Assembly: GCA_964391315.1 (NCBI GenBank)
Contig: CAYMJR010000001.1
Location: 69,949-133,948, forward strand
Origin: an uncultured Gammaproteobacteria bacterium
Lineage (GTDB): Bacteria; Patescibacteriota; Microgenomatia; Levybacterales; UBA12049
DNA: 64,000 bases
Direction of reading: 5' to 3'
Shown: positions 1-64,000 of the stretch, piece by piece
How the letters are laid out: each line of letters opens with the position of its first letter
How positions within the stretch are numbered: the stretch's first letter is position 1
The notes under the pieces: model-generated
What the model was told of the DNA's origin: nothing
What the model saw: the letters and a program-made list of their open reading frames with translations, nothing else
Database searches by the model: none
Made by a program: the position numbers and the translations under genes

Positions 1-440
1 TTAACCCACTCGTGCCATGATATCCATCTGAGTGCAGCAACTTCTTCTGAATTTGGTCTTGGTGTTTGATCGGAAAAACCAACCATCACCGGACAAATTT
101 CATTTTCAACAATTCTGTCTTTTTCAGCTCGGTATCGGTAATCAGGAAGTGCCATTTCAATTTTTACATTTTCTAAACCCAATTCAAATTTCAGGCGTCT
201 TCTTGCTGCGGAAATCGGTCTCTCCCACAACTCAGGATGCCCACAAACAGAATTTGTCCAGACACCAGGCCAAGTCTTTTTATTAAATGACCGTTGCTGC
301 AGCAGTAATTCATTGTTACTGTTAAACAAAAATAATGAAAATGCACGATGTAGCGGCGTCTTGTCTGAATGAGCTGCAAGCTTTTCCATTGTTCCCAGGA
401 CTTTATTTTTATCCGTAACTAATACAACATAATCTTTCAT
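1..440 (-). CDS. idi: Isopentenyl-diphosphate delta-isomerase type 1 (N-terminal 146 codons; 3' end runs off window start)
   Basis: Absent from ORF track because no stop lies in the window. My translation from ATG at 440 gives MKDYVVLVTDKNKVLGTMEKLAAHSDKTPLHRAFSLFLFNSNNELLLQQRSFNKKTWPGVWTNSVCGHP..., with IDI-1 motifs HRAFS and WPGVWTNS.CGHP. Start lies 1 nt after the mvaD stop. Confidence 0.85.
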   Translation of the reverse strand, partial: MKDYVVLVTDKNKVLGTMEKLAAHSDKTPLHRAFSLFLFNSNNELLLQQRSFNKKTWPGVWTNSVCGHPELWERPISAARRRLKFELGLENVKIEMALPDYRYRAEKDRIVENEICPVMVGFSDQTPRPNSEEVAALRWISWHEWV

Positions 441-441
441 A

Positions 442-1428
442 TTAAAATAAATGCTTCTCAACTAATCTAGCTCCGTTACTTGAATAATTAATAATTGTTT
501 TTTGTACCCCTTCAATTTTTTCTACAAGAGCAGCAACTTTTTTGGCATCTTTTTTCTGACAAATAATATGAACATCCTGTCCTGTGTTAAGCGTAAAATA
601 TACCTCAAGTCCCTCGCTTCGCCATTTTTTAACAAAATGTAGTACCCGCAAACTTTCCGGCAATAAATAAATTAATGATGGATGTGAAGTCAAATAAATC
701 GCATGAAGTTCTAATGCTTCTGCTTCTATCAATTCTCCAAACGCAATAAAATTCTTTTCTTTCATAAACCTCTTAATCGCTTTCATTTTCTTTTTATTCA
801 ATTCCAAACGAACATCAAAAAATGCACTTGATGTTGCCAATTTATGACCTTCTGTTGAACTTATTTCTTTTTTATTGGTACGTGTCAGCGCAAGAACATC
901 GACGACATCCCAATAATCTGGTTTATATAATGAGATTGCATACGATGTTTCACTTGTATCACCATCAAGCCACTCAACAAATCCATCAGGAATCGACCGA
1001 CAGGCAGAACCCGATCCCTGTCTTGCAAGAATTGATAGTTGTTTTTTAGAAAGTTTCAAACCTGCCGCTGTAGCACCGGCAACAGTTAGAGCTGCAAAAC
1101 CTGATGCGCTTGATGAGAGACCTTTAGAAGAAGGGAAATTATTATTACTTACAACTTTCGCTTTATAATCAATCTTTGCTAAAGCACGAATCCTATCTAA
1201 ATGTTTAATCACTCTATTTCCTTCAATTACTTTTTGTTCATTATCAACAGTAACAATATCTTGATAAAAATCGGGATTAAATTCAACTGTTGTCGTTGTT
1301 AACAAATTACTCAAATTCATCGAAATACTTCCGTTTTTTGGAAGCCGTAGAACATCATCTTTTGTTCCCCAATATTTGATAAATGCGATATTTGATGGTG
1401 CTACTGCTGTTGCTTTATACATTTTCAA
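442..1428 (-). CDS. mvaD: Diphosphomevalonate decarboxylase
   Basis: 328 aa. N-terminus APSNIAFIKYWGTKD and the GLSSSASGFAAL GHMP-type motif are typical of mevalonate diphosphate decarboxylase. Sits in the MVA operon. Confidence 0.9.
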   Translation of the reverse strand: MKMYKATAVAPSNIAFIKYWGTKDDVLRLPKNGSISMNLSNLLTTTTVEFNPDFYQDIVTVDNEQKVIEGNRVIKHLDRIRALAKIDYKAKVVSNNNFPSSKGLSSSASGFAALTVAGATAAGLKLSKKQLSILARQGSGSACRSIPDGFVEWLDGDTSETSYAISLYKPDYWDVVDVLALTRTNKKEISSTEGHKLATSSAFFDVRLELNKKKMKAIKRFMKEKNFIAFGELIEAEALELHAIYLTSHPSLIYLLPESLRVLHFVKKWRSEGLEVYFTLNTGQDVHIICQKKDAKKVAALVEKIEGVQKTIINYSSNGARLVEKHLF

Positions 1429-2389
1429 TTCTTACTCCTTCCGCATTGGTTTTAATAGATAAAAATTCTCCACCAGCAGCTTTTATCGCTTTCTTAATTG
1501 CAGATATTTTTGCATCTGGTGCTAAACCGATAATGCAGTCTCCCCCACCAGCTCCTGATAATTTTGCACCATATCCTCCGTTATCCCTTATTGCATAAAT
1601 CATGTCCCAAAGTTTGTTGGTACTAACACCAAGACTTTCCAAATATCCCTGATTAATATCCATCAGTTCACCAACCGTTTGCCAATCATTTTTGAGTAAT
1701 GCTCTTTGCGCCAAGGGAATCAATCTTTCAATTTCGGTATAGGTCCCTTCAATAATTTTTGGATACTTATCTGATGTTTCTTTTACCTGATTCATAAGTG
1801 TCACCGTATCTGCTTTTACCCCGCTATATCCGACAATAAGTGGCAATTGTTTTATATTTAATGGTTTAATAACTTTCCCTCCGGTAAAAAAATATAGTGT
1901 TCCTCCATAAATTGCTGCTGCGACATCAAATCCCGAACCTTTTCCCTGGATATCCAGAACAGTATTATATGCTAAATCAAAGAGTTGTTTGTTTGATAAT
2001 TTTTTATTAAACAATTCTGTGAGAGCTTTTATGACACAAACAATTGATGCAGATGAAGAACCAAACCCAAATTGAGAAGAAAATTCTGATTTGGTTATTA
2101 TTTTTATACCACTTTTTAAACCATATCTTTTTTTAAAATTTTTAACAGCAATTTCAATAAACATTGCTCCTTTAGGTATTTCCCCTTTTCCTATATTTTT
2201 TATTGTTTTTTTATAATCAGTAATTTTGACATCTGGTGCGTCAAGAGAAAATAAATCATTATCTATTAACGTAACTGTCATATACATCCGTTGATCAACT
2301 GCGGTAACAAGACAAGGTCTGTTATACACAACAGCATGCTCTCCAAAAAGCATTAATTTTCCTGGTGCTGAGACAGTAATTTTATTCAT
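1415..2389 (-). CDS. GHMP kinase, mevalonate-kinase-like (by operon position possibly phosphomevalonate kinase)
   Basis: 324 aa. SAPGKLMLFGEHAVVY N-terminus and GFGSSSA ATP motif. 14-nt overlap with mvaD. Confidence 0.75.
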   Translation of the reverse strand: MNKITVSAPGKLMLFGEHAVVYNRPCLVTAVDQRMYMTVTLIDNDLFSLDAPDVKITDYKKTIKNIGKGEIPKGAMFIEIAVKNFKKRYGLKSGIKIITKSEFSSQFGFGSSSASIVCVIKALTELFNKKLSNKQLFDLAYNTVLDIQGKGSGFDVAAAIYGGTLYFFTGGKVIKPLNIKQLPLIVGYSGVKADTVTLMNQVKETSDKYPKIIEGTYTEIERLIPLAQRALLKNDWQTVGELMDINQGYLESLGVSTNKLWDMIYAIRDNGGYGAKLSGAGGGDCIIGLAPDAKISAIKKAIKAAGGEFLSIKTNAEGVRIENV

Positions 2390-3317
2390 GAATTGTTACT
2401 CCTTTTGTTCCTAGAGTGAGATGTTCATATAAAGAATTTACTCTATTATTTTGATATACTAATAATACTCCTGTTCCCATCGTTTTTCCACCGCCCCCAC
2501 AGATCTTTGCAGCGCTACCCAATTTTTCAATATGCCTGATTATCTTTCTAACTGACGGCGATACTACTCCTAACTTTTCCAAATTCCGTTGTCCTTTCTT
2601 AATTATTTTTTTTATTTCCATCTCATTTGTATCAGTTAATGCACTAAATAAATTTTTTGTTAATTTCTCTTGATTATCAAATATTTTTTCTGCTTGTTTT
2701 TTATTTTTTGCTACAAACTTTTTAACAAGCTCTATCATCTCTCCTGTTGTTTCTTTTGGTTTACCAGTATCAACGATATAAAAATTTTTTGCAATTTTTC
2801 TTGAAAGTTTTACTGATAATTGTTTAATAATTTTTAACTCATCTGTCTCCCGCCGATACCAGATAAACCCTCCGTAACAACTTGCACTAGTATCCCCTCC
2901 CGAAGGATTTTTATGAATATATTTTTCAATTAAAAAAGCTATCTCATTTATTTTTTCTTTATCAAACGGTTGATCTAAAAATAATGTTATTGCTCCGGCA
3001 ATTGCAACGGCCGTTGCAGCGGATGACCCCATTCCTGACCCTACTGGTATTTCAGATGAAATCGTTAGTGTATATCCTGACTGCAATTTCTGTCGGTAAT
3101 ATTTTTCAGTAACAAAAATTGCATAGTTTACATACGTAACAAATTTTTCATCGTGATTATTTTTTATAATTATTTCTTTGTTATCATCCTTTCGAGAAAC
3201 TATCTCGACATACACACGTTTGTTGATCGCAGCAAGAAATGCAGGCTTACCATAAACGACTACGTGTTCTCCCAATAAATGTATTTTCCCTGGGGCAGAG
3301 ACTTTTATTCTCTTCAT
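2382..3317 (-). CDS. mvk: Mevalonate kinase (GHMP kinase)
   Basis: 311 aa. SAPGKIHLLGEHVVVYG and GSGMGSSAA motifs. 8-nt overlap with the downstream kinase. Confidence 0.75.
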   Translation of the reverse strand: MKRIKVSAPGKIHLLGEHVVVYGKPAFLAAINKRVYVEIVSRKDDNKEIIIKNNHDEKFVTYVNYAIFVTEKYYRQKLQSGYTLTISSEIPVGSGMGSSAATAVAIAGAITLFLDQPFDKEKINEIAFLIEKYIHKNPSGGDTSASCYGGFIWYRRETDELKIIKQLSVKLSRKIAKNFYIVDTGKPKETTGEMIELVKKFVAKNKKQAEKIFDNQEKLTKNLFSALTDTNEMEIKKIIKKGQRNLEKLGVVSPSVRKIIRHIEKLGSAAKICGGGGKTMGTGVLLVYQNNRVNSLYEHLTLGTKGVTIHE

Positions 3318-3616
3318 GTAGGTTTAAATTTTATTACGTATGTAATAACACTTTCAGGAGTCTCAGGAAATAATTTTCGAAGTACCGCAACAACTTTTCT
3401 TCCTTTGACCAAATCTTCTTGTTGCCAATCAACCAACTGTCCAATCATTTTTTCACCATTTTCCATAGCAACAATAACTACCGGATACGGTGCTTCCTGC
3501 ATAAAAGCTTTTGGTGGAACACGGATAATTGTCCATTGTTCAATAGCACCCATTCTTCCGATATGAGAGGCCGTCTTTCTTTGTCTTCTCCACAATTTAA
3601 CTGGCGTTGTAATCAT
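3314..3616 (-). CDS. DUF35-type OB-fold protein (thiolase/HMG-CoA synthase associated), lacking the zinc ribbon
   Basis: 100 aa. GAIEQWTIIRVPPKAF..APYPVVIVAMENGEKMIGQLVD...GRKVVAV matches the DUF35 OB-fold pattern. No cysteine is present. 4-nt overlaps with both neighbours. Confidence 0.7.
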   Translation of the reverse strand: MITTPVKLWRRQRKTASHIGRMGAIEQWTIIRVPPKAFMQEAPYPVVIVAMENGEKMIGQLVDWQQEDLVKGRKVVAVLRKLFPETPESVITYVIKFKPT

Positions 3617-4761
3617 AGTTTTTTCAAAATATGTATCGCTGCAACGGCGCCGCTTCCTCCGACATTATGTGTTAATCCAATCTTTGCATTTTTTACTTGT
3701 CTTTTTCCTGCAGTTCCCCGCAATTGTTCAACGATTTCAACAACTTGTTTGATTCCTGTTGCTCCAACTGGATGACCACAGGCTTTAAGTCCGCCAGAAG
3801 TATTTGTCACAACACTTTTACTGCCAAGAGTCATTTTCCCATCTGCAATATCTTTCGCACCATTGCCTCTTTTGGAGAATCCCAAATCTTCATTTGCTAT
3901 AACTTCTGCTATCGAAAAACAGTCATGAATTTCTGCCACGTCAATATCTGCTGGTGTAATATTTGCTTTTTTATATGCTCTTTTTGAAGCACTTACCACA
4001 GCACCAAGTGTTGTAAATGAATCACGATCAGAAAGCGCCAACGTATCTGTTCCCACTTCACTTGCAATAAAGGAAACTCTTTTTTGTTTTGCTTTTGGCT
4101 GTTCACTTGAAATGATAATTGCCGATGCTCCATCTGAAACTGGTGAACATTCAAGAAGTCTTAATGGATCTGCAATCTTAGTGCTTTTCAAAATTGTTTC
4201 AAGAGGAATTGCTTTTTGAAATTGCGCTTTTGGATTAAGACTTCCATGATAATGATTTTTTACTGATACGTGAGCGAGTAATTCTTCTGAAATATTGTAT
4301 TGCTCTATATATGATTGCGCCATCAGTGCATAAATTCCAGGAAATGTTGCACCTGATAAACGTTCTTCATCTGATCCTGCTGCCATAAGTCCTGAAGTAA
4401 TTTCATCAGGCTGACAATCAGTCATTTTTTCAACACCTAATACCATCACATTTGTATATTGTCCGGCAAGAACACTGTTGATTGCTGCGTGTAATGCCAA
4501 TCCTCCTGATGCACATGCTCCTTCGATATGAAATGCTGGAATATGGGTCCCCAATTCTTCAGCAAAAAATGATCCTAAATTTGCCTGATTGCCCAAAAGA
4601 TCAGCAAGCATATTCCCAACAAACAATGCATCTATTTGTTTTGCTGTTTTTTTTGCATCCGAAAGTGCGCCGATCATCGCTTCTCGCGCAAGAGCCCGAG
4701 GAGATAATTTCCATAATTCACCAAATTGTGTTGTTGCAATTCCTAAAACTGAAATATTCAT
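3613..4761 (-). CDS. Acetyl-CoA acetyltransferase (thiolase), archaeal-type
   Basis: 382 aa. Active-site context EGACASGG, plus C-terminal GLKACGHPVGATG and NVGGSG thiolase motifs. Confidence 0.85.
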   Translation of the reverse strand: MNISVLGIATTQFGELWKLSPRALAREAMIGALSDAKKTAKQIDALFVGNMLADLLGNQANLGSFFAEELGTHIPAFHIEGACASGGLALHAAINSVLAGQYTNVMVLGVEKMTDCQPDEITSGLMAAGSDEERLSGATFPGIYALMAQSYIEQYNISEELLAHVSVKNHYHGSLNPKAQFQKAIPLETILKSTKIADPLRLLECSPVSDGASAIIISSEQPKAKQKRVSFIASEVGTDTLALSDRDSFTTLGAVVSASKRAYKKANITPADIDVAEIHDCFSIAEVIANEDLGFSKRGNGAKDIADGKMTLGSKSVVTNTSGGLKACGHPVGATGIKQVVEIVEQLRGTAGKRQVKNAKIGLTHNVGGSGAVAAIHILKKL

Positions 4762-5798
4762 CCTATTGTATGTGTTTGTTTCAAATATTGTGCATAAGAT
4801 ATATATACTTTCTTTTCAATTTGCTCTGCAACTGAAATTACTTTCTTTTGTTTTTTTGTAATATGTGGTGTCGTTTCAAAAATAAATCCATCAGAACCTG
4901 CACCTGAACCGTAGGATACAAAAAAGATTTTTTGTTTAGGTTTTGCAATATCCAAAACAGCAGCAAGACCTAACAATGATGATGCAGTATAGGGATTGCC
5001 TACTTTTTCAACAGTAAGAGAGGGCGCTAACTGCTCGGGAGTAAAACCCAATTTCTGTGCAGTAACCCGCGGAAATTTACCATTTGGCATATGAAATACA
5101 CAATAATCAAAATCTGAAGGATTCATCCGGCTTTGTTTCAACAGTTTTTTTCCTGCAGACAACACGTGTGTAAAATATGCAGGTTCTCCGGTAAATCGTC
5201 CAAAATGTGAAGGATACCGAGCTCCTTCCCGTCTCCAAAAATCCGGAGTATCAGAAGTAAATGATGTCATTGCACGAATATTTGCAATAATTTCTGTTTT
5301 TTTATTTCCTAAAATATATGCTGTTGCTACACTTGATGCTGTATATTCAAGTGCATCATGGGGCTTTCCCTGTGCGGTATCACTGCCAATTGCCAATCCA
5401 TAGGAAACCTTTTTGCTTTCTAAAAGTCCCGACAATGCCTGCATGCCAGCAGTCGCTGCTTTACAGGCAAATTCCAAATCAGCAGCAAAATAATCGTTAC
5501 CTACTCCCAAAAATTCTGCAACTGTTGATGATGAAGGATTAACAGAATATGGATGACTTTCTGATCCAAAATACACGCCGCCAATTTTTTCAGGAAGAAC
5601 ATTTGCCATTACCAACGCCTTTTTGCCCGCCTCAATTGCAAGCGTTACCGCATCTTCATCAATTCCAGGAACAGCTTTTTCCATCACTTTAAATCCTCCT
5701 ATAATTTCTTCAGGAACTTTTTTCCATACATCGGCAATATCCGAAAGTTTAATCCGATATTGTGGAATATATGTACCGTAGCCTGTTATACCAACCAT
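4758..5798 (-). CDS. Hydroxymethylglutaryl-CoA synthase
   Basis: 346 aa. GITGYGTYIPQYRI start, FACKAATAG catalytic Cys context, and HMPNGKF and SYGSGAGSD motifs of the archaeal/bacterial HMGCS family. Confidence 0.85.
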   Translation of the reverse strand: MVGITGYGTYIPQYRIKLSDIADVWKKVPEEIIGGFKVMEKAVPGIDEDAVTLAIEAGKKALVMANVLPEKIGGVYFGSESHPYSVNPSSSTVAEFLGVGNDYFAADLEFACKAATAGMQALSGLLESKKVSYGLAIGSDTAQGKPHDALEYTASSVATAYILGNKKTEIIANIRAMTSFTSDTPDFWRREGARYPSHFGRFTGEPAYFTHVLSAGKKLLKQSRMNPSDFDYCVFHMPNGKFPRVTAQKLGFTPEQLAPSLTVEKVGNPYTASSLLGLAAVLDIAKPKQKIFFVSYGSGAGSDGFIFETTPHITKKQKKVISVAEQIEKKVYISYAQYLKQTHTIG

Positions 5799-6946
5799 TA
5801 CTTCTTTCCCCTTCCTAATGTTTCATGAGCATGTGCCAAACTTCCTTCACTCAGACTTGCCAACAAAGATAATTCTCCTGCTAAAACTGCTCCTGCAATA
5901 ATTTCAGCAAATTTCTCAACTTTTCCTTTTCCCGTAACACCAAGTATCTCCAACGCTTCTTTTTGTGTTGCCAATCCTGTCCCTCCTCCTACTGTCCCGA
6001 TCATCAACGCGGGCAGATAAATGGAAAAATATAAATCTCCGTTTGGCAAAACTTTTGCAGTTGTTATTCCACAACTTGCCTCTACAACATGCGCAGGATC
6101 TTGGCCTGTTGCAAGGAAAAGAGCTGCAATTACATTTGCAAAATGCGCATTAAATCCAAGCGACCCGCTCATCGCAGATCCAATCATACATTTGGCAAGC
6201 CAGACATCAAATATCTTTTCAGGAGTTGTCTTGAGAATATTTTTTATTATTTCTTTTTTTACAATAATCTCTGCCCATGCAGTAAATCCTCGGCGAGAAA
6301 TAACGTTTAACCATGCAGGTTTTTTATCAATATCAAAGTTTCCTGCAACAGCAAGACACTTTGCTCCTGTTTTTTGTTCAATGAGTTCTGACATTTTTTG
6401 CGTTGCAATTGTCACCATATTCATTCCCATTGCATCCTCGGTATCAAAAGAAAAACGGATAAACACATAATCCGCAAGCATTTGTACTGATATTTTTTTG
6501 CATTGCAAATGTTTTGATGTCGACGCTGCTGTTTTTTGCAGCAACGATTCATTTTTTACAATCCATGTTTGCAACGCTTTGCTTTTTTCCAAAGATCCTG
6601 TATAAAATACCGGCCCCCGTGTTGTTCCTTCCCGATAAACCGCAACTATTGCTCCACCAGATTCTGCAATCACCTTACATCCCCTATTAATAGATGCAAT
6701 TAATGCTCCCTCTGTCGTTGCTAATGGCACAAAAACACTTTCAACTTTAGAATTTAGACTTTTAACTTTCAGCGGTCCCGCAACACCAAGTGGTATTTGT
6801 GTGGCTCCAATCATATTTTCGCAATGTTTCTTTGACGCGATTTCTTCATCTAATGAAAAATTACCAATGTGTGAAACAGCAATTCCTAACTCTTTTTCCA
6901 AAGATTTTCTTCTTTCTTTTGCTGATGATAAATCTCTTAAATTCAT
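5798..6946 (-). CDS. HMG-CoA reductase, class I
   Basis: 382 aa. Motifs CENMIGATQIPLGVAGPL, TTEGALIAS, DAMGMNMV and IGTVGGGT. TAATG overlap with the HMGCS start. Confidence 0.9.
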   Translation of the reverse strand: MNLRDLSSAKERRKSLEKELGIAVSHIGNFSLDEEIASKKHCENMIGATQIPLGVAGPLKVKSLNSKVESVFVPLATTEGALIASINRGCKVIAESGGAIVAVYREGTTRGPVFYTGSLEKSKALQTWIVKNESLLQKTAASTSKHLQCKKISVQMLADYVFIRFSFDTEDAMGMNMVTIATQKMSELIEQKTGAKCLAVAGNFDIDKKPAWLNVISRRGFTAWAEIIVKKEIIKNILKTTPEKIFDVWLAKCMIGSAMSGSLGFNAHFANVIAALFLATGQDPAHVVEASCGITTAKVLPNGDLYFSIYLPALMIGTVGGGTGLATQKEALEILGVTGKGKVEKFAEIIAGAVLAGELSLLASLSEGSLAHAHETLGRGKK

Positions 6947-7015
6947 ACCTCTACTATAACAATTTTCCCACTAACTTAACACAGGCATCACCTGGCATAA
7001 ATGAGTCGTAAATTT

Positions 7016-7044
7016 TTGCCAAATCATTCGATTGCGGTTATAAT
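7016..7044 (+). promoter_or_regulatory. Sigma70-type promoter (TTGCCA-N17-TATAAT), ATG 6 nt after the -10
   Basis: -35 at 7016-7021, -10 at 7039-7044, start codon at 7051. No SD sequence. Confidence 0.5.
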
Positions 7045-7050
7045 CAGGGT

Positions 7051-7551
7051 ATGAATGAACATGATGTCATAAAATTCTATCACGAGTATTCACCAAGAAT
7101 TCTTCGATATTTAAAAAAATACTTACCTATTGATGAAGCAAAAGAAATTCTGAACGATGTTTTCTTAGAAGCTGTTGACTCCATGCCGACATTACAAAAG
7201 CAAACCAATTTACAAGCATGGCTCTATAAAATAGCACACAATAAAATGGTTGACTACTATCGGAAGAAAAAAATAAAATCGTTCCTTCTTTCACAAATTC
7301 CTTATCTTGAACCACTTGCACATGAAATGCATCAACCGGAATTTATTTTGGAAAAAAATAAAATACGGGATAATATTGAAAAAGCAATGCACAAGCTTTC
7401 ACAAAAATATCAATCAGTTCTCCGCATGCATTATGAAGAGCATATGCCAGTCAAATCTATGGCAGTTGTTCTCAACATAACACCAAAAGCAACTGAATCA
7501 CTTCTTTTTCGGGCTCGCCAAAGTTTCATCAAGGCATATGAACGAACGTGA
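7051..7551 (+). CDS. ECF-type RNA polymerase sigma factor
   Basis: 166 aa. Region 2 (LQAWLYKIAHNKMVDYYRKKK) and region 4 (YQSVLRMHYEEHMPVKSMAVVLNITPKATESLLFRARQ) patterns. Confidence 0.85.
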   Translation: MNEHDVIKFYHEYSPRILRYLKKYLPIDEAKEILNDVFLEAVDSMPTLQKQTNLQAWLYKIAHNKMVDYYRKKKIKSFLLSQIPYLEPLAHEMHQPEFILEKNKIRDNIEKAMHKLSQKYQSVLRMHYEEHMPVKSMAVVLNITPKATESLLFRARQSFIKAYERT

Positions 7552-7768
7552 ATTTCTTCAGACATTACAACAAAGAGTTCGTGAACAAGAACAAGCGATC
7601 GCCACAATTCCATTTTTTGGATTTGTCGCAAAATGGCTCAGTGTTCATCCGTGGCGATATCTCATTCCTTTAGCTTTTCTTTTAACACTCCTTCTCCGAT
7701 TACTCTTTGGCAGCAGTTATACGGATTTTATTTTATATCTATTCCGTGCAAATTCACTGCTTCATTAA
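7538..7768 (+). CDS. Small membrane protein, possible anti-sigma factor
   Basis: 76 aa. Overlaps the sigma gene stop by 14 nt. Two hydrophobic segments. Function inferred from position only. Confidence 0.4.
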   Translation: MNEREFLQTLQQRVREQEQAIATIPFFGFVAKWLSVHPWRYLIPLAFLLTLLLRLLFGSSYTDFILYLFRANSLLH

Positions 7769-7772
7769 CAAT

Positions 7773-8087
7773 ATGAGAAAAAGAATTTTTTTGATTTATA
7801 CAAGTTACATTTGGACAAAAACACTTCTGGGATTAACGTTTTCTCCATATAAATCTGTAAAAGAGACGATTAAACGCCCTATCCTCTTGCCAGTTATTTT
7901 TTCTCCAATGCTTGCGGCACTGATTCTCTTGCTTGCAGCAAAAATTGGCTCTCTTCTCATTGTTGTGTATGGTTTGAAACGCGAAGTGGTGGCTATATTT
8001 TTAAGTACGACGCTGATTTCAATTCTTTTCTGGCAACTATTATTAATTTATTTACTAATCAGCTTTTTAGTGGCAAAACGTCGTTAG
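7773..8087 (+). CDS. Hypothetical multi-pass membrane protein
   Basis: ATG at 7773 (MRKRIFLIY...) chosen over the upstream track start at 7707, which overlaps the previous ORF. Hydrophobic throughout. Confidence 0.5.
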   Translation: MRKRIFLIYTSYIWTKTLLGLTFSPYKSVKETIKRPILLPVIFSPMLAALILLLAAKIGSLLIVVYGLKREVVAIFLSTTLISILFWQLLLIYLLISFLVAKRR

Positions 8088-9490
8088 ATTTTCTTTTTTA
8101 CTTTTATACCTTTTTTCGTATCCTCTATCTCATAACCAAGTCTTTCAATCTGCGCGCGGATCTGATCAGCTGCATTAAATTGTCGTTGGTGTCGAAGATG
8201 CTCACGTTCCTGTGCCATCTTAAGAATTTCATCAGGGACAATTCCTTGTTCTCTTTTTAGTTGAGATGAAATTTCTCTTATATTAAATCCGAGGACTTGA
8301 TCCATCCGGAACAAACTATTTGCTTTTGCACCTGATGGTTGATCAGACTTGACCATTTCCCAAACAACTGCAAGAGCCTTTGGCATATTTAGATCATCAT
8401 TAATCGCTTCAAGAAACTTTTCCTCAAAATCTCTGCATCTTCCCTCAGGATCTTCCCATTTCATCACTTCTTCATACAAATTCTTCAGTGCATGTTCTGC
8501 TGCTTCAAGAGACGGAAAAGTGAAATTCATTTCCTGTCGGTAATGTGTCTGCATATACAAATATCGCAATCCAAATGCGGTATAACCCATTTTTTCAAGA
8601 TCATACAATTTATAATTATTTCCAAGACTTTTACTCATACGCTCACCTTGTATCAACATAAATGCTGAATGCACCCAATAATCAACAAATTTTTTACCTG
8701 TTGCTGCTTCCGACTGAGCGATTTCATTTGGATGATGGGTTTGTTTGAGATCTATACCACCTGCATGGATATCAAAATGTTCACCTAAATATTTCATACT
8801 CATCGCAGAACATTCAATATGCCAACCAGGAAATCCCTTACCCCACGGACTTTTCCATTCCATTTGCCGTTTAGGCAACCCTGAGCCTGTCGAAGGGCTG
8901 AATTTCCATAATGCAAAATCACGGGCATTTTTCTTCTCTTCATTGATTTCAACACGTGCACCTTCTTTAATTTGATCCAAATCAGATAACTCTCCATAAT
9001 CTTTAAATTTAGAGGTATCAAAATAAATACCATCAGAAGTCTGATAGGTAAAACCTTTTTCTTCCAAACGCTTAATCAGTTCTATCTGTTCCTGAATATG
9101 ATCTGTTGCTTTGCTAAATCTTTCAGGTTTTTCTAAATTCAATTCTCCGAAATCTTTGAGAAATGCGTCTGCATAAAATTTCGCAATGTCCCATGCTGTT
9201 TTGTTCTCTTTTTTGGCTGCTTTTTCCATTCTGTCTTCACCAAGATCTGCATCTCCCAAATTATCACCTGTTAAATGTCCGACATCGGTCAAATTCATGA
9301 CGTACTTTACATCAAAACCATTGTATTTGAGTGTGCGGAATAGCAGATCAGCAGTCGTGTAGGTACGGAAATTTCCAATGTGTGCGAAATCATACACCGT
9401 CGGTCCACAAGTGTACATCCCAACGTGAGGTGGGTTTATCGGCTTAAATTCTTCAATAGTTCTTGAAAGAGAATTATAAATCTTTAGCAT
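8084..9490 (-). CDS. cysS: Cysteine--tRNA ligase
   Basis: 468 aa. MYTCGPTVYDFAHIGNFRTY (HIGH region), KMSKS present as RMSKSLGN, WHIECSAM zinc site. Confidence 0.95.
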   Translation of the reverse strand: MLKIYNSLSRTIEEFKPINPPHVGMYTCGPTVYDFAHIGNFRTYTTADLLFRTLKYNGFDVKYVMNLTDVGHLTGDNLGDADLGEDRMEKAAKKENKTAWDIAKFYADAFLKDFGELNLEKPERFSKATDHIQEQIELIKRLEEKGFTYQTSDGIYFDTSKFKDYGELSDLDQIKEGARVEINEEKKNARDFALWKFSPSTGSGLPKRQMEWKSPWGKGFPGWHIECSAMSMKYLGEHFDIHAGGIDLKQTHHPNEIAQSEAATGKKFVDYWVHSAFMLIQGERMSKSLGNNYKLYDLEKMGYTAFGLRYLYMQTHYRQEMNFTFPSLEAAEHALKNLYEEVMKWEDPEGRCRDFEEKFLEAINDDLNMPKALAVVWEMVKSDQPSGAKANSLFRMDQVLGFNIREISSQLKREQGIVPDEILKMAQEREHLRHQRQFNAADQIRAQIERLGYEIEDTKKGIKVKKKI

Positions 9491-9496
9491 GTTTGC

Positions 9497-9525
9497 ATTA
9501 TACCTGAAGCTAAACGAAGATTCAA
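9497..9525 (-). promoter_or_regulatory. Promoter of cysS (TTGAAT-N17-TATAAT), ATG 6 nt after the -10
   Basis: Minus strand: -35 at 9525-9520, -10 at 9502-9497, ATG at 9490. No SD sequence. Confidence 0.5.
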
Positions 9526-9639
9526 AGGAGGAAGAACAATTTAATGTTCTGGTGGCTCTTGATGACTAATAATTTCCTCAATTTTTCCAATAAAAATATC
9601 TTGAACTTCTTTAATTTCTCTATCCCTCTCTGCTCGCGT

Positions 9640-10224
9640 TTATTCAATTTGCCTAAGACTCGTATCAACAGCTGCCTTCAATTCAATTAATTCAGCAAGA
9701 TCTGTAATTCTATCCCTTGAAAGAGTAAGTTTCAACCCACCTGTCTCTGCAAAAGAATTTAAAAATACTTTTGTCTCTCCAGGGATAAGAGCAGAATTTC
9801 CATTGAACGTACTCTCATCTCTGTTAAGATACCATGCTCCTGAAGAAGTAAAATAGTCCGTGTCTGTATCTTCTGTTGTCTCACCTTTATGAACCTGTCC
9901 ATTATTGAAAAATATAACAAAATCATCATTTGAAGGCAAAATATAGCCAGCGAGTTTTAGTTGTGTTTCGTCTTTCTGATTTCTAACAAAGATCCCTGCT
10001 CCTAAACCTTTTTCATTCCACGCTTCCATAGCTTTAGGCAAATCCAGGGTGTCTGGTAAAACATCTGCCCTGAGTACTTTTAGCATTTGCTTTTCATCAT
10101 CCTTCAAATCTCTTGCAATACCGCTAAAAAGAGCAGTAATATCTGCTTTTCCTAACCCGTCCATGCGTTTACGCTGTGCAGCAGCGTGTTCTTTGTCTAC
10201 TGGGAACCGTTGTTCTTTGCCCAT
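9640..10224 (-). CDS. Hypothetical protein
   Basis: The track start at 10254 lies inside the loop of the upstream terminator hairpin, so ATG at 10224 (MGKEQRF...) is preferred. No recognisable family. Confidence 0.5.
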   Translation of the reverse strand: MGKEQRFPVDKEHAAAQRKRMDGLGKADITALFSGIARDLKDDEKQMLKVLRADVLPDTLDLPKAMEAWNEKGLGAGIFVRNQKDETQLKLAGYILPSNDDFVIFFNNGQVHKGETTEDTDTDYFTSSGAWYLNRDESTFNGNSALIPGETKVFLNSFAETGGLKLTLSRDRITDLAELIELKAAVDTSLRQIE

Positions 10225-10236
10225 AATTCCCTTTCG

Positions 10237-10263
10237 CAAAAAAAAGCCCTCCATCGGGAGGGT
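10237..10263 (-). terminator. Intrinsic terminator after the 10364-10975 gene
   Basis: Minus-strand CCCTCC-CGAT-GGAGGG hairpin followed by a C plus T8 run. Confidence 0.7.
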
Positions 10264-10363
10264 TCGTGATTAATGTAATTGTTTAAGCTGTAACAGCCAC
10301 CTTAAATAATAAGTCTTATACATGAGCTTAGTGTAGCACTTTTTATAGTTCTGTCAATATAGC

Positions 10364-10975
10364 TCATCCGGCTGCGCCGCGGTTCATTTCTGCTTTGTTA
10401 CGTGCTCTTGTCACAGCAATTGGTTCTTTCTTCTTCTGTTCTTGTAGTTCTTCCATCTGTTGTTTTTCCTGCTCTTCTTCCTGTTCCTTTTGTTGATCTT
10501 GTTGCTGTCTTTTTTGAGCTTCCTTTCTTATATCAGACTCCAAATTGGTAATATCACCAAACGTTGGAACATAATATTCTGATCTGTGAGTCTGTTGGAG
10601 TTCTCGGCGTGCTCGTTGAAGCTTTTCTTCATCATCTGGATTTGCAGCCTGAACTTTTGCTGCTGCATGAGTCTGTGTCGGATGAATTCCTTGTTGTGCA
10701 GCAGCCGCGGCAGCATGAGTTTGAGCTGCTTGGACTTTTTGTACCTGAGCCTGCGGATCAACTGTAGCATCTGCTTGTTGATCATCATCAGTTGCACTGG
10801 GACTACTCGAGCCATAGAGCTGACTGAGAAAAGCTTTCGTTGTCGCTTTGACCTGCTGTGCTGTCTGTTTTACAGCGCTTGTTGCAACTTTATTAATGTC
10901 TTGAACTGGTTTTTGGACAACGGGAATGTCCTCAAATCCATCTTCCAATTCAAAAGGATCTCGTGCATTTGGCAT
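10364..10975 (-). CDS. Hypothetical low-complexity (Q/A/E-rich) protein
   Basis: 203 aa. Long A/Q tracts (AQTHAAAAAAQQG) and a QQQDQQKEQEEEQEKQQMEE tract. No family recognised. Confidence 0.5.
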   Translation of the reverse strand: MPNARDPFELEDGFEDIPVVQKPVQDINKVATSAVKQTAQQVKATTKAFLSQLYGSSSPSATDDDQQADATVDPQAQVQKVQAAQTHAAAAAAQQGIHPTQTHAAAKVQAANPDDEEKLQRARRELQQTHRSEYYVPTFGDITNLESDIRKEAQKRQQQDQQKEQEEEQEKQQMEELQEQKKKEPIAVTRARNKAEMNRGAAG

Positions 10976-11007
10976 AGCCCTATCTTACTACAAAAATCAA
11001 TAAATAT

Positions 11008-11616
11008 CTAATAGTCACTTCTGCCTTCCATCGCACGCTCAAGTGTAGTAGGGTCAGCATATTCGAGATCTGCACCTGTAGGTAATCCGCGTCCAATCCT
11101 CGTAACTTTTAACTTTTCATTTTGAACTTTTAATTGTTTGGAAATGTACATCGCCGTTGCCTCTCCTTCCATCGTCGGGTTTGTCGCCAATATTATCTCC
11201 TCTATTCCTGATGCTGGATCCTTGATTCTCTCAAGCAATTGTTGAATATAAATTTCATCTGGACCGATATTATTGAGTGGATCAATTTTCCCATGCAGCA
11301 CATGATAAATCCCATGATATTTACCACTTTTTTCAAGAGCTAGGACATCCAGCGGCTGTTCAACAACGCAGACGACACTATGATCACGCTGTAAATCACT
11401 GCAAATTGAGCATGGATCTGTTTCATCAACAGAATAACAAGTGGAACACATGACAGTATTTGCTTTTAAATTCGCAACAGAATTCGCAAACCGATCAAGT
11501 TCTCCTTGTGGAACATGCAACAGATAAAACGTTAAACGCTGCGCTGTCTTTGGACCTACCCCCGGAAGTCTTTCAAATGATTCGATAACACTTTGTATTG
11601 CTTTTGGTATTTTCAT
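11008..11616 (-). CDS. recR: Recombination protein RecR
   Basis: 202 aa. LPGVGPKTAQRL helix-hairpin-helix, C4 zinc finger (CSTC...CSIC), Toprim region. Confidence 0.95.
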   Translation of the reverse strand: MKIPKAIQSVIESFERLPGVGPKTAQRLTFYLLHVPQGELDRFANSVANLKANTVMCSTCYSVDETDPCSICSDLQRDHSVVCVVEQPLDVLALEKSGKYHGIYHVLHGKIDPLNNIGPDEIYIQQLLERIKDPASGIEEIILATNPTMEGEATAMYISKQLKVQNEKLKVTRIGRGLPTGADLEYADPTTLERAMEGRSDY

Positions 11617-11681
11617 AATTTAAAACTGTCATGCCGACCCCTGGGATCCTGAAACAAGCTCAGGATGACAAAATGTAGAGC

Positions 11682-12584
11682 TTAGGATTTATTTTTTAAT
11701 TCTTTCGCTACCATCTCAGCAACTGACAAAATTTCTAACTTTTCAAATCGTTTCTCCTCTGGTACGTTAACACTATCTGTCACAAACACCTTTTTAACGA
11801 CAGAGTTCTGCAACAGTTCTGGTGCTTCTTTGCTAAAAACAGGATGCGTTGCAAAAACATAAATTTCCGAAACTCCATGTTTGTGAAGTAATTTTGCTGA
11901 CTCAACAATCGTTCCTCCGCTTGCAATCATATCATCAACAACAAATGCTCTTGACGATAAATTTGAGACTTCCCGATCAAACTTTTCGATCACAATCTTG
12001 CCGGTATTGAGATCCCGATCTTTGACAGTCGCAATCCATTCCATACCGTCCAGTAACTCAGACATTTTGCCAATTCGGCGAAGCCCTCCCATGTCTGGTG
12101 AAACAAGAATCCCTCCTCCTAACTCTTTTATTTTATTTGCAAACAATGGAAGCGCTGATAAGTGCGCAACTGGAACAGAAAACACTTCAGGAATTTTAAT
12201 AGAATGAAAATCGACTGCAATTACTTTTGTTGTCCCTGTTCTTTCCAGCGCGTGAACAACAACATCCAACGATACCGCTTCGCCATCCCGGAAAACGTGA
12301 TCTTGTCGCTGATACCCAAGATATGGAACAACAACAGTAATACTTTCTGCACCGCTTCTTTCCAATCCATCAATAATAAAGAAAAGTTCCATAAAATTCT
12401 CTGCGGTTGGAGTACTTGTCGACTGAACAACAACACAATGTTCATCAACGACACGTTCCTGGATCTGGATCCGCTTCTCTCCATCAGGAAAAACAAAAAT
12501 TTCAATCGGAGAAAGCTCCTGACCCATCGCATGAGCAATTTTTTCTGCAAGTGGTTTATTCGACGTACCGGAGAATATCTTCAT
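11682..12584 (-). CDS. prs: Ribose-phosphate pyrophosphokinase family protein (paralog 2)
   Basis: 300 aa. VVPYLGYQRQD and VVDDMIASGGT PRPP-binding motifs. Confidence 0.85.
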   Translation of the reverse strand: MKIFSGTSNKPLAEKIAHAMGQELSPIEIFVFPDGEKRIQIQERVVDEHCVVVQSTSTPTAENFMELFFIIDGLERSGAESITVVVPYLGYQRQDHVFRDGEAVSLDVVVHALERTGTTKVIAVDFHSIKIPEVFSVPVAHLSALPLFANKIKELGGGILVSPDMGGLRRIGKMSELLDGMEWIATVKDRDLNTGKIVIEKFDREVSNLSSRAFVVDDMIASGGTIVESAKLLHKHGVSEIYVFATHPVFSKEAPELLQNSVVKKVFVTDSVNVPEEKRFEKLEILSVAEMVAKELKNKS

Positions 12585-12588
12585 ACTA

Positions 12589-13545
12589 TTAGAGAATTAA
12601 ACCTGAACTGATTGATTCTCCTGAGCGGATGCGGCGGATTGCTTCAGCAATAAGTGGAGCAACCGACACAATTTTGATTTTTGCATTATTACGGACTTCT
12701 TCACGATGAGCAATTGAGTCTGTAATAATCATTTCTTCAATTGCAGAATCGTTAATTTTCTGTAATGCATCACCTGATAAAACTCCATGTGTCGCGACAA
12801 CTCTGACACTCTTTGCACCTTTTTCTTTAATATGATTTGCTGCATTCACAATCGTTCCTGCAGTATCAACCATATCATCAACTAAAATAACATCACGATC
12901 CTTAACATTACCAATCATCGCTTGAGTATTTGAAACATTATTGAGCAAAATATCACGTTTTTTGTAGACAAGTGCAATATCATCTGATTTGACAAGTCTT
13001 GCGTATGCTGCTGCGCGTACCATTCCCCCTTTATCTGGAGCTGCGACAACAGGATCTCCTAAATTTCTTTTTTGGATTTCCGGTAGTAATGAATAACTAC
13101 CGAAAAGATTATCCCATGGAATATGGGTAAATCCTTCCTGCTGTTCTGAATGAATATCCAACGTTAAGATGTGATTTGCACCTGCATTAGTAATTGCACT
13201 GGCAACAACTGAAGAACTGATTGGAACACGTGACATTTCCTTTCTGTCTTGTCGTGCATAACCATAGTATGGGATGACTGCAGTGATTTCTTGTGATGAG
13301 GCTCTTCTGGCAGCATCAATCATAAAAAGAAGTTCCATTATGTGATCGTTAACAGGGGTTGAGGTCGGCTGGATGATAAACACCATCCGTCGTCTTAAGT
13401 TTTTACTGATTCGTACGCGGATTTCTCCGTCTGAAAAAATACTAATTGGCTCCAGAACTTCGACACCAAGTATTTCTCCAATAGCATGTGCAAGAGCAGG
13501 GTTTGCCCGCCCAGTTAGTATGACAAAATCGTCACTGTTTGACAT
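12589..13545 (-). CDS. prs: Ribose-phosphate pyrophosphokinase (paralog 1)
   Basis: VIPYYGYARQDRK and LVDDMVDTAGT motifs. ATG at 13545 chosen: GGAGG lies 8 nt upstream and it sits 1 nt after the ybaB stop. Confidence 0.9.
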   Translation of the reverse strand: MSNSDDFVILTGRANPALAHAIGEILGVEVLEPISIFSDGEIRVRISKNLRRRMVFIIQPTSTPVNDHIMELLFMIDAARRASSQEITAVIPYYGYARQDRKEMSRVPISSSVVASAITNAGANHILTLDIHSEQQEGFTHIPWDNLFGSYSLLPEIQKRNLGDPVVAAPDKGGMVRAAAYARLVKSDDIALVYKKRDILLNNVSNTQAMIGNVKDRDVILVDDMVDTAGTIVNAANHIKEKGAKSVRVVATHGVLSGDALQKINDSAIEEMIITDSIAHREEVRNNAKIKIVSVAPLIAEAIRRIRSGESISSGLIL

Positions 13546-13546
13546 C

Positions 13547-13837
13547 TTATTTTCCTCCAAGCATTCCAGCCAGTCCGGAAAGCCCACCTGTCATTGATTG
13601 CAATTTCTTTGCTGCAACTTCCTGAGATTTTTTAATCGCTTCGTTTACTGCTTCTTTGATATCATCGTCTGATTTACCGTTTGATTTGATTTCCCAAATT
13701 TTTTGATCAGCACTGATCTTAACATATACACCCTTTTTACTCACTTCAACAATTTCCTGTTGGAGTTGTTTTTGGATCTGCATTGCTTGATCCCGCATTT
13801 TTTTAAGTTCTCCTATTTGTGAAAATGGATTCATCAT
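13547..13837 (-). CDS. ybaB: Nucleoid-associated protein YbaB/EbfC
   Basis: 96 aa. KMRDQAMQIQKQLQQEIVEVS...GVYVKISADQKI pattern. Sits in the conserved dnaX-ybaB-recR neighbourhood. Confidence 0.85.
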   Translation of the reverse strand: MMNPFSQIGELKKMRDQAMQIQKQLQQEIVEVSKKGVYVKISADQKIWEIKSNGKSDDDIKEAVNEAIKKSQEVAAKKLQSMTGGLSGLAGMLGGK

Positions 13838-13865
13838 ATTTTAATCACCTCGCTTTTCGTCTAGA

Positions 13866-15350
13866 CTATTTCCTCAATTCTACAACAACTTCGACGTCTT
13901 TTCCAGTGAGTAATTTACTCACTTTCATAAGCGCATCTCTTGTCTTCATCTCGTCAAGACGCTCTTTATGAAATTTGTAATTTGTTCCTATCACAAGTGT
14001 TTTTTTATCAAAACTCTTAATAATACATCCTCTGAGAAGTCCAGCAATGGTATGATTATACTGCTTCATTTCAGAAATTAATTGTTTCCAAAATGCACTG
14101 AGCCATTCGTTGGTCACTTCACTATTTGGAGAGGCATGCATTAACTCAACCTTTGTTGTTGGGATTTCTTCTTTTACTTTTGTGTCTTGTTTGGGAGCGC
14201 CATACAATGCTTGAATTTTTTTAATGGTTCCCACCTGTTTTCGAAGACTGGAAACAGTCACTCCTTCCTGTCCTGTTGAAGCTGAAATTGTGACAGAATC
14301 TTCATATGTTGCGATTTGAGTATATTCAATGATCGCAAGTTCCAATGGCAATTGAGGAACAATTGCAAATTTTGTATCTTGATAAGCTTTTGATAACATC
14401 TCGACTAATATCTTTATTTCATTCAAAGTAAAATCTGAAGGTGCAGGTTGATCATTAACTTTAATTCGAACTAAAAGTAAACCGTGAAGCGTTTCTATTA
14501 GTTGCTGAAGAAAATACTTTATATCTATGCCCTGTTCTACGACCTGCTTTACTATTTCCAAACTTTCTCCGGTCTTTTCTTCTTTTAAAAGCTTTAACAA
14601 ATTATTTGTGAAATGAGTTATATTTGATACCTGATATTTTTGCTCAACCAATTCTTTCGTGATCTTTTTTCCATCACTCAAAGAAACAATTTCTTCCAAA
14701 ATTTTTGCCCCATCACGAAATCCTCCATCTGCCAGTGACGCAATCATTGTCAACGCTTCATCAGTAATGTCAATTTTTTCTCCAGTCACAATCCGCTTAA
14801 ATGATCTGACGAGTTCCTCTGTCGTTGCGAGATGGAATGAGATATGCATGCAGCGTGAGATAATTGTCTGCGGCACTTTATGTGGTTCTGTCGTACAAAG
14901 AATAAACATCGCATGACTTGGCGGCTCTTCAAGTGTTTTCAACAGTGCATTAAATGCCTCGGTTGTAAGCATGTGCACTTCATCGATAATGTAGACTTTT
15001 TTCTTTGCGGAAGCAGGAGAAAGCCGGATTTTTTCTTTGAGATCACGGATTTCATCAATACCGCGATTTGATGCTGCGTCAATTTCGAGAACATCAAGAT
15101 TAGTGCCATCAGTAATCGAAATACATTGTTGACACGTATTACATGGCTCAACACTTCCTTCTTTTCTGTTTTCGCAATTAATAACTTTGGCAATTAATCT
15201 TGCAGCTGATGTTTTTCCTAATCCTTTCGGACCGGTAAATAAAAAAGCATGTGTGGTGGAATTTTTCAGAACAGAAGTGAGTATTTCGCGAACAGCAGCA
15301 TTATCAAGATCATCAATACGTTGGGGACGGTATTTTCGATAGTAAACCAT
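13866..15350 (-). CDS. dnaX: DNA polymerase III subunit gamma/tau
   Basis: 494 aa. YRKYRPQ start, Walker A GPKGLGKTS, zinc module CENRKEGSVEPCNTCQQC, DEVHMLT, SRC motif. Confidence 0.95.
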   Translation of the reverse strand: MVYYRKYRPQRIDDLDNAAVREILTSVLKNSTTHAFLFTGPKGLGKTSAARLIAKVINCENRKEGSVEPCNTCQQCISITDGTNLDVLEIDAASNRGIDEIRDLKEKIRLSPASAKKKVYIIDEVHMLTTEAFNALLKTLEEPPSHAMFILCTTEPHKVPQTIISRCMHISFHLATTEELVRSFKRIVTGEKIDITDEALTMIASLADGGFRDGAKILEEIVSLSDGKKITKELVEQKYQVSNITHFTNNLLKLLKEEKTGESLEIVKQVVEQGIDIKYFLQQLIETLHGLLLVRIKVNDQPAPSDFTLNEIKILVEMLSKAYQDTKFAIVPQLPLELAIIEYTQIATYEDSVTISASTGQEGVTVSSLRKQVGTIKKIQALYGAPKQDTKVKEEIPTTKVELMHASPNSEVTNEWLSAFWKQLISEMKQYNHTIAGLLRGCIIKSFDKKTLVIGTNYKFHKERLDEMKTRDALMKVSKLLTGKDVEVVVELRK

Positions 15351-15382
15351 AAAATCTCAGAACTCAAATGTTAAATCTCAAA

Positions 15383-15769
15383 TTATTCGTGATGCAAACC
15401 TAGAAGGTGCAACATTCCATGTTTGACCAATTCGTCAACCCGTTCATCAACGAGCATTTCGTATTGTGCTGCTTCTTTAATCACCATTGGGTATGAAATG
15501 ACAATATCACCAAGCCGTGTGATGTCGGATGGCAAATGGGTCTGTTCACCTTCTGACAGTGGGAAAGAAAGAATATTGGTTGTCCCCTCTTTGTCGCGGT
15601 ATTGCTTATTAAGTTTGGTCATTTTACGATCACCAACAATAGCAATTGAGACTTCAATGGGGCTTTGGACGTTATTTTCTTGCAGAACAGAATCAATCGC
15701 AGATTTTATTTTCTTTCGATTGATTTTATATCTACTTTCAACATAAATAAGGACCTTTGCTGTATTCAT
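15383..15769 (-). CDS. ybeY: rRNA maturation endoribonuclease YbeY
   Basis: 128 aa. C-terminal HGMLHLLGLHH metal-binding motif. Confidence 0.9.
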   Translation of the reverse strand: MNTAKVLIYVESRYKINRKKIKSAIDSVLQENNVQSPIEVSIAIVGDRKMTKLNKQYRDKEGTTNILSFPLSEGEQTHLPSDITRLGDIVISYPMVIKEAAQYEMLVDERVDELVKHGMLHLLGLHHE

Positions 15770-15774
15770 CTATT

Positions 15775-15963
15775 TTACACAAGCTTCATTCTTGCAGCTT
15801 CTTCTTGCTTGAGTTTTTTCTTCAATTTTTTAGCAAGAGATGGCTTCAAATGAAATTTGCGACGTTTTGCTTCTTCCACAATACGAGCATCCCGCACTTT
15901 ATTTGAAAAAGTTCGGATGAGTTGATCGTCTGATTGTCCTGGCATTTTCTTAACGTAAACCAT
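15775..15963 (-). CDS. rpsU: 30S ribosomal protein S21
   Basis: ATG at 15963 (MVYVKKMPGQSDDQLIRTFSNKV...) is preceded by GAGGGAGGTG. Basic C-terminus. Confidence 0.85.
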   Translation of the reverse strand: MVYVKKMPGQSDDQLIRTFSNKVRDARIVEEAKRRKFHLKPSLAKKLKKKLKQEEAARMKLV

Positions 15964-16086
15964 AAAAAAGAACACCTCCCTCAAAATTAAACTTGTAGTG
16001 TTTTATTTTACCTCAAATCAGCCTCTGTGTAAAGGAGATACCTTGTTTTTTTTAATCCGTATATGCTATTATTTTGAAGATTATAT

Positions 16087-16638
16087 ATGACAGAAGCAGA
16101 ATCACCAGGAGCATTTCCTGATCCACAAGCAAGAGACCCATATGATGACGAGGCTCTTGAGAGAGTTTTTACGGATGACCATCTTGTTACCCAAGAACAA
16201 TTGGATCAATGGAAAACAGGAAAAATGACAACATTCCCTCAAGGGACTAAAGTAATGTTAGAAGTCGATATTCCCAATCCAACTTCTGATACTTTTGCAA
16301 GAAATAAAGATCCATTTATCAAAGTATCCTTGGGCCCTGTTGAATTACCAAAAGCTGTTCGTGGCGAGAATCGTAAGATGAATGTAAAACGGCCACCGGG
16401 GAAAAATTTTTTTCTTTCTGGTTATCGTATTGGAGACAAAACCCCACCAGATGAAGAAGGAGTAGCACTTCTTTCACCACATCAAGCGCTTGATGCAGTA
16501 ACGGGGGGTGACCAGACAAAACTCCAAACACTTCTTGAAGGAGCAAATGTTAACCCCGACACCATAACCGGTGTCAATATCTTTGTAGGGGTTCGCAGAC
16601 CTCATTACGATCGACCAGTGTCTGGTCATATCAAATAA
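16087..16638 (+). CDS. Hypothetical protein
   Basis: 183 aa. Acidic, P-rich N-terminus. No family recognised. Confidence 0.5.
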   Translation: MTEAESPGAFPDPQARDPYDDEALERVFTDDHLVTQEQLDQWKTGKMTTFPQGTKVMLEVDIPNPTSDTFARNKDPFIKVSLGPVELPKAVRGENRKMNVKRPPGKNFFLSGYRIGDKTPPDEEGVALLSPHQALDAVTGGDQTKLQTLLEGANVNPDTITGVNIFVGVRRPHYDRPVSGHIK

Positions 16639-16691
16639 TTATTTTTATAAAATCCCAGAATTTATCGCTTTGTGATAAAATACAAACACCT

Positions 16692-17657
16692 ATGGACAAA
16701 AAACTAAACATCGTCTGTCTTGGTGGCGGGGTCGGCACCAGTAATATGCTCCGAGGACTCAAGCACTACCCTGTTCACTTAACAGTTGTCACCTCAATGG
16801 TCGATGACGGCGGATCATCCGGACGTTTGAGAAAATACTATAAAATGATGCCTCCTGGCGATATGATCTCCTGTATTGCCGCACTCATTCCTGACGAACA
16901 AGAAGAACTCAGACAGCTCCTCATCTATCGCTTTCCAGGTGACGGAGAAGCAGACAATACTATTGATGGACACAAACTCGGCAATCTTATCATGCTCGCG
17001 GAATTCCTACGAACCGGAGATTTTTATAGTGCGCTTGAAAAAACCAAACAAATATTTGGCGTGACCGCAGATCTTTTCCCGGCGACAGACACACGTACTG
17101 ATTTATCAGCACTTACCAATGACGGTCGAACCATTCATACCGAAGAAACGCTTGATCTGGCACTCTATAGTGAGCCGCATGGTCTGAAAAAAATCTTTGT
17201 TAAACCAGAAGACGCACCGGTCAATGAAAAAATGATCCAAAATATTCTTGATGCGGATGTGATTATCAGCGGACCTGGAGACCTTTATACCAATCAATTA
17301 CCGGTTCTTGTTATTCCAAAAATTAAAGAGGCATTTCTGCAAAGTCGCGCAAAGAAAATTTTCGTCCTAAATATTGCTAATAAACCTTTTGAAACAAAAG
17401 ATTTTACGTTACAGAATTTTATTGAAGCTTTCACAGAACATCTTGGAACATTTCCTTTTGATATTGTGATTGCCAATAACAATCATACATTTCCTATTCC
17501 AACAAAATATCGTTACCGTTATATTCAAATCGACGAAGCATTACGAGACAACAAAAACTTTTCGCTTGTTGAAAAAGATCTTGTAAGTGAAGATTTTCCT
17601 ATTGCTCACAATCCGAAAAAGTTGGCTAAAGCTATCATGAACGAAATTATTGCTTAA
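16692..17657 (+). CDS. YvcK/CofD-family (UPF0052) protein
   Basis: 321 aa. VCLGGGVGTSNMLRGLK and VTSMVDDGGSSGRLR motifs. Confidence 0.85.
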   Translation: MDKKLNIVCLGGGVGTSNMLRGLKHYPVHLTVVTSMVDDGGSSGRLRKYYKMMPPGDMISCIAALIPDEQEELRQLLIYRFPGDGEADNTIDGHKLGNLIMLAEFLRTGDFYSALEKTKQIFGVTADLFPATDTRTDLSALTNDGRTIHTEETLDLALYSEPHGLKKIFVKPEDAPVNEKMIQNILDADVIISGPGDLYTNQLPVLVIPKIKEAFLQSRAKKIFVLNIANKPFETKDFTLQNFIEAFTEHLGTFPFDIVIANNNHTFPIPTKYRYRYIQIDEALRDNKNFSLVEKDLVSEDFPIAHNPKKLAKAIMNEIIA

Positions 17658-17986
17658 CCAAGCTTTGCAGTTTTTGTTATTGGTCCCATGACATGGATAT
17701 GCAGATGGTCAATAATCTGTGCTCCACCGCCATTAATGACAATTCTATATCCTTTATCTTCCAAGCCCTCTTTCTTAATCATCTTTTGAACAACAGTAAA
17801 TAATTTTTGAAACAGTTCAGGAGAATCAACAGCTACGAGTTCTGAAACATGTTTTTTAGGAATTACTAACAAATGAATTGGTTTTACCGGACTAATGTCT
17901 GGAAAAACAACAATATCATCATCCTCATAAGTAAACTCTTTTGGAATTTCCTTGTTAGCAATTTTACAAAAAATACAATTATCCAT
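17654..17986 (-). CDS. HIT-family nucleotide hydrolase
   Basis: 110 aa. CIFCKI N-terminus and histidine triad HLHIHVMG. Confidence 0.9.
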   Translation of the reverse strand: MDNCIFCKIANKEIPKEFTYEDDDIVVFPDISPVKPIHLLVIPKKHVSELVAVDSPELFQKLFTVVQKMIKKEGLEDKGYRIVINGGGAQIIDHLHIHVMGPITKTAKLG

Positions 17987-17991
17987 AGTTC

Positions 17992-18897
17992 CTAAATTTT
18001 TTCAACCACTTTTATAATTTCATTTAATGAAAGTTTGGTTGGTATCATCTTTGGATTTTTCGGAGTACCATTCAAAAGCATTTTCTTTGAAACATGCAAA
18101 AACCATGTCGCATTGGGATCTATTTTTTTCAATTGTTCATATACCAATGTCAACTCTGCTCCTTTTTTTCCATCCTGATCTGGGAGTGTTTTGATCCGCA
18201 CATATCCCTTCCGTGGATCTTTACGGATAACAAGAACATATCCCATTTTTTGTGCTAATTTTAGAACTGTGTCGTTAAGTGTTTCAAATCCCATGCCAGG
18301 CCCAAAACGTGTGTCAAATTTGATTCCTTTTTCATTAATTTCTTTTTCAGCCCAGATACGATTTTCAAATTCTGCAACCATTGCTTCAAGACATTGGGTA
18401 CCAAACTCTACATAATAATCATCTTGATTTTGTTTTACCTGTTTTAATCCTTCCATCAGACCAAGTAAGGTAAATTCATGATAATCAGCTGCCGGATCTG
18501 CCCAAAAAACCTCTTTAAAATGATCAGTATCAACAACAAACCGTACGACCCGGGAGACTGCTTCCATATGAATATCAGTGAGATGCTCTCCTGCTTTATG
18601 TATCACTTCCTGCACAAAATCCCAAGTAAGCGACGCTGCAGAAACATTACGGTCTTGGGTCTGATGATGATCGAGTGGACCAAGTCCTGTATCAACATGA
18701 ATTACTTCATCTTCCCCAATTTTTTCAATTGGATCTGATATTCCTGACTGTGGATCGAATTTACTTTCAGGTAGTCTTTGTCCTGCAGGAACAAATTTAA
18801 CTCTGGCTTGCTGCCAACCAGGAAGATATTTTTTGATCAACCAAACAGAAGTAATCGCATCCCAGTCAGGTGAAATATGAGTAACAACGACCTTCAT
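17992..18897 (-). CDS. DHH-family phosphoesterase-like protein
   Basis: ATG at 18897 (MKVVVTHISPDWDAITS...) chosen. The 60-codon upstream extension in the track looks non-coding. DHH motif present in GPLDHHQT. Confidence 0.6.
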   Translation of the reverse strand: MKVVVTHISPDWDAITSVWLIKKYLPGWQQARVKFVPAGQRLPESKFDPQSGISDPIEKIGEDEVIHVDTGLGPLDHHQTQDRNVSAASLTWDFVQEVIHKAGEHLTDIHMEAVSRVVRFVVDTDHFKEVFWADPAADYHEFTLLGLMEGLKQVKQNQDDYYVEFGTQCLEAMVAEFENRIWAEKEINEKGIKFDTRFGPGMGFETLNDTVLKLAQKMGYVLVIRKDPRKGYVRIKTLPDQDGKKGAELTLVYEQLKKIDPNATWFLHVSKKMLLNGTPKNPKMIPTKLSLNEIIKVVEKI

Positions 18898-19015
18898 ATG
18901 GGGTAAGTATAGCGCACTTTGAAACAAAATCATAGTTTCGAAATATGATCTCAAAACTTGACAAAAAATGTAAAATACAGGATCATAAAGATAGCCAATA
19001 AAGTTGGTCTGCCCT

Positions 19016-19423
19016 ATGGATCCACAAACCGCAAACAACATTGATCCAAAATTACAAGCGACGTATGACCGTGTCATGGGTACAAGCGCACAATCTCCTG
19101 CTGGACAACCTGCTGCTGCTCCGGGTGCACCTGCACCTGCGCCTGCTGGACAACCTGCTGCTGCTGCTGCTCCTTCAGATCAAGCAGCAAATCCAGCTGC
19201 ACAAGGATTACCAACACCATCCTATGCTGCAGACACATTAAGTTTTCAAGCAGCTATCCAACAACCTGCTGCTAATCCTGCAGCGGCCCCTCTTGCCATA
19301 CCACAACAACAACCTTCCTCGCTTCTCAGAATTCTTTATATTATTGGAGGAATTGTTTTTTTTGTGGTGTATACAATTGTGTGGATCAAAATTTTTAATC
19401 TCCCGCTTCCCTTTTCCTTCTAA
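19016..19423 (+). CDS. Hypothetical P/A-rich, C-terminally membrane-anchored protein
   Basis: ATG at 19016. AGQPAAA repeats: the DNA repeat cctgctggacaacctgctgctgct occurs twice. C-terminal hydrophobic helix LRILYIIGGIVFFVVYTIVWI. Confidence 0.5.
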   Translation: MDPQTANNIDPKLQATYDRVMGTSAQSPAGQPAAAPGAPAPAPAGQPAAAAAPSDQAANPAAQGLPTPSYAADTLSFQAAIQQPAANPAAAPLAIPQQQPSSLLRILYIIGGIVFFVVYTIVWIKIFNLPLPFSF

Positions 19424-19452
19424 TACACAAGCCTGAAACAATTGAGGTAACG

Positions 19453-21132
19453 TTATCGTAAACGTTTGAGGACTTCATCAAAAGAAAGCAATTCAGTTTC
19501 AGACTTTGCTCGCTCTTTCCATTCGATTTTGTCTCCTGTTTTTTGAGAAATAACCAACCGGACAGGAATACCAATCAAATCTGCATCTGCAAATTTTGCA
19601 CCGGCACCGACATCTTCACGGTCGTCAAATAAAACTTCAATACCAGCTTCTTCCAATTTTTTATGGATTTCTTCTGCCTTTTCGTTCTCACGAAGTGAAA
19701 CAAGATGGACATCATAGGGCGCAATAACTTTCGGCCACGTAATTCCTTTTTCATCATGATATTGTTCAACAACAGTTGTCAGTGTCCGCGCAAGACCAAA
19801 TCCATAGCAACCCATGTAGTATGGTTGTTGTTTGCCGCTCTCGTCAGTAAACATCGCATCTTTCATACGGGTTGAATAATGGAATCCTAGTTGGAAAATA
19901 TTTCCAACTTCAATGCCACGTTTTTCAATAAGAGGCTGTCCATTTTCTGCAATATATCCAGCTTTTGCAAGTGCAATATCATAAAATTCAGATGGCTCTT
20001 CGAGGTCACGACCGAAATTAACATTGATCGAATGATAATTTGTTTTGTTAGCACCCATCTCAAAATTTTTTCTTCCTTTCAAAGAAATATCCATAAAGAT
20101 TCTGACCTCTTTTGGTAAATTAAGGAGTCCTGCGTAACCAACTTCTGCTCCTGTTACTCGTTTTACTGTTTCTGCAGATGCTAGCTGCAATCGATGTACT
20201 TTTGCTACATGCATTAATTTTGTCTCATTAATATCATAACCTCCCTGTACTGCTGCAGCGATAACGTTGCCATTTTCATCTTCAAAAAGAATTGTTTTTG
20301 TTGTCTTTTCAACTGGAATATTTAAAAACTTTGCTAATTCTTCAACTCCGATAATGCCTACCCCTTCAACGTCTTCTCTTGGTTTTTCATTTTCCGTTTC
20401 CTGAGTTTCTCCTCTTTTGAACTTAGTAACTTCTTCATGAGCAGCATATGAGCCATCCTCAGTTGTAAAAAACTTTGATTCTCCTGCTTCGTGTTCGACA
20501 ACAAACTCATGACAATAGTCTCCACCAATATAGCCATTATCCGATTCAACAACAATTGCCTTAAGACCTAAACGTTCACAAATCTTAGCGTAGGTATTCC
20601 ACATGCTTTTATATTCTTTTTTGAAATCTTCTTCTGTTGCATGGAAAGAGTATGCATCTTTCATGACGAATTCTCGCAAACGTAACAAACCACCCCGGGC
20701 ACGCATTTCATCACGGAATTTTGTAGAAAATTGATAGAGATTGAATGGCAAATCTTTGTAACTCAGTTGGAATTTCCGTACCAAATCAACAAGCATTTCC
20801 TCAGCAGTTCCACCAAGAACAAACTCAAAATCATTGCGGTCTTTAATACTCATCAACTCAAATCCGACAGAGCTGGTACGGTTGGTTTCTTCCCAAAGAG
20901 ATTTAGGATGTAATGTTGGGGTGATAATTTCCTGACCACCTGCGCGGTCCATTTCTTCTTTGACAACTTTTCTAATCTTATCTTGCACGCGGATACCAAG
21001 TGGCAATAAATAGTATCGTCCTGCTGTACTTTCGCGGATAAAACCTGCTTGATAAAGCAATTTATGTGATGCAAGAGATGCATCTTTTGGCGTATCTTTA
21101 ATTGTTTTTCCAAATAATTTCGAATATTTCAT
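19453..21132 (-). CDS. proS: Proline--tRNA ligase
   Basis: 559 aa. Class II motifs (FRDEMRARGGLLRLREF, GCYGFGLARTL), an editing-domain insertion and a C-terminal anticodon-binding region. Confidence 0.95.
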   Translation of the reverse strand: MKYSKLFGKTIKDTPKDASLASHKLLYQAGFIRESTAGRYYLLPLGIRVQDKIRKVVKEEMDRAGGQEIITPTLHPKSLWEETNRTSSVGFELMSIKDRNDFEFVLGGTAEEMLVDLVRKFQLSYKDLPFNLYQFSTKFRDEMRARGGLLRLREFVMKDAYSFHATEEDFKKEYKSMWNTYAKICERLGLKAIVVESDNGYIGGDYCHEFVVEHEAGESKFFTTEDGSYAAHEEVTKFKRGETQETENEKPREDVEGVGIIGVEELAKFLNIPVEKTTKTILFEDENGNVIAAAVQGGYDINETKLMHVAKVHRLQLASAETVKRVTGAEVGYAGLLNLPKEVRIFMDISLKGRKNFEMGANKTNYHSINVNFGRDLEEPSEFYDIALAKAGYIAENGQPLIEKRGIEVGNIFQLGFHYSTRMKDAMFTDESGKQQPYYMGCYGFGLARTLTTVVEQYHDEKGITWPKVIAPYDVHLVSLRENEKAEEIHKKLEEAGIEVLFDDREDVGAGAKFADADLIGIPVRLVISQKTGDKIEWKERAKSETELLSFDEVLKRLR

Positions 21133-21153
21133 TAGTGTAAGTATATCATTTTT

Positions 21154-22176
21154 TTACTCGATTGCTGAGTATAAATTTTTTGGATCTTTCAAAACAGGAA
21201 TCATATCTAGATCTTTCCCAACGGCATATTTTTCCGCGAGTTCATAGACAAGTCTGAGAATCGAATAATCTTCCAAAGCAATACCAACAGAATCAAATAA
21301 TGTTATTTCTCGACTATTTCTTCGTCCAACTTTTTTGCCGCTAATCACTTCTGATAATTCCGCAGCAACTGCTTTCTCTGCTTCTTTCCGCGTAAATCTC
21401 TGAATTTCTCCTTCAACAAATGATTGTTCAAAATACTCGACCATAATTCGTGACCTTCTAACAAGTTCAAAATCCAATTCAGTTTTGCCGACAGTGTCTC
21501 CGCCAAGGCCATTAATATGAACACCCTCTTTTATCCACTCATTTTTGACAACATTTGCATGCATTTTTGCAGCAATACAGACAGTAACAATATCTGCACC
21601 TCTCACTGTTTCCTCAGCATTGTTACATGGAACAAGTTTTAAAGGAGTATTTTTTAAATTCTTTTCAAACTTCATCATCGCCTTCTCATCAATGTCAAAA
21701 TATCGCACTTCTGTAATATCACGAACTAATTGTAACGCTCTGATCTGAAATTCACTTTGTGCTCCTGTCCCAATGATTGCTACAACATGCGAATTCTTTC
21801 TTGCCATAAGATCTGTCGCCAACGCAGCTGTCGCAGCTGTACGAAGCGCTGTCAGAATCGTCATCTCGCTATACAACAATGGATAACCAGTATCAATTCG
21901 TGATAACTGTCCTGTTGCCACAACTGTTAATTCTCCTTTTTTTGTATTTGCAGGATGGCAGTTCACATATTTATAGGTGTAATATTGCTCATTATCGCAA
22001 ATCGGCATGAGTTCCAAAACACCTCCAGGAACATGCATACAAGGACGAGGCATTTTGTTGAACTGATCGAAACGATTAAAATCTCTTTTTAGTGCATTCA
22101 TTAAATCACGCAAAAATGCGTTCAATCCGTGACGCTTTAAAAGTTTTGTTACTGATGCAACTGTCATTATTTTCAT
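21154..22176 (-). CDS. Ornithine cyclodeaminase / mu-crystallin family protein
   Basis: 340 aa. Rossmann segment VAIIGTGAQSEFQ and family-typical TALRTAATAALAT. 21 nt upstream of proS. Confidence 0.8.
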   Translation of the reverse strand: MKIMTVASVTKLLKRHGLNAFLRDLMNALKRDFNRFDQFNKMPRPCMHVPGGVLELMPICDNEQYYTYKYVNCHPANTKKGELTVVATGQLSRIDTGYPLLYSEMTILTALRTAATAALATDLMARKNSHVVAIIGTGAQSEFQIRALQLVRDITEVRYFDIDEKAMMKFEKNLKNTPLKLVPCNNAEETVRGADIVTVCIAAKMHANVVKNEWIKEGVHINGLGGDTVGKTELDFELVRRSRIMVEYFEQSFVEGEIQRFTRKEAEKAVAAELSEVISGKKVGRRNSREITLFDSVGIALEDYSILRLVYELAEKYAVGKDLDMIPVLKDPKNLYSAIE

Positions 22177-22191
22177 AGTTTATTTTCCATT

Positions 22192-22470
22192 AAAAAAGCC
22201 CTTGTAAATCACCAAGAAAAACTTGGAAACTTACAAGGGCGTTTGATCGCTGTACCACCTTGCTTCTCCCGACTGAGTCAGGACTCTTTGTAAATGCTTT
22301 GTCGAAACAACACATTCTGGATGGATTTTACGGTGTCCTTCCGTACTGCTTATCACAGTCTACGCCCTTCTCAACAACTGTAACTTTTGTCCTGAGTTTG
22401 CCGAAGAATTGTCTGGTAGGAATCCAGACTTTTCACCTAACCAAAAATCGGTGAACGCTTTGTATCAATT
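22192..22470 (-). promoter_or_regulatory. T-box riboswitch leader with antiterminator/terminator switch
   Basis: Minus-strand RNA carries the T-box sequence AGCAAGGUGGUACAGCG. Antiterminator: CAAGG-[UGGUACA bulge]-GCG-AUCAAA-CGC-CCUUG (22262-22234). Competing terminator: GCCCUUGUAA (22240-22231) pairs with UUACAAGGGC (22207-22198), then U6. Stem III-like hairpin CCUGAC-UCA-GUCGGG lies just upstream. Confidence 0.85.
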
Positions 22471-22476
22471 AACCGC

Positions 22477-22505
22477 AGTATACAGAAACCACTAAGTATT
22501 GTCAA
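22477..22505 (-). promoter_or_regulatory. Promoter of the T-box leader (TTGACA-N17-TATACT)
   Basis: Minus strand: -35 at 22505-22500, overlapping the gnd stop codon. -10 at 22482-22477. Confidence 0.6.
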
Positions 22506-23422
22506 TGTTGCTTTTCTGTATGACCACCAAATGCAAGGCGTAAGGCCTGGACCATTTTTGCGGCAAATGATTTTTGGATTTTCTCATCTTCAAGTGACTC
22601 ACGACGGATCTCATTTGATCTTCGGATAACATCAATAAACAAATTATTTTTTTCTGCTTCTTCAAGTGTCCAGACAGTCTCACCTGATGCAGTACCAATC
22701 ACACCTGAAAACTTTTCAAGTTTCGGATCATTTTCAAGAGCCTCAATTGTTCGTTCCATCATAAAGCCTGAGATGAGTGAGTTTCTTTGATACAACTTAG
22801 CAACCTTTAACAAATCAAAATTGTATTGTGCTTTTTCCAAAACACCAAATCCTTCTCCAATTCCCTGCATGTATGCATACTCAATTGCGTTGTGAACCAT
22901 TTTGACGTAATGCCCTGCGCCACCTGTTCCGAAGTAGTCATGGCCTCCATGTGGCTTTGCAAGGGTATCCAAAATTGGTGTGACGTGCTCGTAAGCACTT
23001 TTGTCTCCACCTACCATCAAAGGATATCCTTGCACGCCTGCAATTACTCCCCCTGAAACACCAATGCCAAGAAAACGGATTCCCTGATCGCGAAGTCTCT
23101 TATAACGGTTTTCCGTATCGGTAAATTTACTATTTGCTCCATCAATAATAATGTCGTCTTTGTCGACGAGTTTTTCAACTTCTGTTAAAATTTCCTCAGT
23201 TGCATCCCCTGCTGGAAGCATTAACCAGATAACTCGTGGCTTGTTCAAACTATTTACTAATTCTTCAATCGATCCCGCAGGTTTGACATTTGAGATTTGA
23301 GTTTTGAGTTTTTCAACTGGCTCAGGTGAGCGGTTCCAAACCCCGACATCATGCCCTTCTTTCAAAAGCTTTGAGGCAATCCGACTTCCCATTTTGCCAA
23401 GTCCAATAAGTCCAATCTGCAT
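22502..23422 (-). CDS. gnd: 6-phosphogluconate dehydrogenase, decarboxylating (short form)
   Basis: MQIGLIGLGKMGSRIA NAD(P) fold and GGAGHYVKMVHNAIEY motif. ATG at 23422 overlaps the zwf TAA by 1 nt (TAATG). Confidence 0.85.
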   Translation of the reverse strand: MQIGLIGLGKMGSRIASKLLKEGHDVGVWNRSPEPVEKLKTQISNVKPAGSIEELVNSLNKPRVIWLMLPAGDATEEILTEVEKLVDKDDIIIDGANSKFTDTENRYKRLRDQGIRFLGIGVSGGVIAGVQGYPLMVGGDKSAYEHVTPILDTLAKPHGGHDYFGTGGAGHYVKMVHNAIEYAYMQGIGEGFGVLEKAQYNFDLLKVAKLYQRNSLISGFMMERTIEALENDPKLEKFSGVIGTASGETVWTLEEAEKNNLFIDVIRRSNEIRRESLEDEKIQKSFAAKMVQALRLAFGGHTEKQH

Positions 23423-24855
23423 TACAACCACTTCCTCCCATCTTTTGCAAGTAAGGCATCTGCTTCCTCTGGTCCCCAGGTCCCTGGTTTATATGACAAC
23501 ACGTTTGCCTGTGAGTCTTTTTCCCAACTCTGTAAAATTGTTGAAATCAAGTGCCAGGAACTTTCAAGCTCATCAGAACGATTAAAAAGCATTTGATCTC
23601 CTGCCAGAATATCGAGAACCACTTTCTCATATGCGTCCATTCCATGACCACCAAACGCCTGTTCATAAGCAAAATTCATCGTAACAGTACCTAAAGCAAG
23701 TCTCGTAGCTGGTTTCTTGGCAACTACCCGAAGACTAATTCCTTCATCAGGTTGAATACGAATTGTCAGGACATTGCCAATTTCAGGACAACCTGCTTCT
23801 TTAAAAAGGATATGACAGGTCTGTTTAAAAACTACTTTAATATCCACAACATCTTCTGTCATACCTTTACCAGCACGCAAATAAAATGGCACCCCTTCGA
23901 ATCGTGGTGTATCAACATGTAACTTCATTGCCACATAGGTTTCAGTATCTGAATGAGGATCTACATCCTTTTCTGATGTATATCCTTCATACTGTCCACG
24001 CACAATTGACTCTGAAATTTCGTGAGGACTTAATGGCTTAATGGCTTTAATTGCAGCAACCCGTACGTCACGGACACTTTCCCGCTCAAAACTTCGCGGC
24101 TGTTCCATTGCAACCGTTGCAAGGAGTTGTAATAAATGATTTTGTCCAACATCACGCAGATTTCCTACACCATCAAAAAACTTCCCATGTCTGCCAATTC
24201 CCTTTTTCTCTGACAATGTTATTTGCACATGATCAATATGCTCCTTATTCCACATAGGCTCAAAAATACTGTTGGCAAAACGGAACACAATCATATTTTG
24301 CACAGTTTCTTTTCCTAAGTAATGATCAACACGGAAAATTTGTTTTTCCTCAAAAAGGTCTGCTAGTTTTTTATCAAGGTTTCTCGCTGTTTCAAGATCT
24401 TTTCCAAAAGGTTTTTCAATCGCAAGACGTGTCCATTTTTCTGATCCTTGTCCACAACCTTCTGACAATTTGGTCGATTTCATAAAATGCAAAATATTTT
24501 CATAGTTATTTGGAGGCGTTGCAAGATAGAACAAACGTGTGATACAGGCACCTATTTTGTCATCAAATATTTTTAATTTTGTAATTAATTCCTGATATCC
24601 TGCCTCTTCATCAAACATTCCTTGTTGATAATAAATATTACTACTAAATTCCTCCCATGCTTTATTACGATGTCCCAACTCATCTCCAAGCATTTGACGA
24701 TATGTTGCGTCCGTAAACGGCCTTCTGGCAAAACCAACAATAAAGAAATCTTCACCCAAAGCGCCTTGTTTATAGAGAGAAAAAAGTGCAGGAAGCAGTT
24801 TGTGTTGGGCGAGATCACCTGTAGCTCCAAAAATGACAATAACAAAAGGTCCCAT
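23422..24855 (-). CDS. zwf: Glucose-6-phosphate 1-dehydrogenase
   Basis: 477 aa. GATGDLA NADP motif and RVDHYLGKE active-site signature. Confidence 0.95.
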   Translation of the reverse strand: MGPFVIVIFGATGDLAQHKLLPALFSLYKQGALGEDFFIVGFARRPFTDATYRQMLGDELGHRNKAWEEFSSNIYYQQGMFDEEAGYQELITKLKIFDDKIGACITRLFYLATPPNNYENILHFMKSTKLSEGCGQGSEKWTRLAIEKPFGKDLETARNLDKKLADLFEEKQIFRVDHYLGKETVQNMIVFRFANSIFEPMWNKEHIDHVQITLSEKKGIGRHGKFFDGVGNLRDVGQNHLLQLLATVAMEQPRSFERESVRDVRVAAIKAIKPLSPHEISESIVRGQYEGYTSEKDVDPHSDTETYVAMKLHVDTPRFEGVPFYLRAGKGMTEDVVDIKVVFKQTCHILFKEAGCPEIGNVLTIRIQPDEGISLRVVAKKPATRLALGTVTMNFAYEQAFGGHGMDAYEKVVLDILAGDQMLFNRSDELESSWHLISTILQSWEKDSQANVLSYKPGTWGPEEADALLAKDGRKWL

Positions 24856-24859
24856 CTTT

Positions 24860-26041
24860 TTATTTAATGATAAATTGGCCGATATCCTTGATCGTCACAA
24901 GAAGAATCAAACCAATAAGAATCATCATCCCAATAGCATGGGCATATCCTTCGACTTTTTGATTCACCTTTTTCCGTGTCACTGCTTCAATAAGGATAAA
25001 GAAGAGGCGTCCTCCATCAAGCCCTGGAATTGGCAACACATTGAAGAACGCTAAGGAAATGGATAAAAGTCCTGCAAGATTAAGAAGCTGCAATATTCTC
25101 TCTCTCACGTTAGGAATATCAACAATTGTTCCGACAAGAGAAAAGATACCAACTGGTCCTGAAACACCTTCACTTAAAGGTTGCATTGTTTTTTGTTGGA
25201 CTGATACATGAACAAGACTTTTCATAACATAAAAGTTGTATACAAGGAGATTTGCGGGATGGACAATACCTGAAAGTGCCTTTTGCGCAGGCGTGTCATA
25301 GGATACTGCAATTGTTGACATTGGGAAAAATGCAACGCCGAGTGCTCCCTGATTTTTGGGAGGATTGACTCGAGGAGTGACAGTTGCATGAGAAATTTTC
25401 TTGGTACTATCATCTTGCCAGGTAATCACAATTGGTTTACCTTTATTGTCCTTGACTGTATTTGAAAATTCAGCAACGGAAGTAATATTTTCACCGTTAA
25501 CAGATAAAATATGTGAGAACTTTGTCAAACCAACCTTGCTTGCTGGTGAATTCGCAGCAACGTCACTGATCACAATATCGGTGCTCACTTTCTGATCTGC
25601 CATGAAAAAATGATAATCACCAATAAGCGGAAGCTCTGTTTTGAAATTGGAGATGAACATAAAAACGTAATAAATGGCGACAGCAAGAATAACATTCATG
25701 ACAACACCGGCAACAACTACTGCAGCTCTTTGTGCAACCGAACGACTGTAAAACGCCCGATGTTCATCGCCCTTTGCTTTATGCTCTTCTCCCTTTACCG
25801 GCGCAATGCGTCCTGCTCCTGCCTCATCTTCTCCGTAGAGCTTGACAAATCCGCCAATCGGCAGCCAATTCAGAGAATAAATTGTCTCGCCTTTTTTCCA
25901 TCCCCAGATACGCGGAGGCAAACCAAATCCAAACTCTTCAACTTTAATTCCGAACTTTTTTGCAGTGAAGTAATGACCTGCTTCGTGAATGAGAACTAAA
26001 ACAGAAAGAATGAGAAGAAAAACTAAGGCTGTTATTATCAT
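24860..26041 (-). CDS. rseP: RIP metalloprotease RseP (site-2 protease)
   Basis: 393 aa. HEAGHY zinc motif in TM1, central PDZ-like region, C-terminal NVLPIPGLDGG motif. Confidence 0.9.
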   Translation of the reverse strand: MIITALVFLLILSVLVLIHEAGHYFTAKKFGIKVEEFGFGLPPRIWGWKKGETIYSLNWLPIGGFVKLYGEDEAGAGRIAPVKGEEHKAKGDEHRAFYSRSVAQRAAVVVAGVVMNVILAVAIYYVFMFISNFKTELPLIGDYHFFMADQKVSTDIVISDVAANSPASKVGLTKFSHILSVNGENITSVAEFSNTVKDNKGKPIVITWQDDSTKKISHATVTPRVNPPKNQGALGVAFFPMSTIAVSYDTPAQKALSGIVHPANLLVYNFYVMKSLVHVSVQQKTMQPLSEGVSGPVGIFSLVGTIVDIPNVRERILQLLNLAGLLSISLAFFNVLPIPGLDGGRLFFILIEAVTRKKVNQKVEGYAHAIGMMILIGLILLVTIKDIGQFIIK

Positions 26042-26096
26042 CGGATTTGATTATACATGAAAGTATCAAAAGTACCAACTATGGTATTATGTACCA

Positions 26097-26666
26097 ATGA
26101 CACCAGTTGAGACTTTCAAATCTTTTGCATTACTTACTTTTCTTATTGGAGCAGTTGCTGGTTGTTATATGGTATGGAGCGGCCCAAGGGACAAAACAAA
26201 ATCAGTAAGCGCACACGCCGGAACTGCAAATAAAAAACTATATATTCTTTACGCACTAGCCTTTCTTATCTCAACCGTTCTCTTTTATCTCTTCTGTATG
26301 TTTTGGTTTATTCCTACATTACATCTTTCATTTGGATTCACCCTTTCTCTTCATGTAATGACAATCCTTTTAGTTCTGACTGCTTTCATTCCTCAGGCAG
26401 GCAAAAAGGTAAAATTACATGCCGTTGTTGCTTATGGTTTTGCGTTTTATATGATGTTGCTTCTCTTTTTTGTAGCACTATCTTCAAATATTTCTCTTAT
26501 TGGAAGAATATTTTCCAGCGGCGTCACCTTGTGGATGATTAGTATGTGGTATTTATTTTTCTTCTCTCGTTATAAAGCAAAAATAGCAGCGCGGTATCTT
26601 CTTTTCCAAAGTTCGTATATCATTCTCTTTTTTCTCTCAATCCTAGCGGCTACCTATCTTCGATAA
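26097..26666 (+). CDS. Hypothetical multi-pass membrane protein
   Basis: 189 aa, hydrophobic. -10-like TATTAT (26085-26090) lies 6 nt before the ATG. No SD sequence. Confidence 0.5.
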   Translation: MTPVETFKSFALLTFLIGAVAGCYMVWSGPRDKTKSVSAHAGTANKKLYILYALAFLISTVLFYLFCMFWFIPTLHLSFGFTLSLHVMTILLVLTAFIPQAGKKVKLHAVVAYGFAFYMMLLLFFVALSSNISLIGRIFSSGVTLWMISMWYLFFFSRYKAKIAARYLLFQSSYIILFFLSILAATYLR

Positions 26667-26673
26667 AATGAGG

Positions 26674-27225
26674 TTAGATTTGCATTAATTCTTGCTCTTT
26701 TTGTTCGCCGTAGCTATCAATCGTTTCCATCGTATCATCAACCAATTTTTGTACTTCCTTTTCAAGTCGTTTGATATCATCCTCGCGTCCTTCGAATTCT
26801 TTCTTGATATCATCCATTGCTTCATGACGGACTTGTCGTATCATAATGCGACCGTTTTCGAGTTTATGTTTCATTGCCTTGATAAGTTCCTCCCGGCGTT
26901 CTTGGGAAAGTGGTGGGATAGAAATACGGATGATGTTTCCATCAATAACTGGCGTAAATCCGGCATTTGCTGCTTCAATTCCCTTTTGGATTTCATTAAT
27001 AATTGAGCCGTCATATGGCGTAATGACAATTGTTTTGGCGTCAGTGATAGCAATTGTTGCCAGTTCCATAACTTTTAGTCTTGCTGTACCGCCGTAGGCA
27101 TTGATAACAATTCCTTCAACAAGTGCGGGGGTTGCGCGTCCAGTGCGGATGGTTGAAAGATCTCCTTTGAGGACATCGAGAACTTTCTCAATTCTTTTCT
27201 TCGTTTCTTGGGCTAGTGGATCCAT
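26674..27225 (-). CDS. frr: Ribosome recycling factor
   Basis: 183 aa. LSTIRTGRATPALV and IPPLSQERREEL motifs. Confidence 0.95.
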   Translation of the reverse strand: MDPLAQETKKRIEKVLDVLKGDLSTIRTGRATPALVEGIVINAYGGTARLKVMELATIAITDAKTIVITPYDGSIINEIQKGIEAANAGFTPVIDGNIIRISIPPLSQERREELIKAMKHKLENGRIMIRQVRHEAMDDIKKEFEGREDDIKRLEKEVQKLVDDTMETIDSYGEQKEQELMQI

Positions 27226-27680
27226 TAAATTTCAAATCGTATAAACTTTTTAACAGTGATATTCTCCCCTGTTTTTCCAATTGCAGCTTTAACGAGTGCT
27301 TCAATTGTCTGACTACCATCTCTAATATAATCCTGTTTGAGAAGATCTTCAACGGTTTCTGGATTCATTGCAGCAACTTGCATTGCGACTTCTTTTGCAA
27401 GGTGTTTGAATTCATCTGTCTTAGCAACAAAATCTGTTTCACAAAGAAGTTCAACCAAAACGCCGACCTTACCACCGCCATGAATATAACTTTCGATAAG
27501 CCCTTGTGATGTTTCGCGGTCTGCTTTCTTCGCTGCAATTTCAGCTGCTCTTTTTTTAAGCCATGCAAGAGCCTTATCATAGTTACCATCTGATTCATCC
27601 AATGCACGACGGCAATCAGCAATTGATGCAGATGTTTCGTCACGGAGTTTTTTAATTAATTTAAGATCAATTTGTGCCAT
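27225..27680 (-). CDS. tsf: Elongation factor Ts (unusually short, 151 aa)
   Basis: UBA-like N-terminus LIKKLRDETSASIADCRRALDESDGNYDKALAWLKK and core ETDFVAKTDEF. Ends after about 150 aa. Confidence 0.85.
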   Translation of the reverse strand: MAQIDLKLIKKLRDETSASIADCRRALDESDGNYDKALAWLKKRAAEIAAKKADRETSQGLIESYIHGGGKVGVLVELLCETDFVAKTDEFKHLAKEVAMQVAAMNPETVEDLLKQDYIRDGSQTIEALVKAAIGKTGENITVKKFIRFEI

Positions 27681-27681
27681 A

Positions 27682-28521
27682 CTATTTTGCCTCTTCTTTT
27701 TTAGTTGCTTTCTTTGCAGGTTTTTTCTCTTCTTTTGGAGCTTCTTCTTTCTTTTCTGCTTTTTCTTCAGTTTTTGCTTCTGAAACCTTCTTCTCTGCCT
27801 TTACTTCTTCTTTACCCATTTCGCGTCTGCCTTCGATCCATGCATCAAAGATATAAGAAATAATAAGTTTCAAACTTCCAACAGCATCGTCATTTGCAGG
27901 AATTGGATGAGTAATAATCAAAGGATTTGCATTGGTATCAGTAATACCAATTGTTGGTACTCCCATTTTCATTGCTTCTGCAACTGCAACGTGTTCTGTG
28001 TGGGTATCAACGATAAAAAGTGCATCTGGAGTTTTGGTCATATCAGCGGTTCCACCATAAAAACCATTTAATTTTGCTCGGGTCTTATCCCAATCACCAA
28101 TTTCTTTTTTGGTATAACCTTGTTGTGCAGATTGATCTTGCAAACGAGAGGTCAAATCTTTGAGTCTTTTATAATTCTTTGAAACTTCTGGGAAATTTGT
28201 AAGGGTTCCACCGATCCATCTCTGAGTTACGAGGAATAATCCATCTGCTCCAGAATCAGCAGCTCTTTTCATTTCTTCTCTGAGTACTCCTTGTGCTTGT
28301 TTTTTGGTACCAAGCACCAAAAGATTGCCGCCTTTTTGTGCAAGACTTTTTACAAATGCTGCTGCTTCTTCAAGACCTTCTTTGGTTTTTTCAAGATCAA
28401 TAATGTGGATACCGTCGCGGGCTTCGAAAATAAATTCCCGTGCTTTTGGGTTTTGGCGGGTTACTTGGTGGCCAAAGTGGCAACCTGCTTCTAATAATTC
28501 TTCAAGTGAAATACTTCTCAT
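27682..28521 (-). CDS. rpsB: 30S ribosomal protein S2 with K/E-rich C-terminal tail
   Basis: ATG at 28521 (MRSISLEELLEAGCHFGHQ...) chosen over the TTG at 28551. Tail sequence is KEEVKAEKKVSEAKTEEKAEKKEEAPKEEKKPAKKATKKEEAK. Confidence 0.9.
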   Translation of the reverse strand: MRSISLEELLEAGCHFGHQVTRQNPKAREFIFEARDGIHIIDLEKTKEGLEEAAAFVKSLAQKGGNLLVLGTKKQAQGVLREEMKRAADSGADGLFLVTQRWIGGTLTNFPEVSKNYKRLKDLTSRLQDQSAQQGYTKKEIGDWDKTRAKLNGFYGGTADMTKTPDALFIVDTHTEHVAVAEAMKMGVPTIGITDTNANPLIITHPIPANDDAVGSLKLIISYIFDAWIEGRREMGKEEVKAEKKVSEAKTEEKAEKKEEAPKEEKKPAKKATKKEEAK

Positions 28522-28594
28522 AATGAAATCCTTTAACGTCCATTCAGTCAACTCTTCAATCAGGATTTACAACTGAATGTGTGTGATAGAGTGT

Positions 28595-28624
28595 ATTATA
28601 CAAAATCCGAGGCCACATTTGCAA
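28595..28624 (-). promoter_or_regulatory. Promoter upstream of rpsB (TTGCAA-N18-TATAAT)
   Basis: Minus strand: -35 at 28624-28619, -10 at 28600-28595. Leaves a leader of roughly 65 nt before rpsB. Confidence 0.5.
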
Positions 28625-28641
28625 GCCACAATTATAAAAAC

Positions 28642-29637
28642 TTATTTTGTTCTTGATGTTAGAGCTGCTTCAGGATCAAAAACTACAGCCGCTCTTGCAA
28701 GAAAATCGACTTCTGACAGAGATAATTCTCCACCTTCAGCAAAATCTCTCACTGTTGCCGCTCCTTGGGCATCCCGTTCTTTCCTAAATTGCCATAACTC
28801 AGCAAGAGTTGGACCAAACATATCTATTTCATCAACTTTTTTTGGTATTCTTCTCCCCTTTCTTCCTATTTCATAACTTCCTCTATTAGCTTCAGGTTGA
28901 TAAGTATTAAACCATTTATCAATAAATCCTGACAATGCACCCGTACCAAATGGAACTTGAACATGATCAATTCTAGAATCCTCCTTTACATCATCAGGAA
29001 CCTGCTTATCATCAAGTATTGGAGTAACAAGCAACATTTTAAGATTTCTTACAGCTAATTCCGGAAATTTTTTCAGAAAGCTAATGAGTTCTGACGTAAG
29101 TTGATCGTGAATACTTCTTTTTCCCTGTTTATTTTTTAAAGATGCCTTATATTCTATTACATTTGTGACACGACCTGATCTACTTATCACTAAACCATCT
29201 GGCACAGAAATTCCATCCAATGATGTCGCTCCAAAGCCATTTTCATGCACTTCTGCGGTTGGATAAAGATGCTTATAAACCTCAAGTGTCTTATCTCCAT
29301 CAACAATGACACGATCTCCATGATTTTCTCGAGCTTCAACATATGATTGCGCAGTAGCAGAAAACACTCTTCCTGCTAACCTCCCTCTAAGATCACCGAA
29401 ATTTGATGCTTGAAATGAATAACTTACACCTTCAGAATATATCTTTCTCTGCAATACTGTGCTTAATAAAGGTCCATTGCTGTAATCTATTTCTGCAGAG
29501 ATTGGTGCTGTTGCACCCCTACCTTTTTTGGATAGCGCATCTCTTGCGTAATTTTTCAGAAAACAACTGGCGGCAGCCACGCGAACTTCACGTGGTACAT
29601 CTCCTGTAGATTCAATTCGTGTATGTGGATTACCCAT
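28642..29637 (-). CDS. Hypothetical protein with PD-(D/E)xK nuclease-like motif
   Basis: 331 aa orphan. VPDGLVISRSGRVTNVIEYKAS fits PD-x15-E-x-K. No other family recognised. Confidence 0.45.
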   Translation of the reverse strand: MGNPHTRIESTGDVPREVRVAAASCFLKNYARDALSKKGRGATAPISAEIDYSNGPLLSTVLQRKIYSEGVSYSFQASNFGDLRGRLAGRVFSATAQSYVEARENHGDRVIVDGDKTLEVYKHLYPTAEVHENGFGATSLDGISVPDGLVISRSGRVTNVIEYKASLKNKQGKRSIHDQLTSELISFLKKFPELAVRNLKMLLVTPILDDKQVPDDVKEDSRIDHVQVPFGTGALSGFIDKWFNTYQPEANRGSYEIGRKGRRIPKKVDEIDMFGPTLAELWQFRKERDAQGAATVRDFAEGGELSLSEVDFLARAAVVFDPEAALTSRTK

Positions 29638-29699
29638 AATTAAAACTATGGGACTATTTTACCATTACAACCATTTTTTTACAATATTATTGAGCTATT

Positions 29700-31028
29700 T
29701 TATGGAACGGGGAATTTGACGACGAATGATTTTATTTCTTTTGCAATTGCACTGAGTTTTTTATTCTTGGCAATTGTTGCAGTATATTCTTTCAGCAAAG
29801 CTTGACGTTTTTCTTTATCATCTTTTGGCAATTCCATACCTTCTACTTCAGCAATAGCTTGTGCGTACCACTCTGCAATCTTTTTCATTTCTTTTTCCTT
29901 CATCCCCCGCGTTGTGATAGCAGGTGTACCAAGACGGATTCCTGACGCATACAGTGGTGGCATATCATCTCCTGGCACGCCGTTATAGTTGAGGACAATT
30001 CCCGCTGCTTCGAGTGCGACTGCTGCGACTCGACCATTTACTTTTTTCGACCGTAAATCAATAAGTATCAAATGATTATCAGTTCCGCCACTGACTAGGT
30101 CAAAGCCTTGCTTTGTTAATTCCTCTCCTAGTACTTTTGCATTGGCAACAATTTGTGCTCCGTATTTTTTGAAACTTGCCGAACTTGCCTCTTTAAGACA
30201 GACAGCAATTGCTGCAGTTTGGTTGTCATGTGGTCCGCCTTGAAGTCCAGGAATGATTGCTGTTTCAATTCTTTTTGGAAGTGTTGGATCTTTCTTCAAA
30301 CCTTTCTCAGTCACCATAATCATTGCACCTCTCGGGCCGCGAAGTGTTTTATGTGTTGTGGTTGTCACAATATGTGCATATGGAACAGGTGATGGATGTA
30401 CTCCTGCGACAATAAGACCTGTGATGTGCGATACATCAGCCATCAACCAACAGCCTGCCTTGTCAGCAATCTGACCAAACCGTTTGAAATCAATGATGCG
30501 AGGATATGCTGTATAACCACAAATCAACAGTTGTGGTTTTTCTTTCATGACTTGTTTTTCAATTGCATCATAATCAAGCAGATTATCTTTTCCCAGTTCA
30601 TAATGCACAGCGGTAAAAAATCTGCCAGATAAACCAAGTTTGTGTCCATGAGTGATGTGTCCTCCCATCGCAAGGGAAAGCCCCATGATTTTCGCGCCGT
30701 TCTCAAGAACTGCGAAATAGACAGCAGAATTTGCAGGAGAACCTGAAAGTGGCTGAACATTAACATATGGAACACCAAATAATTTCATTGCCCGCTCTTG
30801 TGCAAGGCTTTCAACAGAATCAGCGACTGCGTTCCCTTGATAGTATCTCTTACCTGGAAAACCCTCTGAATATTTATTGGTTAATACTGTTCCGAGGGTT
30901 TCCATCACCGCTTGAGACGTATAATTTTCTGAAGGAATCATCTCGAGGACATCTTTCTGGCGTTTTTCTTCTGCGACAATGAGGGAGTAAATTTGAGGAT
31001 CCTGTTTTTTCAGATTAGTCATCATCAT
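29700..31028 (-). CDS. glyA: Serine hydroxymethyltransferase
   Basis: 442 aa. TTTTHKTLRGPRG PLP-lysine motif and the SENYTS region. Confidence 0.95.
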   Translation of the reverse strand: MMMTNLKKQDPQIYSLIVAEEKRQKDVLEMIPSENYTSQAVMETLGTVLTNKYSEGFPGKRYYQGNAVADSVESLAQERAMKLFGVPYVNVQPLSGSPANSAVYFAVLENGAKIMGLSLAMGGHITHGHKLGLSGRFFTAVHYELGKDNLLDYDAIEKQVMKEKPQLLICGYTAYPRIIDFKRFGQIADKAGCWLMADVSHITGLIVAGVHPSPVPYAHIVTTTTHKTLRGPRGAMIMVTEKGLKKDPTLPKRIETAIIPGLQGGPHDNQTAAIAVCLKEASSASFKKYGAQIVANAKVLGEELTKQGFDLVSGGTDNHLILIDLRSKKVNGRVAAVALEAAGIVLNYNGVPGDDMPPLYASGIRLGTPAITTRGMKEKEMKKIAEWYAQAIAEVEGMELPKDDKEKRQALLKEYTATIAKNKKLSAIAKEIKSFVVKFPVP

Positions 31029-31080
31029 TGGCTAACAACAGTACTATAAACGATGAACTAGAATAAAGCAAGAGGTAGTT

Positions 31081-31109
31081 TTGCAATTGCAAAATGTATT
31101 ACCTATAAT
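31081..31109 (+). promoter_or_regulatory. Promoter (TTGCAA-N17-TATAAT), ATG 11 nt after the -10
   Basis: -35 at 31081-31086, inside the 16-bp palindrome TTTTGCAATTGCAAAA (31079-31094). -10 at 31104-31109. ATG at 31121. Confidence 0.5.
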
Positions 31110-31120
31110 CCACAATCTCT

Positions 31121-31915
31121 ATGGAACGTTTGTTTCGTTGTCGAAAAGAAATCCGTGAGCCACGCCAAATCGTTCGTGAGGCGTTAACTTCAGGGGAAAA
31201 TATTTCCTACCTTGGAAGCTTTCTTGCTATCAGCGGAGATGAGGGTTCAGGTAAATCAACAGTTGCCCGCAGGTTACAAAAAATACTTAATATTGAAGAG
31301 TTAATAGAGGCCGGAGATTTACAAACAAAGATTCTTAAAGCACGTGCTGAAGGACCAGTTCGTGATGGTGTACGTGCTGACAAAGAAATTGATGACACAT
31401 TAACAGAAGCAATTGTTAGTGGAAGAAAAGTAATTGTGGATGCCCGTTTATCAGCCCATATTGTAAATAAAGAGAGAAACAAAATGTCTCCTTCTGAAAA
31501 TTTTCCTAAAGGAATAACAATTGTTTACAAGGTAAGTCCTGAGGATGGCGCGACAAGAGTGATGCAAAGACAAAACGCTGCACGGCAAGAAGCAAATGTA
31601 AAAAGACTAACACTTAAAGAAACTCTTGAACTTAATAGACGGCGTCGTAGTGCTGATCGGGAACGATGGAAAGACTCTTACCCTGCTATCAAAGATTATG
31701 ATACCTATGACCCTGAAGCTGTAGACGCACATGGCAAGAGAATCTATGACATTTCTCTTTCAACAACTGGCAAGACAGTAGATGAAGTTGTAGAAGATAC
31801 TCTCGTCAATCTTTTAGAACATGGCTTCATTAAAATTGAAAAAAGGAGAAAAATACTCGGACGCATCCGCGGACCACAGGTCGTTTTTGATCCTCGTAGA
31901 CATTTACCTCTCTAA
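31121..31915 (+). CDS. P-loop kinase, cytidylate-kinase-like
   Basis: 264 aa. Walker A in ISGDEGSGKSTVARRL, then VIVDARL. Divergent N- and C-terminal regions. Confidence 0.55.
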   Translation: MERLFRCRKEIREPRQIVREALTSGENISYLGSFLAISGDEGSGKSTVARRLQKILNIEELIEAGDLQTKILKARAEGPVRDGVRADKEIDDTLTEAIVSGRKVIVDARLSAHIVNKERNKMSPSENFPKGITIVYKVSPEDGATRVMQRQNAARQEANVKRLTLKETLELNRRRRSADRERWKDSYPAIKDYDTYDPEAVDAHGKRIYDISLSTTGKTVDEVVEDTLVNLLEHGFIKIEKRRKILGRIRGPQVVFDPRRHLPL

Positions 31916-32410
31916 ATCTAAGAACGTATACTGATACCCGTCTTCCTCATGTTCTTCTTTCTTCAAAACTTTCGTAAACATCGAATAATCAGGGAAAAAT
32001 ACATCAGCATCATAATCACCTTTGACGAGTGTTAAATATAAACGGTCAACCAATCCTTTCTCTACCGCTTCTGTAAAAATCTGCCCTCCACCAAAAATAA
32101 AAATTTCATCTGAGCCGTCACATGCTTTTGCTTTTTCCAAAGCCTCTTCAAGAGATGGAACAATGACGTCTGGTTGATAGGAAAGATTTTTAGTACCTTC
32201 AGGATCACGAGAAATAACAATATGTGCCCGGTTGGGTAGTCGTCGACCGAGGGACTCAAATGTTTTTCTTCCCATTACCAGCGGATGTCCTGTGGTAAGC
32301 GTTTTCAAACGCTGCATGTCGCGTGGAATCTTAAACAACAAATCATTGCCCTTTCCAATTCCCCTTTTTTCATCAAGTGCGGAAATGATAGATATTCGTG
32401 GGTCATTCAT
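31904..32410 (-). CDS. folA: Dihydrofolate reductase
   Basis: 168 aa. ISIISALDEKRGIGKGNDL, PLVMGRKTFESL and IFGGGQIF motifs. Confidence 0.9.
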   Translation of the reverse strand: MNDPRISIISALDEKRGIGKGNDLLFKIPRDMQRLKTLTTGHPLVMGRKTFESLGRRLPNRAHIVISRDPEGTKNLSYQPDVIVPSLEEALEKAKACDGSDEIFIFGGGQIFTEAVEKGLVDRLYLTLVKGDYDADVFFPDYSMFTKVLKKEEHEEDGYQYTFLDLER

Positions 32411-32446
32411 TCTTACATCCTAAATCTTTACTAGTAAATCTGCAAG

Positions 32447-33421
32447 TCATCCAGCCATTTTACCAGTCTTTTTATCAAAAAGTCCTCCGGCAACGGTCAA
32501 CTCTGCCTTCACCATTGGATAGGGGTCATAATTTTCCAAAATGACATCTTCTGTCTTAAAGTCGTCAATACTTTTCAATTTTCTTTTGATCGTGACTGTC
32601 GGGAAAGATCGTGGTTTTCTGGAAAGCTGCTCTTTGACTTGCTCAATATGATTGCCATAAATGTGAGCGTCGCCAAAAGTATGAACAAATTCTCCTGGCT
32701 CAAGTCCTGCAATATTGGCAAGAATAATCGCAAGCAAACTGTAACTTGCAATGTTAAATGGTACACCGAGGAACAAATCAGCACTTCTTTGATACAGTTG
32801 TAATGAAAGTTTTCCGTTGCGGTTGGAAATCTGGTACATATTGTGGCAAATTGGGAATCTGGACGCGTCTTTATTGGTCGCCATGGTGTAAAGATATTCA
32901 GGATTCCAGGAATTTACAATCAAATTCTTTGCATCAGGATCATCTTTCATCTCCTGCATCACCCAAGCAAGTTGATCAATTGTTCGTGTGGTGCGGGTTG
33001 GCCAGTGCCTCCACATTTCGCCATAAATGCGTGGTAAATTACCATATTTTGTCGCAAATTTCTTATCCTCAGCAACTTTTGCAACAAATTCATCTTTTGT
33101 CAAAACAGGCACTTTTCCTTCTTCTGCCTTTTTGGAATATATTTTGTAGGGATAATCATCCCAAATATGCACATTGTTTTCGACTAAATATTTGATATTG
33201 GTCTGTCCCGACATAAACCAATAGAGTTCGTGCAATACTCCTTTCCAATACACCTTTTTCGTGGTCAAAAGTGGAAAACCCTTGGAAAGATCAAAGCGGA
33301 TTTGTCTTCCAAAAACACTACGAAGTTCAATATCAGTCCCGCGGTCAACTTTCTTGATGCCATTATCTAAGACTTCCTGGAGTAAATCGAGGTATTGATA
33401 TTCAGGATGCTTCACTGCCAT
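32447..33421 (-). CDS. thyA: Thymidylate synthase (ThyA)
   Basis: 324 aa. YQYLDLL, RSVFG, LPPCH-equivalent FPICHNMYQ, and QRSADLFLGVPFNIASY motifs. Confidence 0.95.
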   Translation of the reverse strand: MAVKHPEYQYLDLLQEVLDNGIKKVDRGTDIELRSVFGRQIRFDLSKGFPLLTTKKVYWKGVLHELYWFMSGQTNIKYLVENNVHIWDDYPYKIYSKKAEEGKVPVLTKDEFVAKVAEDKKFATKYGNLPRIYGEMWRHWPTRTTRTIDQLAWVMQEMKDDPDAKNLIVNSWNPEYLYTMATNKDASRFPICHNMYQISNRNGKLSLQLYQRSADLFLGVPFNIASYSLLAIILANIAGLEPGEFVHTFGDAHIYGNHIEQVKEQLSRKPRSFPTVTIKRKLKSIDDFKTEDVILENYDPYPMVKAELTVAGGLFDKKTGKMAG

Positions 33422-33461
33422 AACGTTTACTTACTATAAAACTCAACAACAAAATTGTCAA

Positions 33462-34034
33462 TCAGAAACCTACAAAATACTCATGCAGTCGCGTATCCTC
33501 AGTCAGTTCTGGATGAAAAGCGGTTGCGAGCATATTTCCCTGCCGTGCTGCAACGATAGTACCGTCAGGAAGTGTCGACAAAACATCAACATCAGGGCCG
33601 TTTGAAACAATAAACGGTGCGCGGATAAATGTTGCATGCATCGGCTTACCTTGCAAACCTTTAATCTCCAAATCAGTCTCAAAGCTCTCAATCTGCCGGC
33701 CGAATGCATTGCGGTTGACAACAATATCCATCACACCAAGAGGATTTGGCCTGTCCTGAACTAATTTTTTGGCAAGAAGTATCATCCCAGCGCATGTCCC
33801 CCACACCGGCATACCACTTTGAATTTTCTTGACCAGTGACTCACGCATTTCAAATGTGTCCAACAAATTCACCATCGTAGTACTTTCTCCACCCGGCATA
33901 ATCAGGGCATCAATGTCTTGTAAATCTTGCGGCAAACGGACCTCTTTTGTGGCTGCGCCAATTTTATGAAGAGTTGTGATGTGTTCTAAGAAGTCACCTT
34001 GAAGAGCGAGGACACCAATAACGTTATTTTTCAT
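33462..34034 (-). CDS. pdxT: Pyridoxal 5'-phosphate synthase glutaminase subunit PdxT
   Basis: 190 aa. GVLALQGDFLEH, GTCAGMILLA and FHPELT motifs. Confidence 0.95.
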   Translation of the reverse strand: MKNNVIGVLALQGDFLEHITTLHKIGAATKEVRLPQDLQDIDALIMPGGESTTMVNLLDTFEMRESLVKKIQSGMPVWGTCAGMILLAKKLVQDRPNPLGVMDIVVNRNAFGRQIESFETDLEIKGLQGKPMHATFIRAPFIVSNGPDVDVLSTLPDGTIVAARQGNMLATAFHPELTEDTRLHEYFVGF

Positions 34035-34928
34035 TTACCAACCTCTCTTTGACAGAATTTGTTCCTCTGGAAGTGAGCGTGCACTAACACTTGTCATTGC
34101 TTCACCAAGCCCCTCTGAAACTTTTGCGATGACATCAGGATTGTTGTAGTTAGTTGTTGCTTGGACAATTGCTTTTGCTCGTTTTGCAGGATCTTTTGAT
34201 TTGAAAATTCCTGATCCGACAAAAACTCCGTCACTGCCAAGCTGCATCATAAGAGCTGCATCCGCAGGAGTTGCGATTCCGCCAGCTGCGAAATTCACAA
34301 CAGGAAGCCGTCCCAATTCTTTGACTTGTTTAACAAGTTCAACAGGTACGCGCATCTCTCTTGCTTTTTCTACTAATTCTGTATTAGACAAATCCTGCAA
34401 AGCTGCAATCTCACTTGTCACTGCACGTTGATGACGGACTGCTTCAACGACATCACCTGTTCCCGCTTCCCCTTTGGTACGGATCATTGCTGCACCTTCG
34501 TTAATACGTCGAAGCGCTTCACCTAGATTGCGGCAGCCGCAAACAAATGGAACTTTGAATGGATGCTTGTCGATGTGGAATTCTTCATCTGCTGGTGTGA
34601 GGACTTCTGATTCGTCAATGTAGTCAATGCCCAAAGATTCCAAAACTTGTGCTTCAACAAAATGGCCAATGCGGCATTTTGCCATGACAGGGATCGTAAC
34701 AGCCTTCATGATCCCTTTGATCATTTCAGGATCTGACATACGGGCGACTCCCCCAGCAACGCGAATATCTGCGGGGACTCTCTCAAGCGCCATAACAGCA
34801 CATGCACCCGCATCTTCTGCAATCTTTGCCTGCTCAGCTGTTACGACATCCATAATGACGCCGCCTTTGAGCATCTGGGCAAGTCCTGCTTTAACTTTAA
34901 ATGTAGATTTGACTGGAGTTTGTGTCAT
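34035..34928 (-). CDS. pdxS: Pyridoxal 5'-phosphate synthase lyase subunit PdxS
   Basis: 297 aa. [18 protein letters not shown] and [15 protein letters not shown] motifs. Confidence 0.95.
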
Positions 34929-34969
34929 GCACCAGCATTATACATTGTTAAGTCAAAAATTGAAATATT

Positions 34970-35392
34970 CTATTCAAGAGGCAAGATGAAGCGGTAGCTG
35001 CAAATACTCATATTATTGCTAAAATAAAATTGATGCGCGCCACTTCTTTCCAAACTCGAATCAAGCTGAAGCGATTTACACAATGTTTTCCTTGCATAAA
35101 GAACCAACCAATCAAAAAGAAGCGTTCCGTATCCTTTTAAACGATAGCGTTCATCAGTGACAAAATCACTCACATAGAGAGTTCTGTGTGCTGAAATATT
35201 TTCCGTAATGCGAAATCCTGCAACAGCCATGACTTTCCCTACATCTTCCAAAAACACTAAATTGTATCCTGTTTGTTGCTGTCTTTTTACTTGATCTAGA
35301 AAATCTTTTTTATGAAGCGTTGACCGAAGCTGTAACATGACAGGAAAGGATTTTACAATTTGCTGATAGTTTTTTGCCAAAGATATCTTCAT
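34970..35392 (-). CDS. GNAT-family N-acetyltransferase
   Basis: ATG at 35392 is preceded by AGGAGG. VTDERYRLKGYGTLLFDWL acetyl-CoA-binding motif. Confidence 0.8.
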   Translation of the reverse strand: MKISLAKNYQQIVKSFPVMLQLRSTLHKKDFLDQVKRQQQTGYNLVFLEDVGKVMAVAGFRITENISAHRTLYVSDFVTDERYRLKGYGTLLFDWLVLYARKTLCKSLQLDSSLERSGAHQFYFSNNMSICSYRFILPLE

Positions 35393-35439
35393 GACAATTC
35401 CTCCTGAATTCGTTGTCAAAAGATCTTACGGTAAATTCC

Positions 35440-35979
35440 CTAAATTTGTTTCTCCTTTATCGTTGTCGTAACCCGTCCCCCTTGCCATTGACCACGGTAC
35501 ATATTACCGCCGCCAAGGACTTCGTGAAATTGAATATGAACGATTCTCGCACCAAGTTCGATGGTAACAGGAACAGAGCCTTCATTCTTCAATCCAAAAT
35601 TAAGGCCACCGCAGTAGCCTGGTGGTACATTTCCAGTACGGATAAACAAACCACTTCGGTATGTTGTAGAACGAGGAGTAATGCTTGCTGTTAAATTCTC
35701 TGGCATATTCACATCTTCAATCGTTTTAATCAGATAGAACTCGCCCGGTTTGATAACAATTTTGCTTACTTTTTTTATATCATATTTTGCAATAAGGTCA
35801 ACCTCAGCAGTGTGACGTTCAGTAACTCCCAAAAACGCTTCACCACTAATTTTGTACACTTCACCAAGCCGCAGATCAAACCCAGCTCCTTCAGGATTGG
35901 TCAACTCCCTCTCGCTGAGATTGTCGACTAATTTTTTCTTTTTAACCAGTTCTAATAATAATTTAGGACCTAATACCAT
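35440..35979 (-). CDS. dCTP deaminase/dUTPase-superfamily protein
   Basis: 179 aa. GAGFDLRLGEVY, ITPRSTTYRSGL and PPGYCGGL motifs. Confidence 0.75.
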   Translation of the reverse strand: MVLGPKLLLELVKKKKLVDNLSERELTNPEGAGFDLRLGEVYKISGEAFLGVTERHTAEVDLIAKYDIKKVSKIVIKPGEFYLIKTIEDVNMPENLTASITPRSTTYRSGLFIRTGNVPPGYCGGLNFGLKNEGSVPVTIELGARIVHIQFHEVLGGGNMYRGQWQGGRVTTTIKEKQI

Positions 35980-36026
35980 AGTATAAATTGAATCATGAAT
36001 TAGAAATCAAGAAAAGAACCCATGCT

Positions 36027-36713
36027 TCATGATTCTTGCTTCTTGATTCGTGTAATAATTTCTTCCGTCACGTCTTCAACAGACTTCGTTGCGTCAATTA
36101 CTGTAAACTCTTCAGGGAACTTTTGCAAGAGCCAATTGTAGCCTTTAATTGTCTTTTCAAGAATCGCTTTATCTTCGTAAATTTCTTTTGTGTCATTATC
36201 CTCTTCTAACCGCTTCATTGCTTTGTCCAAGGGAAGATCAAGATAAAATGTCTTATCAGGAATGGTGAACTGGTGATATAGAGAAAGGATACTTTGCGCA
36301 ACAAGCATATATTCGGCAGTATTCTCATCAAACACACCACCGTGATCCATAATGCCATATGGGACAGCCGACCAAAAACAACGGTCAGACAAAACAATTT
36401 TTCCCGCTCTCAGTGCTGGCAGTATTACTTCCTCATGATGCATCTCCCTGTCAGCGCTGAAAAGATATTGGAAAGCAACAGGAGGAATTTTGGTCTTGCC
36501 ATGAAGAATTTTTTGGATCAACTCGCCAATGAGCCCATCATTCTTGCGGGGTTCACGAGTTTTCACGACTTCCCGACCCTGGGAGGTAAAATAATCATAC
36601 AATGCATCTATTTGGGTCGTCTTGCCGCTTCCATCAATGCCTTCAAGCGCGATATACAAACCGCTTGCTTCATTTCTTTTGAAATCAATATCAAAGGAGA
36701 CATGATATTTCAT
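36027..36713 (-). CDS. tmk: Thymidylate kinase
   Basis: 228 aa. LYIALEGIDGSGKTTQ P-loop, VVKTREP, and DRCFWS in place of the DRY motif. Confidence 0.9.
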   Translation of the reverse strand: MKYHVSFDIDFKRNEASGLYIALEGIDGSGKTTQIDALYDYFTSQGREVVKTREPRKNDGLIGELIQKILHGKTKIPPVAFQYLFSADREMHHEEVILPALRAGKIVLSDRCFWSAVPYGIMDHGGVFDENTAEYMLVAQSILSLYHQFTIPDKTFYLDLPLDKAMKRLEEDNDTKEIYEDKAILEKTIKGYNWLLQKFPEEFTVIDATKSVEDVTEEIITRIKKQES

Positions 36714-36718
36714 AAATG

Positions 36719-37291
36719 CTAATCTTCGTCTTGGTGAATCTTTGATTCTACCGGACCTTGTTGGAATTTATACTTTGCAAATTTTTTACTTGTATACGGA
36801 GTTTCTGCAGGACTTGATAATTCTTCAAACGTCATCGCACAGATCCGCATCCCAACAGTAAGCTTTATTGCCATACGGCCAAGATTGCCAAGTTCCAAAA
36901 CTGGCTTACCATCCCATCCCGGATCAAAGATCGATGCTGTTGAATGAACGACGAGTCCCAAACGTCCAAGAGATGATCGTCCTTCAAGTCGTCCCATCAA
37001 ATCATTTGGGATTTTCACATTTTCCAAAGTAACAGCAAGCACAAATTCCCCTGGCTGCATGATAAACTCTCCGCCATCTTCAATAACAATCTCTTTGGTA
37101 ATTTCATTGCTGAAATCTTTTTTTGAAGGATCGATAAAGGAGTACTTGTTCTGGTCAAAAACGCGGAAAGCATTACCAAGGCGAAGATCTATTGAGCAGC
37201 TGCCAAGTTGGGTCGCAAAATCAGGAGTTGGGGTAATTTCAATTCTTTTTGATTCAAGTGCTTTTTTGATATCCCGATCTGACAAAACCAT
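36719..37291 (-). CDS. dcd: dCTP deaminase
   Basis: 190 aa. MVLSDRDIKKAL start, SIDLRLGN and GRLEGRSSLGRLGL motifs. Confidence 0.9.
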   Translation of the reverse strand: MVLSDRDIKKALESKRIEITPTPDFATQLGSCSIDLRLGNAFRVFDQNKYSFIDPSKKDFSNEITKEIVIEDGGEFIMQPGEFVLAVTLENVKIPNDLMGRLEGRSSLGRLGLVVHSTASIFDPGWDGKPVLELGNLGRMAIKLTVGMRICAMTFEELSSPAETPYTSKKFAKYKFQQGPVESKIHQDED

Positions 37292-37359
37292 AGGATGAGT
37301 TTAGCAAAAGATGAGGAAATTAACAATTACAAACTTAATTAATACAGCAGATCACCTTA

Positions 37360-38052
37360 TCAAGGTTGAAATGTCCCTTTATATGCAACACCTAGGGGAA
37401 GTCCTGCTATACCTCTCTCATATTTAGCTCTCACTTGTGATGCTTCTGGACTTAATTCTGTTTCGGGATTTTGTTTAATAACAGTATTTAAAAATTCAGC
37501 TACTGACGCTCCTGCACGCTGATTTACATCACTGCCTCCCATCGGTAACATATTTACATAATCGCGTATAACAGAAAGGCGAGAAGTCAACCTTGCGATA
37601 GTATCGATTGGTGCAGTTCTCGCATTTTGCACAAAAGCAAAAGGTAAAATAAAAAATGCCTTATTTTCTTCCCCTCTTCCAACAACAAAAAAAGGATCGA
37701 TTGGTCGAGTTAATGCTTTCACTTGTTCTGGATCTGCTGCATCAATAAGATCAATACCTGCATGTGTATCTTCGGCAACAATAAGATTAACATCTCTTTG
37801 TACTCCCGTTTCCCCTGCAATTGACGCAATGGTCGTCATCGCCAGCTCATCAAGATATGGGTTTCCCGACTGATACTGTAAATAATCCAAAGCACTATCA
37901 AAATAATCAAGCACCATGTCGTCCCGTTCTGCTTCTCCTAATTGCTGCCACTGTTCGACAGAGGTAACAGCAGCATATCTTTGATTGACGTTATCAAAAG
38001 CATGTGCGGCTCCTCCTTGTGGTAAACCTAAATTACTTTCTGCGCGGCTCAT
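37360..38052 (-). CDS. Hypothetical protein
   Basis: ATG at 38052 (MSRAESNLGLPQGG...) preferred over the TTG at 38100. Acidic, soluble. No family recognised. Confidence 0.45.
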   Translation of the reverse strand: MSRAESNLGLPQGGAAHAFDNVNQRYAAVTSVEQWQQLGEAERDDMVLDYFDSALDYLQYQSGNPYLDELAMTTIASIAGETGVQRDVNLIVAEDTHAGIDLIDAADPEQVKALTRPIDPFFVVGRGEENKAFFILPFAFVQNARTAPIDTIARLTSRLSVIRDYVNMLPMGGSDVNQRAGASVAEFLNTVIKQNPETELSPEASQVRAKYERGIAGLPLGVAYKGTFQP

Positions 38053-38124
38053 AAAATAATTATTATTTGATAATAGATAATAAGGCCGAGAAATTAACAA
38101 TTGAGAACTCCGTAAGCTATAAAA

Positions 38125-38754
38125 CTAAGACGGTTTTGCAATATTTATTCCTAATGATTTAACTATATCTGTAAGTATCTCACCGTATTTGCTTGCCCGT
38201 TCATACTCTCGTTTACTAGGAGGAGTATCTTTATCTTTGCCAGGATATGGTTCAAAGGTATATAGTCCATGCCTCAATCTGGATTCGTTCAAATCTAAAA
38301 GGGTATGATCGGATGTTCGTTCCTGCATGTCATACCCCTCTGCACCAGACTCCTGAGGTGATAGAACAATAATTAATCTGCGAGGATCATTTTCTGGCTT
38401 AAATTCTTTAACTCCTGTATAGTTTATAAGTAATAATGCATATGACCTTCCACTTCCATCAGTATGAAATGCTTTTGCATGTTGCCATGCATAGCCTCCT
38501 TCTGTAGGATCAGCAGGAGTAGTCTTCAAAATATAACGCACAATTGCGTCAGCATTCCGAGCATTTTCTTCTCTTATTTCTTCTAATGTCCTCGGTGGCG
38601 CTTCCCCTGCACCAGAATGCTGAGCATTTGCATTTTCTATTTCTTCTGATGTACTCAGTATCGCTCCCCTATCTTGAACTGGTACAGATATTACTTTTAC
38701 TTTTCTGAATGCTGCTTTAAATGGAATTGGTACTTCTTTAAATGGATTTGGCAT
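38125..38754 (-). CDS. Hypothetical protein
   Basis: ATG at 38754 (MPNPFKEV...) preferred over the GTG at 38781, because a TTGTAT-N17-TATAAT promoter places the -10 inside the GTG-extended region. No family recognised. Confidence 0.45.
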   Translation of the reverse strand: MPNPFKEVPIPFKAAFRKVKVISVPVQDRGAILSTSEEIENANAQHSGAGEAPPRTLEEIREENARNADAIVRYILKTTPADPTEGGYAWQHAKAFHTDGSGRSYALLLINYTGVKEFKPENDPRRLIIVLSPQESGAEGYDMQERTSDHTLLDLNESRLRHGLYTFEPYPGKDKDTPPSKREYERASKYGEILTDIVKSLGINIAKPS

Positions 38755-38855
38755 ATTTCTATCGGCATTATACTTTTCCACCTATTAAAATACAAACACA
38801 ACCTTGCGCGAAAAAGTGATGCACAGCAGTATTCTCTTCCTTTATAATAATAATT

Positions 38856-40373
38856 GTGAAGAAATTATTATTTGCACTGATTCCTTTTCTCTATCTTTTG
38901 ATTCTTCTTTTCCAAAAAGATCTCGCCATGACATCTGATCTGGGACGTCACCTCAAACTCGGTGAAATTATTTTGCAATGTCACTGCGTCCCGCAAACCA
39001 ACCTCTTCTCCTACACCAACCCCAACTTCCCCATTGTGAATCATGAATGGCTTGGCGAAGTCATCTTTTATCTTGTTTCCGCAGCCTTCGGCTTGTCCGG
39101 CCTTCTCATTTTTAAGATGCTCGTCATCATAACAGCAGCTGCTCTTTTATATATAGTAGCTCTCAAAAAAGGCTCAATTTTCTGGGTAACTCTTTTTTCA
39201 CTTCTCTGCATTACTTTGTTCTCAATGCGGTTTTTTGTTCTGCCCGAGCTTTTTAGCTATCTCTTTATTGCCCTTTTTATCTTTCTTATGGAGCGGTATA
39301 AACAAACGAAGAAACTCTCTCTCTTATTATTGCTACCAATTCTCGAATTAATGTGGGTCAACATGCACATCTACTTTATCCTCGGCATCAGCATCTATAT
39401 ATTCTTTATCTTGGAAACCTTACTTCAAGAAAGAAAGCCAAACAAAAATCTGTTACTTATTGGTGCAGCACTCCTTCTTGCAACATTACTGAACCCCAGC
39501 GGCATCCGAGGCGCGCTTCTTCCCTTTACCTTTTCAGCAAATTATGGCTTTACTGTCGAAGAAAACGGCAGTCCCTTCACGATACTTACTCCCAACAGTA
39601 CCAATGGCAATCTCGCCTATACTCTTGTGCTTCAGATCTTTGTTTTTGAATTCCTGCTGGGCATTTTTCTGATCGGTCTCTTTTTGAAAAAACTCTGGAA
39701 GCATCCTTTTCATCTTGGCAATGGCCTGACAGCTGCCTTCCTAGGAGCAAAATATACACGATGTGTGAGTCTTTTTGGTCTTTTGGGTTTTATTCCATTA
39801 GTACAAATGGCAACAATACTTGAAGAAAAGGTGAAAAACAGTATGGAAGAGCCTATGCGAAATATTGTCAAAGATACACTTGCCGTGCTAGTTGTTATTC
39901 TTGTCGGAATTCATGTCAAAGGAGTAATCGATTACAAAATTCTGCAATTTGGGTTTGAACCATCAGCTGAAAATGCTGCGGCCTTTATCAAAAACACTGG
40001 TGTTAAAGGACGGATTTTCAACAATTATGTCGTTGGCAACTATCTGATCTATGCTCTCTATCCACAAGAACAAGTCTATGTCGATGCGAGACCTGAAGCA
40101 TATCCTGCTGGCTTTTTTACTGATTATTGGCGCATGATGGCAGATCAGACATTTTTTGATCAGCAAGTACAAAAATATAATATCAACGCAGTCGTCTTCA
40201 ATGTAGCACTGGAAGATCCAACAAGAAGCAGACCGTTTCTCATCCGACTACTACAAAGTAATCAATGGATCCCCGTTTATGGCGACGGAACAATAACTAT
40301 TCTCGTCCGAAACAACACAGTAAACAAAGCTGTAATTGATAAATATAGAATTCCTCTGGGAACTAATTACTAG
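38856..40373 (+). CDS. Polytopic membrane protein, possible GT-C-type glycosyltransferase
   Basis: 505 aa, GTG start. About 10 hydrophobic segments followed by a soluble C-terminal domain. Assignment is by architecture only. Confidence 0.4.
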   Translation: MKKLLFALIPFLYLLILLFQKDLAMTSDLGRHLKLGEIILQCHCVPQTNLFSYTNPNFPIVNHEWLGEVIFYLVSAAFGLSGLLIFKMLVIITAAALLYIVALKKGSIFWVTLFSLLCITLFSMRFFVLPELFSYLFIALFIFLMERYKQTKKLSLLLLLPILELMWVNMHIYFILGISIYIFFILETLLQERKPNKNLLLIGAALLLATLLNPSGIRGALLPFTFSANYGFTVEENGSPFTILTPNSTNGNLAYTLVLQIFVFEFLLGIFLIGLFLKKLWKHPFHLGNGLTAAFLGAKYTRCVSLFGLLGFIPLVQMATILEEKVKNSMEEPMRNIVKDTLAVLVVILVGIHVKGVIDYKILQFGFEPSAENAAAFIKNTGVKGRIFNNYVVGNYLIYALYPQEQVYVDARPEAYPAGFFTDYWRMMADQTFFDQQVQKYNINAVVFNVALEDPTRSRPFLIRLLQSNQWIPVYGDGTITILVRNNTVNKAVIDKYRIPLGTNY

Positions 40374-41925
40374 ATCCTAAACGGATCTGCTGAAAGTTTA
40401 TTATTGCATCCTGGTATAATTCCGATAAGGATATCGTTTTCCCTTTACAATTGTTCTTTAATGTATAAACACCGAGTGAGTACTTACCATCAGGATTAGG
40501 AAATGACTTGGCGAGAACAAAAAACCGATCGAGCCCTACTCGCTGATCATATCGTGTTACGAAAAATACAGGATATTGTGATGTCATACATTGATAGGTA
40601 CCAATATCCGGAAAAAATTTTGCATCAATATGAAATGGGAATAATTGCAGATCTTTATCTGAATAGGCATCAATAGCATTTTCAGGATTGCCGGAATTTA
40701 TTGCAAAAAACACAAGTGTTGGCTTCGTGGGGATTGAATTGTCTTTGATATAACTCATGATCTCTTTAATCCCATACCCAGATGTCTGTCCTCTCACATG
40801 CTCGACATTGGAATCCGCAGAAACTTTCGCCATATGCATAATATAGCTGTCAGGAGAAACAATAAGATAAAGAGAGCAAACCAAAGGTACCATGACAAAA
40901 ATACCTGTAGCAACATATCGCATGACAGTATTTTTCAAAAAAGTGAGTAGATAAACACCTGGGATAATAAAAAATGGTAGAAAAGGCATAAGATAGCGCT
41001 GATTTTGACTCCTGGCCAAAAACATCTCAAGAAACAACGCAAGGATAAAATAGGTCAAGTAAATCGAACTATCCTCCACTTTCTTTCTCCACATCAAGAC
41101 AAGCCCTGAAATTCCGCATAAAAAGACAACAGGAGTAATAAAGAAAAACCCAATATCAATAAACCTCCACACATTTGTCCACCAGGTACCAAATGGAAAG
41201 CGACTCAGCTCGCCAAATGTTAACGAGTAACGATCATTTGATCCAAACGTCTGCCAGAAATACGCGCTGACAAATAAAATTGTATCCACAATAAGCATTG
41301 AGACAATGGCAACAAGCGATGGTTTGATAAGTTCTTTTCTCCCCTTTTTTAGGATTGCAAAAAGCAAAATAGCAACTGCTGAAGCGATGAAGAGTAAGAT
41401 TGATGATTTTATCAAAAATCCAATTCCCAAAAGAATACCCAATGTTCTTCCATTCTGTAGATTCGGCTTGTGAATAAGATTCAGCAACGCATAAAATGCC
41501 CAGATCCCAATACATGCGACATCTGCTTCCATAAGTGCCTGTCTGTTGTAGAAAACAAAAATCGGGACAATTGCAAAAACGAGCGCAGAGAGAAATGCTA
41601 CCTGTTTGTCAAACATTTTCTTTGCAATTGCATAGATACCAACAAGTGTTCCCGCACCAAAAAGGACTGAGACAAATCTTCCTGCAAAAAGCGGATCAGC
41701 CAAAAAGTTTTCAAATATGCCGAAGATCCAGAATGTGAGTGGCTGTTTGGAATCGACGAGTGAGTCATAAAGATGCCCTGGTAGATGAGTGTCGCTCCAT
41801 GCCCAATCGATATAAATGGACTCATCATTGTACGGGACAAGCAAAGTGAGGTTGATGAAATGAAAAATGAAATAAAAAACTAGTAGACCCAAAATCAACC
41901 GATGCCTTAGAATTAATCTATTCAT
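40363..41925 (-). CDS. GT-C glycosyltransferase, PMT/ArnT (family 39/83)-like
   Basis: 520 aa. First-loop DE motif (VPYNDESIY), PLFAGRFVSVLFGAGTLVGIY and many TM segments, as in PMT_2-type enzymes. Confidence 0.65.
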   Translation of the reverse strand: MNRLILRHRLILGLLVFYFIFHFINLTLLVPYNDESIYIDWAWSDTHLPGHLYDSLVDSKQPLTFWIFGIFENFLADPLFAGRFVSVLFGAGTLVGIYAIAKKMFDKQVAFLSALVFAIVPIFVFYNRQALMEADVACIGIWAFYALLNLIHKPNLQNGRTLGILLGIGFLIKSSILLFIASAVAILLFAILKKGRKELIKPSLVAIVSMLIVDTILFVSAYFWQTFGSNDRYSLTFGELSRFPFGTWWTNVWRFIDIGFFFITPVVFLCGISGLVLMWRKKVEDSSIYLTYFILALFLEMFLARSQNQRYLMPFLPFFIIPGVYLLTFLKNTVMRYVATGIFVMVPLVCSLYLIVSPDSYIMHMAKVSADSNVEHVRGQTSGYGIKEIMSYIKDNSIPTKPTLVFFAINSGNPENAIDAYSDKDLQLFPFHIDAKFFPDIGTYQCMTSQYPVFFVTRYDQRVGLDRFFVLAKSFPNPDGKYSLGVYTLKNNCKGKTISLSELYQDAIINFQQIRLGSSN

Positions 41926-42096
41926 TATATCCTTACTCTCTCATGCTATCACCCCTTAACTCTTCTTTTCAAGAACCTTATCACTATTAATTTTTATTTA
42001 AAAATCTAAAGCCTTTATACAAATACTATATCTGACAAAAATCTGACAATAGATGAGCGATCTAGAGCATTTTGAACTAGAATATTTTTTCCTCTC

Positions 42097-42125
42097 TTGA
42101 CAGACCGTTAACTATGGGTTATTAT
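42097..42125 (+). promoter_or_regulatory. Promoter TTGACA-N17-TATTAT (twin copy 1)
   Basis: -35 at 42097-42102, -10 at 42120-42125, ATG at 42137 (11 nt later). Shares CTCTTGACA-N6-TAACTATGGGTTA with the 42752 copy. Confidence 0.6.
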
Positions 42126-42136
42126 ACTCAGGTATT

Positions 42137-42553
42137 ATGTCAGCAGCAAGAATAATTGAAGCCGGAAAGTCTGTAGGTTCTCATGCAGCTATTGATGCTG
42201 CACGCCTCCCCGTTGAACCAACCCTAAAGAGAAGAAGACTTTCTGATGTAGTTGTAAAGGGCGGAATAACTTTAACAGGAATTGCCCTTGCAGGTGTACT
42301 ACTAACTGGATGTCGAGGAACAGGAACTGATAACGGTAGCAGCAATCAAGGGAACCCATCTAAAGGTGACAACAAAGGCACAAGCGTCTATAAGGGCGAT
42401 TATGGAAAAGATCTTGCAAACTGCATTAATGATGCCACTAGAAATGAGCCAAAGACTACTACTACTACTGCCACACCTGATCCAAAAGCATATCCTGATC
42501 CCACTATTCTTGAGAAATGCAAGGTTAAACTGCTTAATCAACCACATTCCTAA
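42137..42553 (+). CDS. Small membrane-anchored/lipoprotein-like protein
   Basis: 138 aa. About 45-aa basic N-terminus, TM segment GGITLTGIALAGVLLTGC with a lipobox-like LTGC, then a T-rich extracellular tail. Confidence 0.55.
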   Translation: MSAARIIEAGKSVGSHAAIDAARLPVEPTLKRRRLSDVVVKGGITLTGIALAGVLLTGCRGTGTDNGSSNQGNPSKGDNKGTSVYKGDYGKDLANCINDATRNEPKTTTTTATPDPKAYPDPTILEKCKVKLLNQPHS

Positions 42554-42751
42554 TATAATTATCTTATACTAAGATAAATCTGAGCACATAATTTACCAGT
42601 ATTTTGTCTATTCTCCCTCAAATCATATCAAACATCCTGCACTCTCAATTGTAATAATCACAGACAAACACTACAATACTATATCAAATCCTTATATTGA
42701 TATATTACCATCATTTATGTCATATTTAATCTAGGTCTGTAAATTCACCTC

Positions 42752-42780
42752 TTGACAAATATATAACTATGGGTTAGTAT
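42752..42780 (+). promoter_or_regulatory. Promoter TTGACA-N17-TAGTAT (twin copy 2)
   Basis: -35 at 42752-42757, -10 at 42775-42780, ATG at 42790 (9 nt later). Confidence 0.6.
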
Positions 42781-42789
42781 ATTATTACT

Positions 42790-43080
42790 ATGTCAGCAGA
42801 AATACGACGAACTCTTCATTCAGGAAGACCTGAAAGACCTTGGACTCAAGATCGAAGACATTTACCAAATCCATTAACTGTGATACGTAATGGTCTGACT
42901 AGTGAAGATCCAACAATACGTCGTAATACACGAATAGGCGTTGCTATTTTAGCTATACCAACAGTAGTTGCTACGTTCTTTGGAGCAAGTATTGGTCTTG
43001 AACACGGTGTTCATGTTACTACACCTGATGGTGTTGTTCCACACCCAACACCTGCTACTCCTCAACCTGGTGGAGCATAA
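42790..43080 (+). CDS. Small single-pass membrane protein
   Basis: 96 aa. Begins MSA like the 42137 product. R-rich about 46-aa N-terminus, TM segment IGVAILAIPTVVATFFGASIG, short P/T tail. Confidence 0.55.
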   Translation: MSAEIRRTLHSGRPERPWTQDRRHLPNPLTVIRNGLTSEDPTIRRNTRIGVAILAIPTVVATFFGASIGLEHGVHVTTPDGVVPHPTPATPQPGGA

Positions 43081-43143
43081 AGGCAAATTTTCTAAAAACT
43101 TCCTAATTTTTTTGGTAAACTCTTCAAGAATCTTAAAGAACAG

Positions 43144-43172
43144 TTGACAAGCATTCGCCACTCACGTAAGCT
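43144..43172 (+). promoter_or_regulatory. Promoter TTGACA-N17-TAAGCT, ATG 7 nt after the -10
   Basis: -35 at 43144-43149, -10 at 43167-43172, ATG at 43180. Confidence 0.5.
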
Positions 43173-43179
43173 AAAATTA

Positions 43180-44820
<1,641 letters not shown>

Positions 44821-44840
44821 AGTAAGATAGATAATAAGAT

Positions 44841-46439
44841 ATGAAAAAATATTCTTCTGCTAAAGGGTTAATGATCTTTATAGGAATGATCGTAGTATTC
44901 CTTTTTCTCCCGTCGCTTAGTATTAAGCAGAACACCTGTTATGCACAGGTCGGTGTGGGTGCATCATGTAATGCAGGTGGATATCCAGGCGTTTGTCATA
45001 CCAGGCCTAGTTACTCTTGTCCAACCTATTTTGACTCAGGAAATTATTGTCCTGGAGCCGCCAATGTCCAATGTTGTGTGAATAGTACGGTAAGCTGCGG
45101 TACTCCCTGGGGATCAGGAACGTGTCGCAATAACTATATGGCGTGTAATGGCACATACCACTCGGGATATTGTCCGGGTCCTTCTGATGTCCAATGTTGT
45201 GTTCCCAACCCACCAACCCCAACCCCGGTACCGGCTACCCCAACCCCTGCCACTTGTGTCAATGACCCAGATCTTACAGGCACAAATAGAATCATCTCCA
45301 CCGGTGTCGCAGTGAGTGCATCCGGAGTCTACAACAACGATACAGCCACTTACGGCCCTCAAAATATTGTTGATGGTGTTCTCGACCGCAATAAAATCTG
45401 GGATGCAGGAGGATTTCCGACACAATGGGTGGAATTTGATCTTGGAGCACCACAAGCTGTCGCTGGCATGAAACTTTATGTCAACCAGTCACCAAATGGA
45501 GGAACAACCCATCAAATTTATGGCGGTCCAAACCCAAATCCAACGACACTTCTTCGTACAATCAGCTGTGGTACAAATGATGGTGATGTGCTTACGGTCG
45601 ATTTTACTAACGCTAAAAATATTCGTTACATTAGAGTTACAACAACGGCAAGTCCGTCATGGGTAGCATGGAGTGAAATCACCATCTTTGGAACGTCACC
45701 CGGATCAGAAACAAAAACACCAGGGATTATCTTTTCAGGTGATGGATCGGCATCCTTTGGTCAGGGCCATGCTTCAACCACAAATTGGGTAGTGGGCGGA
45801 CTTTCCTCCTATTCTGAAGTATTCAATACCGTTACCAACAAATCTTTTACTAATTATCAAAATATTCTTGACCGCGTGCAAACCGGACAAATTCCAATCA
45901 CTGACATATCGACAATCTGTACGCTTACCAACTGTAGTCTGCCAGCTAACTTACCCAATGGTGTCTATCAAGCAAAGGGAAATCTCAATCTTAATGGTTA
46001 CACCTTCCCCGACAACAAAAATTATGTCTTTTTGATAAATGGGGACTTTACTATTCTTGGAAACATTGTTGTTCCGAATGGATCAACAGCCTTCTTTACA
46101 AGCAGCAATGACATTACAGTCGATACCAATGTTGGAACTGCAACCAATCTTTTTCCATTACCAGCAGGACAATTGGATGGCATCTATAGTGCAGATGCCA
46201 ACTTCAGAATCAACGGCATAAATAACTGTACCGTTGCAAAAGATAAAATGCTCAATGTCGAAGGTGCCATTGTGACTAACGCTGTTGGTAACGGCGGCAC
46301 ATTCAGAATACAACGGGATTTATGCGGCGACAATCTCCGCTATCCTGCATTTACTATACGCGCACGACTCGACATGTTGTTAAATATGCCTGAAGTTCTT
46401 ATGCAACAATCAACAACCCTAAAAGAAGATGCTCCCTAG
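44841..46439 (+). CDS. Secreted protein: two N-terminal 6-Cys modules, PT linker, F5/8 type C (discoidin)-like domain, beta-rich C-terminal domain
   Basis: 532 aa with a signal peptide. CNAGGYPGVCHTRPSYSCPTYFDSGNYCPGAANVQCC plus CGTPWGSGTCRNNYMACNGTYHSGYCPGPSDVQCC. NIVDGVLDRNKIWDAGGFPTQWVEFDLG...IRYIRVTTTASPSWVAWSEITIFG fits a discoidin domain. Confidence 0.7.
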   Translation: MKKYSSAKGLMIFIGMIVVFLFLPSLSIKQNTCYAQVGVGASCNAGGYPGVCHTRPSYSCPTYFDSGNYCPGAANVQCCVNSTVSCGTPWGSGTCRNNYMACNGTYHSGYCPGPSDVQCCVPNPPTPTPVPATPTPATCVNDPDLTGTNRIISTGVAVSASGVYNNDTATYGPQNIVDGVLDRNKIWDAGGFPTQWVEFDLGAPQAVAGMKLYVNQSPNGGTTHQIYGGPNPNPTTLLRTISCGTNDGDVLTVDFTNAKNIRYIRVTTTASPSWVAWSEITIFGTSPGSETKTPGIIFSGDGSASFGQGHASTTNWVVGGLSSYSEVFNTVTNKSFTNYQNILDRVQTGQIPITDISTICTLTNCSLPANLPNGVYQAKGNLNLNGYTFPDNKNYVFLINGDFTILGNIVVPNGSTAFFTSSNDITVDTNVGTATNLFPLPAGQLDGIYSADANFRINGINNCTVAKDKMLNVEGAIVTNAVGNGGTFRIQRDLCGDNLRYPAFTIRARLDMLLNMPEVLMQQSTTLKEDAP

Positions 46440-46487
46440 CTACTAACCCTTGACTCTTCACTCTATTCCTGAGTAAACTAAGAGTGT

Positions 46488-47699
46488 ATGAACCTTTCAA
46501 ACAGGATCAAAATCGTATTATCTCTGTTACTGATTCTTTTTATTAGTATTCCTATCACACTTTCCCTTATTCAAAAACAGCAAAATTCACATAGTAACGC
46601 ATCAGCAGGCACTACCCTTTCGCTCATTCCCGAACCTGGACCATCAAGCGATATTACAAAAACAGTTGGAGATACTGTTCCCATCGATATAAAAGTCGAT
46701 CCAGGATCAAACCTTGTAACAATCCTTCGTTTACAGGCACACTATGACCCCACCATACTTCAAGTGGATACGACCAACCCCTTCACACCCACCACCAAAT
46801 TTTCAATAACGCTCCAACCTGTTATCAATAATGGTACCGTCTCACTCATTATTACGACAGGTGGTTCTCCAAGTGATGCTATCCAATCGATAACGACAGC
46901 TGGGACTTTCCATTTTAAAGCAATTGGTGCAACAAGCGACTCACCGTCCGTTGTGTCGTTTACGTCGCAAACACAAGCATTTTCTGCAGGTTCCAATGAC
47001 ACCGCTCGGGATAATGTCCTCAGCAGCACAAATCCTGCTAACATCACAATCAGTACTGCCAGCGCTACTCCTACCCTTGTAACTCCTACAACGTCAAATA
47101 CCCAGCTGTCCTTTACCATTCTTCTCCATGGTATTGGAGCAGCTGGTGATACACCAAATCCCACAGCAAATGACTTAAGTAATAAAAACCCCAAGCGTCC
47201 TGAAAGGCAAGTAACAGCCTCTGTCTATGATTCCCACGACCAATTGGTAACCAGCGGTACCGGTACAATTACCTACGTAAGGACAAACGATAACGCCGAT
47301 GCTATTGGTACCTTTCAAGGATTAGTTACTCTTGGTGCTCCACTTGCCAATGGGAAATATACAGTAAAAGTCAAATCTGACGGCTATTTACGTAAATCTT
47401 TTCCCGGTACTATTACAATCGTTGGTAACCAGGTCAACGTTCTTCCTCCAATTGCTTTGGTTGCTGGTGATACTGACGGAGATAATGCGCTTACTATTCT
47501 TGATTATAATGCGCTTTTGGACTGCGGATATGGCTCCCTCAATCCACTTCCGCTCACCAACTTAAGTTCAGACTATAACTCATCTACTTGCAAAACACAT
47601 GAGCCAAGAAGTAATATTGATCTTAACGATGATGGATTTGTAAATGCGTATGACTATAACTTATTTATTCGAGAACTCTCAGTACAGAGCGGAGATTAA
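46488..47699 (+). CDS. Secreted protein with cohesin-like N-domain, beta-sandwich middle domain and C-terminal dockerin
   Basis: 403 aa with a signal/anchor. VGDTVPIDIKVDPGSNLVTILRLQAHYDPTILQV is cohesin-like. C-terminal GDTDGDNALTILDYNALL and DLNDDGFVNAYDYNLFIREL are two EF-hand-like dockerin repeats. Confidence 0.65.
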   Translation: MNLSNRIKIVLSLLLILFISIPITLSLIQKQQNSHSNASAGTTLSLIPEPGPSSDITKTVGDTVPIDIKVDPGSNLVTILRLQAHYDPTILQVDTTNPFTPTTKFSITLQPVINNGTVSLIITTGGSPSDAIQSITTAGTFHFKAIGATSDSPSVVSFTSQTQAFSAGSNDTARDNVLSSTNPANITISTASATPTLVTPTTSNTQLSFTILLHGIGAAGDTPNPTANDLSNKNPKRPERQVTASVYDSHDQLVTSGTGTITYVRTNDNADAIGTFQGLVTLGAPLANGKYTVKVKSDGYLRKSFPGTITIVGNQVNVLPPIALVAGDTDGDNALTILDYNALLDCGYGSLNPLPLTNLSSDYNSSTCKTHEPRSNIDLNDDGFVNAYDYNLFIRELSVQSGD

Positions 47700-47702
47700 C
47701 AC

Positions 47703-48989
47703 ATGATAAAAAAACTTTTGCTTATTGGGTTACTCATTGTTGCATGTGTTGGTCTTCCCATTACAATCTATCTTTTTCAGCATGCTCAAGATACAAGAAG
47801 TCATGCATCTGCAGGGACAACCCTTTCTCTCATACCTGGAGCTGGTCCATCAAATAGTACTCAAAAAAACGTAGGAGATAATATTCCAATCAATCTTATT
47901 GTCAATCCTGGCCCAAATCAGGTAGGCATTCTTAAAATACAAATTGTTTATGACCCAACCAAGATTCAACCTGATTCGAATAATCCTTTCACTGTAGTTT
48001 CTACTGTTCCACCGCCTTTACATGATCCTGTCATCGATAACAACAATGGCACTATTTCTTTCACTATTTCTGTTGGAACAGATATTAGTAAAGCAATACA
48101 GACTCAAGAGACAATAGGGACATATAATTTCAAAACCGTTGGGGCAACCAACGGTTCTCCCACTCTTGTTTCCTTTACCAACCAAACAGCAGTTCTCTCT
48201 ATCGGACCAAATGATCAAACCTCAGAAAATGTTCTCAGCAACACAACTCCTGCACAAATTACTATTCTTCCTGTAGTTCCAACACCAACTGATACACCAA
48301 CACCTACAGAGACACCGGTAACACCAACCAATACACCAACACCAACTAATACGCCAACTCCTAGACCAACTCGCACACCAACACCGATACCAACCAATAC
48401 ACCAACACCAACCAATACACCAACGCCTGCCCCACTTACTGCAAACGAATTTGCCCTTACTGTATTTTTGCACAACATTGGTAACAGCGGTGACAACACC
48501 AATCCTACTGCTTTCAGTCTCAGTAATAAAAAACCACTCCATCAGCCACGTGATTTCACTGTTTCAATCTACAACGCAGATACTGCAAAACTTATTATGA
48601 GTAAAACAGATAGTCTCGACTTCTCAAGCAATTCAGGTAATTATTCTGGAATATTTTCACTTGGACTAAGCCTTTTGGAAGGTGATTACATTATCAAGGT
48701 CAAAACAAATGATTTTCTCCAAAAAAGAGTCCCAGGGTTTTTCCATATCACACCAGCAACAGAAATTACACTTCCTGAAATTACCCTTATTGCAGGCGAT
48801 TCCAATGGAGATAATGTACTCAATATTCTTGATTACAATATGCTTACTGATTGCTACAGCGATTTCTTGCCACCAACAAATTGTGATGCTACTAAGAAGG
48901 ACGCAACCGACCTTAATGATGATGGAAATGTCGATATTTCCGATATTAACCTCTTCCTGCGTGAGCTCAAGGTCCAGAGCGGCGACTAA
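47703..48989 (+). CDS. Paralog: cohesin-like domain, long TPTP linker, beta-sandwich domain, dockerin
   Basis: 428 aa. Starts 3 nt after the previous stop. VGDNIPINLIVNPGPNQVGILKIQIVYDPTKIQP. Linker (TNTPTP)n at about 48279-48432. GDSNGDNVLNILDYNML and DLNDDGNVDISDINLFLREL. Ends VQSGD like the paralog. Confidence 0.65.
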   Translation: MIKKLLLIGLLIVACVGLPITIYLFQHAQDTRSHASAGTTLSLIPGAGPSNSTQKNVGDNIPINLIVNPGPNQVGILKIQIVYDPTKIQPDSNNPFTVVSTVPPPLHDPVIDNNNGTISFTISVGTDISKAIQTQETIGTYNFKTVGATNGSPTLVSFTNQTAVLSIGPNDQTSENVLSNTTPAQITILPVVPTPTDTPTPTETPVTPTNTPTPTNTPTPRPTRTPTPIPTNTPTPTNTPTPAPLTANEFALTVFLHNIGNSGDNTNPTAFSLSNKKPLHQPRDFTVSIYNADTAKLIMSKTDSLDFSSNSGNYSGIFSLGLSLLEGDYIIKVKTNDFLQKRVPGFFHITPATEITLPEITLIAGDSNGDNVLNILDYNMLTDCYSDFLPPTNCDATKKDATDLNDDGNVDISDINLFLRELKVQSGD

Positions 48990-48997
48990 AACAACGT

Positions 48998-49585
48998 ATG
49001 GCCAAAACAATTCTTACCTTTTTGATAATCTTCTCATTTCTCGTAGCAGGCATTGGATATATTGTGATCCTTTTCCAGGATAACAATACATCCTTTTCCC
49101 TACCCTTCCAGAATACTCCGACTCCAACCCCTGCCCCTATTACCTCGTTGACTCTGATACCCGAAACAGCAAGTGTTCTCCCACAACAAACAAATACCGT
49201 TGACGTTGTTTTTGACTCATCAAATAATACAAGCTACAAACCGAAAATAATTCAAATGGAAATTGGCTATGATCCGATGGCTCTTGAAAATGTCGCTATC
49301 GCACCTGGTGATTTCTTTCCTGATCCTTCTGTGGCACTTAATATCATTGATTTCAAAACCGGAAGAATATCCTATGCACTGCAAACAGCAAAGGTAAATC
49401 AAAAAACAAAAGGGATTGTTGCACGGCTTAGCTTTATACCCAATCCTACTTTTTCTGGGATCCAAACTGCTCTCTCATTTCTTGGCAAAACCATGATTCG
49501 AGGAATGGCAAATGAAAATATTCTTACAGCAACCTATGGAACGCAACTGCAGTTTGCTACTCCAAGTGCAACGCCAAAATTCTAA
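48998..49585 (+). CDS. Membrane-anchored cohesin-like protein (no dockerin)
   Basis: 195 aa. N-terminal TM segment LTFLIIFSFLVAGIGYIVILF, TPTPTPAP linker, then SLTLIPETASV...IIQMEIGYDPMALENVAIAPGDFF, which is cohesin-like. Confidence 0.55.
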   Translation: MAKTILTFLIIFSFLVAGIGYIVILFQDNNTSFSLPFQNTPTPTPAPITSLTLIPETASVLPQQTNTVDVVFDSSNNTSYKPKIIQMEIGYDPMALENVAIAPGDFFPDPSVALNIIDFKTGRISYALQTAKVNQKTKGIVARLSFIPNPTFSGIQTALSFLGKTMIRGMANENILTATYGTQLQFATPSATPKF

Positions 49586-49604
49586 TTAAAACTGATCTTT
49601 AAAA

Positions 49605-50456
49605 CTATTTTTTGAAGAGGAAGTTTGGATTGGCAAACGGAACGTGCATGCGAGACAAAAGAGGTTTTCGGACAATATGCTTCACATAAGTCACGTCAGG
49701 GTTACTTCCACTAAATGTCACATCAAAAATTGGAAGACCAGCTGCTAAATTTTGAAGTGTTGCCTCAAGCTGCAAATCAGCTTCCCGGCGCATATCTTCA
49801 AAAGTAACTCCTTCGATATTCATTGTTTTGACCAGCTGCTGCATAAACGCATGGTCCCGATCAATATCATAGACAAAATACATTTGATGCCGTTTTGGAT
49901 TATCTGCAAGCACTGTATATTTGTCACTATGCACAATCAAAACTCCCCGCTCCTCGTGCTTGCCAGCAAGATTTACCATCTCGATATTTGAATTTACTTC
50001 ACAGAGATTACGGGCATAATGCACAATTTCTTTGATATCGCCGCTTCGTACATCATATTCCCATGAAAGCCCTTTTCGTCCTGCCTTTGCAAGATGCCCA
50101 CAGCCGATGAGTCCATGATTAGCATGAGGTGTAGGATCTGTGTGTTCGTCTGTGTGAAGATAAAATTTCTTGTTTAGTTGGTTTACTGCTTTGAAGACTG
50201 CATTAAAACATTCTGTTGGTGTCAATCCAAGATTTTTATTACGACTGACTGCTTCAAGTGCCATCACATAACCGCAGTCAGCACCGGCTCGTGCGATCAT
50301 TCCATGGCCTTGATTCGGAAGATAACGGCCATCAACGCATTTAGTACCTTTTTGTACTTCAATAATACTTGCTTTAACGTAGTTGATGACTTCTTCTATT
50401 TCAAAGGTGGCGGGAGATTTTGAATTTTTATAGAGTGATTGAAAAATATTGCCCAT
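49605..50456 (-). CDS. Hypothetical protein with beta-carbonic-anhydrase-like CxDxR motif
   Basis: ATG at 50456 is preceded by GGGAGGAT, so the track start at 50522 is rejected. Motifs KCVDGRY, GMIARAGAD and GLIGCGHLAKAG. Confidence 0.5.
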   Translation of the reverse strand: MGNIFQSLYKNSKSPATFEIEEVINYVKASIIEVQKGTKCVDGRYLPNQGHGMIARAGADCGYVMALEAVSRNKNLGLTPTECFNAVFKAVNQLNKKFYLHTDEHTDPTPHANHGLIGCGHLAKAGRKGLSWEYDVRSGDIKEIVHYARNLCEVNSNIEMVNLAGKHEERGVLIVHSDKYTVLADNPKRHQMYFVYDIDRDHAFMQQLVKTMNIEGVTFEDMRREADLQLEATLQNLAAGLPIFDVTFSGSNPDVTYVKHIVRKPLLSRMHVPFANPNFLFKK

Positions 50457-50541
50457 ACGTATATCCTCCCAGGGTCTAGACCACAGTATTATAGTAACAC
50501 ATCTTCCAAAATGCAACAACAACCTGACAAATAGCTGATAC

Positions 50542-50570
50542 TTGACATTGATTTTATTACAGGATAATAT
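50542..50570 (+). promoter_or_regulatory. Promoter TTGACA-N17-TAATAT
   Basis: -35 at 50542-50547, -10 at 50565-50570, ATG at 50588 (17 nt later). No SD sequence. Confidence 0.55.
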
Positions 50571-50587
50571 ACATTTTTATCAAAATT

Positions 50588-51865
50588 ATGGGCATGTCTC
50601 CAGATCGAAGACAATTGAGTTTTGGTACACAACCTACTAACGAACGAGTCTCTATTCCTGAACAGCGTAGAAGACCAAAAGAAGTAGTACATTCTGCTGA
50701 AGCTTATCTCGCAGACAACAGATCTCCTGAAGCAAGGGAAAGATTAGCTAAACATCATGAACACAAAATGCATGGAACTCTTGTATATGTAGCAGGCTGC
50801 GGTGATGCGCGTGCAGAGGAAGAAATGGCAGAGCAGACATTAGTGGATAGGCGTATTGCTGCTGCCGTATTACCTGAGAAAGCACAACAGCCGCTTGCAG
50901 ATCCTTCGGTAATGTTTGGCACCGTTAGTATTCACTTTGCGGGAAGTAAGACACGACAAGGAGAAAGACTACGAGGTTGTGGTGGTCAAGACGCAGTTGA
51001 AGAATTATCTCATATAGATGGTCCACCAGCTATTGATCCTCTATTCCAATATGCAGGACGTATAGCCCATGCCGATCCAACGATTCATGGCCTTAAATTA
51101 GCACGAAGACTTGCGAGAACTTCCGATGTCGGTAAACTCGTTGCATTGACAACACATGATCATGAAACGGGTGAAAGAAGAGCAATTGGTTACTCTCAAC
51201 GTAAGGGGAAAATTATGATGGATGTCACTCCTGCAGATTTCCATATGCCTCTTGATGGACAATATGACCCAAAACTTATTTATTCAAATGGTCTTCCCAG
51301 TCTTGATATGGACAGCTTACCTGGCAACGTCCAAGAATTTTTAGTGAGATACCAAGAAAAATTGGCAACACAACCCGTGATTGCTGAAGACCAAGCGACG
51401 CAAGATCCCGGCGCTATCATGTTTACCACAGAACTACGGGATAGTAAACTTTGGTTACCTGATACATATGCAAAACGTAACTCTGGTTTTAGGTTGACTC
51501 TTTACCAAAGTCCAAATAGAGTTGTTTCTCCTGATGATCAAGATGTTGCATTAGCACAAGCACGATATGTATTTCGTCAAAGTGTAGATAATGCCCATCT
51601 TCCAGGTACACCTTTTCACTCTACAAGTACTGCAGCAGTACTTACTGATCAATATGATTTTTCAAGACAATTTGCTGCAAGATTAGTACAGTCTGTACAA
51701 GACTTAAGTAGAACTGATGGTAAACCATCCTGGTTTGAATTCCCAAATAGAAAGATAATCGTGGGAGAAGTTCATAATGGAAATATACATAGAATAGGTG
51801 AAATAACTGTAGGAGTAAAAGGTGGGGTTGTTAATAAATTTGAAGAACGAGAACTTCGAATTTAG
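50588..51865 (+). CDS. Hypothetical protein, N-terminal beta-carbonic-anhydrase-like region plus unknown C-terminal domain
   Basis: 425 aa. Motifs VAGCGDARA, LVDRRIAAA, RGCGGQDA and LTTHDHETGERR, in the order of the beta-CA motifs CxDxR / RxAG / CGG / YDxxTG. The canonical HxxC is absent. Confidence 0.5.
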   Translation: MGMSPDRRQLSFGTQPTNERVSIPEQRRRPKEVVHSAEAYLADNRSPEARERLAKHHEHKMHGTLVYVAGCGDARAEEEMAEQTLVDRRIAAAVLPEKAQQPLADPSVMFGTVSIHFAGSKTRQGERLRGCGGQDAVEELSHIDGPPAIDPLFQYAGRIAHADPTIHGLKLARRLARTSDVGKLVALTTHDHETGERRAIGYSQRKGKIMMDVTPADFHMPLDGQYDPKLIYSNGLPSLDMDSLPGNVQEFLVRYQEKLATQPVIAEDQATQDPGAIMFTTELRDSKLWLPDTYAKRNSGFRLTLYQSPNRVVSPDDQDVALAQARYVFRQSVDNAHLPGTPFHSTSTAAVLTDQYDFSRQFAARLVQSVQDLSRTDGKPSWFEFPNRKIIVGEVHNGNIHRIGEITVGVKGGVVNKFEERELRI

Positions 51866-51915
51866 TTCTCATATCCCCCACTCTCCAGGCCTCCTGTGCT
51901 ATACTAAATCAGCTC

Positions 51916-52482
51916 ATGGACAAGATGAATTTTATCTCTATGAAAGGCTCTTTTATTGGTATCTTTATCACACTTATCTTAATCCTTACCATTCCTGTAC
52001 TTTTTCTTCTCTCACAGGAAAATAAGTTACTGGGAAGCAAACAACCCAATCCTACCCCGACCCCTATCAAGATGACCTTTGCTAATGGAGAAGGCATTAT
52101 CGAAGGCTATGTCTATCATGATACCAACCGCGATGGCAAACGTGAGGCGGAAGAAAAACCATTCTCCGATGTAAAAATGGAAATGAAAATTCTTACGGAA
52201 GACAATTCCAAACAACAAACACTTGATGCAACAACAGACACATATGGCTACTTTAGCTTCCATTTCCCAAGCAATAGCAAGGATTCATACATGATAAAAC
52301 TTGTCCTGCCTCAAAATTATCAAACGGTTGATACTAATCCTGTTATTGTCTCAGATATGCAACCCAATACGCAGAAAATTGTGGAATTTGGATTAGCGCT
52401 TTCCGGAGATATTACGCCATCGCCTACTAACAAACCTACAACCAAACAGATAGGTGAAACATCACCTACTCCTTCTCAATAA
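51916..52482 (+). CDS. Secreted SdrD-B/Cna-B-like domain protein
   Basis: 188 aa with a signal/anchor. IEGYVYHDTNRDGKREAEEKPFSDVKMEM...TDTYGYFSFHFP...YMIKLVLPQNY. PT-rich tail. An extended -10 (TGCTATACT) lies 10 nt before the ATG. Confidence 0.65.
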   Translation: MDKMNFISMKGSFIGIFITLILILTIPVLFLLSQENKLLGSKQPNPTPTPIKMTFANGEGIIEGYVYHDTNRDGKREAEEKPFSDVKMEMKILTEDNSKQQTLDATTDTYGYFSFHFPSNSKDSYMIKLVLPQNYQTVDTNPVIVSDMQPNTQKIVEFGLALSGDITPSPTNKPTTKQIGETSPTPSQ

Positions 52483-52751
52483 TCATTTGTTTCTTCCTTT
52501 TTATCTCCCCATCTCCAAGTTGTTGGCTCGCCTTTTAGATACGCAATAATCAAAATAATCGCAGATAGAATTAAAAACCGCGGAGCAAAATTGATTAGTC
52601 TATAGCTGACTGAATGCGACTGACTGGCAATTTGAATAAACGAGTAAATCAAGCCTCCTAGATACAGAAGAAGCACGAGCCATCCTTGCCAGGTGTTTGG
52701 AGACCACCCATAGCCATAACGATGCGCTTTAAACCAATAGTGCTGTGCCAT
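52476..52751 (-). CDS. Small membrane protein
   Basis: ATG at 52751 (MAQHYWFKAHRYGYGWSPNTWQGW...). Two TM segments. Confidence 0.5.
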   Translation of the reverse strand: MAQHYWFKAHRYGYGWSPNTWQGWLVLLLYLGGLIYSFIQIASQSHSVSYRLINFAPRFLILSAIILIIAYLKGEPTTWRWGDKKEETNDY

Positions 52752-52775
52752 ACATCCAGTATACCAACTCACCTA

Positions 52776-53615
52776 CTACTTGGCAAACACGCCGTTTGAT
52801 TCATCGAGGAATGAATTATATGCTTTCATCAATTCCTTCAAACTTTCAGAAATCTGTAAAACATGATCGTCTATTTGTCTAATCGGAACAATTTTTGAAC
52901 TCGTGCTCGTAAGAAAAGCCCCATCATAGTCAGTAATTTGAGCTAGTGGGATCGCGGCTTCATGAATGGTAAAGCCATTTTGTTTGGCAATGTGAATGAC
53001 TGTCTGACGGGTGACCCCTTCCAGTACTTCTTCAACCGGTGCGGTAAATAATTCCCACCCCTTCACTGCAAAAAAATTAGTTCGTGTCCCCTCAACTATC
53101 GTTCCTGTACGGGAAATTAACAATGCGTCATAACACTCAGCCTCTTTTGCTTGTTTGTAAAAAAGATAGCTGGGAAGCATATTCAGTGTCTTTGCTTGTG
53201 GCAAAAACCGTTCATATTCAACAGTAATCGTCTTCACGCCTTCTGAGTAGAATTTACGGTCTGGGAAATGAGGAGCAAGCGCCATGATAAAAAGTTGTGG
53301 CTCTCTTCCACCAATCAATAGCATTTTTATATTACAAGATCCATCTGTTGTTAATTCCAATTTTTCTAATAGTTCTTGAAGATATTTCTCAATCTCAGAA
53401 GCATTAAACGGGTGTGACAAACCAATGACCTCTGCAGATTTTTGCAAACGGTCAATATGTTGCTTCACAAAATAGACAATACCATTTCTCACCCTAATGT
53501 TTTCGTAGACTCCGAACCCGTAAGAAAACTCAATATTGGATAGCGACATTACAGCATCATCAATTGACAGAATCTGTCCATTTTTGGAGAAAAAAGGAAA
53601 ATTATTAGTTGCCAT
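52776..53615 (-). CDS. Class IV aminotransferase (branched-chain / D-amino-acid aminotransferase family)
   Basis: 279 aa. FSYGFGVYENIRV, HIDRLQKSA, the EGTRTNFF motif and the PLP fold-type IV pattern. Confidence 0.8.
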   Translation of the reverse strand: MATNNFPFFSKNGQILSIDDAVMSLSNIEFSYGFGVYENIRVRNGIVYFVKQHIDRLQKSAEVIGLSHPFNASEIEKYLQELLEKLELTTDGSCNIKMLLIGGREPQLFIMALAPHFPDRKFYSEGVKTITVEYERFLPQAKTLNMLPSYLFYKQAKEAECYDALLISRTGTIVEGTRTNFFAVKGWELFTAPVEEVLEGVTRQTVIHIAKQNGFTIHEAAIPLAQITDYDGAFLTSTSSKIVPIRQIDDHVLQISESLKELMKAYNSFLDESNGVFAK

Positions 53616-53652
53616 TCTCGTTATTTTATCAAATCTTAATAAATTTTTCAGT

Positions 53653-53778
53653 TTAGCTTAATGATGTTTTTGATTTATATGCCGTAATATATTGAACTAA
53701 AAGCGCCGCGATAATAAAAAAAGAGAAAAGATAAACTATACGATCGATAAGCTGCCGCGTATTTATTGGTGCATCCAT
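53653..53778 (-). CDS. Possible 41-aa membrane peptide
   Basis: The track ORF (to 53892) would overlap tRNA-Ile. The internal ATG at 53778 gives MDAPINTRQLIDRIVYLFSFFIIAALLVQYITAYKSKTSLS. Weak support. Confidence 0.25.
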   Translation of the reverse strand: MDAPINTRQLIDRIVYLFSFFIIAALLVQYITAYKSKTSLS

Positions 53779-53885
53779 AATTTTATGGTAGCATATCTTT
53801 ATTTTTGCTCTACTATCTACTACATAAGACATGTTCAATTTTTGGAAGTAAAGTGGAGTTCTTGAGTAGAATAAGTAATAATTAG

Positions 53886-53958
53886 TGGGCATCCATGGAG
53901 TCGAACCATGCGCCTCTTTCTTATCAGGAAAGCGTTCTAGCCGATGAACTAGATGCCC
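53886..53958 (-). tRNA. tRNA-Ile (anticodon GAU)
   Basis: 73 nt: GGGCATC-TA-GTTC-ATCGGCTA-GAAC-G-CTTTC-CTGATAA-GAAAG-AGGCG-CATGG-TTCGACT-CCATG-GATGCCC-A. All stems pair. CCA is not encoded. Confidence 0.9.
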
Positions 53959-54008
53959 GTTTAATAACAGTAATTATAGCAGAAAGAGGCTGAGATGACT
54001 ACAGATTT

Positions 54009-54197
54009 TTAAAATCCTGCTGCATTAGCAATTTTAGAGAGAAATGGCGCTACCATTGTCCGATGAAATATTACTTTTACTGCTCTAAGTCGTGGATTCA
54101 CAACCGCACCCATCGCTTCCATTCCGACAGCAAGACTTGCTAAAAAAATTGCTGTTGCTTCTTTTGGTTCTTGTTCTGATGTTTCATGTTCTTTCAT
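54009..54197 (-). CDS. Hypothetical small protein
   Basis: 62 aa. TATAAT (54210-54205) lies 7 nt upstream of the ATG. No homolog recognised. Confidence 0.3.
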   Translation of the reverse strand: MKEHETSEQEPKEATAIFLASLAVGMEAMGAVVNPRLRAVKVIFHRTMVAPFLSKIANAAGF

Positions 54198-54274
54198 GAT
54201 TCTGATTATAGAGGTAAGTATGAGGACTAACTTGATATCTTCCTTATAAAATCTTTAGAAGAAAACAGCAGGAG

Positions 54275-54385
54275 TTACAAACTTGCGATTAGAGCAACAA
54301 TGAAAATAATTCCTCCAACCAAAGCAAGTCGTTTCCATCGTTCCTTTTGTGCGTCAGGGTTACTTCCCTGTTCCGGACTTGCCAT
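54275..54385 (-). CDS. Possible 36-aa tail-anchored membrane peptide
   Basis: Below the track cutoff. My translation is MASPEQGSNPDAQKERWKRLALVGGIIFIVALIASL. Starts 4 nt after the tRNA-Cys 3' end. No SD sequence. Confidence 0.25.
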   Translation of the reverse strand: MASPEQGSNPDAQKERWKRLALVGGIIFIVALIASL

Positions 54386-54389
54386 AGTG

Positions 54390-54462
54390 AGGCGCGAAGG
54401 GGAGTTGCACCCCTGAATGGCTGTTCTGCAGACAGCTGTGTTAGCTACTTCACCACCGCGCC
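54390..54462 (-). tRNA. tRNA-Cys (anticodon GCA)
   Basis: 73 nt: GGCGCGG-TG-GTGA-AGTAGCTA-ACAC-A-GCTGT-CTGCAGA-ACAGC-CATTC-AGGGG-TGCAACT-CCCCT-TCGCGCC-T. U73 discriminator and A13/A22 mismatch as in bacterial tRNA-Cys. T loop is unusual (G at position 55). Confidence 0.75.
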
Positions 54463-54507
54463 GAGTTTCCTAATCTTACCACAGCCTAGCCTCACAAACA
54501 AGGCAGA

Positions 54508-54536
54508 CACAAAAAAATCCGCCGTAGCGGATTTAT
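54508..54536 (-). terminator. Intrinsic terminator immediately after the 16S 3' processing stem
   Basis: Minus-strand AAATCCGC-TACG-GCGGATTT followed by TTTTGTG. Confidence 0.7.
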
Positions 54537-54539
54537 TGC

Positions 54540-54573
54540 AATAATTAAAGACACAAAGCCAAAATGTGGTAGG
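54540..54573 (-). other. 16S 3' trailer halves of the bipartite processing stem
   Basis: 54560-54573 is the exact complement of 57920-57933 (14 bp). 54540-54555 is the exact complement of 57996-58011 (16 bp). Confidence 0.75.
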
Positions 54574-54869
54574 AAGGCGAGAATAGTTTTGTCTGTCCCT
54601 AAGTAATAGCGGGACCAACCAGGTACCATTCACTCAACCTGTTGCCTTACATTCCCCTCATTAACCCAGTCGTGAGACTGTCCTAATAAGTTTCCTGTCT
54701 TCCCCAATCCTAAATTTCTCAAAAAAGGAAATTTAAGAAAGGAGGTGATCCATCCCCAGCTTCGGCTAGGGATACCTTGTTACGACTTAAGCTTCATCGC
54801 TGAATTTGGACTCGAACCCCTTGCGGGATGCTTCATCCACTCCCAACTTTGCTGCCTTGACGGGCGGTG

Positions 54870-55665
54870 ATCGCAGTAAGAACTATTCTGCTCCCCACTG
54901 GACGTGCGGATTTCCCGCATCCAGCGAGTCTCTTATAAAATCCTCTTTGAGAAGTCTAATCTTCCCAATGCCATCGGAAGTAAGATGCTGTTTGTTTAAC
55001 ATTAATTCTGCTACTTTACAAAATAATGCAAAACTAAATTTTTTCTTTGCTTGTAAAGGATACTTCTGAAAAAAAGGTATAACTTTTGTTGTGATATCTT
55101 TTAAGTTTGAGACTTTATATTTACAATGGGGTCTCCACTTTTTATATCTCTCATAGTTGAGGTAATAAATATTACCACAACTAAGCGTTTCTTTTACTCT
55201 TTCCAGAATTTCCTTATCATCTTCTCGTAATTCAATTTCAAAGATGAGTCTTACTTCAAGCAAACGATTATTGTTATGGTTGTTAAAAGTAATACTAAAA
55301 CAACCTTCACCATCTACTAAACCGACTAAATAATAAGGATTTAATTTTGAGTTCATCCCTTCTCCTAATATTATTATACATAATACTAAGATACTATGGA
55401 ATTTGCTGACTTCCTCTAGCCTATTATTGTTCTGACGCATAGAGGATCTCCTTGGGTCACGCAAAAAACAATTTCAAACATCCTAAAAAGCTTTTTCAGG
55501 GCTCTTCCTCTTAGTACACATAAGAGTCGAGCTGCTTTGTAATTTTAGGCTACTCTTCGTTACATCGAACCCTTCAGACTTTCTCTTACGAGCTAAGTCC
55601 TGTTCTTCAACTACATGAGTGGATTTTCACCACTTTGTTTTTTACGCTGCCAAGCGCATTTAATT
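54870..55665 (-). mobile_element. 796-nt insertion in 16S between TGTACA and CACCGCCCGTC (about E. coli 1396/1397), carrying a LAGLIDADG gene
   Basis: Flanking exon sequences rejoin to the universal TGTACACACCGCCCGTC. The insert starts AAUUAAAUGCG and ends CUUACUGCGAU. Confidence 0.8.
54883..55356 (-). CDS. LAGLIDADG homing endonuclease (single-motif, about 157 aa)
   Basis: ATG at 55356 is preceded by AGGAGAAGGG. MNSKLNPYYLVGLVDGEGCFSI carries the LAGLIDADG motif. Lies entirely inside the insertion. Confidence 0.85.
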   Translation of the reverse strand: MNSKLNPYYLVGLVDGEGCFSITFNNHNNNRLLEVRLIFEIELREDDKEILERVKETLSCGNIYYLNYERYKKWRPHCKYKVSNLKDITTKVIPFFQKYPLQAKKKFSFALFCKVAELMLNKQHLTSDGIGKIRLLKEDFIRDSLDAGNPHVQWGAE

Positions 55666-55981
55666 TGTACAAGACCCGAGAACGTATTCACCGCGGCCTT
55701 CTGATCCGCGATTACTACTGATTCCGACTTCATGGAGTCGGGTTGCAGACTCCAATCTGAACTGAGGCGAAATTTCTGAGATTAGCTTGCCGTCACCGGC
55801 TTGCAGCTCATTGTTCTTCGCCATTGTAGGGTGTGTGTTACCCAAGGTATAAGGGACGTGCTGACTTGACGTCTTCCGCTCCTTCCTTCCCAGTAAAACT
55901 GGGACCGTTTCTAATGAATATGTAACATTAGACACGGGTTGCGCTCGTTTCCCCACTTAAGGGAACACCTCCGAATCGTTT

Positions 55982-56796
55982 GATAATACAAACGAACTTA
56001 GACTATACCTTTATCCTCTCATTGAGTAGGATACTGACGTGTTATGGAACATTATATGAATAATTTTCCATCTCTGCTGTTATGCAGAAGTCGTTACGGG
56101 GTCAAAAATTTTATACTGAAATGTTGAAAGAATATATGGTCTTATTAACGAAAAGAAAGTTTCAATACTTTTTTTCTTAATTAATAATTTTGAATCATTT
56201 TTGAAAGAGCATTTTATATCAAACTCATCTTCAAGTCTCTTCTGAAGAAATAAAATATCTTCTCTTGAAAATCCATCAGTAGCAATAATACATTTATGGT
56301 CACTAAAACAACCATCATCCATGTACCAAATTGCTAAAACTAATGGTGTAAGTTGAATATCTTTGGGAATAATCTTTTTGTTGTCGAAATAGAATTTCTC
56401 TCTCCAAGATGAAAAATATTGACGAGTCCAAAACCGATAAGAAGTATATGTTTGAGAAAAACGTTTATCAAAACGTTCAACTTTCGATACATTCTTATAT
56501 GAAATTGAACCTAATTCTTGGTGTTTCCAAAAAAGATATTCTTTCTGATTACTACTCTGTTCAAATTGAATCTGACCTCTTTTTGTTATATATGCATCGC
56601 CAAGAAGTGAACCTATTAAGATTTCTTCTTGATGATTTGTTACAAAAAGTTTTTGATTCTTTCGAGCTCTCAGTTGCATAAAACTTCGACTTCCCTCGGT
56701 ATTACAACAGTATACCAAAATACACTTTTGCTTCACCGATATGAGTCAGTTATACATCCCGATATTACTATCGGGAGCCGCGAGACATTTTTGTTC
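55982..56796 (-). mobile_element. 815-nt insertion in 16S (about E. coli 1078/1079), group-I-intron-like boundaries, carrying a LAGLIDADG gene
   Basis: The 5' exon ends ...CGUGCCGU, with U at -1. The insert ends ...AACGAUUCG, with a terminal G. The spliced product has the same length as E. coli across CGUGUUGUGAAAUGUUGGG. GNRA hairpin CCCGAUA-GUAA-UAUCGGG near the 5' end. Confidence 0.75.
56080..56736 (-). CDS. LAGLIDADG homing endonuclease (double-motif)
   Basis: Motifs ILIGSLLGDAYI and LAIWYMDDGCF. The track start is a GTG at 56736; an alternative ATG lies at 56679. Lies entirely inside the insertion. Confidence 0.85.
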   Translation of the reverse strand: MKQKCILVYCCNTEGSRSFMQLRARKNQKLFVTNHQEEILIGSLLGDAYITKRGQIQFEQSSNQKEYLFWKHQELGSISYKNVSKVERFDKRFSQTYTSYRFWTRQYFSSWREKFYFDNKKIIPKDIQLTPLVLAIWYMDDGCFSDHKCIIATDGFSREDILFLQKRLEDEFDIKCSFKNDSKLLIKKKSIETFFSLIRPYILSTFQYKIFDPVTTSA

Positions 56797-56940
56797 ACGG
56801 CACGAGCTGACGACAGCCATGCATCACCTGTGTTACCATCCTTGCGGATTGCCCCTTATTTCTAAAGGGCTGTACGGTAGCATGTCAAACCTTGGTAAGG
56901 TGTTTCGCTTCGTCTCGAATTAAACCACACGCTCCACCAG

Positions 56941-57000
<60 letters not shown>

Positions 57001-57919
57001 TCCGCTTAATGCGTTAGCTTGGACCCCTGCAAGCAAGCTTGCAAGAGCCAGCGGACATCGTTTACGGCTAGGACTACACAGGTATCTAATCTGTTTCGCT
57101 ACCCTAGCTTTCGTGCCTCAGCGTCAGGAAAAGTACAGAAGCTTGCCTTCGCCCTTGGTGTTCCAGTTAATATCAACGCATTTCACTGCTACACTAACTG
57201 TTCCAGCTTCCCAACCAATCCTCAATTCCATGAGTATCCTCGCCACTCCCAAGGGTAAGCCTTGGTCTTTAAGCAAAGACTTTATGGAACGCCTACGCAC
57301 ACTTTACGCCCAATGAATCCGGATAATGCTTGCTCCCTACGTATTACCGAGACTTCTGGCACGTAGTTAGTAGGAGCTTATTCTCCAAGCTGTGAACGGC
57401 TTGGTAAAAGGAGTTTACAACCCGAAGGCCTTCATCCTCCACGCGGCGTCGCTGCGTCAGACTTTCGTCCATTGCGCAATATTCCCAGTTGCTGCCATCC
57501 GTAGATGTACTGCCCGTGTCTCAGTGCAGTTGTGGCTGATCGACCTCTCAGTCCAGCTACCCGTCATTGCCTTGGTGGGCCTTTACCCCGCCAACTAGCT
57601 GATAGGACGCAGGCTCCCCCCTTGGCGGTCCGTTAAGACCTTTACTCTTACGAGAACTATGGAGAATTACCCCCTCTTTCGAGGGGCTATGCTCCACCTA
57701 GGGATAGATTCCTACGCGTTACTCACCCGTCTGCCGCTGACTTGTATTGCTACTCATCCGCTCGACTTGCATGCTTAAGGCACGCCGCCAGCATTCATCC
57801 TGAACCAGGATCAAATTCTCAAAAAAATTTGAGAGGTACCATCGCTGTGATGATACTTCTGATTTCGGATTTTTTTTATTCTGATTGCTCAGAGTTAAAT
57901 AGGTAAACCCGAAAAAATT

Positions 57920-58011
57920 CCTACCACATTTTGATTTGCAAACATTTAGTGCGTGGAAAAAATGTTTGCGCTGAATTTTTCCGTTATAAATTCAGTGTGT
58001 CTTTAATTATT
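57920..58011 (-). other. 16S 5' leader halves of the bipartite processing stem
   Basis: 57996-58011 (AAUAAUUAAAGACACA in RNA) and 57920-57933 (CAAAAUGUGGUAGG) pair, in nested order, with the 3' trailer at 54540-54573. Confidence 0.75.
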
Positions 58012-58055
58012 AATGAGCGACGTTGTTATGAAGTATGAATTCTTATCGTAGAGAT

Positions 58056-58079
58056 AAAAAAACCCCGCCAAAGGCGAGG
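58056..58079 (-). terminator. Intrinsic terminator after the 58169-58462 gene
   Basis: Minus-strand CCUCGCC-UUU-GGCGGGG followed by U7. The G-U pair makes it specific to the minus strand. Confidence 0.75.
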
Positions 58080-58168
58080 TGTACTCGTAAATCTTTGACG
58101 AAGAAACTTACATACTGTTTACCTATTATAGTCTATTTTAGCCGTGTGTCAAGCGTGAAAATCAACAA

Positions 58169-58462
58169 TTACTGATTTGCCCTCCTTCGTCTTGGTTGGG
58201 CATTACCTACAGCCAAAGTATGTAAATCACGCATGATTTGACCCAATTCTTTTCCTTTCACTCCCAACTCTTTAAATATTCTTGCTACTTCCAATCGTTG
58301 CGGCCTGCTTACTAAATAAGCTTGAGCAAGATCTTGCTCAAGTAAGCGACTAGTCATTCCACTTGCAAACTCAGATGCATCTTCTGGCAGTCTATTAAAT
58401 CTTGCAGCCATTTCAAAAGAAGATCGAGGAATACCCCACCTTTCCACTTCACGATTCGTCAT
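58169..58462 (-). CDS. Small helical protein, paralog of 59294-59647
   Basis: 97 aa. SFEMAARFNRLPEDASEFASGMTSRLLEQDLAQAYL aligns with SVEMTRRLDEMHYPDDAMDLIRGLTSRFMEADLARQYL of the 117-aa protein. Confidence 0.55.
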   Translation of the reverse strand: MTNREVERWGIPRSSFEMAARFNRLPEDASEFASGMTSRLLEQDLAQAYLVSRPQRLEVARIFKELGVKGKELGQIMRDLHTLAVGNAQPRRRRANQ

Positions 58463-58514
58463 GTCCCCAATTTTGCAAAATATTCTTAAATATCACAAAA
58501 TGACTTAGTAAGAA

Positions 58515-59285
58515 TTATGCAACCCCATATAAATCAAGTTCAGCAAATCCATTCCATACTGCTGTTAAATCCTGTTTTGGTCTCTTATCCCTACTTCTTT
58601 CCTCAATAATTTTATTTAGTTGCTCTCTCATTCCTGCATCATCCTTACTATTATAAGCAACATATAATTGTTTTGCCAAAAACACCTCTAAAGGAGCTAA
58701 ATTACCTGTCTCATCAACTTCTTGTAATGCATCCAATTGAGAATCTTTCGCACTTTTGTCGGAATCAACCGGCTTGTAAGGAATATCTTCATAATCTCCT
58801 CTTTTCTCCAAAACTGCTTTAAGAATCATTCTTCCCACTCGACCGTTTCCATCAAGCATGGGATGAATACGTACAAAGGTATAATATGCCCATGCTGCAT
58901 CATGAATTGCTTCACTAAGTCTGTTACGTAGAGATGGTTCTTTATGCATCACAATATCTAAATCGTGCGTATATTTTTGCATTGTTGGAGCAACATCTAA
59001 TCCTCGTACATAAAAATTTTCTGGACTGCCTCCTGTTTTAAGATCCGTGTTTCTATAAACACCAGGAGGTAAAGGAACTAATCCTTTTCGTTGATACGCT
59101 TCTACCCCATCCATTAATTGAGCATGTAACAGAGGGATCACTAGGCTACTTTTCGTTTCAGGTGCATCCCGCACCCATAATCTTACAAGTTTTTGGCAGG
59201 CAGCTTCATTGCCAATTTCCCTCAATGTATGAGAGATATCAGGACGTCTTCTAGCATAAATGGAATGCGATACTCTTTCTGACAT
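58515..59285 (-). CDS. Fic/DOC-domain protein
   Basis: 256 aa. Core motif HPMLDGNGRVGRMI matches HxFx(D/E)GNGRxxR with M at the F position. Confidence 0.85.
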   Translation of the reverse strand: MSERVSHSIYARRRPDISHTLREIGNEAACQKLVRLWVRDAPETKSSLVIPLLHAQLMDGVEAYQRKGLVPLPPGVYRNTDLKTGGSPENFYVRGLDVAPTMQKYTHDLDIVMHKEPSLRNRLSEAIHDAAWAYYTFVRIHPMLDGNGRVGRMILKAVLEKRGDYEDIPYKPVDSDKSAKDSQLDALQEVDETGNLAPLEVFLAKQLYVAYNSKDDAGMREQLNKIIEERSRDKRPKQDLTAVWNGFAELDLYGVA

Positions 59286-59293
59286 AGGAAAAT

Positions 59294-59647
59294 TTATCGG
59301 GGACGAACACTATCACGAGCGCAGACTTTTAAGTATTTCATAGCGAAAATAAGACTTCTCCCACTTACACCAGTTTTCCTAAGAAATGCAGATGTTGCAA
59401 TCCTATAATCTTTTGTTGTCAAATACTGTCTAGCCAAATCAGCTTCCATAAATCGACTGGTAAGCCCTCTGATTAAATCCATGGCATCATCTGGATAATG
59501 CATTTCGTCTAATCTTCTGGTCATTTCCACTGAAGTGGCAGGAGGATGATAGACTTGTCCTGATTCTCGTCCTTCAGGTTGTCTTGGTAATTGTCGAAAA
59601 CTATCGCTGGTACTAGGCGGAGACATTCTTCTCTCTTGATTACTCAT
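59294..59647 (-). CDS. Small protein upstream of Fic (candidate Fic regulator/antitoxin)
   Basis: 117 aa. Ends 8 nt before the Fic ATG. Contains SRFME, an SxxxE similar to the Fic-inhibitory (S/T)xxxE(G/N) motif. Confidence 0.55.
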   Translation of the reverse strand: MSNQERRMSPPSTSDSFRQLPRQPEGRESGQVYHPPATSVEMTRRLDEMHYPDDAMDLIRGLTSRFMEADLARQYLTTKDYRIATSAFLRKTGVSGRSLIFAMKYLKVCARDSVRPR

Positions 59648-59657
59648 AATATCCTAT

Positions 59658-59713
59658 ATTATATAGATAAGTATACACTTTTGCAAGATTATTGAGTAAG
59701 AGTTAGTTAAGAG
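59658..59713 (-). promoter_or_regulatory. Repeat-plus-promoter unit a: CTCTTAACTAACTCTTAC-N9-TTGCAA-N17-TATAAT
   Basis: Repeat at 59713-59696, -35 at 59686-59681, -10 at 59663-59658, ATG at 59647. Confidence 0.6.
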
Positions 59714-60033
59714 AATTTTTGATTTTTCAACCCACCTTTTGGAACTTTCAGACCATAATGTCGAAAAACAAAACGGATTTGCTTATTCTTCATGTTTGCT
59801 TTACGCAACTCATCAATCAACACTCTTCTTTCCCACTCACCATGCTCATTATGGGCTCTTACTCTCTCTTCTACATCTCCCTCCAGAAGAATACTCGAAA
59901 GTGCAGCAATAACTTCCCTTGCAGGTTCTGGCCAGGAATCCACTACTCCAACAAATCTCACAGAACGAGGAGGTGGCCCCCATTCACTTCCAGAAATTTG
60001 GGCGTCTTCAGGCGATAAGTGTTCGTGAGGCAT
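59707..60033 (-). CDS. Hypothetical small protein
   Basis: 108 aa. The stop codon lies inside repeat a (…TTC TCT TAA). Confidence 0.5.
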   Translation of the reverse strand: MPHEHLSPEDAQISGSEWGPPPRSVRFVGVVDSWPEPAREVIAALSSILLEGDVEERVRAHNEHGEWERRVLIDELRKANMKNKQIRFVFRHYGLKVPKGGLKNQKFS

Positions 60034-60041
60034 AGAGGGTC

Positions 60042-60097
60042 ATTAAACACAATGTTTTCAAATGTTCCAAAATTATCTGGTAAGAGTTGGTTAAGAG
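60042..60097 (-). promoter_or_regulatory. Repeat-plus-promoter unit b: CTCTTAACCAACTCTTAC-N9-TTGGAA-N17-TTTAAT
   Basis: Repeat at 60097-60080, -35 at 60070-60065, -10 at 60047-60042, ATG at 60033. Confidence 0.6.
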
Positions 60098-60099
60098 GA

Positions 60100-60273
60100 T
60101 TACCTTTTAGATAACTTATGCATTAACTTCGCAGCGCCTGGTCGTTTTATCACTCGATCAAAAAAGATCTCTGCTGCTCTATTACCAATGACGATATCTG
60201 GATCTTCCTTCTGTACATTACGATTAATTTGTCTGACAATAAATTTACGCCGTTCACCTTCAAAATATGCCAT
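60100..60273 (-). CDS. Hypothetical 57-aa protein
   Basis: Below the track cutoff. Translation is MAYFEGERRKFIVRQINRNVQKEDPDIVIGNRAAEIFFDRVIKRPGAAKLMHKLSKR. Stops at a TAA three codons before the in-frame TCT TAA of repeat b. Confidence 0.4.
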   Translation of the reverse strand: MAYFEGERRKFIVRQINRNVQKEDPDIVIGNRAAEIFFDRVIKRPGAAKLMHKLSKR

Positions 60274-60279
60274 TAATCC

Positions 60280-60335
60280 AATCTAGAGAAAATCTTTAAG
60301 GCTTACAAAACGAACGCGTAAGAGATAGTTAAGAG
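60280..60335 (-). promoter_or_regulatory. Repeat-plus-promoter unit c: CTCTTAACTATCTCTTAC-N9-TTGTAA-N17-TAGATT
   Basis: Repeat at 60335-60318, overlapping the UDG stop. -35 at 60308-60303, -10 at 60285-60280, ATG at 60273. Confidence 0.6.
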
Positions 60336-60889
60336 GCGATAATTTTTTTTAGTGTCTGAAAATCTGCTCTGAGTAATGTTTTAAATTTATTGGGAAACCG
60401 TAGAGCCGCAGCAGGATGAAAGGTCAGGAAATATTTGATGCCATCTTTTTCTTCAATTACTTTTCCGTGTTCCGAAGCAACTGCAACTTTTTTTTCCAGA
60501 ACTCCCTCAGCTGCGACACGTCCAAGAAGCATCACGACTTTTGGTTGAATAACGGCAAATTGCTTCATAAGATGGATTCGTCCGTGTGCGATGTCTGCAC
60601 TTGTCGGTGTTCCGCGGTCAGGCAAATATTTTACAGGACTTGTGATATAGACATCTTTTTCATCATCCAATCCAATTTCGCGAATCAATGATCGAAGGAG
60701 TTGTCCTGACCTGCCGATGAATGGTCTTCCTGTTTCCGCTTCCTTGCGGCCAGGTGCTTCTCCGATAAAGACAACATTTCCATCAGGATTCCCCTCTCCA
60801 GGAACTGCCATGCCACTCTTCCCCTCTTTGCAAATCTTGCAATCTTCAATCTCTTTTGCAATCTTGTCTAATTCAGCTTGTTTATTCAT
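60329..60889 (-). CDS. Uracil-DNA glycosylase, family 4
   Basis: 186 aa. CKIC iron-sulfur cysteines, the GEAPGRKEAETGRPFIGRSG motif and a HPAAALR C-terminal motif. Confidence 0.9.
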   Translation of the reverse strand: MNKQAELDKIAKEIEDCKICKEGKSGMAVPGEGNPDGNVVFIGEAPGRKEAETGRPFIGRSGQLLRSLIREIGLDDEKDVYITSPVKYLPDRGTPTSADIAHGRIHLMKQFAVIQPKVVMLLGRVAAEGVLEKKVAVASEHGKVIEEKDGIKYFLTFHPAAALRFPNKFKTLLRADFQTLKKIIAS

Positions 60890-61421
60890 TGGGTAAATGT
60901 TTTGTTACTTCATATAATATGATGCCTAACGAAACCATCACATTCAAACTAATATTTACTCCCCACATTGGCATCTCGACAATTTTGTCTGACATTTCCA
61001 AAACTTCTTCAGAAATACCGGTTGTTTCGTGTCCCACAACAATCGCTACGGGAAATTGAAAATCAACTGTGTCATACGGCACACTTCGCTTATCTTGTTC
61101 AACTGCTATTACCTGCAAATCTTTCACTTTAAAGCGTAAATCTCTTATCGCATCAGCAGCTGTCGGATAATATTCCCAACTCACCCATTCTGTGGTATTA
61201 ATAGAGGCTTTTTTGATCCGGTGATTGGGTGGCGTTTCAGATCCTTCACAAAGGATAACTTTTTCTGCAGCTACTGCATCTGCAAGACGAAAAACTGAAC
61301 CAATATTGTACGTATCTAAAACATTGTCTAAAACGATATAGATTGGATTCTTTTTCAATTTTTTAAATGCCTCGGGATCGTGTTTGGAAAGTCGAAGTGC
61401 TTTTGCATCAAGTTTTATCAT
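60882..61421 (-). CDS. SpoU/TrmH-family RNA 2'-O-methyltransferase
   Basis: ATG at 61421, with TATAAT 6 nt upstream, preferred over the TTG at 61445. Motifs NIGSVFRLADA, VGHETTGIS and SLNVMVSLGIILYE. Confidence 0.85.
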   Translation of the reverse strand: MIKLDAKALRLSKHDPEAFKKLKKNPIYIVLDNVLDTYNIGSVFRLADAVAAEKVILCEGSETPPNHRIKKASINTTEWVSWEYYPTAADAIRDLRFKVKDLQVIAVEQDKRSVPYDTVDFQFPVAIVVGHETTGISEEVLEMSDKIVEMPMWGVNISLNVMVSLGIILYEVTKHLPNE

Positions 61422-61474
61422 GAGCGTATTATAGCAGTTTGACAAGAGATTGTACTTCGTGAAATACTAATTGT

Positions 61475-62245
61475 ATGGATACTCAGACACCACCTGCTCA
61501 GCCTGTAATAACTTCTCCTATAAATCCGATATCACTTACAAAGTCAAAACAAAATGGAACTGCTCTTCTTATCATTCTTCTTTTTGTGCTTGCAGCGATT
61601 GGAACTGGCCTTGCATATTTATTCATTCCTCCAAATGGAACAAAAAAAGTCACAACTGCTCCAATAACTGCCACGCCAACCCCGCGTGAAAACGCAAAAT
61701 GGCAAAATTACACAAATACAAAATATAATTACTCATTCGCTTATCCTGTTACCTGGAAAATGACAAGTACTTCACCAGATCAAAAAGATTTTGAGCTTCG
61801 GTATACCGCAGGATCAGATCTGGGAATTATTAAGGGAAGTTATTTCACAGCAAATGAACGTAGTACCCTCGGACAAACATATTGTGATATAAACACAGAT
61901 CAGCTCCGTTGTCATGCGTATCAACTCACGACACATTCCAACGTAATGATTGATCGTCTTACTACAGCTAAGACCGTAAGCAATAAGGCCAATGCTCTGA
62001 TTACACTGCCTAATAGTGATATCCTACAATTGGAAATATTAGACGGCAACAATGATAGCTATAATACCCTTACAATTATGCTTGATACCTTATTATTCCC
62101 TGGTGAAAAAAAGGTAACCGGTTTACAAATTTGTCCTGACGCCTGGCCTGTCAATGGAACAACATTTGACTATAATGGTGTAAAATTCCCCATCGAAGAT
62201 GTTGATAAGGCGTGGATCACAAGTAACTGCCATTACTCCCCATAA
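61475..62245 (+). CDS. Membrane-anchored extracellular hypothetical protein
   Basis: 256 aa. TM segment ALLIILLFVLAAIGTGLAYLFI, PT linker, beta-rich ectodomain. TTGACA-N18-AATACT lies 6 nt before the ATG. Confidence 0.55.
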   Translation: MDTQTPPAQPVITSPINPISLTKSKQNGTALLIILLFVLAAIGTGLAYLFIPPNGTKKVTTAPITATPTPRENAKWQNYTNTKYNYSFAYPVTWKMTSTSPDQKDFELRYTAGSDLGIIKGSYFTANERSTLGQTYCDINTDQLRCHAYQLTTHSNVMIDRLTTAKTVSNKANALITLPNSDILQLEILDGNNDSYNTLTIMLDTLLFPGEKKVTGLQICPDAWPVNGTTFDYNGVKFPIEDVDKAWITSNCHYSP

Positions 62246-62526
62246 TGAACAAAAAGCATTTACCACTAGGCGTTTGGCTCAAACTTTTGGGTGGTTACAG
62301 CCTTTTTATTGGTATTATTGCTATTATCCTTTTACTTGGTTTTAGTCTCTCTCAGCAGAATCACCACGAGCCACAAACACTAACACCTACCCCAACGCCA
62401 AAATCTGAAAAGAAATCTTGTGGTGGAATCGCAGGTGTACACTGTCCAAACGGTTATATATGCAAACTTTCCGGCAAGTATCCTGATACAGGTGGATCAT
62501 GCGTAAAACAAGCACAACGTAACTAA
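62245..62526 (+). CDS. Small membrane-anchored 4-Cys protein
   Basis: 93 aa. TM segment, TPTPTPK linker, C-terminal CGGIAGVHCPNGYICKLSGKYPDTGGSC. Confidence 0.5.
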   Translation: MNKKHLPLGVWLKLLGGYSLFIGIIAIILLLGFSLSQQNHHEPQTLTPTPTPKSEKKSCGGIAGVHCPNGYICKLSGKYPDTGGSCVKQAQRN

Positions 62527-62561
62527 TTGACAAACGTCAAAATAGGTGGAATACTAATAAT

Positions 62562-62840
62562 ATGAGTAAAAAATATAAGTTGCCAAAGTCATTGACAACT
62601 ATTACCCCCCTTTCAAGAATTGTTGCACTTAGTTTGTTTATTGTTGTCCCAATCGTAGCCTTTTATATTGGTATTTATTATGAAGACCAAACACATCAAG
62701 GGTTTCCGAATCTCTTTTGTAAAAGATGGGATACTGTCTGTGATCCGAATATTGTAGATGCAAACGGTGACTGTGCGCCTCGGACCATCTGTGTTGATCC
62801 ATCACCAACGCCACATCCTATCAACCACCCCAAGTATTAA
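62562..62840 (+). CDS. Small membrane-anchored 4-Cys protein
   Basis: 92 aa. TM segment, then CKRWDTVCDPNIVDANGDCAPRTIC. TTGACA-N17-AATACT (62527-62555) lies 6 nt before the ATG. Confidence 0.5.
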   Translation: MSKKYKLPKSLTTITPLSRIVALSLFIVVPIVAFYIGIYYEDQTHQGFPNLFCKRWDTVCDPNIVDANGDCAPRTICVDPSPTPHPINHPKY

Positions 62841-62865
62841 TCTCCAATCCTTCTTCTTTTCCTTA

Positions 62866-64000
62866 TTATTTTGCAGAGGCTTTCTTTACATCTTCCAACT
62901 TCCAAGCAGCAAAATCACATTTTGGATAATTACTGCAGCCAAAAAATTTGCGGCCTTTTTTTGTTTTTTTGACAATTACTTTTCCCCCATCTTTTGGACA
63001 TGGGATATTCGTCTCCTCAACAAATTGTTTGGTAAATCTACATTCCGGAAACCTATCACATGAGAAAAATTTACCAAATCTTCCTGTGCGAATAATCAAA
63101 TGCCCCTGATGGCATTGTGGACAAATTTCATCAGTTGTCTCAACTGGAATCTGCACACGCGCTGCTCCTTCAACCTCTTTCAACTTCTTTGCAAAGGGAT
63201 CATAAAATTCTTTCATCATCGCATGCCACTCTTTTTCACCATTTGAAATCGCATCAAGATCATCTTCCATCTGTGCGGTAAAAGGAATATCATCAATAGT
63301 TGAAAAATTGGTAACGAGGAAATCGTTCACAGCCATTCCGACTGTTGTTGGGACAAACCGACGCTCGACTCGTTCGACATAGCCACGGTCAGTAATCGTC
63401 CCGATAATTGACGCATAGGTTGAGGGACGGCCAATACTTTTTTCTTCAAGCGTCTTAATCAAAGATGCATCATTATATCTTGGAGGTGGCGTTGTTTCGT
63501 GCTCCTCTGAGCGGATATTGACAAGCTCCACATTTTCACCCTCGATAAATTTAGGAAGTCTTCGGTCCTCAAGTGCTTGTGGTGTTAATTTTAAGAATCC
63601 ATCAAACAAGAGAATTGATCCTGTCGTTTTGAACCGATAGGTCTTTTCATTGTCAACTGATTCTGCAAGAACAGTTGTTGATTCTATCATTGCATCAGAC
63701 ATCTGACTTGCAACGCTACGCTTCCAAATAAGATCATACAATTTTGCATATGCTTCGCCAAGTTCAGTTTTGACATCTGCAGCGGTTCTTGTGACCTGTG
63801 TTGGACGAATTGCCTCGTGTGCTTCCTGAGCATTTTTTTGCTTAGTGAAATAGCTACGTGGTTCTCCTGGAATGTACTTCTCACCATATTCTTTACCGAT
63901 ATAGTCACGAATTTGTTTGATTGCAACAGGAGAAAATGTAACAGAATCTGTTCTGTGGTAGGTAATAAATCCCTCTTCATACAATTTCTGTGCAACACTC
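62866..64000 (-). CDS. topA: DNA topoisomerase I (C-terminal part; 5' end beyond window)
   Basis: The frame is open to the window end. Active-site region YEEGFITYHRTDS and C-terminal zinc ribbons CPQCHQGHLIIRTGRFGKFFSCDRFPEC and CPKDGGKV...FFGCSNYPKC. Confidence 0.9.
   Translation of the reverse strand, partial: SVAQKLYEEGFITYHRTDSVTFSPVAIKQIRDYIGKEYGEKYIPGEPRSYFTKQKNAQEAHEAIRPTQVTRTAADVKTELGEAYAKLYDLIWKRSVASQMSDAMIESTTVLAESVDNEKTYRFKTTGSILLFDGFLKLTPQALEDRRLPKFIEGENVELVNIRSEEHETTPPPRYNDASLIKTLEEKSIGRPSTYASIIGTITDRGYVERVERRFVPTTVGMAVNDFLVTNFSTIDDIPFTAQMEDDLDAISNGEKEWHAMMKEFYDPFAKKLKEVEGAARVQIPVETTDEICPQCHQGHLIIRTGRFGKFFSCDRFPECRFTKQFVEETNIPCPKDGGKVIVKKTKKGRKFFGCSNYPKCDFAAWKLEDVKKASAK

Follow-up and report, generated by a model that had tools for sequence, protein, structure and literature searches.

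Two genes that lie back to back in an ultra-small bacterium of the candidate phyla radiation (CPR), Z on the minus strand and T on the plus strand, encode unannotated proteins that are probably cytoplasmic metalloproteins of the structural group formed by the β- and ζ-class carbonic anhydrases (CAs), carry out metal-hydroxide CO2 chemistry, and belong to a recurrent paired module. The predicted T structure resembles a tandem-repeat β-CA, and that of Z resembles a repeat of the diatom ζ-CA known as CDCA1. In nearly every T locus a smaller CA-like gene accompanies T, usually one of the Pro_CA_2 family and here Z.

Locus organization

The window, the whole 64,000-nucleotide stretch of DNA that was analysed, had been given a preliminary description comprising the two open reading frames, seven short protein motifs, a 131-nt spacer, a Shine-Dalgarno sequence for Z and a TTGACA-N17-TAATAT promoter for T, all of which were recovered at the same places (Table 1). 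Gene callers place identical Z and T boundaries on identical public contigs. The two genes would share the spacer as a divergent control region, and both start codons are covered by a perfect 8-nt inverted repeat. A regulatory motif common to divergent spacers was set aside, as four sequences were too few. The pair had also been called orphan, a designation that is no longer tenable: T matches 189 cluster representatives at E ≤ 1e-3, mostly over the full length, and the Z family comprises at least 220 homologs in Patescibacteria.

Table 1 Positions of genes, candidate active-site residues and control elements in the window.
Feature	Position	Strand	Remarks
Cohesin-like ORF	48998..49585	+	195 aa; Pfam Cohesin E 3.4e-4; last gene of surface-protein cluster, convergent with Z
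Gene Z	49605..50456	-	283 aa from ATG; ζ-CA (CDCA)-like
Z C119-G120-H121	50094..50102	-	proposed second Cys ligand, N-terminus of helix 120-125
Z H101	50154..50156	-	proposed His ligand, end of strand 98-103; invariant
Z C40-V-D42-G-R44	50325..50339	-	proposed first metal ligand and Asp-Arg dyad (CxDxR); invariant
Z/T divergent intergenic region	50457..50587		131 nt; holds Z Shine-Dalgarno sequence and T promoter
Z Shine-Dalgarno GGGAGGA	50464..50470	-	7 nt before ATG
T promoter TTGACA-N17-TAATAT	50542-50547, 50565-50570	+	10/12 matches; best promoter-like site in region
Gene T	50588..51865	+	425 aa; two-lobed β-CA-like
T lobe 1	50693..51232	+	~residues 36-215; putative catalytic β-CA-like domain
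T C71-G-D73-A-R75	50798..50812	+	lobe 1; from conservation
T H116	50933..50935	+	lobe 1; from conservation
T C131-G-G	50978..50986	+	lobe 1; from conservation
T lobe 2	51305..51862	+	~residues 240-425; lobe identity inferred from full-length 1ddz alignment
SdrD_B-domain ORF	51916..52482	+	188 aa; flanks T; Pfam SdrD_B E 3.1e-9
98-aa ORF	52476..52772	-	two hydrophobic stretches, putative TM helices by eye; no Pfam match

Predicted fold and conserved residues of protein T

The AF2 model of T (pLDDT 93.2, pTM 0.90) gave as its top Foldseek match 1ddz_A, the tandem-repeat β-CA of Porphyridium, with an E-value of 5.7e-8 and TMq of 0.47 over 508 columns. Next came Can2 and Nce103, then LCIB and the β-CA of H. 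influenzae; among the β-CA matches, 2w3n, 6gwu, 9s4g and 3e3g had probabilities of 0.75-1.0. Single-domain β-CAs reached a TMq of only 0.20-0.25, about half of the 1ddz value. Because the model aligns full length to a tandem-repeat enzyme, T appears to contain a second β-CA-like lobe, and in the model the helices and strands of lobe 2 succeed one another as they do in lobe 1, but the Cys and His ligands are missing. The segment of ~220 amino acids previously listed as an extra domain of unknown nature is most likely, as judged from the model, a degenerate, ligand-less lobe of this kind.

The four motifs of T occupy residues 68-76 (VAGCGDARA), 85-93 (LVDRRIAAA), 129-136 (RGCGGQDA) and 187-198. 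Among 119 aligned sequences of 20-54% identity, C71, H116 and C131 are conserved in 100%, D73 in 99% and R75 in 97%. Lobe 1 also carries a late DH192xTG strand, and all conserved Cys and His residues of the protein fall within residues 71-192. None is located in lobe 2, where the conserved positions are Q272, P274, F301, Q324, Y327, F343 and W382. The LVDRRIAAA stretch is present, but conservation within it is limited to I90 and A91 and does not include its Arg residues.

The order CxDxR, His, Cys-Gly with a displaced His, proposed earlier for both proteins, is conserved in both, as are the candidate ligands, which are invariant or near-invariant in the two families. H116 of T precedes C131 by 15 residues and H101 of Z precedes C119 by 18, such that neither protein has the HxxC motif, although the Cys-Gly pair is kept in each. 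Since these core residues are conserved across the homologs of T and Z alike, the motif similarity is more than the coincidence that had been allowed for.

Pfam and NCBIfam scans of the window T protein yielded no match above threshold. A scan with Pro_CA (PF00484), the profile that had been expected to identify the fold, found no significant match for either window protein, with 0 matches at E ≤ 10 for T and Z alike, and touched just 2 of the 119 T relatives (best E 4.2e-4). PDB sequence searches with T, either as a single sequence or as a profile, returned nothing significant; five of eight sub-threshold matches of the profile are β-CAs (E 0.28-1.7), aligned on profile positions 47-118. When lobe 1 was compared with Pro_CA_2 using hhalign, CxDxR and the His fell in register (probability 43%, E 2.4e-4). 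The same program detected no sequence similarity between lobes 1 and 2 (probability 0.1%), and an origin of T by a recognisable internal duplication was rejected for want of any sequence signal between the halves. T contains no signal peptide, no long hydrophobic stretch and no amphipathic or TM insertion.

Protein Z resembles a ζ-class carbonic anhydrase

The AF2 model of Z (pLDDT 88.8, pTM 0.86) shows the two-lobe CDCA fold. Foldseek against the PDB matched six CDCA1 chains only, with E-values of 6.6e-6 to 2.7e-4 and target TM scores of 0.59-0.63 over ~228 columns; the next match beyond CDCA1 had an E-value of 0.24, and no β-CA was found below E 0.2. The earlier suggestion that both proteins adopt a β-CA fold is thus upheld for T by the 1ddz match but not for Z, whose matches are confined to the ζ-class CDCA1.

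The Z motifs are located at residues 39-45 (KCVDGRY), 52-60 (GMIARAGAD) and 116-126 (LIGCGHLAKAG). In alignments of 107 and 24 sequences, from which conservation was taken, C40, D42, R44, H101 and C119 are invariant, even in members at 36-40% identity. Variation is seen at H113 and in the length of the H101-C119 loop. Invariance extends to the polar residues D60, D103, H121, H167, E169, D197 and R200; a plain CA mechanism has no need of these additional residues, which could, judging by sequence conservation, reflect a different chemistry or a second site.

As with T, neither Pfam nor NCBIfam gave a match above threshold for Z; this includes CDCA (PF18484, gathering threshold 29.2 bits) and Pro_CA, which did not match. 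Sub-threshold CDCA matches occur in 20 of 107 Z relatives (best E 0.0037), and one member, from locus L036, aligned through residues 35-203 with positions 11-148 of the 184-position profile (17.2 bits, E 0.004). PDB sequence searches with the single Z sequence and with profiles returned nothing significant. Z was also considered as an enlarged Pro_CA_2 protein, a relationship that was discarded, as only a 9-residue CxDGR stretch aligns in hhalign. Z has no signal peptide, TM segment or long hydrophobic stretch.

Gene pairing and genomic surroundings

Homology between T and Z, whose absence had been named beforehand as counting against the earlier proposal, is not detectable when the two are aligned (BLASTP E 0.13; hhalign probability 2.6%). 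The association of T with a CA-like gene is nevertheless recurrent. A second CA-like gene directly adjoins T in 15 of 16 non-redundant T loci, the partner being Pro_CA_2 in 12 of them (a small gene, mostly divergent) and Z in three (the window, L016 and L039); L056 is the sole locus with neither adjacent. Pro_CA_2 followed by Z occurs in L015 and L017. Pro_CA_2 is itself a curated CA-like Pfam family, matched by these neighbours with E-values down to 7e-33. T and a smaller CA-like gene constitute a recurrent two-gene module of Patescibacteria, and this recurrence suggests cooperation between their products, which might form a complex or else handle successive or alternative substrates. Most Z loci contain no T or Pro_CA_2 gene within the flank, and Z is therefore independent of a partner.

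The position of the pair within a surface-protein island had been left unexplained. It reflects conserved synteny next to the island rather than an accident: Z lies at the 3′ edge of a cluster of cohesin/dockerin-like surface proteins in most loci, a homolog of the cohesin-like gene is its convergent neighbour in 17 related loci (18 with the window), and Pro_CA_2 is likewise syntenic with the end of the cluster. A homolog of the 98-aa ORF immediately precedes Z in many further loci (phmmer E 3.6e-32), and the SdrD_B neighbour recurs in L014 to L017. A 546-aa protein that occupies the same slot in L014 was considered as a T relative and not retained; the alignment covers only 13 columns and neither Pfam nor the PDB supports the relationship, so that it stands as a motif-level lead only. 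No bicarbonate-using enzyme is adjacent to the pair, and no sulfur-metabolism gene is adjacent in the loci examined. Carboxysome and PF00361 genes are absent next to T in every T locus, as is PF00361 from the window region.

Proposed mechanism and alternative explanations

By the reading that we consider probable, each protein would be a single chain that imitates a β-CA dimer. T would comprise a catalytic lobe, with ligands C71, H116 and C131 and the D73-R75 dyad, followed by the degenerate lobe, in which the ligands would have been lost and Q272, F301, Q324, Y327 and F343 probably serve to close the lobe-1 substrate pocket. In Z, a CDCA1-like two-lobe domain would supply the ligands C40, H101 and C119 and the dyad D42-R44. 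A metal-bound hydroxide, the metal most likely being zinc, would be oriented by the Asp-Arg dyad and attack CO2 to produce bicarbonate; in place of CO2, the substrate could be COS or CS2. An intact site does not guarantee free CA activity, because DabA2 shows no spontaneous CO2 hydration despite an identical ligand set.

The folds and metal sites may instead serve substrates other than CO2, the two proteins catalysing successive steps on COS and CS2 (CS2 to COS to CO2 and H2S) or on a cyanate-derived heterocumulene. CDCA1, which alone matches Z in structure, hydrolyses CS2, and the archaeal CS2 hydrolase combines a β-CA fold and active site with no CA activity (PMC8217695). The near-obligate pairing would also be easier to account for by a two-step pathway than by simple redundancy, but the identity of the partner varies between Pro_CA_2 and Z, many Z genes stand alone, and the neighbourhoods are devoid of genes for sulfur metabolism. 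The sequences do not discriminate between substrates, and on balance we regard this reading as rather unlikely.

A further possibility, which we judge improbable, is that T, perhaps along with Z, acts as a CA-like subunit, gated or regulatory, that needs a partner to become active as DabA needs DabB, and that the outcome is an energy-coupled or sensed conversion between CO2 and bicarbonate. Candidate partners would be Pro_CA_2 or Z, the membrane protein putatively encoded by the 90-98-aa ORF, or complex-I-like modules. That T almost never occurs without a CA-like neighbour agrees with such a role, as does the synteny with Z of the small ORF, judged by eye to encode a membrane protein with two helices. 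In L013, Z closes a series of Proton_antipo_M, NADHdh and Complex1 genes, and in L011 it follows a Na+/H+ exchanger; these membrane-module contexts are, however, single cases. Moreover, T lacks an amphipathic or TM insertion, long hydrophobic stretches are absent from both proteins, no Pfam match to DabA or DabB was obtained, the window region is without a PF00361 gene, and T retains a conserved Gln in lobe 2, in contrast to DabA2, in which the transition-state Gln has been lost. Coincidental or vestigial CA motifs in proteins acting, for example, as accessory factors of the cohesin/dockerin surface cluster would accord with the absence of significant HMM matches of the window proteins to any CA family and with the strong synteny of Z and Pro_CA_2 with the cluster end, but are very improbable given ligand and dyad residues that are invariant across families at 20-40% identity, two independent fold matches to CA classes and nothing else, a recurrent neighbour from a curated CA-like family, and the lack of a signal peptide in both proteins.

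Implications

Assignment of T and Z to the β/ζ-CA group, as preferred here, bears on several questions. With at least 220 bacterial proteins that have a ζ-CA-like fold and set of catalytic residues, the question of where the ζ class came from would become testable. The β-CA site would then prove able to drift, the His lying 15-18 residues from the Cys and yet being conserved. CA function in reconstructions of Patescibacteria is probably under-counted, because members of the T and Z families carry no annotation beyond 'hypothetical' and no curated HMM detects them. That two different CA-like genes pair almost obligately offers a lead on complex formation, division of substrates and co-regulation. 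A broader and more speculative proposal, which we put forward tentatively and hold to be possible rather than probable, is that Z represents a large unrecognised prokaryotic branch of the ζ-CAs, as their bacterial origin or relative, and also that T with its small partner (Pro_CA_2 or Z) is a dedicated, Patescibacteria-specific two-component system for CO2 or COS conversion that is tied genomically to the cohesin/dockerin-type surface apparatus. Such a system might even provide the sole carbonic anhydrase function of these reduced genomes.

Comparison with known systems

The sole structural match of Z, over the whole repeat, is the ζ-CA CDCA1 of Thalassiosira weissflogii (PF18484; 3BOB, 3BOH, 3UK8, 7BEZ). 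The active site of its repeat R3 contains Cys473, Asp475, His525 and Cys535-Gly536 together with the Asp/Arg dyad (PMC8217695). Z would present its catalytic residues in matching order, as CxD(xR), His and Cys-Gly, with C119-G120 paralleling Cys535-Gly536. A CDCA1 repeat is a two-lobe mimic of the β-CA dimer (PMC4413181), an architecture that the single chain of the Z model reproduces. The two proteins are only 16-20% identical, with Pfam scores below the gathering threshold, and the loops of Z are longer (61 versus 52 positions from Cys to His, and 18 versus 10 from His to Cys). H121, H167 and E169 are additional invariant residues of Z. Reviews, PMC4413181 among them, restrict ζ-CAs to diatoms and regard these enzymes as a product of convergent evolution; CDCA1 has three repeats and its class is listed as diatom-only, whereas Z is a single domain found in bacteria (Patescibacteria).

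For T, the best fold match over the full length is the tandem β-CA of Porphyridium purpureum (1DDZ). T shares CxDxR, the Cys-Gly-Gly that follows the second ligand and the late DHxTG strand with 1DDZ and the canonical β-CAs (PF00484). It differs from 1DDZ in that the ligands are kept in the first half only and the halves are dissimilar in sequence, and from canonical β-CAs in the 15-residue distance of His from Cys in place of HxxC and in the absence of a Pfam match. CsoSCA, the carboxysomal β-CA subclass, is grouped with DabA as single-chain, pseudo-dimeric β-CA-like proteins. T resembles this group in retaining ligands in one domain only, and His524 of DabA2 (DAB2 complex; PF10070; 9RD0) lies 15 residues before Cys539, the same spacing as in T. 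Unlike CsoSCA and DabA2, T has no ~280-residue helical N-terminal domain, membrane finger or DabB partner gene. Neither the window protein nor its 119 relatives match PF08936 or PF10070, and CsoSCA and DabA are absent from the top 50 Foldseek matches of T in a PDB copy that may predate 9RD0.

Pro_CA_2 (PF20393, 'putative carbonic anhydrase', 120-160 aa) usually lies next to T in divergent orientation and, in some loci, adjoins Z on its upstream side. It keeps the canonical HxxC, unlike T and Z, and its profile matches neither protein; at the window locus there is no Pro_CA_2 gene and Z stands in its place. Literature searches on CAs in Patescibacteria/CPR, bacterial ζ-CAs and PF20393 turned up no description of the T or Z families. 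As judged from the models, the fold group is one already known, and the ζ-like Z family and the pairing of T with a CA-like gene appear to be new.

Gene pair and shared spacer

The divergent genes for the minus-strand protein Z and the plus-strand protein T are separated by a 131-nt spacer. As the preliminary description stated, this spacer holds a Shine-Dalgarno sequence for Z (GGGAGGA, 7 nt upstream of its ATG) and a TTGACA-N17-TAATAT promoter (50542..50570), the top-ranking promoter-like match of the region; each of the seven motifs it quoted was also found in place. The longest mechanical Z ORF reaches a TTG at 50522, beyond ATG 50456, which is the start in homologs and in public gene calls. 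The composition of the pair is unremarkable, with a GC content (0.39-0.45) like that of the flanks. Both genes start with ATGGGCA, and an 8-nt perfect inverted repeat (TGCCCATA / TATGGGCA) lies over the two start codons (50450..50457 / 50587..50594). The sequence AAAATGCAACAACA is common to this spacer and to the Z-T spacer of a related locus, L016 (1880..1990), the sequences being too few for significance to be assessed. The common spacer suggests that Z and T are co-regulated.

Features of the window, with positions counted within it
Feature	Position	Strand	Remarks
Surface/secreted-type protein cluster	43144..49585	plus	F5/8 type C, cohesin-like; SdrD_B and VWA in relatives
Cohesin-like ORF	48998..49585		195 aa; last ORF of a surface-protein cluster (dockerin, VWA, SdrD_B and discoidin types)
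Z ORF	49605 to ATG 50456	minus	283 aa
T ORF	50588..51865	plus	425 aa
98-aa ORF (YWFKA..GYGW..W.GW)	52476..52772	minus	Two hydrophobic stretches, TM helices by eye
tRNA-Ile	53885..53958		Near 16S match
tRNA-Cys	54389..54462		Near 16S match
LAGLIDADG-type ORFs (two)	54883..55464 and 56080..56736	minus	Just downstream of 16S match
Partial bacterial 16S rRNA match	56996..57818	minus	Model positions 9-873

The partial 16S match and the LAGLIDADG-type ORFs next to it indicate that insertions carrying endonuclease genes interrupt the 16S gene.

Sequence comparison with known families

Scanning Pfam and NCBIfam, including the beta-carbonic anhydrase (CA) profile Pro_CA (PF00484) to which kinship had been proposed, gave no match to Z or T with the cutoff relaxed to E<=10, and PDB sequence searches with the two proteins gave no significant match. 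Scanned singly, 2 of 119 T relatives touched Pro_CA (E 4e-4). Five of the eight sub-threshold matches of the T profile to the PDB were beta-CAs, on the CxDxR-to-His segment, and hhalign of T lobe 1 (about residues 36-215) against Pro_CA_2 (PF20393, a small putative CA) gave a probability of 43% (E 2.4e-4) with CxDxR and His in register. These sequence signals, together with the CDCA matches of Z relatives given below, agree with each other, though each is weak. The proposed relationship of Z to T was detected neither by sequence nor by profile comparison.

Nor are the two genes orphans, as had been supposed. At E<=1e-3, Z matches 220 database clusters, whose proteins are all "hypothetical", 250-310 aa long and free of Pfam domains. 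A word-indexed search returned only two T relatives; the exhaustive profile search returned 189 cluster representatives (140 at E<=1e-10), mostly of 370-430 aa and matched across their full length.

Z resembles zeta-CA

The predicted structure of Z (pLDDT 88.8, pTM 0.86), compared with the PDB using Foldseek, matched CDCA1, the zeta-CA of diatoms, in six chains (E 6.6e-6 to 2.7e-4) with target-normalised TM of 0.59-0.63 over about 228 columns at 16-20% identity; apart from CDCA1, there was no match below E 0.24. The Pfam family CDCA (PF18484, cadmium carbonic anhydrase repeat) was touched by 20 of 107 Z relatives scanned singly (best E 0.0037), one of which placed residues 35-203 on profile positions 11-148 of 184. 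Invariant residues of Z, also with members at 36-40% identity taken in, are C40, D42, G43, R44, Y45, H101, D103, G118, C119, H121, H167, E169, Y196, R200 and Q229. Since H113 is not invariant and the H101-C119 loop differs in length among members, H101 is the candidate His ligand. One related locus has two Z-family genes in tandem with 47 nt between them (L033, 7983..9531, plus), which recalls the CDCA1 repeats, but as separate genes.

T probably contains two beta-CA-like lobes

Conservation among 119 T sequences (20-54% identity) is complete for C71, H116 and C131 of lobe 1, with D73 (99%), R75 (97%), G132 (97%), G133 (95%) and H192 (93%) following. The C-terminal half has its own set (Q272 89%, P274 95%, F301 96%, Q324 94%, Y327 93%, F343 100%), with no conserved Cys or His. 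The best fold match of the T model (pLDDT 93.2, pTM 0.90) was 1ddz, a Porphyridium beta-CA of two tandem repeats (E 5.7e-8, 508 columns, TMq 0.47), followed by single-domain beta-CAs (Can2, Nce103, H. influenzae) and LCIB at TMq 0.20-0.25. Because TMq roughly doubles against the tandem protein and helix/strand order is equal in both halves of the model, we infer that the extra 220 aa, present as described, are probably not an unknown domain but a second lobe of beta-CA type, degenerate and with its metal site lost. Sequence similarity between lobe 1 and lobe 2 (about residues 240-425) was not detectable. In pea beta-CA, Gln151 lies nine residues before Cys160; by the same offset, the Q272-N-P motif of T precedes the residue that corresponds to the lost Cys.

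The proposed beta-CA-type site with a displaced His, possibly in a divergent metalloenzyme family, is upheld by residue pattern and conservation in both proteins, with His preceding Cys by 15 (T) and 18 (Z) residues, inside the 14-20 range first described, and by the predicted fold of T; the predicted fold of Z is zeta-like, not beta-like.

Gene neighbourhoods

In 58 fetched loci, ORFs were assigned to T, Z or Pro_CA_2 with the corresponding HMMs. A Pro_CA_2 gene (120-160 aa, Pfam-confirmed, E down to 7e-33) immediately adjoins T in 12 non-redundant loci (L005/006, L007/008, L009/010/040, L041, L042/043, L044/045, L046, L047, L048, L050/051, L055 and L057/058), divergently in all but one. Z is the divergent partner instead in the window and L016, and in L039 T immediately precedes Z in the same orientation. 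Among the fetched T loci, L056 alone has neither beside T, so a second CA-like gene is almost never missing. The window shows a partner swap, with Z where Pro_CA_2 usually sits, and the conserved pairing suggests that the products of T and its partner cooperate. In one lineage (L009/L010, 550..10039), an insertion that separates the beta and epsilon subunit genes of ATP synthase holds the Pro_CA_2/T pair together with a NUDIX gene.

Z occurs in 25 loci of species-representative genomes, labelled mostly Levyibacteriota or Patescibacteria. Some Z contigs bear other phylum labels, and the same cohesin-like neighbour beside Z in three of them (L016, L021, L024) suggests mis-binning. Most Z genes have neither T nor Pro_CA_2 in the flank; in L015 and L017 Pro_CA_2 is immediately upstream of Z. 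Z and a homolog of the cohesin-like ORF are transcribed towards each other in 17 related loci (18 with the window), and Pro_CA_2 takes the position of Z at the surface-protein cluster in L007, L048, L050 and L058. The location inside a surface island is therefore conserved synteny and not a one-off. Across Levyibacteriota-type contigs the cluster keeps its gene order, with the CA-like gene (Z or Pro_CA_2) at the 3' edge. Paralogous surface proteins of L005 share a C-terminal "...NLFIRELSVQSGL" motif, and a 428-aa ORF of the window ends in a similar "...NLFLRELKVQSGD".

A 90-aa homolog of the 98-aa ORF, a family without a Pfam entry, directly precedes Z, in the same orientation, in at least 12 further loci (L012, L020 to L025, L027, L029 to L032; phmmer down to E 1e-49) and could be functionally linked to Z. 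In L014 (4300..5940, plus), a 546-aa protein with LCMDRR (CxDxR), SHHGCA (HxxC) and SFDPTTG motifs is encoded between an SdrD_B gene and Z, the slot of T or Pro_CA_2 elsewhere; it may be a further CA-like family, and Pfam, PDB and hhalign gave no support.

Proposed mechanism and comparison with known systems

Z and T have no signal peptide or long hydrophobic stretch and are therefore probably cytoplasmic. In each, Cys/His/Cys would hold a single divalent metal, with zinc the likeliest. The fourth ligand would be a water or hydroxide, which the Asp-Arg dyad would orient for the hydration of CO2; alternatively, the substrate may be COS or CS2. Lobe 2 of T may contribute pocket residues. Both families and their pairing appear undescribed in the literature searched.

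In CDCA1-R3 the metal ligands are Cys473, His525 and Cys535, the metal-bound water is contacted by Asp475 and Gly536, and the Asp/Arg dyad of beta-CAs is retained (PMC8217695). With its two lobes, one CDCA1 repeat mimics the beta-CA dimer (PMC4413181), and homologs are reported from diatoms only (PMC4413181; PMC7215798 Table 1). DabA2 has two beta-CA-like domains with a single zinc on Cys351, His524 and Cys539 and the dyad Asp353-Arg355; it lacks the transition-state Gln (Gln151 in pea beta-CA) and is not spontaneously active (PMC13144422). T and Z share the order of ligand and dyad residues with both enzymes, and the 15-residue His-to-Cys spacing of DabA2 is identical in T. Two single cases recall the energy-coupled CA-like systems DAB and NDH-1/Cup: Z is the last gene in L013 (1..6834), 30 nt past Proton_antipo_M, NADHdh and Complex1_30/49kDa genes, and follows DUF4112 and Na+/H+ exchanger genes in L011 (3847..6849).
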